From the NCBI GenBank assembly GCA_000320545.1, contig ADNK01000697.1, forward strand, positions 1-64,000: a stretch of DNA of 64,000 bases, given 5' to 3'. Shown in pieces: positions 1 to 64,000 of this stretch. This DNA comes from Bigelowiella natans CCMP2755 (taxonomy: Eukaryota; Protista; Cercozoa). A program made the position numbers and the translations under genes. The first letter of the stretch is position 1. Each line of letters starts with the position of its first letter. The notes below the pieces were generated by a model. The model was not told where the DNA came from and searched no databases. It was given only the letters and a program-made list of their open reading frames with translations.

Positions 1-67
1 TAAGAAGGAAGGTAGACGATTCTAATATACATTATTATATGTATATATTCTCAGTTTAGTAAGTTTG

Positions 68-108
<41 letters not shown>

Positions 109-1428
109 AAGTAGCAGCAGCGGCACCAACATGAGCAGCAGAGCGAGTGACCTCGTTATCTCCGTTTGGGACTTCCTCGTAATCCAATTCTCGCTCAGCC
201 TCTATGATCAGTTGGTACTTATCGTCAACTGCAGCACCATTGTTAGCTAGATTTCTCATTGTTTGCGTGAGATATGTCACAGTAGATGCATGCAATCGAC
301 GTGCTTTCAGCAAAGGCGCTCCATCAATTCTCATGCTGCATTTGCCATCGGAATTAGGCCCCATCTTTGATGATTTCTGCAGTAATGATATGGTATTTTT
401 TATTTGGCGGTGTAAGTGAAACGACGATGTATGAGCTTGTAGTGACTTTGAATTACGACTACGTTAGTGCAGTTTCAATAGAGGGATAATTATGGAATCC
501 CCTGCACTGCTATATATGGATATAACCACAACCAGGCCATCATCGAAGAAACACCTCCTCTTTTAGATATCATCGTCTTTTCTAATTGTCATCGTCGATG
601 ATATCACTTACGTGAATGAACATTGCTGAAGGGACAGGGAAGATGCCGATTCCTGTAGCATTCATAACAATCGAATGAAGAACACATTATGTTTCAAACA
701 CAGCCTCATCATGATGACTGACTTCTTTGTTTGTTTGTTTGTTCCCAATACCTTTAAGATCCGCTTGGAATCGCTTCCATCCCTTCCAAGGCATTCCCTC
801 CCAAATATCCTTCCTCTCTTCTTCAACTTTGGGAGATGATGATGATGCTGACGATGATGATGCTGACGATGATGATGATGACGACGATGATGATGACGAT
901 GATGATGATGAAACGGAACTGTCTTTGAATTTTGTTGTTTCGCACTTCGGGCAGGGAGGTGGAGGGGGGCATGAAAACCTGCGATTTAATTACATTTAAT
1001 ACACGGAATTCTATGTTGAGCGGAAAATTGGCTTCCAAGTAGCAACTCCAATCAGCATATTTTTTAGCAATTTTAATGATCAATGATGCCCTCTATGATC
1101 TCATCTTTTTTTATGTAATATTATCAATGTATTCAACCCTGTGGACGTAGCAGAGGCACAGGATGATTCTTGAGCCAACGTTGTTGTTGTTGTTGATGAT
1201 GATGATGGTGATGAGAAGGGGGAGGAGTGTGACGACATCGTAGGGCAGAATCTGATTAGATTTGGATAAGAAAATAAGTCCATGCACAACGTCGTTTCAG
1301 AAAATATTTTCTTCGAGTCAATATACTTACGTGAGAGTAGTGGCCCCCAGTGTTATCATAAGAATTCCTAATTAAAGTGAAGTATCGAGTTTTATAAAAC
1401 GCTACACCAGAAAGGAACTTAATACTCG

Positions 1429-1466
<38 letters not shown>

Positions 1467-2194
1467 GACCAAAAAGGATTGCCCTGGAAGTGTTGTTAAG
1501 ATCAATCCAGGCACTTCTGAGAGGTTTTATTATCGACCATAGTCCTCGTCTTCTAGATTTCATTGCGTATTTACTCCTTTTCCTCAACAGCAATTAGTCA
1601 AGTGTTACTGATCAATCGCTTCGCACGCAAGTGCAACGTGGAGTACAGCAGAGAGACACCGTTAGCCCTCCCCTTGTAAGAGCTATGTTCAGAGGGTTGG
1701 CGACTAGTACGTGTGAAGATGGAAGACCATTTGTCAGTCAAGCAGGGAGGGGGCGGCGATGATAACCTAGTGGCGAATTTATGATTTGATCAGTATCATT
1801 CAAGATCATTTATTGATTTTTTATCTACTAATTTTCTCTTTTTGCAAGTCCATTACTTGATGTCGACATCCTATTATCGATGTCTTTGTAGTAATAATCA
1901 TGGATATTATTGTTGTTTTCATTATTAATTCCAATGTAATAATACCGATGACGATTAGTGCATCATATTCGAAGAGGAAGAGGGGTGAAGGGGAAGAAGA
2001 AGAAGGAGGAGGACGAGGAAAAGGAGAGACGGGAAGCACAGAGGAGAACAAGAATAATACGACGAAGAGAAGAAGAAGAAGAAGACGGCGACGACGACGA
2101 CCGGTACTAATAAGCCTTCCCAACCCGATCCAGCCAACAGGAAGACACGTAACACCGATGAAATCGCAACATTAAGAGGAGAGACTGTGGTCAT
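1..2194 (-). CDS. Multi-exon hypothetical protein, probable type II membrane protein; 3' end probably runs off the window
   Basis: Basic stretch plus hydrophobic helix (RRRRRLLLLLLFVVLFLFSSVL, ORF 1821..2123). Coding-like segments follow: WSCYLEANFPLNIEFR; PPPPPCPKCETTKFKD-polySer-PKVEEERKDIWEGMPWKGWKRF (~750-975); KMGPNSDGKC...EEVPNGDNE ending at a GT donor (~150). Start and exon chain not fully resolved. Confidence 0.5.
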
Positions 2195-2286
2195 AGACAG
2201 AGTAGTTCTAAGCTACATCATTTCAACTGTATTTTTCAGCCCGTGTCATCTCCAGATTGAAGAGGACAACAGAAATGAAGAGGGTA

Positions 2287-3435
2287 ATGACACTGAGCAT
2301 AGTGAACAACAACAGTTCTTACAGTCTTTCACTCAAACTTTCAATCTATTAGTTATCATTACTTCTCGCGTTACCGTTGGCCGCACAGCCATATGGAATC
2401 TCTAGAGTTGCTCGTCCCTGTGCATTCAAAGCCGTCATTGCCCCAGCCTTTAGACGCAAACGAATCAGCACAAGTAATCAGGCTACTATTTAATCCGATT
2501 TAGCCTCGAAGCAGCAATTGGCTTCTGACTACGTTTATCTCTAGCTTGTTTCTTTTCTTTGCTTTTCCAGATATTCAAGTTCCTTTACGAGGATGATGTT
2601 TGATCATATTCGCTCAGATGCGCAAGCTCCTAAGGATCCTGTTTGGTCACCTACCACTGCTCCTGGGGAAATTGAAGGGTTGTACAACCTTCTCAAGAGC
2701 AAAAAGATGATTAGAACTTACGACGAGGTAGAAATTCCAATTACAGAAGCGTGGGGAAATGACAGAGCTGTTGTAGCATTTCTTCGACACTATGGGTAAT
2801 ATTCTCTCTAAAATTCATCATTTATAATAGCCCGACTCGATAATACAGCATTCACTTGTGATTCCGAAAAGTGCAGAAGATCTGAAATTATTCGGTCCTA
2901 CAACAAAGACTTCTTCTTCTTCCTTCTACACAATACCAACTCAGGTGACTATTTTGCTGGGAGCTAGGGAAAACCCTTGCAGACTACATTCCAGACTTTA
3001 AGAAGGCGGTATTACGTTGGACGCAGCATCAGATTTCTTCGATTTAAGCATTTCTTCTTAATTTTTTAGGGTGTGAATTTGGTCGCAATCGGTATTGGCG
3101 ACGCTGACAAGGCCAGAGAATTTTGTAGGGAGACAGGCTTCCCGGAAGAATATCTGTAATATGTTTACAAAATTCTATAGTCGATTGAAATTATCATTAT
3201 CATGAGTAAAGGGGTTTTAACAAGATAAACAACGTGTGCGTATGTGTGTATATGTTTCGATTTGATTGCCTCTTTGAACCAGATACTCGGATGATGGAGG
3301 AACCTATCGCGATGCTGGGTTCCGTGGAGGCATAAAGGACACCTTCTTCAGATCAGCAACATTGTCCTCATTGACAACAAGATTAAGCGGTTAACTAATA
3401 ATTATACATTCTCTCTCTCTCGCTCGCTCGCTCTT

Positions 3436-3512
<77 letters not shown>

Positions 3513-4167
3513 TTCTGACTGTATGCGTGTGTTTGCGTGGTGCGACCTATTCTTGAATTTTTGATTTGAGCTAATCCTGCTTTGATATAGACGAGAGCGA
3601 GAGAAAGCGACTTGGGAAAACCCTCCTTCCAGCATATCTGAAAGCATGGGGTCGTGACGGGTCTAAGTGGCTGCCTCCTCGATTTGAATATGGAATTGCT
3701 GACGGACTTGAGCAAGGGCTACAGCAAGGGGGGCAATTTGTATTCGAGGTAGTCATCAAAATCCATGCGCAAATTTTATATTTTATTATTAAATTATGAT
3801 TTGTTCCATCATCAATTTGTTATCTTACCAAGGGGGATAGGCTCCTATTTGCTCACTTCGACCAAGGGACTGCAGCTCATGCTGACATCAAGCTTCTCCT
3901 TAAACGTGATCATCAATAAAAATAATATGGAATATTTCACAAATTAGAACCCAAAATTAGAACAAAAATATCCAATATTTTTACCCAACATTCGCAGGAC
4001 TGGAAGTATTCATGTTTTCAGCATACAATATGTATTTCGTTAGTATTGCGGCAATTAATGATGTTGAGTTCTGTTTGTGGAAGCTGCACTTGATCTAAAT
4101 TATTAAACAAACAATTTTGTGCAATACACCGATTTATTCTGTAGGTGCTGGAGTGATTGAAGATTAA
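2287..4167 (+). CDS. SelU: Peroxiredoxin-like (AhpC/TSA_2, SelU/PRXL2 family) protein with in-frame UGA at the redox Cys: probable selenoprotein, probably plastid-targeted
   Basis: Exon ending AVVAFLRHYG(G) at 2795 splices (GT 2796, AG 2944) to G-TGA-CTA-TTT-TGC-TGG-GAG = G-U-L-F-C-W-E-L. Then GVNLVAIGIGDADKAREFCRETGFPEEYL (3070-), YSDDGGTYRDAGF, GLQQGGQFVFE, GDRLLFAHFDQGTAAHADI. Stop at 3919, or at 4167 via a last intron 3906-4144. Tentative leader MTLSI|LSLLLALPLAAQ-PYGISRVARPCAFKAV; its junction to the next exon is unresolved. Confidence 0.85.
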
Positions 4168-4559
4168 TGTGAACTCGTTCTTTTTGGTTTACGCTGTCTA
4201 CAAAGCGTTTCAATGGGCAATTTGCTTTAAATCGCTTTTGTGACTAGATTGGATAATGTAAAACATGAAGCGAATTCATGAAAGGTCTTTCATACTGATT
4301 TTGAAAAAGTTTATTTGTCTACTTGTTGAGTGATGCAACAGTGCAGGTAGTGTCCTCACAATCATCCAACTTGTGGACCGCATATGCAATATCAGCGACC
4401 AGTGATTTCGTGGAGAATTATACCATTACATTGTTGATCTAGTTATCCACACGAAGATAGCAAGTTTATTGCCCCATATCCGAATCATGCAGATCCAGGT
4501 GTCTTAGGACTTAGTAACATATCTTTTGTTTGCCGAAATCTTGTTATAATATTCGCATC

Positions 4560-5720
4560 GGCGCCGATCAGCGCGGATCAGTAATAATAGCATATGACAA
4601 TATTAAATAGACACACTTATTTCGTAGTATGAGTACGGCGCCACCGCGATGCGATGCTGCATGGACGCATGAAGTAGCATGTGCTGTGCATGGCAGGTGC
4701 CACGATCGACCTTCTAGTAATCGAAGATTCTGGATGTCTGCCTTGTGACAGCGTTCGTATACGCATCTAAGCGTACATACAGGTTACTAGCTGTCTATTA
4801 GCAGCTGTGGTGTGTCGTAACGATGAGGCTGCTCATCTAGCTGCCACATGCTGCATGAGATGGAATGGACGATCCCATTGATAGAAGGCTATGAAACACG
4901 CTCCAATAAGCTAAGGCTAGAAAGCCCAATAAGCTAGCGATTGCTAGATTGCGAGCAAGCCTACCTAGCACTACGTGCGCATTGCAGGTAGTATAGTAGC
5001 TACTAGGCTAGCTAGCTAGCATCCGCGCATACAATGCTTGTGACAGACGAACAATCGAACAATGCATGCCACTACGCACGAGAACTACGATGCGCATGCA
5101 TGATGGAGGCTCATATAGCAGGGCTTTTCTTCTTTCCTTTGACTTGCACATCACCTCGCTCGATCAAGTTATAGGGCATGTGTGCCATGCTAGCATGGTC
5201 ATGGCACCATAGCATGGCACCACATGTATCATCCATACATGCAAAGAGCAGCTACCCTTCCATCAGTCAAATTGACTGCGTGCCACAGCGCACATATGCG
5301 GTGAACAAGCTCTGCACAACGCCATACGCCTGCAGCGTGTACGTACGTAGCTGCTATGTTGTACGTTATTGTTCAGCGTGGTCTGCTAGTGCAGCATCGC
5401 ATGGTTATCAGTTATCAGCTAAATCTTCCTCATTATATTGACGATGATGCTACATATAATGCTAGGTCTATATCTAGCCAGCATTGTGAATTCTTTTGAT
5501 CGGTGCATGCAGCATGTCTAGATGTGCATAATGCTTGTACACGAGCGATTTGCGTGCATATGTCAGCATATGCCCGGATGCCCGGCCAACAACTCGACAA
5601 AATGATTTATTATACCATCATGTCAGCACAGCGTAGCACATCAGCGTTGCAGACCTAGTATCTGCACATTCGCTTAATGAATGAAATTGATAGACACTTC
5701 ATCTATATGGATCTAGTACT
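4560..5720. repeat. Palindrome-rich intergenic island (GCATGC, TGCA, CTAG, TAGCTA words)
   Basis: Dense self-complementary words (e.g. gctagctagctagc ~5010, catgctagcatg ~5187), no credible ORF, lies between convergent 3' ends. Confidence 0.55.
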
Positions 5721-5838
5721 GACAATATTTCGTTACCTTTAATGAAGTTTTTGAAACTGTGTAGTAATAGTGAAGTGCATTATAGGAAACTGTGTTACTT
5801 CTACGAGCTATGCAGTGATGAATGACCCTACGGTTATT

Positions 5839-6619
5839 CTATTCCTTGCAAGGGCAGCACATGCTATCGCCGTTCTTCTTATTGTGGCGAATGGTGTTGA
5901 GAACTTCCAAGAAGGATGGGAGCGGCATCTGGGAGCCATCTCCAGAAGGAGTTCCAGCTGCAACGACAGCTGCAGCTGCGTTACCAGCAGCGGAACACTC
6001 ACAGCATTTTGGGGTGGTTGCACATTCAGGCTTTTCACACTGGAGCTCACATTTTGGCTTAGGGCAAGTAGTTGGCTTCCTGCACTTCCAATCGCACTGA
6101 GTCTCTTCACACACAGGATTGCACTTTGGCTCTGGAGCTACGCACTTAGTGTGGCATTTAGCAGGAGAACACACAGTCTCACACTTAGGGCAGCCCTCTT
6201 CCTCGCACATATCCTTAGGGCACCTTACAGAACAGATGGGCCTCTCACAGTGGATTGTGCACTTGGCACAAGGAGTCTGATGACAATCAAATAAGTAACA
6301 AATCAGCAGTCTCTTCAAGATAAGGGGAGAGGGAGGGTATGCGAGAAGCTAAGAATGTGTTTTTGACCTCCTCACAGCTGATTTCACATTTTGGTCTTTC
6401 GCAAACAGGATGACAAACAGCAGGACAGGATGGATCATCACATTGCCATTTGCATTCCGGGTGGCATTGCGCCTAACAATAAAAGAAAATAACGTCAATT
6501 AGACAATCAATTACAATTCTACGTCACTGCAGTACCTCTGCGGTAGAATTCATTGTTGTTGCAAACGCAACAGAGCCAAAGAGAATTAGAGCAAGAGATT
6601 GAATAGGGGTAGGAGCCAT
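5839..6619 (-). CDS. Secreted cysteine-rich repeat protein, copy A (208 aa, 3 exons)
   Basis: Exons 6619-6536, 6472-6368 and 6276-5839 join in frame through phase-0 GT-AG introns of 63 and 91 nt. Signal peptide MAPTPIQSLALILFGSVAFA, then QCHPECKWQCDDPSCPAVCHPVCERPKC...; 33 Cys by my count. Confidence 0.9.
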
Positions 6620-6951
6620 TGTGAGTGTTTAAGAAGACGATTAGGATAGTCTAGAATTTGATTCTGGGCTGAGGACTTTCAAATTTAAATATCCGAATTA
6701 ATAAAATTGAATTGATACACGTAATTAATTCGCTTTAATGAATTCAGTCCGTAATCGAAGATATTAAAACGTTTAAAATTAATTTAGGTTAAAATTCATG
6801 TCGCAAGTGAGGAAGGGGATCGTTTTTTACAAAGATTCAAATTAAAAAAAAGAATTAAAACTGCGCTAGTGTGCAGATGGATTTCAAATTTAAAAATTAA
6901 AAAGTGATAAGTTGTCAAAACCAGAACAACCACATCTCCCCACCCCAAACA
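6620..6951. promoter_or_regulatory. Putative bidirectional promoter between the inverted Cys-rich genes
   Basis: 332-bp AT-rich unique spacer between ATGs at 6619 (-) and 6952 (+). The role is inferred from position only. Confidence 0.55.
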
Positions 6952-7731
6952 ATGGCTCCTACCCCTATTCAATCTCTTGCTCTAATTCTCTTTGGCTCTG
7001 TTGCGTTTGCAACAACAATGAATTGGAGGTACGTGTTTTCTACACCAAATATGATTCATTGCAAAACCTAATCTAATTGATTTGCCAATATACGTAGGCG
7101 CAATGCCACCCGGAATGCAAATGGCAATGTGATGATCCATCCTGTCCTGCTGTTTGTCATCCTGTTTGCGAAAGACCAAAATGTGAAATCAGCTGTGAGG
7201 AGGTCAAAAACACATTCTTAGCTTCTCGCATACCCTCCCTCTCCCCTTATCTTGAAGAGACTGCTGATTTGTTACTTATTTGATTGTCATCAGACTCCTT
7301 GTGCCAAGTGCACAATCCACTGTGAGAGGCCCATCTGTTCTGTAAGGTGCCCTAAGGATATGTGCGAGGAAGAGGGCTGCCCTAAGTGTGAGACTGTGTG
7401 TTCTCCTGCTAAATGCCACACTAAGTGCGTAGCTCCAGAGCCAAAGTGCAATCCTGTGTGTGAAGAGACTCAGTGCGATTGGAAGTGCAGGAAGCCAACT
7501 ACTTGCCCTAAGCCAAAATGTGAGCTCCAGTGTGAAAAGCCTGAATGTGCAACCACCCCAAAATGCTGTGAGTGTTCCGCTGCTGGTAACGCAGCTGCAG
7601 CTGTCGTTGCAGCTGGAACTCCTTCTGGAGATGGCTCCCAGATGCCGCTCCCATCCTTCTTGGAAGTTCTCAACACCATTCGCCACAATAAGAAGAACGG
7701 TGATAGCATGTGCTGCCCTTGCAAGGAATAG
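6952..7731 (+). CDS. Secreted cysteine-rich repeat protein, copy B (inverted duplicate of copy A)
   Basis: Exons 6952-7032 (or 7028), 7098-7202, 7294-7731. Exon 2, intron 2 and exon 3 equal the reverse complement of copy A except one synonymous change (GGC/GGT). The frame is kept only if the GT at 7033 is the donor. Confidence 0.8.
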
Positions 7732-7859
7732 ACAAATTGGGCTACCCTGTGTTAGTGCAGCCATTCGCTTTTAATATTAGTTGAGAATGTGATTACAGTC
7801 AATCTACTTTCATCTTTCCTGTACAGCGTATAAGGTGCGCACGAGACTGTGGATCTTCT

Positions 7860-8780
7860 CTAACTTTGGTTGCATGAATACTGTGTAGCATGCACTGATG
7901 AGCAATGCGCTGTACGTTATCGCCTACAATAACGCGTTTATTATGCTTCGCGATATTTAATACAAGAATGCTTACAATCTTGAATAATGAGCCACTGAAC
8001 ATGCAGCTGGGCGAATTAATTGTCAGTGCGTCACCGTCTGCATGCAAGCGCCGTGAAGGCAATGACACGCTACGATCGACGTACATATGATGGCCATCAT
8101 TGACGACGGTCGCATCGCACACATGCTAGCATGCATGCTAGCATGTGCATTGCTGCCGCCAGCCGTGATCACTTATTGCTATATGTGCAGCATGTGAAGC
8201 TAGCCTCACAGAAGAGGTGTGTGCACGCAGCTCAAGCTTGATCAGATCGAACAGCTGCCAATAAGATGTAGTACAAGTAGTGCATCACCAAATGACCATG
8301 CAAGGAACGTCCGTGCATACTAGCCGTACACATGGCACACGTGTATACGCACATAGCTAGCTAGCCTAGAAGCCCAGAAGATGACACATGGCGATGGACG
8401 CATATGCACAGCTAGTAGATGATTGTTGCTGCAGCGCGCTGCGCGGCGCCGCCATGCATGCATTGCCGCGAACGCTGACGACAATTTTAATCGAGATGCA
8501 TGCTATGTAGCTAATGCTATGCGTGCCATGCTAGCATGATCACACACGTCTAGACGTGCGTAGCTATATAGAGGAGACAAATACGACTATGAGGTGCCAA
8601 ACTGCGCGCTCCAAATGCCACCTGCTACCCATGCATATGTATTGGATGCCAGAAGCTTTGATTTCCTGCAATTCATGCTAATAGCAGGGAGGATGGGTAT
8701 CGCTTTGAAAAATATGCAGCAGCGAACGACAAATGACTAATTTATGCTAATGCACAGCACTCGCACTCGTGTGCGGCCAA
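7860..8780. repeat. Palindrome-rich intergenic island containing a 28-bp perfect palindrome (8120-8147)
   Basis: cacatgctagcatgcatgctagcatgtg is its own reverse complement; many GCATGC/CTAG/GCGC words; lies between convergent 3' ends. Confidence 0.6.
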
Positions 8781-8949
8781 GCAGACACAGCGGAATCCCA
8801 CTAATCTTTGTAAGTGTACGCATACTTTGAAAAACCAAGATATATATCTAGCTAATGTATCACGACTTAAGGCTCTATTTTCTTATCGCTATGATTTTGC
8901 ATTGGACATTGAATACACACCTACTTCAGTACTGTGCAACTGTCTTTGA

Positions 8950-9071
8950 AGGTAGCAAACACACATTTGAGCCTATAATATTTAGGAATTTACCATTGTG
9001 GCCTCCACCATTTTTCGATATCTGAAGTACATATGAAGGCCCATTCAGGTGTTGTGCATCCATAGAAAGGC

Positions 9072-9109
<38 letters not shown>

Positions 9110-9833
9110 CAAACAATACTTGCGACAACGACAACAACAACAACATGGTTGCTCCTACGAATAATAAGGTGGTTAGCTTTGTGTTTCTACTACTGTGAAA
9201 AGAATATTTGAGGCGCTCGTTGAGGATGGATATATCCCCGCCAGGTCTGACCACCATGAAAAACCACCACCATTATCCAAATAATCTCAGTATAATATCT
9301 AGAATAAGGCAATATAATAATAAACAACAACAGCAACGCATGATGGATTACCTGGAACATGATTTCGTTTAGAAGAGAGAAAAGCGACTCAAGATCTATA
9401 TTCCATCCAGACTGCCCAAATCCAGCATTGATACACGCTCTTCGTGGTAGTATTAGTAATAGTAGTAGTAGTAGGAGGAGGAGGAGGAGCAGGTGAAAAG
9501 ATGAAGACAAGTGGCAGTGATGATTCATTGAATTGTGTCCTCTATTATCTCATGCCAGTAGTGGTTATGAGCAAAAAGCAGTATTTATCACCATAAGATC
9601 ATCTACTATCGTATACAACAATAATGGTGTGTTTATCAAACTACAGACGAAAAGGGGTGGATGGATGGATGCATTCGTTGGTCGTTCATATCATCATATT
9701 ACTACTACTACTACTACTCCAGTTCTACCCACTATCACAGCTAGTATTATCATCATTATTTATCACAACTACCTGTAGTCTATCCCATCAGACGAAATCT
9801 TCTCATCCAATACACACACACACACATGCAAAG

Positions 9834-9875
<42 letters not shown>

Positions 9876-10260
9876 CAAAGCACATACTCAGAGCACATTG
9901 ACATCTCTGAGCTATATAGCTAAAGTTGTGGTTATAACAGCAGCTACAGAAGCAGCTCTGTAGTACATACCCGGTGTGCACTTTCTCTCAAATCATCGAG
10001 CCGGAGCCAAAGACTGATCATAATAATAACGATGATATGATGAATGCCAGGCAAAAGAATGACTGGTGTGTTATCGATCGGCATGTTATCTTTATGTTTA
10101 ACAGAGTCATAGCAGCAATAACACATAGCAGCAACAATACCTCCTCATTCTTTTAAAGTTTGCAATACTTCCGAACATGTCCAGATACCTTTTGGTTTCA
10201 TCATCATCATCATCATCATCATTATCATCATCAGTCTTCTCAGCTATGCTACAATTGACG

Positions 10261-10318
<58 letters not shown>

Positions 10319-10359
10319 TCGATTTTGTTGGTGTTGAACAGCACGAGGAGGAGGAGGAG

Positions 10360-10398
<39 letters not shown>

Positions 10399-10512
10399 GA
10401 AGCTGCTTCTGCCTACTGGTTGATATTGAGCATAAGATGAGGATGGCGTGATCATTCTCTATTAGTGAAGTTTCTTTGTTTAGTCTGCTGCTAGCACTGT
10501 ATTCTTAGAGGA

Positions 10513-10547
<35 letters not shown>

Positions 10548-10900
10548 CCACTTTACTGATAGCTCTGCTGTAACCTCGAAAACCTAAGTCAATCGTAGGA
10601 TTTCAATCAGCAGAAATAACACAACATTGTGTGCAGGAGACGGCTATGTGTGCTTGTGCTTTTTCTCAGTATTTTTGTCGTTTGGTATGTTTGATAGAAG
10701 TAGTATCATAATGAATCACATGATTTTTGGAGAGGAATCGTGTCAATGTAGGGCTAAAGTATTCGGTTTGTGAATACTCCGAGCTATGGTTCCAAAAACA
10801 ACAGAATCAAAAGAAGAGATAAGATCAGATTCGTATATTCTATAAGGTAGATGTTAATCATAATCGGCGCAACTTAAGACCAAAACATGGGGTAGAACAG

Positions 10901-10966
<66 letters not shown>

Positions 10967-11607
10967 AATGATGATTTTATTTGCATACTAGTTTTAGCAC
11001 AAGCAACGTCGTATTCGCGTATAAAAATAGTGGTAAAAGCTGCCAACTTAAATAGTGGTAAAAGCTGCCAACTTTTTTTAAGTAGGAGCAGCAGTTTTGA
11101 TTGTATTCCAGTAGTAACAGCAGCAGGTTGTTACGTCACCGTGTGGTAGGTAGGGAGGTAGGTAGGTAGGTAGGTAGGTAGTAGTAGTTTGTGTAGTAAC
11201 GTACTTTGGGATCCACGCCAAAAACCAGTTGTTAAGGCCTTTAGGAGTGGACTCACGTGTTATTCGGAACTCTGCCCAGTACCTTACCGATCACAATTAT
11301 ATAATTGAATATTCAGCACACATTATTGTAGGAGAATGCTTTGAACAGTTGTTAACACAGCTAATGATTGTCCACTACTACTCGATATATGCTTGGTCAT
11401 CATCCACATTCTTTACTCCTCCGAGAAGGTGTGGGTTCTGGAAATTGAACATCACAACAATTAACTCGCATATCTGTAGTTTGGTCATGGTGGCAGTATA
11501 CTATAAAAGTATAATCTCTCTCTACTGACCTCGGGGCGTGCAGGTAAATGGGGCATTAACAGACTCGGTCCCTAATAAGGATTTCATTTAGCGTTCGAAA
11601 TAAATGT

Positions 11608-11648
<41 letters not shown>

Positions 11649-13300
11649 TCAAGCAAACAGTTACAACAGCAGAGCAGCAGTAGTAGAATATTCGGAGATA
11701 ATTTGTATTAAGAAATATGCATTCGAGCTTCATGATATAGGTATGGTTGTAATGGTTATAAAAAATAGTGAGAAGGAGAAGCTAGCAAGGAGATAAGTAG
11801 TAAGTACGCGGGGTCGATTGAGAAGATACGAAGTCAATTGTTCCTGTGAGAGCCTGGTTGTGGATTATTATTATCAACAAATAATAAATAATATATGTGT
11901 GTATGCTGCTTGGAGTTGATCAGGAGGATGATGACAGTAGTATGTTAATGGAGAGCATGTAGCAGAGGGGTGTCACAAAGCATCATAGCTATTACTGTGT
12001 GAGGGGGTCATAATGATCCTCATTCTTCTTCCTTGCCTTTATCGATTCAGTGATATTTTTCTTGTAGTTTCTCGTTGCTGTGCTCAAAATGGGGCTGGAT
12101 TTTAGCAGAGAGGACGATTGTTCCGCGGCATCATGATAATCCAGTTCTCTATCATCATCATCATCATCATCATTATCATCATCATCGCCTTCTCCTCGCT
12201 GTTTAGCTTTAGCTATGACTTCCGCTTTGGGTGATGATGATGCCGATGACCCTTTTCTCATCTTTGTAGTTTTCTCCATTAAAGTGGGTGATGATTTCAC
12301 AGCAGAAGCAGCAACAGTAGCAGAAGCAGTAGGATGATAATCATGACGAGCGGGCTTTGATGTGTTTTCGCTTTTCTTGTTGTTGTCCTCCTCCTCATGC
12401 ATTGATTGCAGATAGGGATCCTGCTTCGGAGTGCTTGTAGAGTGTGAAGTCATGTCATCATCTTTTTCACTGTTTTGAGCATATTGCAGATAGTGATCCT
12501 GCTTCGGAGTGCTTGTAGAGTGTGAAGTCATGTCATCATCTTTTTCACTGTTTTGAGCATTAACATTTTGACCAGTGGCACGTGATGGTGGGCTCTTCGA
12601 ATAGTGGATTCTATCACATCGTGCAGAGTCTCTGGAGGATATTTCTCTGAGAAAGGCTGGCGACACGTCTCTTCGTCTTGGACTGGATGATGATGATGAT
12701 TCGGGAGAATAATCAAGTTTGATCTGCTTCTTCTCGATAGCTACGACGGCAACAGTAAGGAGCACCAAAAACATTGGCAACAACTTAAGAGCAACAGCAA
12801 ATGGCTGCTGCGTAGTCTTGGACCACGCAGCTCTTCCTTCAGCTGCCATTTGTATTCGAATCAAAGCTAGCAAAAAGTAGTAGCTTTAGCCTTTTTGGAG
12901 CACACCACCATAGGCGAGTGAGTAGTTTTAATTTGTACAGTGATGGTTGATTGATGTGTTGTCCTCGTTCCTCCTCCCCCTCCTCCTTCTTCCGAATAAT
13001 GAATGAGTGTATTATTATTGTCTCTTGAGTATTTGCAGGGATGTGAGGCCAACAATTCACAAAAAACCGCAAAACAACAATCTTTACAACAATAGTATAA
13101 TATAAAGCATTTCTATAGGTATTATCGGCTTAAATATTTGTCTTGAATTATCCAGCACACTACTACTACTACTACTACTACTTCTTATATTTCAAGAACC
13201 TCCTCAAAACCCAACATAACTAAATAACACAACACAACGACTTCCCGTACTCACCATCGTCATCTGCCAGATGAATCTTACTCCACGAACCGAAGCACAT
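8950..13300 (-). CDS. Multi-exon hypothetical protein with N-terminal hydrophobic segment and long low-complexity region
   Basis: Large exon 11992-12873 with LLPMFLVLLTVAVVAI then an S/D/K-rich linker. Probable first exon MCFGSWSKIHLADDD (13300-) splices in frame. Downstream GT/AG-bounded pieces include LSQEQLTSYLLNRPR, KRYLDMFGSIANFK, LWLRLDDLRESAHR and ACINAGFGQSGWNIDLESLFSLLNEIMFQ. Family not recognised; 3' end approximate. Confidence 0.5.
11025..11074. repeat. Perfect 25-bp tandem duplication, probably intronic
   Basis: aaatagtggtaaaagctgccaactt x2. Confidence 0.9.
12405..12560. repeat. 78-bp coding tandem duplication (26-aa unit)
   Basis: Units start at 12405 and 12483 with one internal mismatch; encodes AQNSEKDDDMTSHSTSTPKQD(H/P)YLQ twice on the - strand. 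Confidence 0.9.
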
Positions 13301-13429
13301 TATCCTTCCATGCTATTGCCTGCTCGCGGTTAAGGAGAATAAAGTATGCTTAAGCTTGGTTACCACTTGTTGTTTTCCCGATGATGCAATCATAGTTACA
13401 TTATTTCTCAGACTTGATTCATCAGTCAT

Positions 13430-13969
13430 ATGATGAGTCTGCTTGTCAAGAGTATCAAGACCTGCTGCTGTTGCTGCAAGTTTGCAGCTAGAAGCAGAGG
13501 TGAAGAAATAGGCACTAAAGAAGAAGATAAAGTAGAAGCTCCCATGGAACTTCAACGACACTTTTCTAGTCTTGGAGAAGTTAATGAAAATGAAATTGAC
13601 CTTGCACAAGGAACAGGAACATCTTCAATCCGTGAAGATGCAGTAACGAAAAGAGCAACAGTAAACCCAGCTTTAAATGAAGTTAAGATTTCAACTAGGG
13701 GCGGAGAATCATCAAGTGTGATATCTAGCAGCCAGCATTGTCTGAAATTATCCTCATCTTCCCTACACATTGACGATGATGACATAGTGCGACAAACATA
13801 TTCAAAAGTTGTGCCAGTATCTCAACCTCCATCACTAATGAGATCGCCTCAGTTCTGCGATTGCGAACCTTGTCAACAGGCACGGCGTATAGTGTGGCGT
13901 AATAGATTCACTTTCAAAGCATCCGCAAAAGATACACATGCTACATTTGATGGTGATGAGCAATGGTAA
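13430..13969 (+). CDS. Hypothetical protein with N-terminal CCCCC cluster; may splice onward at the GT near 13967
   Basis: 179-codon ORF with protein-like composition and no microsatellite, divergent from the preceding gene across ~130 bp. Confidence 0.55.
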   Translation: MMSLLVKSIKTCCCCCKFAARSRGEEIGTKEEDKVEAPMELQRHFSSLGEVNENEIDLAQGTGTSSIREDAVTKRATVNPALNEVKISTRGGESSSVISSSQHCLKLSSSSLHIDDDDIVRQTYSKVVPVSQPPSLMRSPQFCDCEPCQQARRIVWRNRFTFKASAKDTHATFDGDEQW

Positions 13970-14801
13970 AAAAAACCAATCCATTAGTTAACAATAATAG
14001 TGAGGATAAGTCATATGTTACTCCGAAATTATCCACTTTTCTCATTCCACATGCGAAAAACTTGCCATAAAAGAAAAGCCATTCAATTGTGAGAGTAAAT
14101 GCTTTGATATGATGAAGTACATCCATACGGCACTATCCTGCCATCCTGTCGTTACAATGCTGTGATTCAGTGTAACAAAAACATAATCAGAGCTCAAATC
14201 AGGCGTGATAGCGCTTGCCCTTCAAATTTTTTCATCAAGACTTAACACTCTTGCACAGAGCGCGAATGTCAAGAGATTAACGCATGTCATTTCAGGCTTT
14301 AAGCGCACTAAAGTCAAATAATACACAAATAGAAGCATGATTCTGCAGCCTGAAATACGAAGAAAGTCATACAGGCAAAAACTAGTTCTTGTCCTCGTAC
14401 GCATACTTGGCATAAATACATTGGAAAGCTCATCATGTACTAGTATTAGATCTGTAGCTGTCATTTGATCACAATGACGTTTTTCATGCGACGAAATAAT
14501 TAGCCCTCTAACTGCATGCAAGGGGCATTTATTTTAGTTGCGCATAGTGCGCCATTCGATGCGCCTGTGATTGGCAAATTTGATTTTCTATTTCATAAAT
14601 CACATGCATCTTGAATGTTAATTCACTTGAGAAAGATGCCGTTGTACCGACCGGCATACGACACGAGGATCTGCGCACTACTAACACATTCTACGCTGTG
14701 CCCCATGCATGCGGAACATTCTCTGATCTTGTTTTGAATTTGCCATCATTGTTTAAAATTTACATGGTGCATGAGGTTTAAGTACAAAATTTTAACTACG
14801 G

Positions 14802-16480
14802 CTAAAATCCCTTCCCTTCTCGACCAATTGCTTCAGATTGATTGTTCCCTGCCTCGCCGATTGCAAAGACCTTATCATGTCCCTTCATTCCATCTGCATC
14901 TTCCCCAGACGAATAAGCACAAATCTCAACGTTAGAATTACATCGTCCAATCGCAAGTCCTACAAGGATGATTCCTAACCCGACTAACACCAGCGTAAGT
15001 TGCCAATCTGCTAGATAAGTATACTCACGGTAAAATATTAAGCCTGAGCACATCGAAGCGACATTTAAGGCCCCATACTCAATCGGAAGTGCTTTGGTGG
15101 TTTGATATCTTCCGAATACATTCTTCAGCCACCTGGATATCATCGTATCGTCTAGGTTTAGAATAGTTCTAAGACAAAAGAATAATTCCTTATATGATTC
15201 TTACCATACTGTTGCCAAAGAGGAGGAAATCCATATGATGCATGCAATATATACGATCCAACTATTGCATTCATTCCCAGTGCAGTTTGCCAGCATCGTC
15301 AGAGAGGCCTTCATACACAGTCATCCACAAGTTAACAAATCAGCTAAAGTTGTATTGGAGTAGGTTGGTAACCTTCATAGTCAATGATGCCACGCCTTCG
15401 TCCATTCCCATCGATGCTGGATATAAGAATCCCATCACGTCATCAAGCCAAATTGGCGGAACAGTCACAGGCGCTATTGTGGTTGCAGTTACAGCAATTT
15501 CCCCTCTTTTCACATTTTGAGGTTTTTCCCCTGGTGGAGCGATGGGAGATTGTGTCTTTGTACTACTGCAACCATTAATCCATTCTTTTTTATGATCATC
15601 CAAAGGTATGGTAACGTTAGATCGTAGTATCATGTTCTTCGCTCCAACATCTTTCTCTGAATGGGATTCTGCCGTCCCAGGATATTGTCGTTCGTACAGG
15701 AAAATGGAGATCACCGAGACGATAACTAAACTAAAGAGGATCGCAACGTATACGGATGCCCCAGGCTTTTCTAGGAGACCGATAATCTAAAGCAGCATAC
15801 AGAATGTCAACCACTATCATCCTTCACGAAACATCAAATTCATGAAAAACCAATCACCTCTTTCGGTGTGAAATTAACTGGAATATCGGAAGGAGTACCA
15901 ATGACTACAAAGCAAACCTGCAACGATCAAACGGCACAATACTTGTTTTCTGCCAACATTCGTTTTCAGCGTCTACTTTCTTACCCCTAGAAGAATAGTG
16001 CCGCTACATGCAATTTTTGGCGGAGTAAGAGGCTCCTTAAGAAGCCAGCGTGCGAAGATCATATTCCTATCAAAATGATAATTAGAAATAGCAGAACTGA
16101 AAGACAAAGATTGGTATAGTGCATTGAACGAACCATATCAAAAGAGTCGTGAAGATGGATCCCATCAGAATCAAGGGACCTTTACGAGTAGTAGCACACA
16201 AAAATTATTGTGTGCTCTGAATTTATTTGATTCATATTAGATTAAATTCATTCCCATACATACCAAAGATCAGTGAGATGACGTACAGCACACAGCCAAT
16301 GCCATAGGTAACGAGTCCCAAAAACCATACGAACATCCTTGGAAATCGGCAGGAAAGCAAAGGTACTTTCTCATCAGGATAGGACAGTGCGTATCGTTGA
16401 ATGACCATAGAGAGGGCAAGGAAAGATGCCCCTCCCATAGAGAATATAATACCGACAAACAACAGCCCGCTGCTTGCCAT
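14802..16480 (-). CDS. NIPA/DUF803-family (DMT superfamily) membrane transporter, putative Mg2+ transporter
   Basis: N-terminal GIIFSMGGASFLALSMVIQRYA; WFLGLVTYGIG; IFARWLLKEPLT; C-terminal RYQTTKALPIEYGALNVASMCSGLIFYREY...LVLVGLGIILVG; multiple TM helices across exons. Confidence 0.75.
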
Positions 16481-16949
16481 TTTTCTTAAAAGCGATAGTC
16501 AAATTACGAGCTATTCCGGCATTCAAACTTCATTTTCTTGTTAGTGACAATGTAGTCGATCAGCTCCAGGGTGAATAACGCCCCTGTGATGATGGATAGA
16601 CAATTATTTTCCTGGGCAATGAGTTGTTGCTTCCTTGGATGATGGGAATAGTAGTTAGATTAGGTGGTGCTGCTGCCTGTCTGTCTTAGCATCATCATCG
16701 TGATTCCAATGAGGGAGTAGAGTAGGCGGGGGAAGAGGGAGGGGGTTTTAACCATGAGTCTCACGATTTTCATTGTCGCACAACAATACACCCGATCCTC
16801 GCATGTGAGTCACTCGGACTCCAGCTAGCCAGGACTCAATTGCACACAGAAACTCAACACCCCCTGCAAGTTTTGCGTTCGGAACACCGACGGCTGCGCT
16901 TTGGATTTGCGCGAGTTTGTTGTTTCCGCGGGAAAATGAGAGGAAGGAA

Positions 16950-17870
16950 GTCAACAGACCTGAGAGGGAAATTCAATTTTTGGCCATGCTGGCTTGGCTA
17001 GTTGGCGACGTTGTTTTGGAAACGCAGTCCATCATCAATTTTCTTCCTCTTGCGCACTGCCACGCAGGACTCGTGCACTGGAGAACGAGTGGCGAGCTTC
17101 CACTTTGTGTGAGCATGCCAGCATGCCAGCATTGCAGCAGCGCAAACGGCATCGCACGGTCCAGCGGTGACCATTCACCACGATGCACGCAGCGTGGGTG
17201 CATGTTTGGCAAAGCCAGAAAGTGAACGGCGCCAGGCTGGTGCGTGGGGCGGTCTAGCGGTCCAATGAATGTGGACACAGTGTGTGCAATGCGTGTTGCA
17301 ATGGTCTCCATGCATGACCTGTTTGTGTCTAGACGTTGTGCTTGCCAGCTCACTGAGCACCAACGTGCCATCACATCATTGCCTCGTTGCAATTTGGCAT
17401 TTGTTCATTCAGCTGTCGATTGGTGAGACGGGTGATGAAATGAACCAATTGAACTTGTTCAATGGTCATCCTCGTGTGGTTGTGCAATGCCAGAATGCAG
17501 CGGCTGCAGCACCCTTGTTGAATTTGTTGGTTTCCGCCATCATGTGTGTTTCATGCAGTCAAATGCACGTTGCTGTTGCTTCGGTCTTGAATGGCGCGCA
17601 CTCCGCGCAGCAGTGCGTGTTTCCTTTTCTTCTCAAGTCAACCTTTTCGTTTCGTCGTCGCGCATCACTGTGGCAATGAGTCGATTAGTGTGGCAATGGC
17701 AATGTGATGGGCGCACATGAAACTGAATGCCGAACACAGTTCGTCACAAACTGTGACTCATCATGCAGCATGGTCTGCAAGCCTGTGAAGTGCATGCAAT
17801 TGAGTCATGAGCATGGAAATGGGGCTGCAATCGCTTTTAGACAGATCAAGCCTCAGAAGGTTTCATGGAT
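16950..17870. repeat. Palindrome/TG-CA-rich intergenic island downstream of PTOX
   Basis: TGCA/GCATGC/GCGC-rich; several overlapping ORFs on both strands with no recognisable product. Confidence 0.4.
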
Positions 17871-17880
17871 GAGAGGTGCA

Positions 17881-18393
17881 CTACAGAAACATGTCCAGTA
17901 GGAAAGGAAATTGACGGATTATGCTAGTAAGTGCACTGACGAACACCTCCGGAAGTCCGGGGAAGATATCTTGTATGACCTGTGGCACCCTTTCTACCCA
18001 CTCCTCTGGTACTACCGAAAGACAATGAGTGCATCAAAATCAGTAGCTAGCTGCACAATCATGCGAAATAGGGGGAAATGCTCATCTATAGTAATTGTAC
18101 ATCCAAGGAAGCATGAATTCTTCATGAGGAATGTGATTCAATCCAATTTTCACATTTCAAACAGACACAAATGCAATTATCATTGATCACTCTACCTGCT
18201 TCTCTCAACTCGTTCAGTCTCACAGCCAAAGGAGCCAGCCAGGGGAAAATAGCCAAAATCTCTATAGGAGACAAATGTAAATGACGACACGGAGATAGAA
18301 AGATAAAATAAAATTTCAGAATCGCCTCAAAAAAATCATATGAATCTTCATTAGAGTGATTCATGAAATCACTCAATTTATTTAGTTTTTCCT

Positions 18394-18434
<41 letters not shown>

Positions 18435-18590
18435 GAACCTAAACATTCTTCTACTTCCCCTAAAACTTTAACTAAAATAGTAGTTTCTAGGGGCGAAAGG
18501 GGGGGGGTTCTTTTACGTTCAGGAGGCTCAGGAATATCTCCAACTTCAAATAGCTTGCTTGTTAACAGGTATGTCACTCCAGCAGCCTGT

Positions 18591-18634
<44 letters not shown>

Positions 18635-18733
18635 GCTTTGATAATGGGTGGTACAGAACGAACATTCAATGTAATGTTGGCGACAAGTACAGCATGCTGG
18701 TAGTATGTTGTGCACTCCTCATTTTATCTCTAA

Positions 18734-18781
<48 letters not shown>

Positions 18782-19317
18782 GTACCAGGATTCCGCGTTC
18801 AATATTGATGGATGATACTATTGTTCCTTTCTTCTGACAAGCAGCCATCGTTGCTACATGCTCAGCCTGACATCACGATGATCAACGACTATGTATGGAT
18901 GATTTCTACTATGATAATGATAATGGCGAGAGCCTACATAGGTGGCGCGCGCGCGTGTGTGTGTGTGTCTTTCATTATTTTGCTTCCATAATAAGATTTC
19001 AATCCCAATTTTCCGCGCCCTGTTTAATTATATTTTATCTAATCTTTTTGTTGTTTTTTGCTGGTGTTCTTCTACCTCATCATCGCGAATAGCGCATATG
19101 ACGTCGTACAAGTTAGTAATATTAGGACGACGTTCATCTCCGAGCCTTCGCTCGGTCTAACCAGTCACGAGGGATTGCAATTATATTGTTTAAATTCGAT
19201 TGAGAAACTTTAAAAACGGAAAAACAGCTAAGTCCAATTGAAATTAAACAGCAATTCTCAGACGATACTTCCAAGATATAATAGCAACCCTTATGGTGAA
19301 ATAGTAATCACGAATGC

Positions 19318-19359
<42 letters not shown>

Positions 19360-20438
19360 ATTTTTAGTAGCACAATCCTATTCATCAACTTTGACTCCTC
19401 AAACCTGGAACTCGTCGTAGAGGTACATATCACCTCCCATCCAGTATTGTATTGCTGCAAGGAGTAAGCAATGAAATAAAGCAAACACATCATTTATCAA
19501 CGCAAATATTTACGCTTTAATCGTCAGAAACCGACAAATATAGCGTGAAATGCATTCAACAATCATACAATTACTATGATGACAAGCATCATAGTAGGCA
19601 TTCATCATTGCTAAGGTACCGATGCCAGGGGCAGGGAGTTCCTTCATCAGCTCTTCATTAGCATCAGCAAACTCACCGTATGTATCTACAGCATGGGCCT
19701 GCATATTATTGTGTGCTGAATTTAGTATAATGACTATTACTTTAAAACAAAAAATGAGGATCAAGCTACACGACAATACCTCGATGAGTTCGGAGAAATT
19801 ATATGCTAAAGTGGGAGACAGCAGCCACATGAGCACCAAAACCTATCATGAAGTAAACAAATATTATTATCAACGCCAGTATATGTTAAAATATTATATA
19901 CTAGTAGTAGTAATGATAAAAATGGTAAAAATAATAAAATATCAAAGGTCAGATACTACATGAAAAACACATGAGGATGAGAGAAGAAGGGAAGTTTATG
20001 GACGAGGAGTGAAACACGCCACATCATAGCGTACGAAGTTCTTTGCATATATTTGCTGTCACGTGGAAAAACGACGTTGCTGCACTACTACTACTACTAC
20101 TACTACTTATCTACCCAGTAGTAAACAATGGCAGCATGCTGTGCTAGAAACCGCGTAGCCCATGATCTAAAAACAATCATTTTATCCAAAATTCCCAGCT
20201 ATATTTATTTCTTCTGTCTACACATACCACATACATGGAAAATAGCGAAAACTACAACGACTATTCGTAGCAGTAGAAACAACGGGTAAGAGGAGAAGGG
20301 TATATTAAATAGCAAAAATTCGTTGGTTGTATCATCAGGAGCACTTCCTCAATAAACAGCATGTAATGTGGAGAATAGAGAAAGAGAAATAGCTTAAGGT
20401 AAGAAATAGTCAGGCAGCAATGCTGCAGAGCTTCCATT

Positions 20439-20469
<31 letters not shown>

Positions 20470-20495
20470 ACATTACTAGCTTGTTCAGAGCTGAA

Positions 20496-20529
<34 letters not shown>

Positions 20530-21130
20530 ATCAATCATTATTGACAATCTGACTATTGATAATAACCTGTCGCCTCCTAGAGCCTCAAAGGTGAGTAGAT
20601 GGTGAAATTCGTTCCATTCCTCTGCAAAATGCACTCGTTTGACAGCAGCCTATAGATTAAAAATAGTACCAACGTCAGTGTCCACCATATATGGAAACGC
20701 ACACATAAAAAAATATTCCTCTCCTTATCGTCTCTCGGTATGGAAATCATCGAGTATTAGACGCGATATTTCGTAGTACCGCACGTCGCCACCATCCAAA
20801 AGACTCATAGAGGTGCAGCATCGTCACATAGCTCAGGTACGGCATTCTAGCTACAGTCTCAAGAAACCTTGTAGTAATAGTATTGATAACAGATAATACA
20901 CCCATAATTCATTCGTGACTCAAGAACTACAGGAGATAATAACAATGCTGCCTTAAAAGAAACATTTCCGTATAGATCAGTATCTTTCCATTGGTTCCGT
21001 CATCAGTTATTATTGTTTGATTGCAAGTAATGTATGTCGTTCCATACCAAAAGCGTTCCAAAGGGCGGCCATCGAAGAGGGAGTCGAGCATCAAACACAG
21101 CACAATATACGGTGCCTAACACGATATAAC

Positions 21131-21166
<36 letters not shown>

Positions 21167-22823
21167 CTATTTTTAGTTTTCTTACTCATCTTGGGCATCG
21201 ATATACCATCACCATCATCATCATCATTTAAAAGTCATCATCTAGATGATCCTCTCGTCGTCGTTGATTGCTTCTTGCCCCTTTGTTTGTGTACGATGGG
21301 ATCGATCATATGCTGATATGCCATTGCCCTGATTCTATCACTACCTTAATAACAAACGGCGCTTCGATTTGCGTGCGGTTGTTTTCTCGTTCCCATACCT
21401 GTTTAGTAGTTACGAGAGTAGTAGTAGTGGTAGTAGTGGTAGTAGAGCTTTAGAATAAACGGAGGACAAAGGAATAATAGCAGCTGCAGGAGGTACTATG
21501 CACTATCACTACTATTACTACCATCCATCAACACACTACTACTACTACTACTACTACTACTACCTTATCATTATCTAGCTGGAGTTGTTTCAGCTTTTGC
21601 CTGTAGTTTACACACTCTTCCATGTCCAAGTCAGGGTTGATTAAGCAGGAAGGATTCTAACATTAGAAACGACAATGTGGGGAAAAACAACAATTCAGAA
21701 TGAATTCCAGACGGATTGGTGATAATATTCTTCATCTTGTTCTTCTTCATTTTCTTCTTCTTATCCTTCTCCTTCTTCTTTTTCTTCTAAGAGATCGTCT
21801 CTCTTCATGTTATCCCTTATACAGTGTATTTGTTGTGCGCAGAGTGTGTGATGGGCATTCCTTTACAATATCTTCTTCGTCCCCGGAAATCTAATATATT
21901 GCGTTCAGGATTAGCATGATGGTTAGATACAGCAATGCACATTATTATCTAATATGTCCCCCTTCTTATCTCCTATTGATCTCTTCCTCTACGCATACAC
22001 AATCTCTCTCTCTCTCCCTCCCTCTCTCTCTCTCTCACCTTGATCTTGATGAAATTGATCATTTGCTTTAACTCCCTGATGAAGTTGTCCCTTGCCATTT
22101 CGATTGCGTTAGCTGGAGGGCCTGCATTACTCTTAGAAGAAAAAGTTTGGGTACAACCCAGTCATCCAGTGGCCATTGATCATAAATATTACAACACTGT
22201 ATAATTACACACCGGATCGTAGTAGCGCCCTGCAGTCTGAGCAAGGTATCCATAGTCGCAGGGAAGGACTTTCGGAGCTAGCTCCTTTATCTTCAGCTCT
22301 CTAATTTAACAAAACCACGAATCACATCATTTCTGTGCTAAATGCTGCTTGGTGGAGGGGCAAGCTACGAGGAAGGATGCCCGCTTTTCTGAGATCACCT
22401 TTCGATTTCTTCAAGCTCAGCCACAAGAACTTTCTTCCGAATCTCAAGATCATCCACCATCTTATCACTGTTCTGTCGATATCCTCCAACTCCTCCTCCT
22501 CGTCCTTTTTCTTGCAGCACCGTTTTAGTGCTATCGATTTCAGCATCATCAGAGGTTGCACGGGGAGACAAAAGATGATCCACTCTTGCATTATTTCTCA
22601 TGTGCCGATGTACCGATTGCACAAAGGGGGAAGGGAAAACTCGTAGGTTGGTGCCTCCATGGAATGGTGTAACAGGTGGCCTACTTGAGACCGATGCTGA
22701 TCGCCGTGCTCCTAGATGATGGTGCTGATGATGCTTGCTGCTGCTGCTGCACAAGGTCCAGGTGAGGACGACGACTGCAAAAGCAATCAAGACTACCAAT
22801 CGCAGATAAAGGAACCAACGCAT
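17881..22823 (-). CDS. PTOX: Plastid terminal oxidase (alternative oxidase di-iron family) with bipartite plastid leader
   Basis: Exons give LQLDNDK|[18 protein letters not shown]|[23 protein letters not shown]|[28 protein letters not shown]|[28 protein letters not shown]|[17 protein letters not shown]|[21 protein letters not shown]|[10 protein letters not shown]...|IRDDE|AEHV, including the di-iron ExxH ligands. Leader [25 protein letters not shown]...[12 protein letters not shown]; alternative ATG at 22853. Confidence 0.93.
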
Positions 22824-23351
22824 GCGGGAGTGGTGTCTTGTGTGGTCCTCCATCCGATGCCCCTCCTTCTCCTCCTCCTCTGGTTTGCTGTTAGGAATTT
22901 ATTAGCACTGATCGATGAGCACCGAGAGCTGTTCGCCGATCCAAAAGAGAAAGACTAAAATACCGTTATTTACATTGTTGTTAATATTCTTGCAATTTTA
23001 CCCTGCGACAACGATAATCTTTTGTCGCAAGAACATACAAACTATTAGTTAGTATCTGCCATCTACAAAAGGAAGCGACGGGTCACAGAGTTTACTGTAA
23101 CAGTAACTCTTACAACAACAATTACAACAACAATTACAACAATAGTTACAACAACAATCACAACACATCCAAGAACATGATCCTGTCCAAATTATGTCCA
23201 AAAAATTACCACTGCTATTTTTCGGAAATTGAATATTGTAGATAAAAACGATTCTGTCCAAAATACATCGATATAATTACCAAAAGAATTGGGGGAAATA
23301 TTTAGAGCCATCTACTTCTTCTCCCTGATTCCACACTGCTCCACCCTCCCG

Positions 23352-24610
23352 ATGCCCACTCGAACCCGAGGCAGAAAGAAGAGAGGAGAGATAAGCGGTG
23401 GGGACCAGAAGGGGGCAAGCCAATCGGTTGGTCAAAAGAAGAAGAACATCAAGCGGGTCAAGCAGGCCAGTGCTACTACTACTACTCAAAAACCCAAAAG
23501 GGCAAAAACTTTCAATAGTAGCAGCAGCAGCAGCAAGGGTAGGGGACACATATCTGATGTTTGATGATTCTTTACAATGTTTGAAGGCCTTATACAAGTT
23601 GGTTGCGGACATACGTAAGAGTTAGCAAATTTATCTTCAGGAGGGGGAGCTACTGGTCATTCAATTGAGGAGAAGGAACGACCGGTTTGTAAAAGAACAA
23701 ATGAAAGTATCACCGAGGAGGAGGAGGAGGGCGAGGGAGAGAGGAGAGAGCCACACCATCACTCAGGGGCTGTACTGTCTACTTAGGATGTCACAGAAGA
23801 CTCGAAGACAAGTCTTGACACCGTTTTGAGGTTGTATCACCTCCCCACCACCAGCAGCAGCAGCAGCTCCAGCACTCTATATTCTATACTCACCACAGAC
23901 CCTCCTTGGGCTAGTGATCTTAGCGACAACGAGTATAACGATGATGATGATGATGGTGATGATGATGATGATGATGATAGAACCATTCCTGCTCCTTGTT
24001 CTCATATTATATTTTTAAGAATAATGATACAAAGAAAAGCAAGCATCATCCTTTTTTTTAAATATATGTGTTAGGAGCGTCGTTAAGATCTATTGCACCT
24101 ATACCGAGCCACATTTCTGTACATTTCTTACGAAACATATAGTTTATGATTAGAATGGTAGCATTGCTTACGAAACATATAGTTTATGATCAGAATGGTG
24201 GCGATGACGATGACGACGACGACGATGATGATGATGATGATGATGATAATGATGATGATGGCAGTGGTGGTGTGTTGCTTGCAAATAGTACAAATTGTTC
24301 TATATTGATTTGTTTTTCAATATTCACGTATCTTCGTTATAAATCTTATTGCGATCCCTTATTCCAAACGTACTGCATTTAGCATTGCCATGGCAAATGA
24401 AACGGCAAGATTCTGCAACGAGCTCAGGATTCGTCATCTCGGAAAAGGTGTTATTGCAGTTGTTATCATCATGGTGGTTGTAATGATATTTTTGATGATG
24501 ATGGGAAGGAGGAGGAGGGGAATGAGTGACAGTTCAAAGTAGAAAGCACTCATTATCACTCGCGTGATGCAGAGAATACTTGGCAATGCTCATGGAGTCG
24601 CTTTCCACAG

Positions 24611-24643
<33 letters not shown>

Positions 24644-24993
24644 AGAATATTGTTAAGGGAGGCTAATGATATCTACCTGCCAAGGTCTACTATTTGTCAC
24701 AAGCAACTTATCATAGATTGAAAGTTTGGACACATTATTGATCTCTATCCCGACGTATACCATTGTCGTATTTGTTACTTACACCTACCTGAATGATGGG
24801 TGCAAAACAAGCCTCTTCTTCTTTCTGCTGTGTTGTTTGCTAAACTAAGTGTTGTGCGGATTCGTAAGCATGGGACCGCCAAGAAGTACATTGCCAAAGT
24901 TTTGCACGTGGTTAGACGTATGCGAGGATGTTGTTGTTGCTGCTGCTGCTGCTGCAGTGGTCGCTGCATATAAACAAGTGTATGTTGAAGGAG

Positions 24994-25034
<41 letters not shown>

Positions 25035-25385
25035 CATAGTATGGAGATCAAGACCAACACCACCATAACTAATACTGTAATCATCATCATCATCATCATC
25101 ATCATCATAATATATCAGGGACACGAGTGTGATTTAGCTATGCTAACAGTCGAGGACGATGAGTTCTGGAACGGTTTGCATCCTCTACGGTTAGGAGGAG
25201 TGCCTCAACTACAAGATATGATCAACGTCGTAGGGTATCCGACGGGAGGGGACAATATTAGCGTTACACAGGTCGATCCTACTTACTGCTACTATGTGCT
25301 ATGTACTGCTTACTATCATCGTATTAGCAGCTGCAGCAGCAGTGTATACATGTATGAGAGAGAGATTACCACGATCATGATACTT

Positions 25386-25419
<34 letters not shown>

Positions 25420-25440
25420 TTCGTTAAGAGCTCTCAGCTT

Positions 25441-25505
<65 letters not shown>

Positions 25506-26768
25506 TCGTGAGTCGTGTCGGCGTAGGCAAGTACTCACACACGGAAGAGTGTTTGCTTGCTGTGCAGATTGATGCTGCTATAAACGCAGGCAACAGCGGG
25601 GGTGAGTATCTCATCATCTTTCCAATCTCCTCAACCACCCATAGCAACCATCTATGCTTATTGTTCTTGACTACTATCGTGCTAATTATTTTCTTTCTTT
25701 GTGAATGACGTTGATGGCTCATTATATGCGCAATCAATGGCATAACGCACACCCCTGTATCTTCGTCGTCTGTTGTGTTCTAACAACGTACTTTTTGACT
25801 CCAAATGACGACAAAATTAAACAAAAAAGGCCCAGCGATAAAGCGCAATCGTGTCGTTGGTGTTGCGTTTGAGACGTTGGATGTAAGTAGAAAGAGGAAG
25901 AAGAAGAAGAAGAAGAAGAAAGAGAAGAAGGCATTGATAAGATCAGTCATTGAAACTCACCATCACTGTACTCATCGCTATCCTCTTTCACCTCCTCCTC
26001 CTCCTCCTCCTCCTCCTCCTCCTCCTCCCTTCTCTCTCCCTTCTCTCTTCCACCCTCTTTGTCGTCGTATGTTCTTGTATTAGGACGCCGAAAACATTGG
26101 CTACATTATTCCAACACCTGTTATCAACCACTTCCTGAACGACATAGCACAGAGCGGTACTTCATCTCCCCACAATCATCGAGCCATCATCAAACGACGA
26201 CGTATTACTAGTAGTATCATCGATTATGATCGTGAAGGATGTTGATAACAGGTAAGTATCTTGGGTTTTGTTCTCTTGGCATTCACTGGCAAACGATCGA
26301 AAATAGAGTAAGCTCATGATGATGATAGCGACACTAATCATGAGGGTGAGGATAATCATGATGCTTGCTTTTAAAACCTAATATAACCTATTTATATTGT
26401 AAATTCGAATTAGGGGATGATGTCAGCATTGAAGCTTTCACGAGCGCAATCTTCTTCTTCTTCTTCTTCTTCTTCTTCTTCACTGAGAAAGAAACAACGT
26501 ACAACAAAGGGAGAACAAATGAACAGTAAAAACGGTATTGCTACTACTATTACTACTACTACTACTACCACTACCACTACTACCAATACTACTACTACCA
26601 CTACTAGTATCACTACTACAGTAACGAGCCAAAGCATGATATCGATGATTTTTATAATCCTTTTGCATCATTGCTACTGCTGTAAATACATAGATTCGCT
26701 TTGAAGTGAGAATGTAATACATGCAGAGTCATAGATGCAGGAGAGTGGTGGAAGTTGTTATAGACTCT

Positions 26769-26806
<38 letters not shown>

Positions 26807-27257
26807 ACATCATCATTATTAAAAGCATTTTCATTACTCACTCTTCCCCCCCTCCCAATACATGTTCTGGCTGCTATTTCCTACGTACATGAAGGGGGTG
26901 ACGACGGTTGCAGTGGAAGAAGCCAAGGAATCTTAATCCGAAAAGTTGAACCTCTTACAGATACAGCAAAGGTGCTGCTGCTGCTGCTGTTGCTGCCTGT
27001 TGTCTAAATCATAGCAGAGTATGCTATATTTGAGAACGCTTATATATTTAGGGAGTAGTCCACAGCGAAGAATCACTACTAGCAGCTGATTTTCTATTGA
27101 TATATTCTTCATCAGGTGCTAAGATCTGGGGATGTTCTTATGAAATTTGATGGTCATACAATTGCTTCGGATGGTAATAATAATAATAGACTGGTGCGGA
27201 TACTGTGATTACATAGTCCTCATTAATGCTACCCACACTTATAATAATCCCGGCTAT

Positions 27258-27290
<33 letters not shown>

Positions 27291-27644
27291 CAAAATACAA
27301 CAAAATGGTATTGTTTACTACTAAAAGGCACGGTGGTCTTTCGTGGAGGAGAACGTGTATTGTTTAATTACCTTGTGACTTCAAAGTAGGAAGCAATAAA
27401 TCAATGATAATGATGATGAAGATGATGATGATGATGCTGATGCTGATGGAAATGACAGCTTACTGAGATTCATCATCATATTTTATATAATTTCTAGATA
27501 TGTGGGAGAGTCAGCAGAGGTGACTTTCGTTCGAGCCGGCAAGACGAAGAAGTACTCTTCCACGCTTGTCATTCTTACTGTTAATATTACATTATTAACA
27601 TCACACCACTACACATCATTTCCGTGTTCAAAATGGACTCTCTG

Positions 27645-27675
<31 letters not shown>

Positions 27676-28173
27676 GTTCATTATTCACGAATTTTATCGA
27701 TGTAACTCATTGCTGGTGATATCTATCTAGAGCGCATATAAAGCTGGGGAGGCCAAAGTGCCTTGTGCGGACACACATGTAGTCGAACATACATGCAGTT
27801 GTCGGAAAACAACACGTCAATGCATCAATATCCTATCATCATCATTCACATCCTCATCATCAGCATACATCATTCATAATTATGGCTACACTCCTCTCTC
27901 GCCATTCACTCCATAGAATTTATAACTCAATAATAATAATATAACATTAATATCTTTATTATTATTATTATTATTGTAATAATTGGAAAATAAATTTAGG
28001 TTCGATCGTTTGCCTTCATACTACATCTATGGGGGATTGGTTTTCACGCTGCTAAGTTACCCGTATCTCGAGAATGAATTCGGGAAAAAATGGTGAGTAG
28101 TAGTCGGTTAGTTATTATGCGCCAGTAGTCGCCATAGTTTCAACTTTCCTGCTGTACATGAATTACCACCCTC

Positions 28174-28207
<34 letters not shown>

Positions 28208-29058
28208 TCTTATGCTAGGGATAAAAAAGCACCCATAAAGCTCTGCGACTACGCGTTTTTCGGAATACCAAAGAAGGTGGGGGGAAAGGAAATAAGAGGG
28301 TTATGAGTTGATGGAAAAGAGGGAGAGTAGTCGGGTTGTAATAGGAGAGTTGTGAGCTGATCAATAATGGTAATGAGCAGCTCGTAGCTAAACTGATTAT
28401 TATCATCTTCATCGTTTCCTCCTCCTCCTCCTCCTCTTCCTCCTCCTCCTCAGGAATCTGAGCAGGTGGTAATTCTCAATCAGGTCTTAGTAACACTTTA
28501 ACAACAACCAAAGAGATTATTATTTCTCTTGTAGTATGGTGCATAGCTGGTGATCACTCACCATATATTTCGAGAGGAGTGGCACATACGTACTCATGAG
28601 AGAGAATATAACGGTGAGAAAGTGGGATGGGCAGAAAGAGAGAATGTTAAGGACGGCATTCAAAATTTGATCGATCGGTAATTGCATTAACAGGTGTTGA
28701 TATCAGATGTTAACATCGGTTATGAGTCGTTTACGAACATTAAAGTGCTTAAAGTCAATGATACTGAAATATTGAATCTAAGCCATCTCGTAACCGTGAT
28801 CACTGAAGCTGCAGTAGCAGCCAGCACAGAGTTTATAACAGTACACTTGGAGCAAGACCACCTCATTATCATCGACATCAACCAGGTCTACTACTCTCTA
28901 AGCTTCTCTCCCCCTCCCTTTTGCTCATTGAGAATAATAACACACATATCATGTATGTCGTACCAAAGGCTAGGGAGAAGCATGCTGAAATCCTTCGACA
29001 AAACAATATTCCCAGCGACATCTCAGATGATCTCAAAAAGCATGTCCAGACGGGATAA
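23352..29058 (+). CDS. Deg/HtrA trypsin-like serine protease with PDZ-like domains (DEG2/9/10-type)
   Basis: Catalytic triad: ILGNAHGV (~24585), [11 protein letters not shown] (~25120), [12 protein letters not shown] (~25570-25600). Also [76 protein letters not shown]. Stop at 29058; K/R-rich N-terminus. Confidence 0.92.
24127..24202. repeat. 40-bp intronic tandem duplication
   Basis: cttacgaaacatatagtttatgat(t/c)agaatggt at 24127 and 24167. Confidence 0.85.
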
Positions 29059-29229
29059 CGCAAATCTTGATGTTATGCATCTGAAATGCCTGGGCTTTTC
29101 ATGTATGTATGCTGTACGTAGTAGTTCCTTGCACACAGTATAACAGCTGTTTAGTTTCAGCGGGCTTTCCTCGAAGGATACATTTTTAGTGGCAAATTCG
29201 TTCATTATTGTTAGAGACACGTATATGTA

Positions 29230-29990
29230 TATATAGGAACTATGTATACGTTGTCTCTTACTATTACAGCTTATCAACGCACGATAAATGCATTCGATCG
29301 TGTGCGTAAGACTACCGCCATAGCATGCATGTACGCATTTGTGCATCCCAGTACATGCCATACAAGACGGATGTAATCAATTGCTAAATTTGATCAATAG
29401 TGATCCTCATATGTAGCTGTGATAATTAATTGTGCAAGCATACACGCAAAATGATAGACACTTGTCATGCAGTAATAATGTAATGTGTTTGGATGACCAT
29501 GCATTGAAAAAATTTAAACATTTAATTACATCTGTCTTATATGTGTCACATTACGCATGTCTATCATTAAAATGTGCACGTAATATGAAGCAGAAAATAT
29601 ATGCGCATGCGAGCCCTGCAAGTTCAGGTACGTATCATATTACGTTACTGATGATCACATAAAAAATGCATAAGCGCGCTGTAGCCGCTGTGCTTTGCAC
29701 AGCTACATTAGGATGACAATTGAAAAAATTTAAACTTTTCATTACATCCGTCTTATATATTAAAAATGCAGCTCTTTCATTACATCCGCCTCATTTGCGT
29801 AGCAGCAGCAGACTACACTTGCCACGTGTATATAGCGTAGCCGTCTCGCTGCGTTCGCTGCTATGATGTACACGCGAACACACACACACACACGCATATG
29901 TAACGATATTACATGCACTCGGGTCGAGAACCATACTCACGAAATAAGCGATATGCCATGCGTCGTTACGAATAAAATGTGACTATTACA
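29230..29990. repeat. Palindrome-rich island with internal direct and inverted repeats; shares a 21-mer with the island near 56.8 kb
   Basis: Related blocks start near 29492 and 29711. attacatccgtctt (29741-29754) is inverted at 29364-29377. cattaggatgacaattgaaaa occurs at 29706 and 56774. Confidence 0.65.
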
Positions 29991-30174
29991 TGCATCTTTT
30001 GATTCAGAATTAGAAATTCAGATAAATTTTCTCCATCTTAGGACTCCACTTGTATGTGATGGGCGGTGATAGTGTGAGAAAGGAGAGAGGGAAGAAGAAG
30101 GAGGAGTGTGTTCTTTAAAAAAGAAAACAAGGTTCGAGCCTAAGTATTGAGTTCATTGGTGTCACCATTGAGAA

Positions 30175-33100
30175 TTAACCATGTGCTGCTAATCGCTGCA
30201 GCTTGTACATCTCTTCCAGGCATTTCCCTTCGCATTCTCCACTAACTTTTCTTCGGTATGGGTTTTCAGCCACATGGCTTGCTAGACGGCATATTGCGGT
30301 GTCAATCGACTGCTTCCTCTTAGCTTCAAACATTGGGAATTTCGTGGCATTGTATGGCCTATTCTTCCACGCAAGGAGTTTCTCGTATTCCTTTTTATTG
30401 CTCATGAGCATGTTGATGTGGGCGGCCAGCTCCTTTGTACTTTTGAAGTCGCGTGTGTCGACGATGCAGTCCTCGCACGGCAAGTGAGACTTAATATATT
30501 TAGAGCCTCGGAACACAGGCACGGAACCAACAGCGAGCGCATGGAAAACTTTCTCGGTGACCCAGAAGTCCTTGTCCACTGACTCATGACAAAGAGTAAA
30601 CATGTAGGGTCGAATGTTGGCCATCTTATTAGCATGGAAAGCCATTGGACGGTTACCAAGCCCATCATCAGTCCATGGAATACGAGTCTTTGCATTGTTC
30701 CAGCATTGTCCGATGGAGTCCACAGACTTATTTCCCAATTCTTTGATGAATGATTCAGTCCAATTTGTACGATAGTTAAAGTGGCCCTGAGCACATCCAG
30801 CCTGCATCACGGCAACCTTCTTATCTTTATGTTCAAATGCGAGAGGCTTGATGCTGCGGAGGTTAGACTTAATCGATTTGCCTAAGTAGAACTGCGAGTA
30901 GAAGCTCATAGGAATGTCAGCGTTGAAGTCGGCCGACATCTCCAGGTCAATTCCCATCTCTTTCTTGAGCGTGGAGATAGGAGTTCGTTCATACGTAACA
31001 CCGTTTTCCACAGTGCACGTGGCCCACACCTGTCCCTTTGGCTTATCATTCTCATTAGGAATGTTCTCACCAGGGATACGTTCAGACCAGCCCTGCGACA
31101 CCAAAACAGCGTCCATTGACTCAATTAAAGGTCGGTGGCGAGAGGAGAACAAACGTATTGGTGTCCCACATCCATTGAATTGCAAATATGGTTCTGCTCG
31201 GAGCCCGAAAAAGTCCACTCCACATGGATCATCGTTGTAGAGAAGAATGTTAATGTTCTCTGGTTCGTTTACGACCTCGTCGGCAACAATATCCGAAAAC
31301 TGAGCGACAGGTTCCGAACTAAACGCCTTAGATTCCATGGTATAGATTCCTTTTGGAACGATCTCCTTCCCCTTTCCACGGCGAGGAGCTGCAGTGGATG
31401 AGTTGCAATGAGCTTCCATCGTCACTAGGCCTTTCACATTGTACGGTGTCGAGATGATGGTATGTGCTGCAATCTTTAATTCCTGGTTTTCAACAGCGGC
31501 AAAGTATTCGGTCGCAGGATACCAGAAAGGATCTCGAGGATTCTCAACAATGCCAAGCATGTTCTCAGAGGAAGAAGAGGATGATTGTAGGATGGGAAGA
31601 TCTTGTGGACAACGGCTGGCTGACCCACACAGTTTTACGGGATCAATCTTGCGGCTGTGCCATTCATCACCAAAGATAACGTGCCAACTCAACTCTAAGG
31701 ATTCACTGCGGTCGTATGAGGACAATTCCGATGTCGCACGTCTGGGGCAGAGAGATTCTGGTTTTACTAATTGTTTCTTTTCTGATGATGCTGCGCTAAG
31801 CTCTAAGAAGGAGGCTGCGGTACCATCCTTAGAATCCTGATATTATTCATTTGGAGCAAATACAGTAATATCAATGATTGCAATGGAGTGGAAACAATAC
31901 TATTTCATAAATCTAATTGAGTACTATTAATCCTAGAAAACCAGCACATTACGCCTCCTGACTACCAACATGAACTACGAACCTCTTGGCCAGAAGCAAA
32001 TTTGTAGAGCGAATCGTAGAGCTCGTAGGAACGCTGCATAATCCTGTCCCTCGTCACCATGAATTGGGCGCAGCATGTCGTAGACAGACCAGTTATGTCG
32101 CGGGGAAATGCGGGGAATTGATGCTTTTTCTTGATGGAGTTTGACCAAAGTGTTGAAGCATCGCAAAAGTCATCATGGGTCACCATTGGAAGCACGACGC
32201 CATTAAGAGATGCATAACTGTAAGCGTCAGGGTTGATTGTCCGTAACATCGCAACCAGATCCACTGAGTGTTTACTATCTCTTTTTCCACGAGTCATAAC
32301 TACGTGGTCCGGAAGATTCTCGTCGTAGTTGTCCAAAATGAATTTCAGGTAGCTCGAGGCTTCATTTCCTTGTTTTGTGACTACCGTGCTGGGATCCACG
32401 CCTCTGTCGAATCCCGAGCCCTTCTTTTCCATAACAATATAACATAATGGCTGCTCTCTAAGCCACGCGAGATCCTCTGTATCATGTGCTACAACGAGGA
32501 GCATTGTCTTTTGGCCCCGCATGTTTTTGGAAGGTGTTGCACCCGCCTTTCGTGATCGATATGCGACACATCGACGCGAGCAAACGTTAGTCTTCAGTAG
32601 CGCTTCCAATGCGTCGCGGGAATGCACTTGTGGTGGTGTGAACGGACAGTCTCCCCGGTGGTCATATGTCGTAGCTACATCAGTTGAGGAGCTGAATAGA
32701 CAAACATCAACACTTCAGCATAATTTCGGGTATATATTTATCGAGAATATAATTTCCCTTCCTGTCCCCCCCCCCATTTCCCTCCAAAGTATTATGTCAT
32801 TCGTATATTTACCCTGCTGATCCCAGAAGGTTTTGGGCCTTAGAGAGGTCATTGTTTGATGGCTTCTCTGCAACAATATTTCTTATGGCAACAAGAGGTA
32901 CAAACTCTTTGCAGTTTGATGTTTCGTCAGTCGCCGCTTTATTGTTGAGCTGGAGGTCCACCACATGGAGTCTGCGATCTGGTTGCATCAGCATATGGAA
33001 GTAGACGGCAAACTCCGATACGGCTGACCAGGATTTCACAAGCTTATTTCCCATGGAAAGTACCAAAGAGTCTACCAGCACTTCCCTCGACTTACGGTCC

Positions 33101-34152
33101 TTGTCAATCTCATCATCGAAGATCACATTGCCTTTCTCACGCATCACGTTGCGAGATACCATTGCAAAGCCATATTCAGTGCGCGTTTTCTCTAGGAATC
33201 CAGGGTCATCTGTTGCCAAGAATATTTGCGAATTTGGATTGGTCCGTAAGAAACTGTCGATCTCGCCATGGTAGCGGTCTGGTCCTACTTGTGGATTGAT
33301 CCATTTGTCAGTTCCTCTCATGTGAATTCCCATCACATTTCCTTGGCTGGAACTAAATCTTCGGCTATAAAATGACTGAGCTTCGTCGACTACGTCATCA
33401 TTCACTTCAAGATATTGTTCGAGAAGGGGTAAAGCGCGAGCGCGGTGGCACGTCGCCCACTGCTTTGTGCCTGCTTCACCTTGTAAGAGTGTGTTGTTCA
33501 ATCTATATGGATAGGAATGAATGGCGTCTTTGTTGTGGTGAATATTTTCGATGCTAAATTGAGAGAACTCCCAAACATCGTCTTCTGAAAGCTCGCTCTC
33601 ATCCACTTCAGAAATGGGCTTGAACCAACGTGTCCAGAAGTTTTCGGCGGCATCACCACCGCCACGTTTCTGGCATGAGTCGAAATAATGATGACTTTCG
33701 GGCATGTAGACAAATGGTTTTTTGTCACCGATAAGACCCATCTTCTCGGCAAAAAGGAGCTGGTTCATGACATACATGGGATATGAGAAGAATCCAGCAA
33801 CGTGGAACCAACCCTTCGCAGAGCGAATCCGAAGATGTTTTCCACGTAAAATTTTCTTCAGGTTTGCAAAGTTCTCGATTTCATTCGGAGATTTTATGTT
33901 GTCTGAGGATATTGTGTGTAGTTTGCGAACGATTTCGAACGAAGGGCACTTGCCAGAATCCTGACAAGATGACTTTATTGGCGCGCACGATGTAAGCGAA
34001 AGCAGTGAGGCTTCGTTTTCTTGGGCAGGCTTGACTCCCATCAGATCAATGTCCGCCTTATTGTCGAGCCCCATCGCCAGAAAAGGCAATAAGGACAGTA
34101 TGAAGCCCGACATCTTCAACCAGTAGCTTCTACATGATACAACGAAAACCAT
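30175..34152 (-). CDS. ~1236-aa secretory-pathway glycosyltransferase fusion: NodZ/GT23-like + DUF3431-like + GT10 alpha-1,3-fucosyltransferase-like
   Basis: Three long ORFs join in frame via GT-AG introns 32812-32692 (121 nt) and 31982-31837 (146 nt). Motifs: GIHMRGTDK / IFLATDD / DSLVLS..SWSAVSEFA; LVVAHDTEDLAWL / KQGNEASSYLKFILDNYDENLPD / LELSWHVIFG; VDSIGQC / YMFTLCHESVDKDFWVTEKVFHALAVGSVPVFRG / IVDTRDF. Hydrophobic N-terminus. Confidence 0.85.
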
Positions 34153-34289
34153 TATGCCAACCCCATAAAAAAATATATTGATAGCACGCTTTCAACAGTT
34201 CATTTTTTAGGCGGGCAATCAATAAAAATCATAACTAACTAGGTAACAAACTCCCTACTTGAGAGATACATTATGAAGTGGGCACTCAA

Positions 34290-34600
34290 TTATCGTAGGG
34301 AAAATCAAATCTCGAACAATCAAATGCACATCTATTCAATCTCATTTTAAACTAAATGAGTTGAATATTTGGCTCAATACAACACGGGGAGATGATGAAG
34401 GGGGGGCTATCCTAAATAAAAAGATACCTCCTTTGTATGGAGATGGCTCCGTCTTGTCTGGGTTATAGGCAATCACAATAACTCTTTTCAGACTTAAAAA
34501 TGAGTTGAAGAAGATTTTCATAATCATAATTTCACCCATATTAACAAATTTGCGTTGTCTTTTATTGAAACAGTCACCTTTTTAGACATTTTAGTTAAAT
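34290..34600 (-). pseudogene. Decayed ubiquitin-conjugating enzyme (E2/UBC)-like fragment in an AT-rich island
   Basis: In E2 order on the - strand: KDNANLLIW (34562-34536), SPYKGGIFLFRI (34443-34408), RFDFPYD-N-stop (34312-34292). The pieces are out of frame or lack canonical splice sites; no catalytic HPN..C seen. Confidence 0.45.
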
Positions 34601-35279
34601 CCATTTAAGTTGACAAATCCTGTAAGTTTCGGACTTGGTAACGAGAGAAATACATCATGAATTCCATTCCGACATAAAATATCATTTGAAGAAATATTCG
34701 TATCCAAATAAAGTACATTTATTCGATTTTCCATCTTTAATAACATATATTATACATAATTATAAACTAATTTTCGAAATTCCTTTTTACATCTAGGTTA
34801 AATAAATCTGAATAATTGCCTTACCACATGGTCGCAAATTATTCCAACTACAATGTGTCTCTGTTTAATGTAAAAAGTTACATTTTACTTATGAGACATA
34901 ATAAAAGTCATTTATAAATGTAGTAACAATGTGTGTTTTTGACATTACTATGATAATTTTACAAACCAATTTTTCTGAATTTTGTAGATTATATCATTTA
35001 AGACTTATATGTTAGCTTAAAAATCATTCAGGCTACTAAATTATTGCGATTAACTATTATCGTTACGATTTTTGCAATATTCAACACATCACACAAGCTT
35101 AAACATGAAGACTCAAGACTCAATCTGCTAATGCGTAATCTTAACGATGGTACGGGATGGTAAGAATGGCCTTTTTTCGCATGTCGTCGTGCAATTTCAT
35201 CCCACATTTCATGGGTTTTCAGAGCACCGGCTCACCGGATTTCGCTAGAAAATCCATGAAATTGTTTACATTTTAGCAG

Positions 35280-36780
35280 TGCGCCATGCGATATCTTGTC
35301 CACACTGAGGCAATTTTCGCGGTTACATGTTCGGCCCCTCGAGACGACTTGGTGCATGCTGGCATGCTCAGCTTGATCGATCTGAGCTGCAACTTCGCTG
35401 TGCATTCCTGCAGCAACTCCAATTCGAGTAGATGCTTGCGTCGCCGCCATGTTGCTGATAGTTGCATTCCTCAACAGTGACCAGAATGCCAATTTCAAAA
35501 TCCCACTGGTTTCACCAGTTGGGCCTCACTGGCTCACTGCCAGACTGAACCAGTGAAGCTAGCTGGCTTGTTCGAGGCACTGCGTTTCGTGCACTGCAAA
35601 TGTCGTGAAACACTTTGAAAGTGCAGTTCATCATCATTGTTTCATTGTTTCAAATGGAAACGATTCTTTCTTTCAAAACTTTGGAAATGCAGTTCTTCAT
35701 CACGTTTGTTTGTTGTTCGGAAACGTGGTCGATCACCGTGTTTCTTTCCTTCTTTCGTTCTCTGGTTCTTTCAAGTTCAGAAATGCCTGCTCTGATGACC
35801 CCATTCCAGCATTGCGCGATGGGTCACCTACCTAGCTACCTGTGCGATGGTGATGATGGCTAGATGGCTTGGATGGAGATGATGATGGACACGCAACGTC
35901 ACGCGATCACAATGAGCTAGTGAGGTTGAACGTCTGGACATGCACACGCGTGAACAGCACCGTCGTTTGTTTGTGGTGACGTGAGATGAGCTAGATGAGG
36001 GCCAGACGGGGCAGCAAAAAGGGAACGGCTAGACGGCGATTGCAAAATTGGAAGGGAAGGAAAAAAAAGAAAGGCAGACGGAGCAGACGCTCAATGATCC
36101 CCACGACCTAGCTAGCTAGCCATGCCAGCACGTTCATTGTTGTTTGTTGGGTTGTTGGCCGTCGACACCCAGCTGCTAAAGCTAGCTAGCTACCAGTCTG
36201 TGACGTGCTAGCGTCTAGAGCGTGTCTGAATGCAGTTGCACACATCGTGTTGTTGCAGCGTTCTAGCGTTGTTGCCTGCACCAATGACCTAGCAACCCAT
36301 GCACGTGTGCGCAAATGTCTGGCGGACGTTGGGACGCAAGTGAGATCATTGCTAGACCTCTAGCTAGCTAGGTCTGCACCCACACACACCTAGACACGTG
36401 CACACCACTGCTAGACTGGACCACACGTGCATCCATTGGATGCTGGATGCATGTGTGTCCAGCTAGCCAGGTGCACGTCTAGACGTACATCGATCCTCCA
36501 GATCCTCATCTCAACAAATTGGCTGTCATCATCATTGCTAGATTGTCCAACTCTGGAAATTGTCGGTCTGGACTGCAGAGGTCTAGGGGTGTTCATTGTT
36601 CATGCCAGTGTGTTCGGGAGAAATGAGCGCAACCGCGACGTTTCAAAATAAGGGCTACACACACTAGGGCATGCAAGCATGAGAGCTAGAGAGGTGGAAG
36701 GTCAGAACCAGAGAAGGTGAGTGTGAAAACTCGGTTACTGCCTGATCATGCAGCACGTACTACACACTGCACTGCCTGCG
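35280..36780. repeat. Palindrome-rich intergenic island downstream of the RGS-FHA gene
   Basis: Dense gctagctagc, ctagac, tgca, gcatgc words; no credible ORF. Confidence 0.5.
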
Positions 36781-36892
36781 CAAGCTCAAAACATGAAACT
36801 ACAAACAATTATTGCGTGTACTATGGCAAGATCAACTGGTAGAAGATAGTCATAGGTTGCTTAAGGAATAGATTTAGTCTTGTGCAGCGCTA

Positions 36893-39065
36893 TTACATTA
36901 TTACGAGTCCTCCTACAACGCGCTGGAAGAATGTCGCCTTAGCTTTTTTCCTGAGAAGAACAAAGATCGGAATATTTTATTAGACGTTTCTACTTGTATC
37001 TAATACCAGTGGCTATATGATATTGATGATACTCGTATAATGATGATACTGATGATAGTACAAAGTCTACTCGAAAATATTACTTATTGAACCAAATGAA
37101 TGAAATTAACCAATTCATATGATGCGATAATCGACATTAACAAATTATTTTCTATCTGATACGAAGACAGCAGTCATCACTACACATTTTCGTAGACCTT
37201 ACGCAAAATATGAGGACCGACATCCCAATCTCAACTAAATCGCCGGGTTTCAACTGAATAATTGCTCGCATTATTTTTTAATACAAGGCATTATTATTAT
37301 CACCATAGTTATTACATCACATCTTTTAGGATGAATGTGCTATATCTACCACACACCTTGGCCCTAAGAACAGGCTTACCATTCAGCTTTGAACCACACG
37401 AGGAACCCTGACAACAGCAATATGGCACCAAGCATTCAATAAAATGGGAAGGAGGAAGGTAGGACGTCAGAAAAAGAGAGAGATAGAGGAAGAGAGAGAT
37501 CATTGGCAATGATGCATGAAATTAGTAGTCCACTTAGTCAGAATTTCGGCATTATTATGAATTGAAACATCAAAGGTAGCCAACAAGACTCCCTCAGGAG
37601 GGTAAGCACGAGATTTGCTGCTGCTGCGAGCAAGCTACTCATCATCAACAACAACAACTACTACTACTACCACCAACACTTTTGTATTTATTATCCTGTT
37701 TGACCAAAGATTCGATGTACTCTGGTAGGAGCAATTAATACTGGTATATTGTTGTCGTTTACATATATCTATTACCAGATCGATATATTCACAGTGTGTT
37801 TCAGAGTATTCAACTCGTGCGTGGGAACGAGACACCTGGATAGGCATCATAGTGATCATCAGTATTTAATGGTTGTTGCTATGACTAATAGAGTCTACAG
37901 CAGTGTAATGCCACCCACCCGTGAGTCTTCTATGACGACGTAGTTGCTTTTGTCCCTTCCAATTGTAATCATGTTATTCCGTTTGGAAAGCCTAGTTGTC
38001 ATCGTAGTAAATTTAAACAACAAACTTCCCTATTCTCATCGTTTGTAAATAAGGGGATGCAAAATATATAAAAGATGGAAAAGGTCTGTGCGTGCGTGCG
38101 ATGAGAGTAACTATTAGCATTACATTACTTACTTTATCTCTACAGATCGCTTGGTGTTTTTAGCTCTTAACATAAAGCTCTGGCAAGTTTCTGTTGCAAT
38201 TACGAGAAACCAGTTGTAGCAAATGAAGGGTACTTAATCACCACCTCCATCACCACCACTACGAAATCTCTCAGATACTAAGAAGTGTTATAATCATTAT
38301 TATCATCACCTGGATCAAACTCCTTGACATTCCTCTGATCCGTTACGGTCTATGGTAGCAGCAGCAGTAGTAGTAGTAAAATGGATGGGTTACTTGTTGT
38401 TCAATTCACAACGTAGTAATGTACAACCAGTGAGTCAGTCGGTCAGTCACTGAATCAATCAAGCAATCACCTTGGAGTAAAGAGTGGATCTTAATTTCTC
38501 AAAATTCTTTGACTTCTTGAACTGGAGAAAGTCTTTTTCGACCAGAGGATATATCACTTCCTCCACCTTAGATAAGTATACATAACGACGGCGATAAGGT
38601 AATCTTAATCACAGTGATGATGATGGTGATGGTGGTGGTGGTGATGGTTGTGCAATTAGTAAGCACACCTCAAAGTAGTAGTACAAACATACAGATACCT
38701 TCCTAAACATGTCTCCGAATGGATACCCGAGATCAATCTAGATTATATATGAATGATGACACCAAATAGTGCAAGAAAAGAGAAATCATTGTTCCACCAA
38801 GTCGATGATTGAGATACTAAATAGCGATGATAATAACAGTTACTTGAAACAAAGTCATCTTTCACCGTCACAACGGTAATATATCATCACGTTTCATCTC
38901 TCAAATCATAATTACGTATATATCCCTTATGACGTCCTCATTGACGTGTGAAGAGAGTTTCTGCTCCGAATCCTCTGAGAGATACCTGATTATAATAGTA
39001 ACGAAAAATGAGCGTGAATATGGCATGGAATTTTATTTTTCTCCATCAGTCTAATTGAATGATTC

Positions 39066-39096
<31 letters not shown>

Positions 39097-40085
39097 TATC
39101 ATCATCACCATACTATTATGGAGTCATTGATGACTACTTGTGAAACATCCGATCGACGGTAGCGACAAGAGAATCAGGGGAGATTCCGGTGCTATTCTCT
39201 TTTGATAAGCGCCTAGTTGTCCGACAGCAATTTTAGACGATTAGTTATGAGCAAGAGTTGGGACTATGAATCCATCGCTGCAGCCATACTTGAGTTTTTC
39301 GTTATCCAGATAAAAAGAGAAATTATTGCTATGATCATCCTCCTGCAAAACCAAAACGGTGACCTATCATTATCAAAAAAGTGCGTGCAGCCAATGTTCC
39401 TCTCTTTATGATTAATTAATTGATTTATGATTCTTTCTACTATTCCCTCTGTTATTTTTCCTCCCTCTCTTTCCCCTCTCTTCTTCTCCTCAAAACCCCA
39501 ACCGACCTTATTAGATTCAATCCAATTCCTAAAAATCTCCAATGCAGTCTATCATAAGAATAATTTTGATTACATGTACTGAGCATCTTGATGATCATAA
39601 GTATCATTCATAACCCGTCAATATTTTAATCATTAATTTATAATTGTGATGAGTATCATCCTATCATCTTTGTGTAAATACTACCTTTATCTTGCAAAGA
39701 GCCTCAAGTGTGTTAATATTGATCAGTGCTTTATTTATCTTAGCGAGAATATCGTGAGAGCTGCGCCTGATAGTGCTCGTCATCCCACCTCCTTCCCCCC
39801 CCCCTCTACCCGACGATGATAATGATGACGATAACGCTGTTTTCAAGGACAAAGACGATGAAAGCGACGAAGAATTATTACCCTGATTTAGATAGTAGTG
39901 ATGATAGCAGAAAATAAAGAGGCAGACAAAGAACTGATGAGAAAAGAAGAAGAAGAAGAAGAAGAAGAAGAAGAAGAAGGAGAAGAAGAAGAAGCAAAAA
40001 ACGGAAAGGAGACGGAAGTGGCACGATAGAAAGGGGAGAAACAAAACAAGATATGAATTCTAGAATGATTGAAATAGAACATAAT

Positions 40086-40124
<39 letters not shown>

Positions 40125-40772
40125 ACCCTTTTCTTTACATCGCCGTTCATTGCGTTTTTTTCCTTGGCTATCGAGTTATCCAGAGAAGCTACCCACTAAT
40201 ATATTCACATACATACACATGACACAACTTACATACATATATTCAAAAAATAATAGTTTGTGGGTGTGTGTGGGTAGTGTGCGATGCGTAACCACAAGTT
40301 GAAGTTACCCTTACTACTTAAAAAACATAACGATAGTGATGATGATGATGATGAGGATAATGATAGTAAATGATGCTATGAGGAAGTAATGTAAGCAGTG
40401 ATAACAATAATAATTAATCATAATAATAAACGAGGGTGTTATATGTGACTCCTTTTATTGTTACGGACTTACAACCATAGTTGTTCTTTCTATTAGTAAG
40501 TTAGTAGTAACACCTCAGAAAGAGCTACAGGGTGCCTGGCCTTGCACGAAACCTGAAGAGCAGCAATGAGCATCAAACCCCCTCGTCGTTGTTCAGATCG
40601 ACATCATCGTTTCTTGTCACTAATTATAACCGTCATGGTACTGGTACTGGGTAAAATTATGTACAACAGAAGTTCATGATTTCTATTTATAGTTTATGGA
40701 TGATGATGCCTTTTGATGATAATAAAGATGATAAAGGTCATTTTAATTGGGAATATACGTTGATCTCTATGA

Positions 40773-40808
<36 letters not shown>

Positions 40809-43800
40809 GTTTCTTCTTGTTGTTGTTGTGGATATGATTTGATCATCAAAATAACTATCTTGTTCTTCCTTTTTGTCGTTGTATTGTCACTGTCACTTTC
40901 TCATCATCATCACTGAAATAGCAACACCATACCTTCCGAAGAGGAGTAACAATATGGAACACAAATTTTCCTTGCGATATGCTGAAAGGGAAGAGGAAGC
41001 AACAAGTAACTAATTAGCAGTAATCCTCCTCCGGAATTGCTCGATGTTCCTTGTTTGTTCTTTCTCATTATTTCCTATTGTGTATCTCTCTTGGATGATG
41101 ATTCCACTTCATCATCTTCATCATTATCATTCAGAGCCGCACAAACCAACATAAGGAAAAGATGGTATGGTAGTAGTTGGTTGTAGTAAACCCTTGTATG
41201 CATGCAAGTGTGTAAAGAGGTTTATAAATTCAGTAAATACTAAAACTAATACAACTAGGCAGGATGGTAGCTACCTTCTCTGATCCAACTCCACGGAAGC
41301 AAACCTCAACGTAACAAATCTTCCATGTGTAGCAGCAGTAGTAGAAAAAGAAACAACACTTAAATAGTTGTAGATTTTTAGCACACCGTGATAATTCAAA
41401 GAGAGATACTTGAACAGAATGAGAGGGGGAAGTGAAGCAGCAGGAGAATTAGTTAAATAAAGAAATGCTTCATATGAAAATGGTGATGAAAATGGTAAAG
41501 GACAAGATGGATAGCAAATTCAGAAATGAAAGTAGGATCTAATGAATAATGTTATTATCATTATTATCATTTTCAACTAACAATGCGGTCATGGTTGCGA
41601 CTAGAACACACGATACTATCTACTAAATCCTACTGCAGTAGTAGTAACAGTCGTAGTAGCAGCAGAGCAATAAAAGAATAGTAGTTAGTGGCCACCCTGC
41701 AGGAGTTGTTGACTTTGAATCTTGGTAGTAATACAACGCCCCTGGCCAGTAGAAAGTAATACCAAACACAAGCACTATCATAATATGATAATGATGACGA
41801 TGATGACTATGATGCTGGATGAAGACGATGATGATGACGATATCGATAACGGTGATAATTTTAGTATTTGAAAGGGATAATGAGTCCAAACACAGTAGTT
41901 TGAAAGCTATTTTTCCGCATCACACGATGAGTACTTATGATTAATGATGGCATGATAGCAATCTGAATATTATATATATTTACAACCTGTAAAACAACAC
42001 TACCACAGCCAGCAGCTACCTACACCTACGACAGCTACAACAATACCTTCGAAAAGCACGAAGTAATACTCACGCCATCCCTGCAGTGGGTAATGAGATG
42101 ATAGCAGAAAGAAAAAGACAAATACGACAGCAATGATGACGACGATGATAATACAAAAATGATGAAAAAATGTAGCAAGAGAGATTTCATCAGAATGTAA
42201 GAATGAAAGCAGTTTCTGAAAACAAGTAACAGCTTCTCTCCTACCCCAATTTAAGAGTATCTTATCAGTGCATGTACATTCGCTATTCTACCTCCCCCTC
42301 TCCTCTATAATAATCTTCTTATCGTTTTACATCATCAACTTCCATTCCTAGCACTCCTGACTTTTCCTTATTCATCGAGGTGATCGGGAGATACGATTGT
42401 AGAAATCTGTGTTATAATGAATAGTAGGGGTACATTTTTGATTAGCTGATGAAAGTGAACATAATTAGTGAAACAGGATAGTAATGAGTTTTTAATTTTG
42501 GTGAATATAGCTCTGCTGGGAGGAAAGAGGGGTGATAACCAAAAACGTTTATTTTAACTAAAAGTGAGGACACCTCTCCCCCTCTACACACAGAAAGTCT
42601 GCAACGTACCCCGACGATGATAAAGAACTAATAAGGAGCTGATGGTTTGTCATTTGGATGATGAATTGCTCCCTGCACAAAGGTATAAGCTCCTGAGAGG
42701 CTTCGACCTACAGAACAGATAAGAGATGATGATACAGATTCATGAGAATCATTTCACAATGACTATCATAATGCCAAAAAAGGATAATGCATGATGAAGA
42801 AATAATCCATAGAGATACTATATAACGGAGAATTGCCAGAGATAACAGTATGGTGTTCAAATCGATTCAACATAACGGAATTCATTCATGCCAATCAAAG
42901 TTGTCCGCACCACCACCTTTCGTTTCCAGATTTCCTTCGGTAATAATACCCTTAAATCCGTGGTAATTATATCGACAAAACGATTGCATACTTCGTCGTT
43001 CTGCGAATTGTTATTGCAATATTGTTGACCATAGGAATGTGACGAGAAAACGACTTGATTTAGTATGTAGTCGTGGAGTAGTGCAGTAGTAGATTCTACT
43101 CTGTGGAGATTGATTATCATTATCTTAGTAGAATATAGAATATATAGTATCTGAAGCTACTATCTTACTAGAATATAGAAAATATAGTATGCGAAGCTAC
43201 GTGGAAATGACGGCTAGTGTGTAAACATCAAAAGCCGTTGATTTTGTTTGTCTACTTATCTTTCTCAGCTACAACCTCGGCTCGGAATGCATAAGGTCTT
43301 TCCGGTGTGTAGATCTTGAAACAGAAATATGCCTAAAAAAATTTAAGTCGATCGACAACAATAATGACAATTAAATTAACTCATGGAAAATGACAATATC
43401 GTAGAAAATGTAAGGTATTATAGTAATATTAGGGACAAGGGAAAGCGCTCCTCCTCCTACTTGCTGCGATTCCAAGTAGCACCAATATAAGTCATCGTTT
43501 TTGCTTTCCTGGGGACCCTAAGATGAATAATAATTAGGCTGACAAGGTTCAATACTATTGTACAAACATTCCATCCAAGATGCAAGCGTCTCTTCCTCAT
43601 CATCTAGTACAATATTGGCGCCTTTTCTTTCTTTCTCACCACCGCAACAAATCTCCAGCTTCTGCCATTCTATCATATTTTCCTTATTCTGCTTCTGCTC
43701 GCACACTATCTTGCATTGGTAACTACGTTACAACTAAAGTTCCTCTCAAAAGCAGCAGCAGAAGAAAAGAAAAGGAATGAGGCAAGTAGAAATACCAAGC

Positions 43801-45216
43801 TCTGTACATCTGCCATGCAGTATGCTACATTGAGTTCATGGCTTATTGCACCCTTCTCCTCGTATCTACACTTGAGAACATGATTCGCGTACGTGCACCA
43901 TCTGAAGCATTGTAGAAAGCAGTAGCAGCAGCAAAATAAGCATATGATATAAGACAAAATGTTATTTGGTCCACATCGAAACAAGGATAATGAGGACGAT
44001 GATGAAGACATGTTTTTTATTACTACTATTGCATAACCGTTTCTTCCACTGCCCATTTGAGGTTTGAATGTAAAGAACACCTTCAAACGAATACTGCTGC
44101 TCCTCCTCCTCCCCATCTTGCTGGTCGTCCTGTTCCCTCTCAGTGTCAGTTTTGCAGCACGTAGTGGAAGAATCTTCGCGGAATAATATCGATGTATTAC
44201 TGGGTTGTCTGCTTGTGGTATTAGAATCAACATCTCGAGATCGCTGCTTTGTGGATGACGAAATCTCTTTCTCTGTGCACATCCTCCTCTTTTGAAGGGG
44301 CATACCACTGTTGCTTGACTGTTCTCGCTTTCGATCCCCCTTTACATCCTCATTTTCCTCCTGATTATGTAATAATAGAAACATCGCTTCGATCATGTAA
44401 CGTTTTGTGATATTATGAGAGCATTGGGAAATAATATATTGCATGGGAGGGGGCATGTTCGGATAATTCCTGAGGACCACCACCACCACCACCACCATTT
44501 CCCAACTATCTTTCCCTCTCTCTTTAGTTACCCTGACCGTGTAGTCGCTGCTACCATTTGCTAATTCTTCCTCCGATTCAGACGAAGAAGGTGTTTTCTT
44601 CTTCTTCTTTCCTTTTCCTTCTTCTTCAAAACAAGAAACTATGTCATCACGCTTTGTAGGTTTAAGTGTCCGCACGACCGAAGAAGAAGAGGGCAATAAT
44701 ATTGGTGCAGGAATTGGCGGTTCAGGCAGGCTAGGGTGACTATAGATTTGCCTTCCAGTAGAAGCACGTGGTGGGGATGGCGAAGAAGCAGATGACTCAG
44801 ACTCTCTGCTGCCATTGTCATTGTGTGATGAGCGAATATAGTTGTTATCATCACTGGTGGTGTCTTTCTTCGAGCTTCTAGTATCCTGTTTGGAATCTTC
44901 CCTCACAAAATCGAGTTTATTTCTTGAGAGTTCCTTCATATTTTCTTTCCCGTAATTTGAAGGCTCAAATGAAGATAGGCCGTTGGAAGAAGTCTCAGAG
45001 GTGATTTTTTTGTTCGAACATGGTATACTTTTGGATTGACGATATCTATTTTCACCGTGTATATTATTTATTGATTTCGGGTTTGAATTCACACCCTGCT
45101 TGTTAATAGAAGAAATCTTCCGCTTCCAAGAGCGTGTCCGAGAATCACTGCGCATGTCCTTAAACAAAAGAAGTTAAATGGGAGGAAGTTTACACATATG
45201 TACATATACTCTCAAG

Positions 45217-45249
<33 letters not shown>

Positions 45250-46000
45250 TGTTGTCTGTACTCTCTCGTTGCTACTCGTTTCAGCGGATACGATACAAAC
45301 TCTGATCGTTTTCCGCAATATTAAATTAGAACCTCAAGGTCGGGTATTCCCCTTAGCTCCGGGGGAAGGTATCTGGCGAACAATAATTCGTCAATGACTG
45401 CTACAAATCTTAGGGCGTCGTGGAATTCATAGTTACTGAAGAATTCGCGTCAGCTGTTGCATGCGATCATTAATCGTGGAGATGATTGTCTGCCAAAAAG
45501 AAAGATCATCGTTTTGAAAAGATGGCATGTTTACGTGAGTTGAACTGCACCTTCGAGTCATCCCCAACGTTTGGAATGATTAAAGACAAGTTAGCAAGAG
45601 ACATTGTCCTTGGGAAGAACCTTGAGAAAAGCTCCTATGTTGCTGGTTTTCAATTCCAGGAACACCCTAAAGGCGAAGACAGCTTCCTCGAGAAACAGGC
45701 TTGTGCTCCTCACTGCAATGATGGTTGTTGGGCTTGGATATATCTTTTGAAGAGTTTCCTTTGTCTCTAGTTTTACTCGCTTACAGTACAGTCAGACGTC
45801 CAAACATGCATAGATCTGGTAGTTCGAGACGAGGCTTTGTAGGAAGGTGTGCTGCTCCTTCCTACACAAGTAGTAGTACCACATAAACCGCCTCAATCAC
45901 CAACATCTTTTACCCTATATAGCTTGTCGCATTACACTATTCACGATTCCCCCCTCTGTGTTCGAAGATTCAGAAAAGCTCATCTTGAAAAGCAAGCCAT
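36893..46000 (-). CDS. Large multi-exon signalling protein: low-complexity N-region, at least two PH domains, RGS domain, C-terminal FHA domain
   Basis: PH1: FEGVLYIQTSNGQWKKR|WCTYANHVLKC...TLASWMECL. PH2: GWREYYFVLFE|GALYYYQDSKSTTPAG|FVTLRFASV...KFVFHIVTPLRK|VSCKARHPVALSE|WVASL. RGS: ALEIFRNWIE..EDDHSNNFSFYLD...MFHK|YLSEDS...GDMFRK|VEEVIYPLVEKDFLQFKKS. FHA: ITIGRDKSNYVVIEDSR|VSRSHARVEY...IDL|GSSCGSKLNGKPV..|LKPGDLVEIG. Exon phases are compatible from PH2 through RGS and within the FHA; the PH1-PH2 link, RGS-FHA link and 5' end (46000 approximate) are unresolved. Confidence 0.75.
43121..43200. repeat. 40-bp imperfect tandem duplication, probably intronic
   Basis: tatcttagtagaatatagaatatatagtatctgaagctac followed by a copy with 4 mismatches. 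Confidence 0.85.
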
Positions 46001-46546
46001 GATTATTAACCTGCGACATGCAAATACCTTTGTCGTAAAATGAAAAGGATACACATGTATGTTTTGTCAGGAAACTGGATTGCAGCAGAAAATATGAGCT
46101 ACAGGCCTGTAATTAGTTCACACCAGAGAAGAGTGCTCCCCGTTATTTGCCTGCGTCACATTAATAATATTGTCGCAATACAATATTTTAGCCTATAATT
46201 ATTTCTCCCCTTCTTCCTGATGCGACAATTCGATGTAGCTACCGAGCGTTCAAAACAGTGAGTCTACGAGAAAAATACGTGGGTGACACGTGGCGTGGGT
46301 ATGAGATGATGGAATGCTGGGGTTATTCGAATACCGTCAACGATAAAGAGCTCTTTTCGGGTGGAAATCCAGGTACTAAATGACAACAACTTCTCTATGA
46401 ACGGTAAACGCTCCCCCATCCCGAACCACAACTACCCGAGTCATAACAAACGTTCAATAAACAGTTGTGTGCTGTATTTAAACACAACTTGTGTTTTTAA
46501 TTTCTTACTGCCGTTACGCCTAGGAGCCCTCCTTCTACCTGTAGCT

Positions 46547-47975
46547 ATGTTCCTCTCTCTTTCATGGTCACTGCGCCCCGCTAGGGCTTGGGTACTTCGT
46601 ACCAACAAGCGTGGATTCGCTGCAGCAGCGGCCACATCAACCACGATGGTAACAATTATCAGGAAATTATATATTATGAAGCTACTCTATATTCCTGAGA
46701 AAAATCAAAGGCATTCTTGAGGGTGCAAATAACTACAACCCCAACTTTGTTGAATGCATGATCTGGTAGGGCGATTCCCCCCTCCCCAAATATGCTTTGG
46801 TCCAAGGTGCCAGTCGAGGAATAGGACTAGAAATGACAAAGCAGCTTCTCGAAAAAGGGTCAAAATTAGAACATTTGTAACAACATATGCGCCAAGAAGT
46901 GCAAACAAATATTATATTATAATATACATAGACATAGACTACTTCTAAGTTTTGGGTAGCTGGCAGTCGCATATATATCCACCGCACGAATCAAATTTGC
47001 AGGTACCATGTAATGGCAACATGTCGTCGCCCCGACAAATCCCCAGGACTCTCAGATCTTTCAGCAAAATATCCTATGACGCTGCATATGTCACGTTTAG
47101 ATGTGACCGATTCTCAAAGTAGTAAGCAAGCAAGCAAGATTACTGTATGCCATCATCACAAGGGATGATTAATTGAACATGTGGTAGAATATGTGTCGTT
47201 CACGTGGACAATGTTAGTTGCCTGCATTCGTATAGTAAATGCATCTATTTGTGTTGGATGACATATAAGCACAAATCGTATAAATACGACGATGTATCTG
47301 AATATGTGGATTAAATAATAGCGGGAACAACTAATACACGTAATACTTCGTTTGCTGGAGAACATTTTGAAGAGAGATGAGCTATGTAGCAATTCTTCTT
47401 CTTACTGTATGTAATCATTATTCTTTATAGGCATATCGGAGACAGCGACGCGAGTAGAGAGCGATTTTGGAGGTGTTCTAGACATTTTGGTAAACTCTGC
47501 AGGTATCTTACAGGACGATGCTCATAAGCCAGAGCGGCAGCTTTCTGCCATCGATAGAGACTGGATGTTAAATAGTTTTGAGGTAGTGTGTAGTAAGCAA
47601 GAGTCTTTTGGCCCCACGCATTGATCTTCACGTATTTATTTTATGTATTTCATCATCAAAAACAGGTAAATTCTGTTGGACCACTCTTGGTGATACAAGC
47701 AATGCAAGAATTTCTTAAACGAACCAAGTCAGTAACCCTCTTATGACTTCCCCCTCCCCACGTATGAACTGAAACATATATAAATACTATAAATGTTTGA
47801 TGTGAATCTGCGTGGGGGGGAGGGGGGGCTTCATACTTTTTATTTATCCAAAAAACTGGTCATTGATTGATAAAACATCCCCTCGTTTCTATAATTGCGT
47901 TGACTGATCAGAGAAAACAAGCGGGATAGAGGAGTCATTGCAAATATCAGCGCAAGAGTAAATTTATTACCACTG

Positions 47976-48011
<36 letters not shown>

Positions 48012-49133
48012 TCATCCTATTAACCACTCTCTTCCTATCAACGTTTTATCTGTCTGTCGATGTCAATTCGCTTGTTATCATCACAGGATGCTGATTATGA
48101 TTAGTGTGTGTTATTACTACATTAATGTGCTGCTTTTTCATCGTTTAGGTGGGTTCGATAGAGGACAACAAAATGGGTGGATGGTACAGCTACAGGTGGC
48201 TGATGATGATGATGATGATGATGATGATGACGCACACGTCATGTCATTCGCCGCAACATCTGGCACATGATGATATCATTCTTCCTGCTGCCTCATGTAA
48301 AGCGTAGCATTGACACACCACCACTACCCTGGTTGGTTGCGTCTTTTTATGGTATCTCATTTCCTTCCCCTCTTTCTTTCCCATTGCAGCTTTCCTCTTT
48401 ACAAATCGGCCATCATTTCCATATCAACAGAATGTCGAAAGCAGCGCTGAATATGGCTACACGTTGCTCTGCACTCGAGGTGTTATTGGGTTTGAATGGG
48501 TGCTTGGTTGGCAGAGAGGCGATGTTGTACTTCTAGCTGCCTAACAACAGTACCTGTGGCCTTCTTCTTCTTTTTCTTCTTCTTCTTCTTCTTCTTCTTC
48601 TTTGTTGGTGCTGCTGATCTCAACAAATACGTCCAGCTCAAAAGGCATGGAGTAGCGTCGATAAGCCTCCACCCTGGGACCGTTGCAACTGACTTCACAA
48701 AGTATTAGTTGTAGTAATAGTAATGGTTTTTGTTGTTGTGATTGTAGCAGTAGCCATAACAGTAGTAGCAGTACCATCTGCTTTCCTTCTCATACGGGTG
48801 CTGATAACGTCGCGTTCTTTCTCACCTCGCCCTGTGCTACTTTTGTTCTCAGAGATTATCGGAAGAATGTAAAACCCGAAAAGCTCTTTCCTGTCGATCG
48901 TGCCGCTTCTCAGGTGGCCACACTCCTGAAATGCACTATTTTTTTAGTATGAAAAGCAGCTCTTCATCACCTAACTCTAATTCAGAATTCGATGGATACT
49001 TGTTAAAACCACTGATATACTTACTACGATAACCCTGGAATACCATACGCAGCTCCTGAATATCATCGAAGGAATAGAGCTAAAAGATACAGGCAAGTTC
49101 TTTGCATGGGATAAAGAGGTTCTTCCGTTTTAG
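46547..49133 (+). CDS. Classical short-chain dehydrogenase/reductase, CsgA/C-factor-like; possible mitochondrial presequence
   Basis: ALVQGASRGIGLE (Gly-rich cofactor motif), LDVTD, DILVNSAGIL, VNSVGPLL, ISAR|VGSIEDNKMGGWYSYR|MSKAALN (YxxxK), LHPGTVATDF, TGKFFAWD; stop at 49133. N-terminus is Arg-rich and lacks acidic residues. Confidence 0.92.
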
Positions 49134-49149
49134 AAACCGTTCAAATCCG

Positions 49150-49970
49150 ATGACAGGTGCATGCTAGCACAGCCTCAATAGTTTTGATATTTCGGAAACG
49201 CTACAGGCTCAGCAGCTGTTTGTTCTCGCTAGATAGGTGGATATATAGTTAACTTTCACAAATAATACAGTTTGATCATAGCATGAAAATCGTTGCTGCA
49301 TTGTAATGTGGTCTGCCCTGTTACGTAACAATCTACCAACTCATTGGAGTAACGCTCAGATGAGAATAAACATAGCACGCTTTGTGATCGATTCATAGTA
49401 CGTGCACTCTATTATTCTAGTTTTTTACTATTTATACCATAAATCCTCCCTGTAGCTGCTACTGGGTGTAGACGTAGTGTGCTGCTACTGCCGTTTTCAG
49501 CTTCGCTTGTAACAGTGCGTACATGTATCATCACGCAAAAGCTATAGTACATACCACATTTGTCGATTATGCAGCAGGTGTGATGTCCATATGTGCGTAG
49601 TGAAAAGTGAAAAGCAATGCTAGAATGTTGTGTGTGTGTGTATATATGTACATATTTACATGCATATCCATGTATTTATATTCTGGATGTAGCCTGCCAT
49701 GGATAATCATTTGAACCACACTAGCGATGATTCAAGCGTCGTCTGTATCATGCATGCTATGGCGCCGTAGAATTCTTGTGTACTAACTGACGCGCATATA
49801 GCTACAGCAGGCAACACTTCTTTACATGCAGCATATTTGCGACAATCATCGTGGTTTTATATGAATGGCTCGTATAAATAGATGTTTGTTTCCCGGTTCT
49901 ATCAGTACATGACAGATGTTGCATATCTAGGCGTACACACGACGACCACAAAGCACAAACATACACACAC
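49150..49970. repeat. Palindrome-rich intergenic island between convergent SDR and chorismate mutase
   Basis: gcatgctagc, gtacgtgcac, catgcatgc, gcatatctag words; no credible ORF. Confidence 0.4.
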
Positions 49971-49974
49971 GCAG

Positions 49975-50010
<36 letters not shown>

Positions 50011-50305
50011 CCCATGATTTACTAGATGTAAATATAAATTGCATTCGAATGTTTATATGAATATATGGATATATTTCTAGTACATGCTGTGGATATGAAA
50101 AGCACTTATAACATGCGTTACCTATCGACTGCACCAAGATTATTATGCCTATAATGTTCTGACGGAGAGGTAAGAATTCTACTTATCAGCTATATATTAT
50201 TCTGAAGCACTGCTAGGTTCTTCTTGTCGATGCTCAGGTATGAAAGCAAAGTCTGCTAAATCAGCAGCAGCTGTCCCATTGAATCACGACTATTTGTTGG
50301 TATAT

Positions 50306-51323
50306 CTAATCATCAAGTGGTCTTTCAAGAAGATACTTCATCTGAACTTGTTTGGTAAGTTCCATAATCTCCTCATATCTACAGTGAACACATTCATAAT
50401 AATGGCTGTTAGCTTGAGGAGGAGGGGGAGGGGGAGGGGGGGGAGGAAGAGACTTAGCTCTGAAAAGTAGCTTTGATCGTGTGTGTGTTGATAGTCAGAG
50501 TAGTATGATTTCTTACAAATCAGAGATAGCTTTGGGGTCAAGCTTTCCCTTTTGGCGGTCAATTTCCTCTAAGAGTGGACAAGATAATCTACTCAGGTAG
50601 GCTAGGAAGAAGAGACAATTGTTGCTGCGTGCAGTCGGTGGTGGTGGTGATGGTGATACTAATGATGACGACGAAGTTTGTTGAATAAGCACTAAAAGGA
50701 AGGGGTATGTCACTTCATCTGGGAACTTTAATAGTAGCGTCCAAATGAGCATCATCAGCACCAACATAAGCTATAATCAGGCAAGTTGGTAGGTATGAGA
50801 ACGTGCAATAGTAGCTAGTGACTGATGGCTTTTGTGTGAGTTGATGGAAAATAACTTGGTTTACTACTTTGTTTGGGTTGTTGTCCAATCTCATCATCGA
50901 GCATGCTTAAGACCTCTGGATTTCCGTATCTGTTATTACATGGTGAAGGAGTAGTTGTGTAAGTATGGTATTTCCATAGAACATATGCTGAGATGCATGT
51001 GGAGTATCTGTAGGTTTAATTTATCGCTCTTGGACTCTCGATATCTAATTAATTCAGTATTTTCAAGTCCTCCCTTCTTTCTCTATTTCTTGCTCACATT
51101 ACATGATGGCGTGTGTACATGATGCTGCTGCTAGTGCTGTTGTGTCATCTTAGGATGATGGATCTTACGCGACAGCCTTTAGCTTGACTCTTTGCAAGAT
51201 TTTTTCTTCTACATCAGGCTTGGTAATCATGCTACGAATGCCTTTGATATCCTGTTTATATCCATGATTAATGCACCACATCCCATCAGTATCGTCATCA
51301 CCACCGTCAATATTCTTATCACT

Positions 51324-51364
<41 letters not shown>

Positions 51365-52339
51365 TTACCTTTGCTTCGAGCAGTCGCTTCACCAATTGCC
51401 GATTCTATTGACATGAGAATAATTTTATAAACAAAGAAACATAGGGATACGACAACGATTATCACTTCCACAAAGTAGTAATATAAATAATGATGATGAT
51501 GATGATGGTGGTGGTGATGATGATGATGCAGCATATGGAACATCTATTCTTTCAAATTGACTGTCAAGGTAGGAGCGACTAGATACCTATATATGTGATC
51601 ATCTATTTATATTCGCGTCGTATTCATGCGTATTGCGATCATTCATATGGAAGAGTACTGACATTTCGATACTTGATTTCAGCGACAAATTTGCCATAGT
51701 TTATGCGTTTTGACAACGCCTGAGTACATCAATAGAAACAGAAACAAATATATATATATATATATATATATAAGAGTGTATTATTACCTCTATGCTACCC
51801 TATTCCATGTCATCCTACATTTATAAATTAGATATAATGCGTTTATGTGTGTTGTGTGCTCATGCCTGTAGGAGAGCAACATCGCATGTGACGCTGCTTC
51901 CAAAATGCTGGTCCTAATATTATAAATATATGAAGAGGTGAAAAGAACAAAAAGGGAGAGGGGGGGAGGGGGGGGAAGACGAGGCGTATTAAAAAAAAAC
52001 ACTATGTAGGTACGAAACACGGTATGATGATGAGGATTATATGCTATAAACATTGCACTATCAGTTGTTGTACACACAACGCCAGCATTGCCCTTTTCTT
52101 CTTCTTCTTCTTCTTCTTCTTCTTCTTCTTCTTCTTCTTCGCACCTCTCCCTCTTTGCACAGCGTAGTCAGCACCTATTGAAAGTACCACATATGATTAT
52201 TAAACTAAGTATAACATCTCTCCTCTTTATATCATCGGCTGCCACTGTCCCTCTTGCATCCTCTCCCCCCCTTCTTTTCCTTCTTTCGAGATGAAGAAGA
52301 AGGTCTCATACTTTCCATGCAGACTATTAATATAAGTGT

Positions 52340-52379
<40 letters not shown>

Positions 52380-52873
52380 CGTTGTCGATTTACTACTACT
52401 ACTTTATTCATGTAGAAGTCAAGTATCTTGTCGTTGAAGTTCCACTTCCCTATTACATCAAACAACAAACAGCACTATATCATCGTACAACTTGCGATCG
52501 TACACATACATTTGGAGATCAGATGCGACATATCGTTGCATTGTAACATTGACCTCTCTCTCTTTTGTAACGCAGTGTATATAGAATTATATTTAAATAA
52601 TAGGTGATAATTCTGTTTCATCGTAATTTGTTAACACAGATCATGCGCTGCTGTCAATACAACATACGTCATACGTAAAGATCTTCTGCAACTAAATATA
52701 TGTGGGGGAGGGAGGGGGAGTGTGTGGGTGTGGGTGTAAGATATCAGCATGTTTTACCATTAGGCTCACGCAATGCCTTCGGCCAACTCAACTCTGGAAG
52801 CATAGGCTTAGGAAGATACTTGTACCTAGCAAGATGGGAAATACCTCAAACACACACACACACACACACACAC

Positions 52874-52922
<49 letters not shown>

Positions 52923-53612
52923 ACACACATACACACACATAGGATTCATAGTTCTGCTGCTTTACGGTGTGAATGGATGCTCATCCGGGCTTGTGTATCG
53001 TCTCATTGCTGCATGGACTTTCTCATTTTCCGTTAGATAATAAGAAAAATAAGACCCTTGAAACTGCGTTGCACCACCTTTATGAATGCATCAGGTTTAG
53101 GGGAAGAAAGCACGTAGTAATAGTATAAAAAGTTCTGACTAAATAGTTATAAACAGTATTTTTATCAATGTCATCACCACCGTCATTACGTCCTCAATCC
53201 CAATTTGTCGATCACCTGCGCCTTTGATGCATATCCCCTCTTTCTTATAAGAGGTCGGGTTTTGCTTGAACTGCGAACGCTCAATTAGCCCGAAGATAAT
53301 TGTATCTTCTAATCTAACCAGCTCTCGCCTGGATGATTAATAGATGCAAATAATAACAGCAAGTAGGGAGAGGGGGGGTTTTGCATGAGTAATAATCCTA
53401 AAAATATTTTTATGTAGGATTGTAGCACTCCTATTAAGTAGCACGTATAACTCAAATTATCAAGGTACGACGGAGTTTTGGGATGTAGCATCACTATTGA
53501 TTGACTAGCGGTTCTTCTTCTACTACTACTACCTCAATTTATCAAGGTTCAATGGAGCGAATTCGAATTTTGACTCCGGAGAAGAAGAAGAAGACTCGGT
53601 TGCCAGAGACAT
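50306..53612 (-). CDS. CM: Chorismate mutase, eukaryotic AroQ (yeast Aro7/plant CM) type, no targeting peptide
   Basis: LNLDKLR|RELVRLEDTIIFGLIERSQF; ENEKVHAAMRRYTSPDEHPF; NFNDKILDFY; HFGSSVTCDVALLQ|ALSKRINYGKFVAEIK; ITKPDVEEKILQRV; KLDPKAISDL|YEEIMELTKQVQMKYLLER-stop at 50306. Confidence 0.93.
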
Positions 53613-53729
53613 GGCCTCTTTGCCTCCGCTAGTATAATGCGTGAATACGTAGAATAGGTCAAATTTTATGCATAGAACTAACTATTGCACTCAAAAATGG
53701 AATGTAAATACTACAAATTTGGGAAGGAT

Positions 53730-56431
53730 GAGCGTCCTATACGATCGATGACTTTTTGAAAGATATCAATCGACGCTCTCTTCGGAAGATACTTTGTCGG
53801 GCAAGACGTTAAGATTAATATCTCACAATTAATGAAATATCATCTCGGATTCTACTCAAGGAGCGTTTAACTGTTTTTGGGGGGGGGGTTTACGTGTGAC
53901 TTGAGGTGGGGTTTGAGGTGACAGGGTATTTTAGCAGCGACATGAAAAACATGTTGTCGCGGAGAATAATTGGATCGATTCATGCATATTAAAGCACTTT
54001 TTACATTGTTCTCAGATGTTTCTCGATTATTTTTATGTCCAAATTCTCTTCGAATGCTTAGGAGGCAGATGGAAAAAAAATTATACTGAATATATCTGCC
54101 AAATGATTTCATGTTTGAAAGAACATAAACAATACTTTATACAATCCACTTCCAGCCACCACCCCTTGCTAACCGGAACCGGTTTCCTGTCCCCACTTAG
54201 GGAGGACAACCAATATTCGGGCAGGAAATCCTTGATTATGAATGTTATTATTATAAATTTCATTATAGTATTGGGGATCTATGTGGGACTAATCTTCGCC
54301 CCATCAACTCCTCTGCTACAAGGGTACATATAATGCTGGTACAATCTCTCAAAATGCTCGCTTTGTATGATAGCGTTTTCGGTGCTACAGGAGCACAATA
54401 TACATTCTCGGTATTTCTTCTATTCTCTCCGCTGCCCAAATCCTACATTTTTCGGTGAGATACACCAAAATCGCATGAAATGAGAGAAATATTCCAGAAC
54501 GTAATTGAACACTTTCTATAGCGGTTGATTCCGGGGAAGAACGCTCTTCGACTGGATGCGTGCGCTGTTATCAGAGCATTTGCCGCCATCGTCTTGGTAA
54601 AATTATTTACGTTGATGGAACAAACAGGTTGCAACAATTTCGCTTAATTATGCAGATCCTCTCGTTGGACGTTCCTGCGGCTCGCGTAAACTATCACAAG
54701 TGAGCAAGGAGGAGGGGGGTGAGGAGGAAAGGAGGACATGAACTATCGTTTGGGTGTCGTTGAATGGAATTTGTATCTGATTTTGGAAGCAGTAAGAGCC
54801 TGAATTTATCATTGTTGAACTGCTGATTCCTACCGATCGTTTAGGGCAATTCTAGCTGTGAAGACATTGAAGGAGAGCCTTCCAAATCGAACGGTAATAT
54901 GATGATCATGATGCTTCTAATAGAGATACTAGTACTCTTTTTGGTGTCATGTTTTCTGCGTACGAAGAATGATGTATTTGCAACCACCCATCTTTCTTCT
55001 GTTATCATGCGTAGTAGTAGTATCAAAAAAACGAATGGCATTTTAGCCAGCCGCACTACTTGCCTTCTGTTTTCATGTGTAGTATCGAAGAATACGATGC
55101 ATCTGTTGTATGTACGTAACTGATTTCATTCCGAATTGTTCGTCGTGTAGGCGGATGGTTTGTTCTCTCAGTTGGATCAAAATATGGACAAGTAATAGTG
55201 AAATCATTATCGACTTAAATATCACCACGTATTGCATCGATCGATGTACGAATTCTCTCTTCAGGTCACTAGACGAGGTCGAGATGACTAAGATGGTCTC
55301 CAATAAGTCTTTGCTGGCGGTTGACAAGGACGGCAACGGGCAGGTGGAAGAGAACAACAGTAGAAGGAGTGGTTATAGTGGTAGTTGTTGTATAATAGGA
55401 ACAGTAAGTGGGAGTAGAGGTTTTGGATGTCAGAACTACAGCATCTTTTACCCCGTAAATACACGAAATTGCTACTACAAATATAATAGTGAAGAACATA
55501 TTACATAGATGATATTCATTTGATACGGTAAATTGAATTAGATTGATCTCCAAGAGTTTCATAATTGGGCTAAATTGAATTAGATTGATATCCAAGAGTT
55601 TCATAATTGGGCTAGCCAGCTCGAATGCTCAAGCAAGAAAGGGGTAGTACAATTTGTCTATGTTTCATCACCAGGTTCACCCTTGTCCTCCTTATCATAT
55701 TAGGATCAGGAAAAGGGTACATTTTGCTCGAGGTTTTGCGATAATGTGTTCTCAGCTTCTATAGCTAGACAGCATGCGCTCAACCACATTCGAGACTTAT
55801 ATCCAATCGGGTATTAAACTTCTTTTCACAATGGTGAATGTATAAACTATCCCCACCTCTCCAGCTAATTTGTTGCATTGTACACCATGTGCTGCATGCA
55901 GGAGTGTCTTAAGCTCTTTATTTGACTTCGAACGAGGCATGGATCAGGTTATTAGCGTTTATCACACAAGCAACGGCATTTCATAACAATCAATTCTATC
56001 ATGAAATGCTTAGGAGGAAAAGATTAAAAATCTTTTCGCTAAGAAATCATGCAAGGTATTATTATGCGGCCAAATGGCTTTCTCTAAACCAAGAGCGCTC
56101 TCTATTGTATATTTCCTCCTCACTGCTAACACATGGTGGTTGTTCTTTCACTAATACTTCTCCTCTCCTGTATGATGATGCCAGAGAATCTTGCAGTCTG
56201 TCGATCGGACTAATTTCTTTGCAGATTTATTATGCTTCTCATGGTAAATATTCAAGAATTATGCTAACATCACCTGGAATATTGCGTTGCTTTATTTATA
56301 TAAGAAAGGGCTATTGAAGTGTTTTTTTTTTAAATTCTCGTAGGGCTGTGTTTGCTGTATCTGCGGTGGCTTATTGTCTCAAGATGCGGGCCCATAAAGA
56401 GCGCGGATTAAATGATAGCAAGCAGGAGTAA
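53730..56431 (+). CDS. Multi-exon EF-hand pair protein with C-terminal hydrophobic segment; 5' part unresolved
   Basis: FSQLDQNMD(R)|SLDEVEM...AVDKDGNGQ|IDIQEF (two EF-hand loops); ASIARQHALNHIRDLYPIG|SVLSSLFDFERGMDQ; last exon AVFAVSAVAYCLKMRAHKERGLNDSKQE-stop at 56431. Confidence 0.55.
55529..55613 (+). repeat. 42-bp tandem duplication spanning a 3' splice site
   Basis: taaattgaattagattgat(c/a)tccaagagtttcataattgggc at 55529 and 55571. Confidence 0.9.
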
Positions 56432-56499
56432 TTTCATTACGTTGCATTTATTCACTCCAACAGTGTGCAATAATAGACATAATAGTGTAGAATCGGAGA

Positions 56500-57310
56500 A
56501 CACTGTGTAGCATGGTGTCATCGTAGCTAGCTCACTAGCTCTCGTCTTAGCACAGACATCTAAAATTGCATTGCCAGGTATTCAAAGCACACATGATGCA
56601 TGTGTAAATGCGCAGCAGCTGCTGCGTACTTTTAATCGATCGTGCATGCGATGCATGCATCGAGCATCGAACCCGCCGTCCAGTGCAGTACTTCGTGCAA
56701 GTGTAGCGGTACAAACATGTAGGTGTATAGGTGCAGAGATAGTTTGCACAGCTCTTGCAAGAGCTACTACATGCATTAGGATGACAATTGAAAATGTTGC
56801 AATTGATGTGCAAAATCTGTCTCGTGGGCCATGCAGCATGCTAGCATGAAACACATAGCAATGTGGCCATTGTGTTACTCTCCATGGCCTGTCGTCTTAT
56901 TAATAAGTGCATTCACACCGCGTAGTGTGGTTGATAAATGTAGTCGTCTAGCAGTGCATATAGTGTCCCTATCATGTATATACATGGCATGCACGGGATG
57001 CTAACGTGGCACATCGATCGTAGCGCACATCGCCAGCTGCTCTACTAGAATATCATTTCAATGCGTTTATTTAGCACGCCCTTGTGTGATGAATGATTGA
57101 TGCATTGTCAGTACTAGCTAGCTAGAGCAGTATGTAGCGTGTAGGGTACATGAATATATCACATCATAAAGAATAGTAATCGATGCGTAGATGCATCGCA
57201 CGCACGTAACTTAGAAGCAAGAATCTGCTGTAAGTCAGATGCTACCAAAGCAATGCCAGGACAAACAACACAGAGTGGAGAATCGAGCTTCATGATGCAG
57301 CGTGTTTGCT
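56500..57310. repeat. Palindrome-rich intergenic island sharing a 21-mer with the 29.7 kb island
   Basis: agctcttgcaagagct palindrome (~56749), gcatgctagcatg (~56837), shared cattaggatgacaattgaaaa (56774-56794); lies between convergent 3' ends. Confidence 0.6.
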
Positions 57311-57374
57311 GCATATGTGTTAGAATTAGAAAATAAAATTAAGAACAACATCACGTACTTATACGTCGCACACA

Positions 57375-59430
57375 TCAAGTCCCACGCAGACGTAGAACCA
57401 AATGGAGCGTGGATTCTTTTTGGATCCTATAATCTTGAAGCGTTCTACCATCCTCGAGCTGCTTTCCAGCAAATATTAAACGTTGTTGATCTGGTGGAAT
57501 ACCTTCTTTGTATTGGATTTTATCTTTGACAACCTTGATTGTGTCGGAGGAATCAACACTGAGGGTGATGGTTTTTCCGGTTAATGTTTTCACAAAAATC
57601 TGCATCGATCCGCCAAGTATTTTCGATGCAAATTGCAATGTGCACCCATCGGTTATATTGTAATCTTGAAGGGTTTTCCCTCCTACCTCGCTACTAAGTT
57701 GCTTCCCTCCATAGCTTAAGAGTTGCATCTCAGGAAGCACGGAAGTAACCTTCCAGATCTTATACTTGAGACTTTCTATGGTTTCTTTCGTCCATACTTG
57801 AATGCTTGAGGTGCCTTCTGACTTCTGAATGAAGACTGTTATGCTCTTGCCTTCGCCCTCTCCTGTTGGTAATTGAGGTCTGCTAATTTTGAGGTTTGAA
57901 GAAAGAAGCCATGGGTGACCGAGACGGTCAGTGGTGGGAACCTCATTGTTTAGATCAACTTCCACGATTTTGTTTTGATTTTGGCCAATGTCGTAGTCGT
58001 AGATGTAACCCCAAGGATCGATCACCCTTCGATCCGGAGCGAGTAGCAGAATGTTGTTGCTATCAGGGGATACAGCAGCAGCAGCAGCAGCAGTCTTAGA
58101 GAGAAGCATCGCAACTTCATCATATAACTCTTGGCCACGTACGTTGGCACGTACGACAACAGTACCCAAAATCTTCTTGTCATTCATGATACGAATGGAA
58201 ATCGGACCAGTAGAAATAACATGCAGAGTAGTTCCTGTCTCGAAGCATTCGTTGGCAAGGAAGCTTGAGTTGCGATACGGTTCATGAGGGATAGCATTCT
58301 CCCATCGTCCATACACGTGTGCAAGGTGGCCTCCGATCTCCCCCTTCTCTTCTTGCTTTGGTTTAGTTTCAGTCTTCTCCAAAGTCTTCTTCACAGCCGT
58401 CCAGATACGATTGGTACGCAGCCTGCTTTTACAAGCGTCATAGATCTCTGTCTTTGTGATCAGTTTGAGGTCCTCTAGTTGAGGCACCTCATTTTCTAAG
58501 AAATCCTTCTGAAACCACGCAGCGTCTTGGGTGTTGAGGCTTGATAAAAAGCTTTTGTAGCTATATTTACCGACTCCAGGCTTGATCTTCATCTGTAAAG
58601 AAAGCAGGCAGGTGGTGACGTGAGAAGAATAAAATAATGGTTAAGAGCATATCTGCTCGTCATTAGAAAGACGAAGAAAGAAGATCGGAAGCAGTGAGTA
58701 GCGATCACGTTTGAATGTGGATTTTATTTCTCCGAAAGACTAATTATTGGCACCCCTGTAAATACTAATTAGTGGTCATATTTCCAATATATATGCCCTC
58801 CTCCCCCCCCCTCATGTTGATTCTCAATCACCTACCAAGGATAAGGGAGGCGAAGCTAAAGATGTTTGCCTGGTAGCTTCTGAATGGACAATGATCTGCA
58901 TTTCTTTCACCGCCGTAGTGCGTTGATCGCCTTCTTTTATTCCGAATACCTTTTCCGCAACGAAGTTTTTGATAGTTGCAATGGTATCGGCCTCAGAAAA
59001 TGCTGCCCTGAGCGCTTTTGCTTTTGATCCTTTACGCGTCCCCATGACGCGCAGCCGGTAATTCTTGCCTACGCGCAAACCATAAACGAACAGCGAGTCT
59101 TCGGCCTCCACCCCGACCTAGAATAACAAAACGATGGTATATATAGTTAGTTACTTACTAGTGTTCAGAAGAGCTCTACTACTTACTACTGCTGCTGGTC
59201 TCTGTTCTTTTCCTACTCCACACACTGCTATTACTATCACTATCACTACTGCTACTACTACTGCTACTATTACTTGTTCAAGTGTTTGCAGAGGATTCTC
59301 TGTGATTTTAGGACCGCTACGTTTACCCTTGACGATCACCAAATCTCGTGGCATGTGTCCCTTCAACTCCTACCCAATACCAAACACCATAGAATACAGC
59401 AGGTCAAAGACAATATAATAGTTTGGAATA

Positions 59431-59505
<75 letters not shown>

Positions 59506-60912
59506 AGTGAGCTTCAACTCGATATTTTTTGTAATATATGTTGCATGATTATTAGAGTACTCAGCCCGTCATCGCATCGAAGGCGGACAGACTCTATAAC
59601 GTAACATATCTATCCAGTCATGGATGATAGATATTGCCAGCATATTTATCATAAAATCTATATGCGTGATACTGGGAATATCCCAAGCAACATAGTCATT
59701 AAAACTTTTTTTGAACTGACAGTCTTGTTCTTATTCTTGTTCTTCTTCTTCTTCGCTACAACATGTCCTTCAATCTCTCATCCTGTCTAATCTTCATCGA
59801 GTAGGGGAGGTAGCAGTAGTAGTGTTGCTTACCTCAAATCCTCTTTTGCATTCAAATTGCAATTCTCTTACTCTTGAAGATCTCTCTAGGCGAATGGCTT
59901 TGCAATTCCACGAGCTGGTAGAGACGTAAAAAAACGGTACAGAGAAGAACGCGTTGAATTTCACTACCTTTGCCCCTGTTCTTGGAAGATACATAGATAT
60001 GGGGCTATTGGAATTGATTGCCTGCCCCTTTTCAGACTTAAGCTCAACGCATTCCTTTGGTATCCTGTACTTAAGTTCCAATCGTTCGACGACCTCAGAG
60101 AGGGCCCATCCAGGCTCCATCTGGAAAAGAGGCAGCGTCCTTTTCGGTGTGTTGACGACAACAGTTATGTTTTCGTCTTTTGGGATCCAAAGAATCTCAT
60201 CCCCCTTAGGCAAGTCTTTCATCTCAAGCTCCGCATCCATCATACGGCAAGTGCCATTAGAGTGTTTATATAGAAGGATGTAATCCTTACGATTCTTATT
60301 CACCTTGCTTTGGACTTTATTAATAACTTCCTTGACCTTCTTGCCATAACCATACGCAAAAATGCGTTTCCCTGTCTTAGTATCATACGCTTCATCCCAG
60401 GTGCATCTAATTCCGTTCTCAAATTTTGCATCATCCTGAACTGCTTCAAACTTACGATCTAGGCATACAAGATTAGCTGGTCGCAGCCTATCAAGCTCGG
60501 TTTCCTCGTCCGCCTCATCAAACTTGCGAAGGTTTTCAGGCCTGATTTTTACTAATCTTCCGACTCCTTCTAATTTGCATGGATAGCGTCCATCTTCGGT
60601 GAGTTCGCCTTGGATTGTCTGTGGCGTGACGAAGGGAGCGATAGTATTAATGAAGACATCACGAAATTTCAATATTTGTGAGACGAATTAACGAACGAGG
60701 GGGGTGTGGTCATAGTATAATTCAATTGCCATGCCGTTTTTTAGAGTTCTAAATAGCCCTCTTTCTTTGTCATCTCTTACCGCTTTCTTCCCATTATAAT
60801 CCACTGCTTTTTTGAGTCCATGGACAACAACGATATCTGCTTTCTTCAAAGGCTGATATGTTCAAAAAGGAGTTACAGTACGAGCATACTCATTGTTAAA
60901 GTCGGTGGTATA

Positions 60913-60962
<50 letters not shown>

Positions 60963-61439
60963 AAAAGATGGTAAAGTAACCTCTTGGTCTTTAACCTCTT
61001 CATTTTCACCAGCTCTTGAAGGCATAATAAATACACGTTCATGTCCACTTGGAACCTATAGAAAGAAGGGGGAAAGACAGGTTTAGGTAACATCATCATC
61101 TGCGACTAGACGTGGCATTTTAACCGGCTCACGTGCGGTGAGAAGGTCTCTGAGATCATCGGCCTGTGTGGTTTCACCAGCGTATCTAGTACGCCTCGAT
61201 TGCCTCACAGAAGGAGTGCGGCTACCACTCCGACTAGTGCTTCGACTAGATGCACGGCTCATGCGAGGGGTCCTCTTCTTGCGAACTGTGAAGGAAGATT
61301 CTTTGGAGTTTTAGTTCAAGGAATGTTCTCTTCGACCAAAATAAAAGGTCTCACTAGCTAGCTCAATTATGCAATATATTAAGTCGCAGTATGAAAACCA
61401 CGTTGATTTTATTTCTTTTTCTCTAAAAGTCGACAGCAT
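57375..61439 (-). CDS. Multidomain ubiquitin-family protein: SH3/KOW-like beta domain, possible decayed UBLs, SAM-like domain, UBL, terminal ubiquitin ending LRLRGT
   Basis: [18 protein letters not shown]...[21 protein letters not shown]; [33 protein letters not shown] (SAM-like); UBL ITVFIQK...[18 protein letters not shown]; then S; then 76 aa with 66/76 identity to canonical ubiquitin by my count (57605-57378). Start uncertain. Confidence 0.8.
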
Positions 61440-61712
61440 ATTAGAATCAGCAAACGACTTCGAAAAGAAAGTGCATCCTCTGAGAATTTCCCGCAAATTA
61501 AATTACGGGAAATGAGCAGTGATTATGTCGTACGACATGAAAATTTGTTGTCGTAGGCGACGATTTCTATACGAGTAGAGAACACTCACAAGCTCCTCCC
61601 TCTAATCTTCGGTATGGGGAAAAGTTGTGCAGCTCAACTGTCTGAGGGCATAGTTCTGTCCTGAAATGCTCCCATCAAACTGACTATCATTGTTTTCTTT
61701 TAGAAAAAGGGA

Positions 61713-62651
61713 ATGGTTGAAGACTCTGGTCTAACGGCCGCCCTTCCCCCTCCGCCCCCTGCTACTCCTTCGCCGACATCGAACGAAGTATGAACACCGA
61801 AAAATACTGCTGACAGATACTCAATATAGTATTATAATAGTGTGCTCTTCGATTATTTAATTTACGAACACAATTGAATGCAGCCTATTAACCGTAAGTA
61901 ATCACCATTGCCTTCAGCGTCAATCCGAGTGGCTTATACATGTGGTGATCTTGTAAACCCTAAGTAAAAATGCTTCTTCGCACATCTTCATGTTTCAGGC
62001 AATAGAATCCAATAGTCTCGTAGAGCCGTCAACCTCCTCATCATCCAAGTACATAGCTGTACCATCATTATCATCGTCGTCGTCGTCGTCATCATCTTCA
62101 TTGTTGACACCCGGTCAGAGGCAGATTCTCAACACACTTCTCAAAGATGACCCAGCGTCCTCCCTTCTTCCACCCTCTTTCCCACACGGATTAATAACAA
62201 CAAAAAATCTAAGAAAGAACAAAGAACTGGACAGCATAATCGCATATAGGGTCGCCGCTTGATAGATTGTTGTTGCACGAGATTTTAGGAATGTTGTGTG
62301 ATAGTTTTAGAAATGATTCTGTAAAATCAATGCGGTAGTAGCGGCGAATCATGTCGCATGATGCCAGTGAACAAAAAACTTGACTTATCGACCGCCAATA
62401 GCTTAAAGCGAAACTTTTCCTTGTTCTCGAGACTTTACCAACTAGATATGCTGTAAATGCGATTCTCTAGTTTTTCTAATTTCGGACTATGGTTATGTGG
62501 CTATGTGTAATGTGTGTTAATTATTATATATACAAGAGGGGTGCTGGCGGGAGGCAGATTGAGTATTTGGTGAGATGGAAAAGACTATCCGACATTCATG
62601 CATCATGGGAACCTCACAGTCAGGTACTGAGGATCAACACACTCATATTTT

Positions 62652-62688
<37 letters not shown>

Positions 62689-62801
62689 CTGCTGGCTGAT
62701 GTGTGAACAATAAACGTTATATATAAGAGGAACTGCTAGGTAGTGTGGAATCTTTCGATTTGATTCCGAATTTAGGGCGATGAAGTCTCCCTGCTGGCGA
62801 C

Positions 62802-62834
<33 letters not shown>

Positions 62835-64000
62835 CAGCCAAGCAGACAAAAACAAAAATGTTTCCCTAATGAAGACAATGAATCTGGAAATTACTCCTGT
62901 CCTTCTTCGTGTAATGTGAAGCACCTACCTATTATTATTACTATTATTATATGTTCTACTAGATCAAGGGCATGATGGCAGCAGCAGCAAACACGATAGA
63001 CCTAAAAGCTGTTCCACTGATGAGAAAAGGTGAAGGAGTATTTTTGGTTGTTCGCTACTACTACAAGTTATTACATATACTGTAGATACAGATTGTGCCT
63101 CAGGATTACTACCGGCAAATATTGCTGAAACACACATACATTTTGGAACATTTCGACAAGAAGCAAGACCCAACAACGTGATCGTCCTTTTATGATTTTG
63201 GAAATTTGCAATTTGCAACAGCACTCTACTAATCCTTCTTTCTCTCCCCCACCTCCTCCTCTCCTCCTCTCCATTTCATTCGCTGTATTATTCGTCATTC
63301 CAGGAGGGACTTCTACAGCGCAGTCGCTGTTGTCAAATCCGCCATTTTCATGCGAAATAGAGCGGATTCTCACGCATATTGAAAGCCCTTCCATCAAAGG
63401 GCATGGGCAGCAGAATGATGATGATGATGAGGAGGAGGAGAAAACAACAGATGACGACGCTGAGACAGAGGACGAGAATGATGATGGTGATGGAGGAGGA
63501 GATCAATTTGCTAATAGAAGAAGTAGAGAAAGAAGAGAGAATGGTGCTGATGGTAAAGATGAAAATAGAACTACTTCCAAAAGCGACGACAAGGATAGAA
63601 ATGTTGTTATTAGAAGATCAGCATCAGACCTAGCAGAATATGGTGCTAGTAAAGCTGTTAACGATGGCAATGGTAGTAGAGGTGATGATGATGATGATAA
63701 TGATGATGATGATGGAGCAACAACAGGGATAGATAGCACCAACAGAAGACGAAGGAGGAGAAAGAGAGAAATGCTACAAGCAGCCGATCTTGCATCTCCA
63801 TTTCCTACTCTCCCTTCCTCCTCTGTATCATCATCATCATCGTCGTCGTCGTCATGTAATGCAACCAAGAGCAAAAAGAACCACCAGTCTATTACTGCTA
63901 CTACCACTACCACTAGTGCCGCTACTACTACTACTACTACAACTTCTACTACTACTACTCCTACAAGCACTAAAAGTTGTTACTGCTACTATCTGGTGAA
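61713..64000 (+). CDS. 5' part of a tandem-chromodomain protein (CHD-like N-terminus), truncated by the window end
   Basis: ELDSIIAYR|..GRQIEYLVRWKRLSDIHASWEP (chromodomain 1). An ATG-less frame open from ~63304 to 64000 has CEIERILTH...YYLVK (chromodomain 2). First exon MVEDSG...SNE (61713-) splices in frame to AIESNS. Confidence 0.75.

Follow-up and report, generated by a model that had tools for sequence, protein, structure and literature searches.

The arms of the ampliconic palindromes of the human Y chromosome are held at >99.9% identity by intrachromosomal gene conversion around a short unique spacer. These arms run from 9 kb to >1 Mb and include intergenic DNA. For duplicated genes of yeast, cDNA-mediated copy correction was reportedly proposed by Pyne, Skiena and Futcher in 2005. 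The duplicated Amy genes of Drosophila undergo concerted evolution that is confined to their coding regions, while their flanks evolve independently, as far as the account in PMC3924832 goes (citing Hickey 1991, and Shibata and Yamazaki 1995).

In the nuclear genome of the alga Bigelowiella natans, we analysed two small genes, each with three exons and two short introns, that lie head to head at positions 5839-7731 of the window, by which we mean the whole 64,000-nt stretch of DNA. As in the Y palindromes, inverted arms are near-identical around a short unique spacer, but here the identity is limited to the coding exons and one intron, and homology has been lost from the flanks. As in the copy correction of yeast, the identity follows the coding sequence and leaves an intron diverged; in B. 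natans, however, the identity covers all of intron 2 but not the UTRs, and this speaks against a processed RNA as template. The closest likeness is to Amy, as that source describes it (PMC3924832), in that ectopic conversion would homogenise the duplicates, within-species identity reaches silent sites and the flanks are independent. Unlike Amy, the B. natans genes measure just 0.78 kb and are separated by only 332 nt, one intron has been homogenised while the other has escaped, one copy carries a possibly disabling indel, and the host is a rhizarian alga. A literature search on rhizarian algae found no case of a coding-limited conversion pair. We propose, with a probability of roughly 0.8, that the pair is an old inverted duplicate in which ectopic gene conversion between the arms has recently, and probably more than once, overwritten the coding parts.

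The features on which this reading rests are as follows; a slash in a donor site marks the end of the exon.

5839..6619, minus strand: left gene copy, ATG at 6619, TAG at 5839-5841, from exon translations
6536-6619, minus strand: left copy, exon 1
6473-6535, minus strand: left copy, intron 1 (63 nt)
6368-6472, minus strand: left copy, exon 2
6277-6367, minus strand: left copy, intron 2 (91 nt)
5839-6276, minus strand: left copy, exon 3
6620..6951, no strand: spacer, A+T-rich (31% G+C), of divergent-promoter type, without inverted symmetry
6952..7731, plus strand: right gene copy, ATG at 6952, TAG at 7729-7731
6952-7028, plus strand: right copy, exon 1 with the conserved donor GAG/GTACGT, out of frame
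6952-7032, plus strand: right copy, exon 1 with the copy-specific donor TAC/GTGTTT, in frame
up to 7097, plus strand: right copy, intron 1
7098-7202, plus strand: right copy, exon 2
7203-7293, plus strand: right copy, intron 2
7294-7731, plus strand: right copy, exon 3
6949-7024 and 6547-6622, inverted: identity block 1, 76 nt, 100%; 3 nt of leader and the first 73 nt of exon 1
7095-7732 and 5838-6475, inverted: identity block 2, 638 nt in base-by-base alignment
7025..7032, plus strand: lesion in the exon-1 tail of the right copy, a single G opposite the left copy's CTACCGCA, net -7 nt
7033..7094 (partner 6476-6531), plus strand: diverged interior of intron 1, ~62 versus ~56 nt
G000:C833:12302-13368 (L005:4302-5368), minus strand: C833 paralogue, unlinked, single-copy, three exons

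The reading frame of the left copy is intact, and its exons sum to 208 codons in translation. The same three-exon layout is found in the C833 paralogue, and the predicted peptides of exons 2 and 3 correspond residue for residue to full-length homologues. Protein searches, in which the exons served as separate queries, matched exon 3 of the right copy to the JGI model Bigna1 130968 (P0001) at 100% identity over the entire query. This model of the right copy was the only public one returned for the pair; none was found for the left copy or for the C833 paralogue.

The head-to-head arrangement with an ATG-to-ATG distance of 332 nt, the exon-1 tract and the longer second tract with one synonymous mismatch had all been proposed in the original prediction, and each was recovered by a repeat search and by base-by-base alignment. 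The repeat finder returned inverted arms at 5838-6502 and 7068-7732 (665 nt, 98%) together with the 76-nt arms of block 1, at 100%. Block 2 opens 3 nt before the end of intron 1, spans both later exons with intron 2 between them, and runs 1 nt beyond the stop codon. It contains a single mismatch, a T at 7701 opposite a C in the left copy (partner 5869), which exchanges the glycine codons GGT and GGC. Exons 2 and 3 thus hold 1 synonymous difference in 180 codons, and intron 2 is identical at 91 of 91 positions. The predicted limits also agree to within 1 nt: identity begins 3 nt upstream of each ATG and ends 1 nt beyond each TAG. All four tract ends come to within 4 nt of the edge of an exon or of the CDS; at each, over a few nucleotides, the divergence between the copies rises from ~0.15% to that expected by chance. 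No further long repeat of this kind was returned when the 64-kb window was compared with itself by BLAST.

We compared the sequences around the tracts with shuffled controls. The halves of the spacer, aligned in inverted orientation, gave a score of 10 (shuffles 11.0 ± 2.0 and 9.96 ± 1.55), and the 300-nt 3' flanks also scored 10 (10.7 ± 1.3 in shuffles), showing no homology in either case. No inverted homology was found between the 1000-nt 3' flanks, and inverted k-mer matches counted by diagonal gave one short low-complexity match and nothing else. The lack of flank similarity that had been read from the sequence by eye is therefore borne out by shuffle tests on the spacer halves and the 3' flanks.

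The spacer does contain a 28-nt repeat in direct, not inverted, orientation, with a TTTCAAATTTAAA core, at 6665-6692 and 6870-6897 (score 16 versus 10.2 ± 1.6, reached in 10 of 1000 shuffles). Its copies lie at near-equal distances of ~45-80 nt from each ATG. Relative to the left gene, the orientation is reversed. The region upstream of the C833 paralogue carries GATTTGAATTTAAAT, which is similar to the core in the pair, and the repeat may be a TATA-like core promoter element. The promoters of both copies retain weak residual similarity to the C833 promoter, at levels reached in 4 of 500 and 18 of 500 shuffles.

Palindrome-rich islands of GCATG/CATGC and GCTAG/CTAGC words, ~0.6-1 kb in size, occur in the window at 4501-5600, 8001-8700, 35801-36800 and 56401-57300, where 500 nt hold 13-25 such words, compared with a median of 1 in the window. 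Two of these islands lie ~100-200 nt past the stop codons of the gene pair. We considered them as homologous flanks and rejected this idea, as they share composition without alignable homology, and their mutual similarity is no higher than that among unrelated islands elsewhere in the window. The window also holds a 78-nt tandem duplicate with 98.7% identity (12405-12560, by self-comparison), and long intergenic dinucleotide microsatellites surround the pair at 3410-3510, 9075-9105, 9810-9880 and 10265-10395 (runs of CT/AC/AG, AT, AC and CT/GT).

The two introns have fared differently. Intron 1 and the tail of exon 1 had been described as unalignable; the interior of intron 1 is indeed diverged, whereas the exon-1 tail aligns as a simple indel. 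Within the intron 1 interior, the branch-point-like motif TCTAATTGA is retained together with marginal similarity near TAATTGA, and the residual local match scores 12 versus 7.5 ± 1.4 in shuffles (reached in 4 of 300). A third paralogue as donor of intron 1 was considered and rejected, as the right copy's intron 1 is unique, with no second match in the B. natans genome. This search covered one assembly of one strain (91.4 Mb, 3,736 contigs). A functional RNA as the cause of the intron 2 identity was likewise rejected. The best Rfam match of intron 2 had an E-value not below 0.23, its folding z-score was -0.43, and intron 2 of the pair showed no similarity to intron 2 of C833. Because intron 2 has no Rfam match, no unusual fold and no similarity to its counterpart in C833, its identity between the copies appears to be passive.

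The lesion in the right copy is an 8-to-1-nt replacement in the exon-1 tail, after which the copies again share GAGGTAC with the donor site. The resulting 7-nt deletion removes an N-S-T sequon from the right copy, whereas the left copy, C833, every Amorphochlora and Partenskyella homologue and an environmental transcript (L017) retain N-x-T at this point. When the right copy is spliced at the conserved donor GAG/GTACGT, the frame of exon 2 is lost and exon 3 runs into a stop after 16 codons. The public ab initio model of the right copy, Bigna1 130968 (aug1.13_g5676), uses this out-of-frame exon-1 donor and sidesteps the stop with a shifted intron-2 donor; because it also moves that donor, the conserved CHPECKWQC... 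segment is missing from the model and is replaced by unrelated residues. The frame is preserved solely by a copy-specific GT located 4 nt downstream (TAC/GTGTTT). The use of this donor is possible because other donors in the family are degenerate as well (GTACTG, GTTAGT, GTCAAA and GTAGCG), and we put the odds that the right copy is in frame through it at about even. The right copy is thus either a 5'-damaged gene with a body refreshed by conversion, or a gene rescued by the donor 4 nt downstream; its body is identical to that of the intact left copy whichever donor is used. The deletion would have occurred after exon 1 was last homogenised.

The C833 paralogue provides a measure of the family's age. 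Exon 2 of C833 and exon 2 of the pair encode the same peptide. The C833 introns are much longer (254 and 192 nt) and unalignable with those of the pair, and at synonymous sites the proportion of differences between C833 and the pair is 0.82-1.13, beyond saturation. The gene family is therefore old. Third-position G+C is 0.34-0.51 in the pair versus 0.55-0.69 in C833, and because the pair lies below the unconverted paralogue there is no trace of GC-biased conversion. More distant B. natans family members are found on C2999 and C2995.

We compared the family across chlorarachniophytes at the protein level, treating the leaders (~25 residues) separately from the mature domain; the percentages are identities, for paralogues of one species and then between species.

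Amorphochlora amoebiformis, three annotated genes: leader 48-56%, mature domain 98.3-99.4%
Partenskyella glossopodia, transcripts with different leaders: leader 52-59%, mature domain 99.4-100%
Between species: leader up to 70-71% for one leader type, mature domain 84-91.5%

In particular, the Amorphochlora 23800 leader shares 70-71% identity with Partenskyella leaders, more than with its own paralogues. In a maximum-likelihood tree built from the exon-3 region, the Amorphochlora paralogues fell together (support 84/82), and the Partenskyella sequences are mutually identical across that region. On these alignments, leaders appear to track orthology and bodies to track species, a classic signature of concerted evolution, and this suggests that in Amorphochlora and Partenskyella, too, homogenisation reaches its 5' limit near the exon-1/exon-2 junction. 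Unlike the diverged leaders of those genera, exon 1 is identical within the B. natans pair. Because the locus tags of two Amorphochlora genes, AAMO2058_000030400 and AAMO2058_000030500 (P0117 and P0003), are consecutive on one contig, a neighbouring pair is present in this second genus. Copies that are nearer to their orthologues than to their neighbours, the pattern that the original prediction named as contrary to its reading, were not found in this protein-level comparison with leaders of ~25 residues.

Three results support an old duplication with gene conversion, rather than a fresh duplication, as had been predicted. The synonymous and intron 2 divergence of the pair is ~0 beside flanks, a spacer and an intron 1 at chance level; the unlinked C833 paralogue is saturated at synonymous sites; and the mosaic of identical mature domains and diverged leaders recurs in two other chlorarachniophyte genera. 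The homogenisation has reached silent sites (synonymous positions and intron 2), not the protein sequence alone, and the discordance between the converted tracts and adjacent sequence is sharp, with marginal residual similarity in intron 1; both are marks by which gene conversion is recognised.

Such a conversion would begin with a break or stalled fork in one arm that is repaired with the nearby inverted arm as template. Heteroduplex would be limited to stretches that are still similar, so that a tract stops where homology has already been lost, that is, in the promoter and 5' leader, in the 3' flank and in the interior of intron 1. The ends of the CDS, held similar by constraint on the protein, would stay inside the tracts. 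The 91-nt intron 2, located between two well-conserved exons, would be carried along passively, whereas intron 1 adjoins a short, weakly constrained signal-peptide exon and would escape homogenisation. The weakest step is the inferred origin of the 76-nt exon 1 block, which may be a separate short tract or part of a long heteroduplex in which an intron-1 bubble was restored. Two observations count against this mechanism: the tract ends, within 4 nt of exon or CDS boundaries, are sharper than simple erosion of homology predicts, and 76 nt, the length of the perfect exon 1 block between heterologous stretches, is little for a conversion tract that arose independently.

Several other histories could produce near-identical inverted arms. 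A recent inverted duplication of the segment from ATG to stop, for example by replication template switching, followed by replacement of intron 1 in one copy, would explain why the arms are virtually identical and why exon 1 is identical too in B. natans, against the diverged leaders of Amorphochlora and Partenskyella. However, both breakpoints would have to lie no more than 1-3 nt from the start and stop codons, the new copy would lack a promoter of its own, and a further event would have to rewrite ~60 nt of intron 1 but spare the donor, the branch-point-like motif and the acceptor. The weak promoter similarity to C833 fits flanks that were duplicated together with the genes and diverged later, and the same mosaic is present in two other genera. 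A recent segmental duplication is recognised by uniformly low divergence that includes the flanks, whereas here identity ends at the CDS and intron 1 is diverged. We consider this history unlikely. The close fit of all four tract ends to the exons could hint that B. natans has a systematic repair process, possibly transcription-coupled or transcript-guided, that copy-corrects neighbouring, divergently transcribed paralogues over exactly their transcribed or coding parts. In our judgement this is quite improbable; if true, it would mean a genome-wide mechanism, not a one-off conversion. Among the candidates scored in a Pfam search of the genome for glutamine synthetase, no adjacent pair appeared.

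The placement of all four identity boundaries within 4 nt of exon or CDS limits could also point to RNA- or cDNA-templated conversion from a partly spliced transcript, from which intron 1 had been removed and in which intron 2 was retained; the weak donor of intron 2 (GTCAAA) might often leave it unspliced. Yet transcripts carry UTRs, and identity stops at -3 from the ATG and +1 from the stop; with TATA-like motifs lying 45-80 nt upstream, the leader should be longer than that. Conversion from a template without intron 1 would also tend to remove this intron from the recipient. There is no poly(A) trace or target-site duplication, and the same boundaries are explained by DNA conversion limited by homology. 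Nor does either copy resemble a retrocopy, as each copy has its two introns, the flanks that correspond to UTRs are unrelated and there is no A-run after the stop. The suggestion of an RNA-related template in the original prediction is therefore not supported, with intron 2 inside the identity and the UTRs outside it, and we regard such a template as very unlikely. We give still less credence to an artefact of assembly or cloning in the form of a collapsed, chimeric or fold-back inverted repeat. Short inverted repeats with near-perfect arms belong to a known class of artefact, and the protein search gave only one public model, that of the right copy. However, unique flanks, different first introns, an indel and a point difference are all found in one contig that is at least 64 kb long, a Sanger read is longer than either arm, and the independent Amorphochlora assembly also has neighbouring, near-identical family members.

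The protein encoded by the pair belongs to a family with no assigned domain in the databases that we searched. The mature protein has ~38 cysteines with a spacing of C-x3-C-x3-C-x4 and a conserved PSFLEV...CCxC tail (CCPC in the pair), and the hydrophobic N-terminus looks like a signal peptide. A word search found 115 relatives at E ≤ 0.001 (including P0003, P0004 and P0006 to P0115), with 28 invariant alignment columns. In a metagenome scan, the relatives were mostly on contigs of ~1 kb, with the match in one continuous stretch; because it aligns uninterrupted, we take these contigs for protist transcripts. Pfam gave no family for exons 2 and 3 and none with E < 0.07 among 76 homologues, a PDB sequence search found no relative, and the ESM Atlas returned unnamed clusters only. 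AlphaFold2, run on a 76-sequence alignment headed by Amorphochlora P0117, produced a model of ten short strands followed by two helices (mean pLDDT 81.8, pTM 0.35). Fold searches with Foldseek gave E > 0.9, and VIA gave Z ≤ 4.0, confined to the C-terminal helices. Our best guess is that the protein is a secreted or surface disulphide-ladder protein.

The proposed gene conversion of this pair is a tidy example of a familiar mechanism and does not overturn current understanding. It provides a small, clean case of coding-limited concerted evolution in a rhizarian alga, in which a homogenised intron 2 and an escaped intron 1 mark where conversion tracts stop. The analysis also corrects the public model Bigna1 130968, in which exon 2 is read out of frame, and flags the right copy as a gene that is possibly damaged at its 5' end and yet kept fresh by conversion. 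Finally, the pair points to a widespread, well-expressed and unannotated protist family of putative secreted cysteine-ladder proteins.
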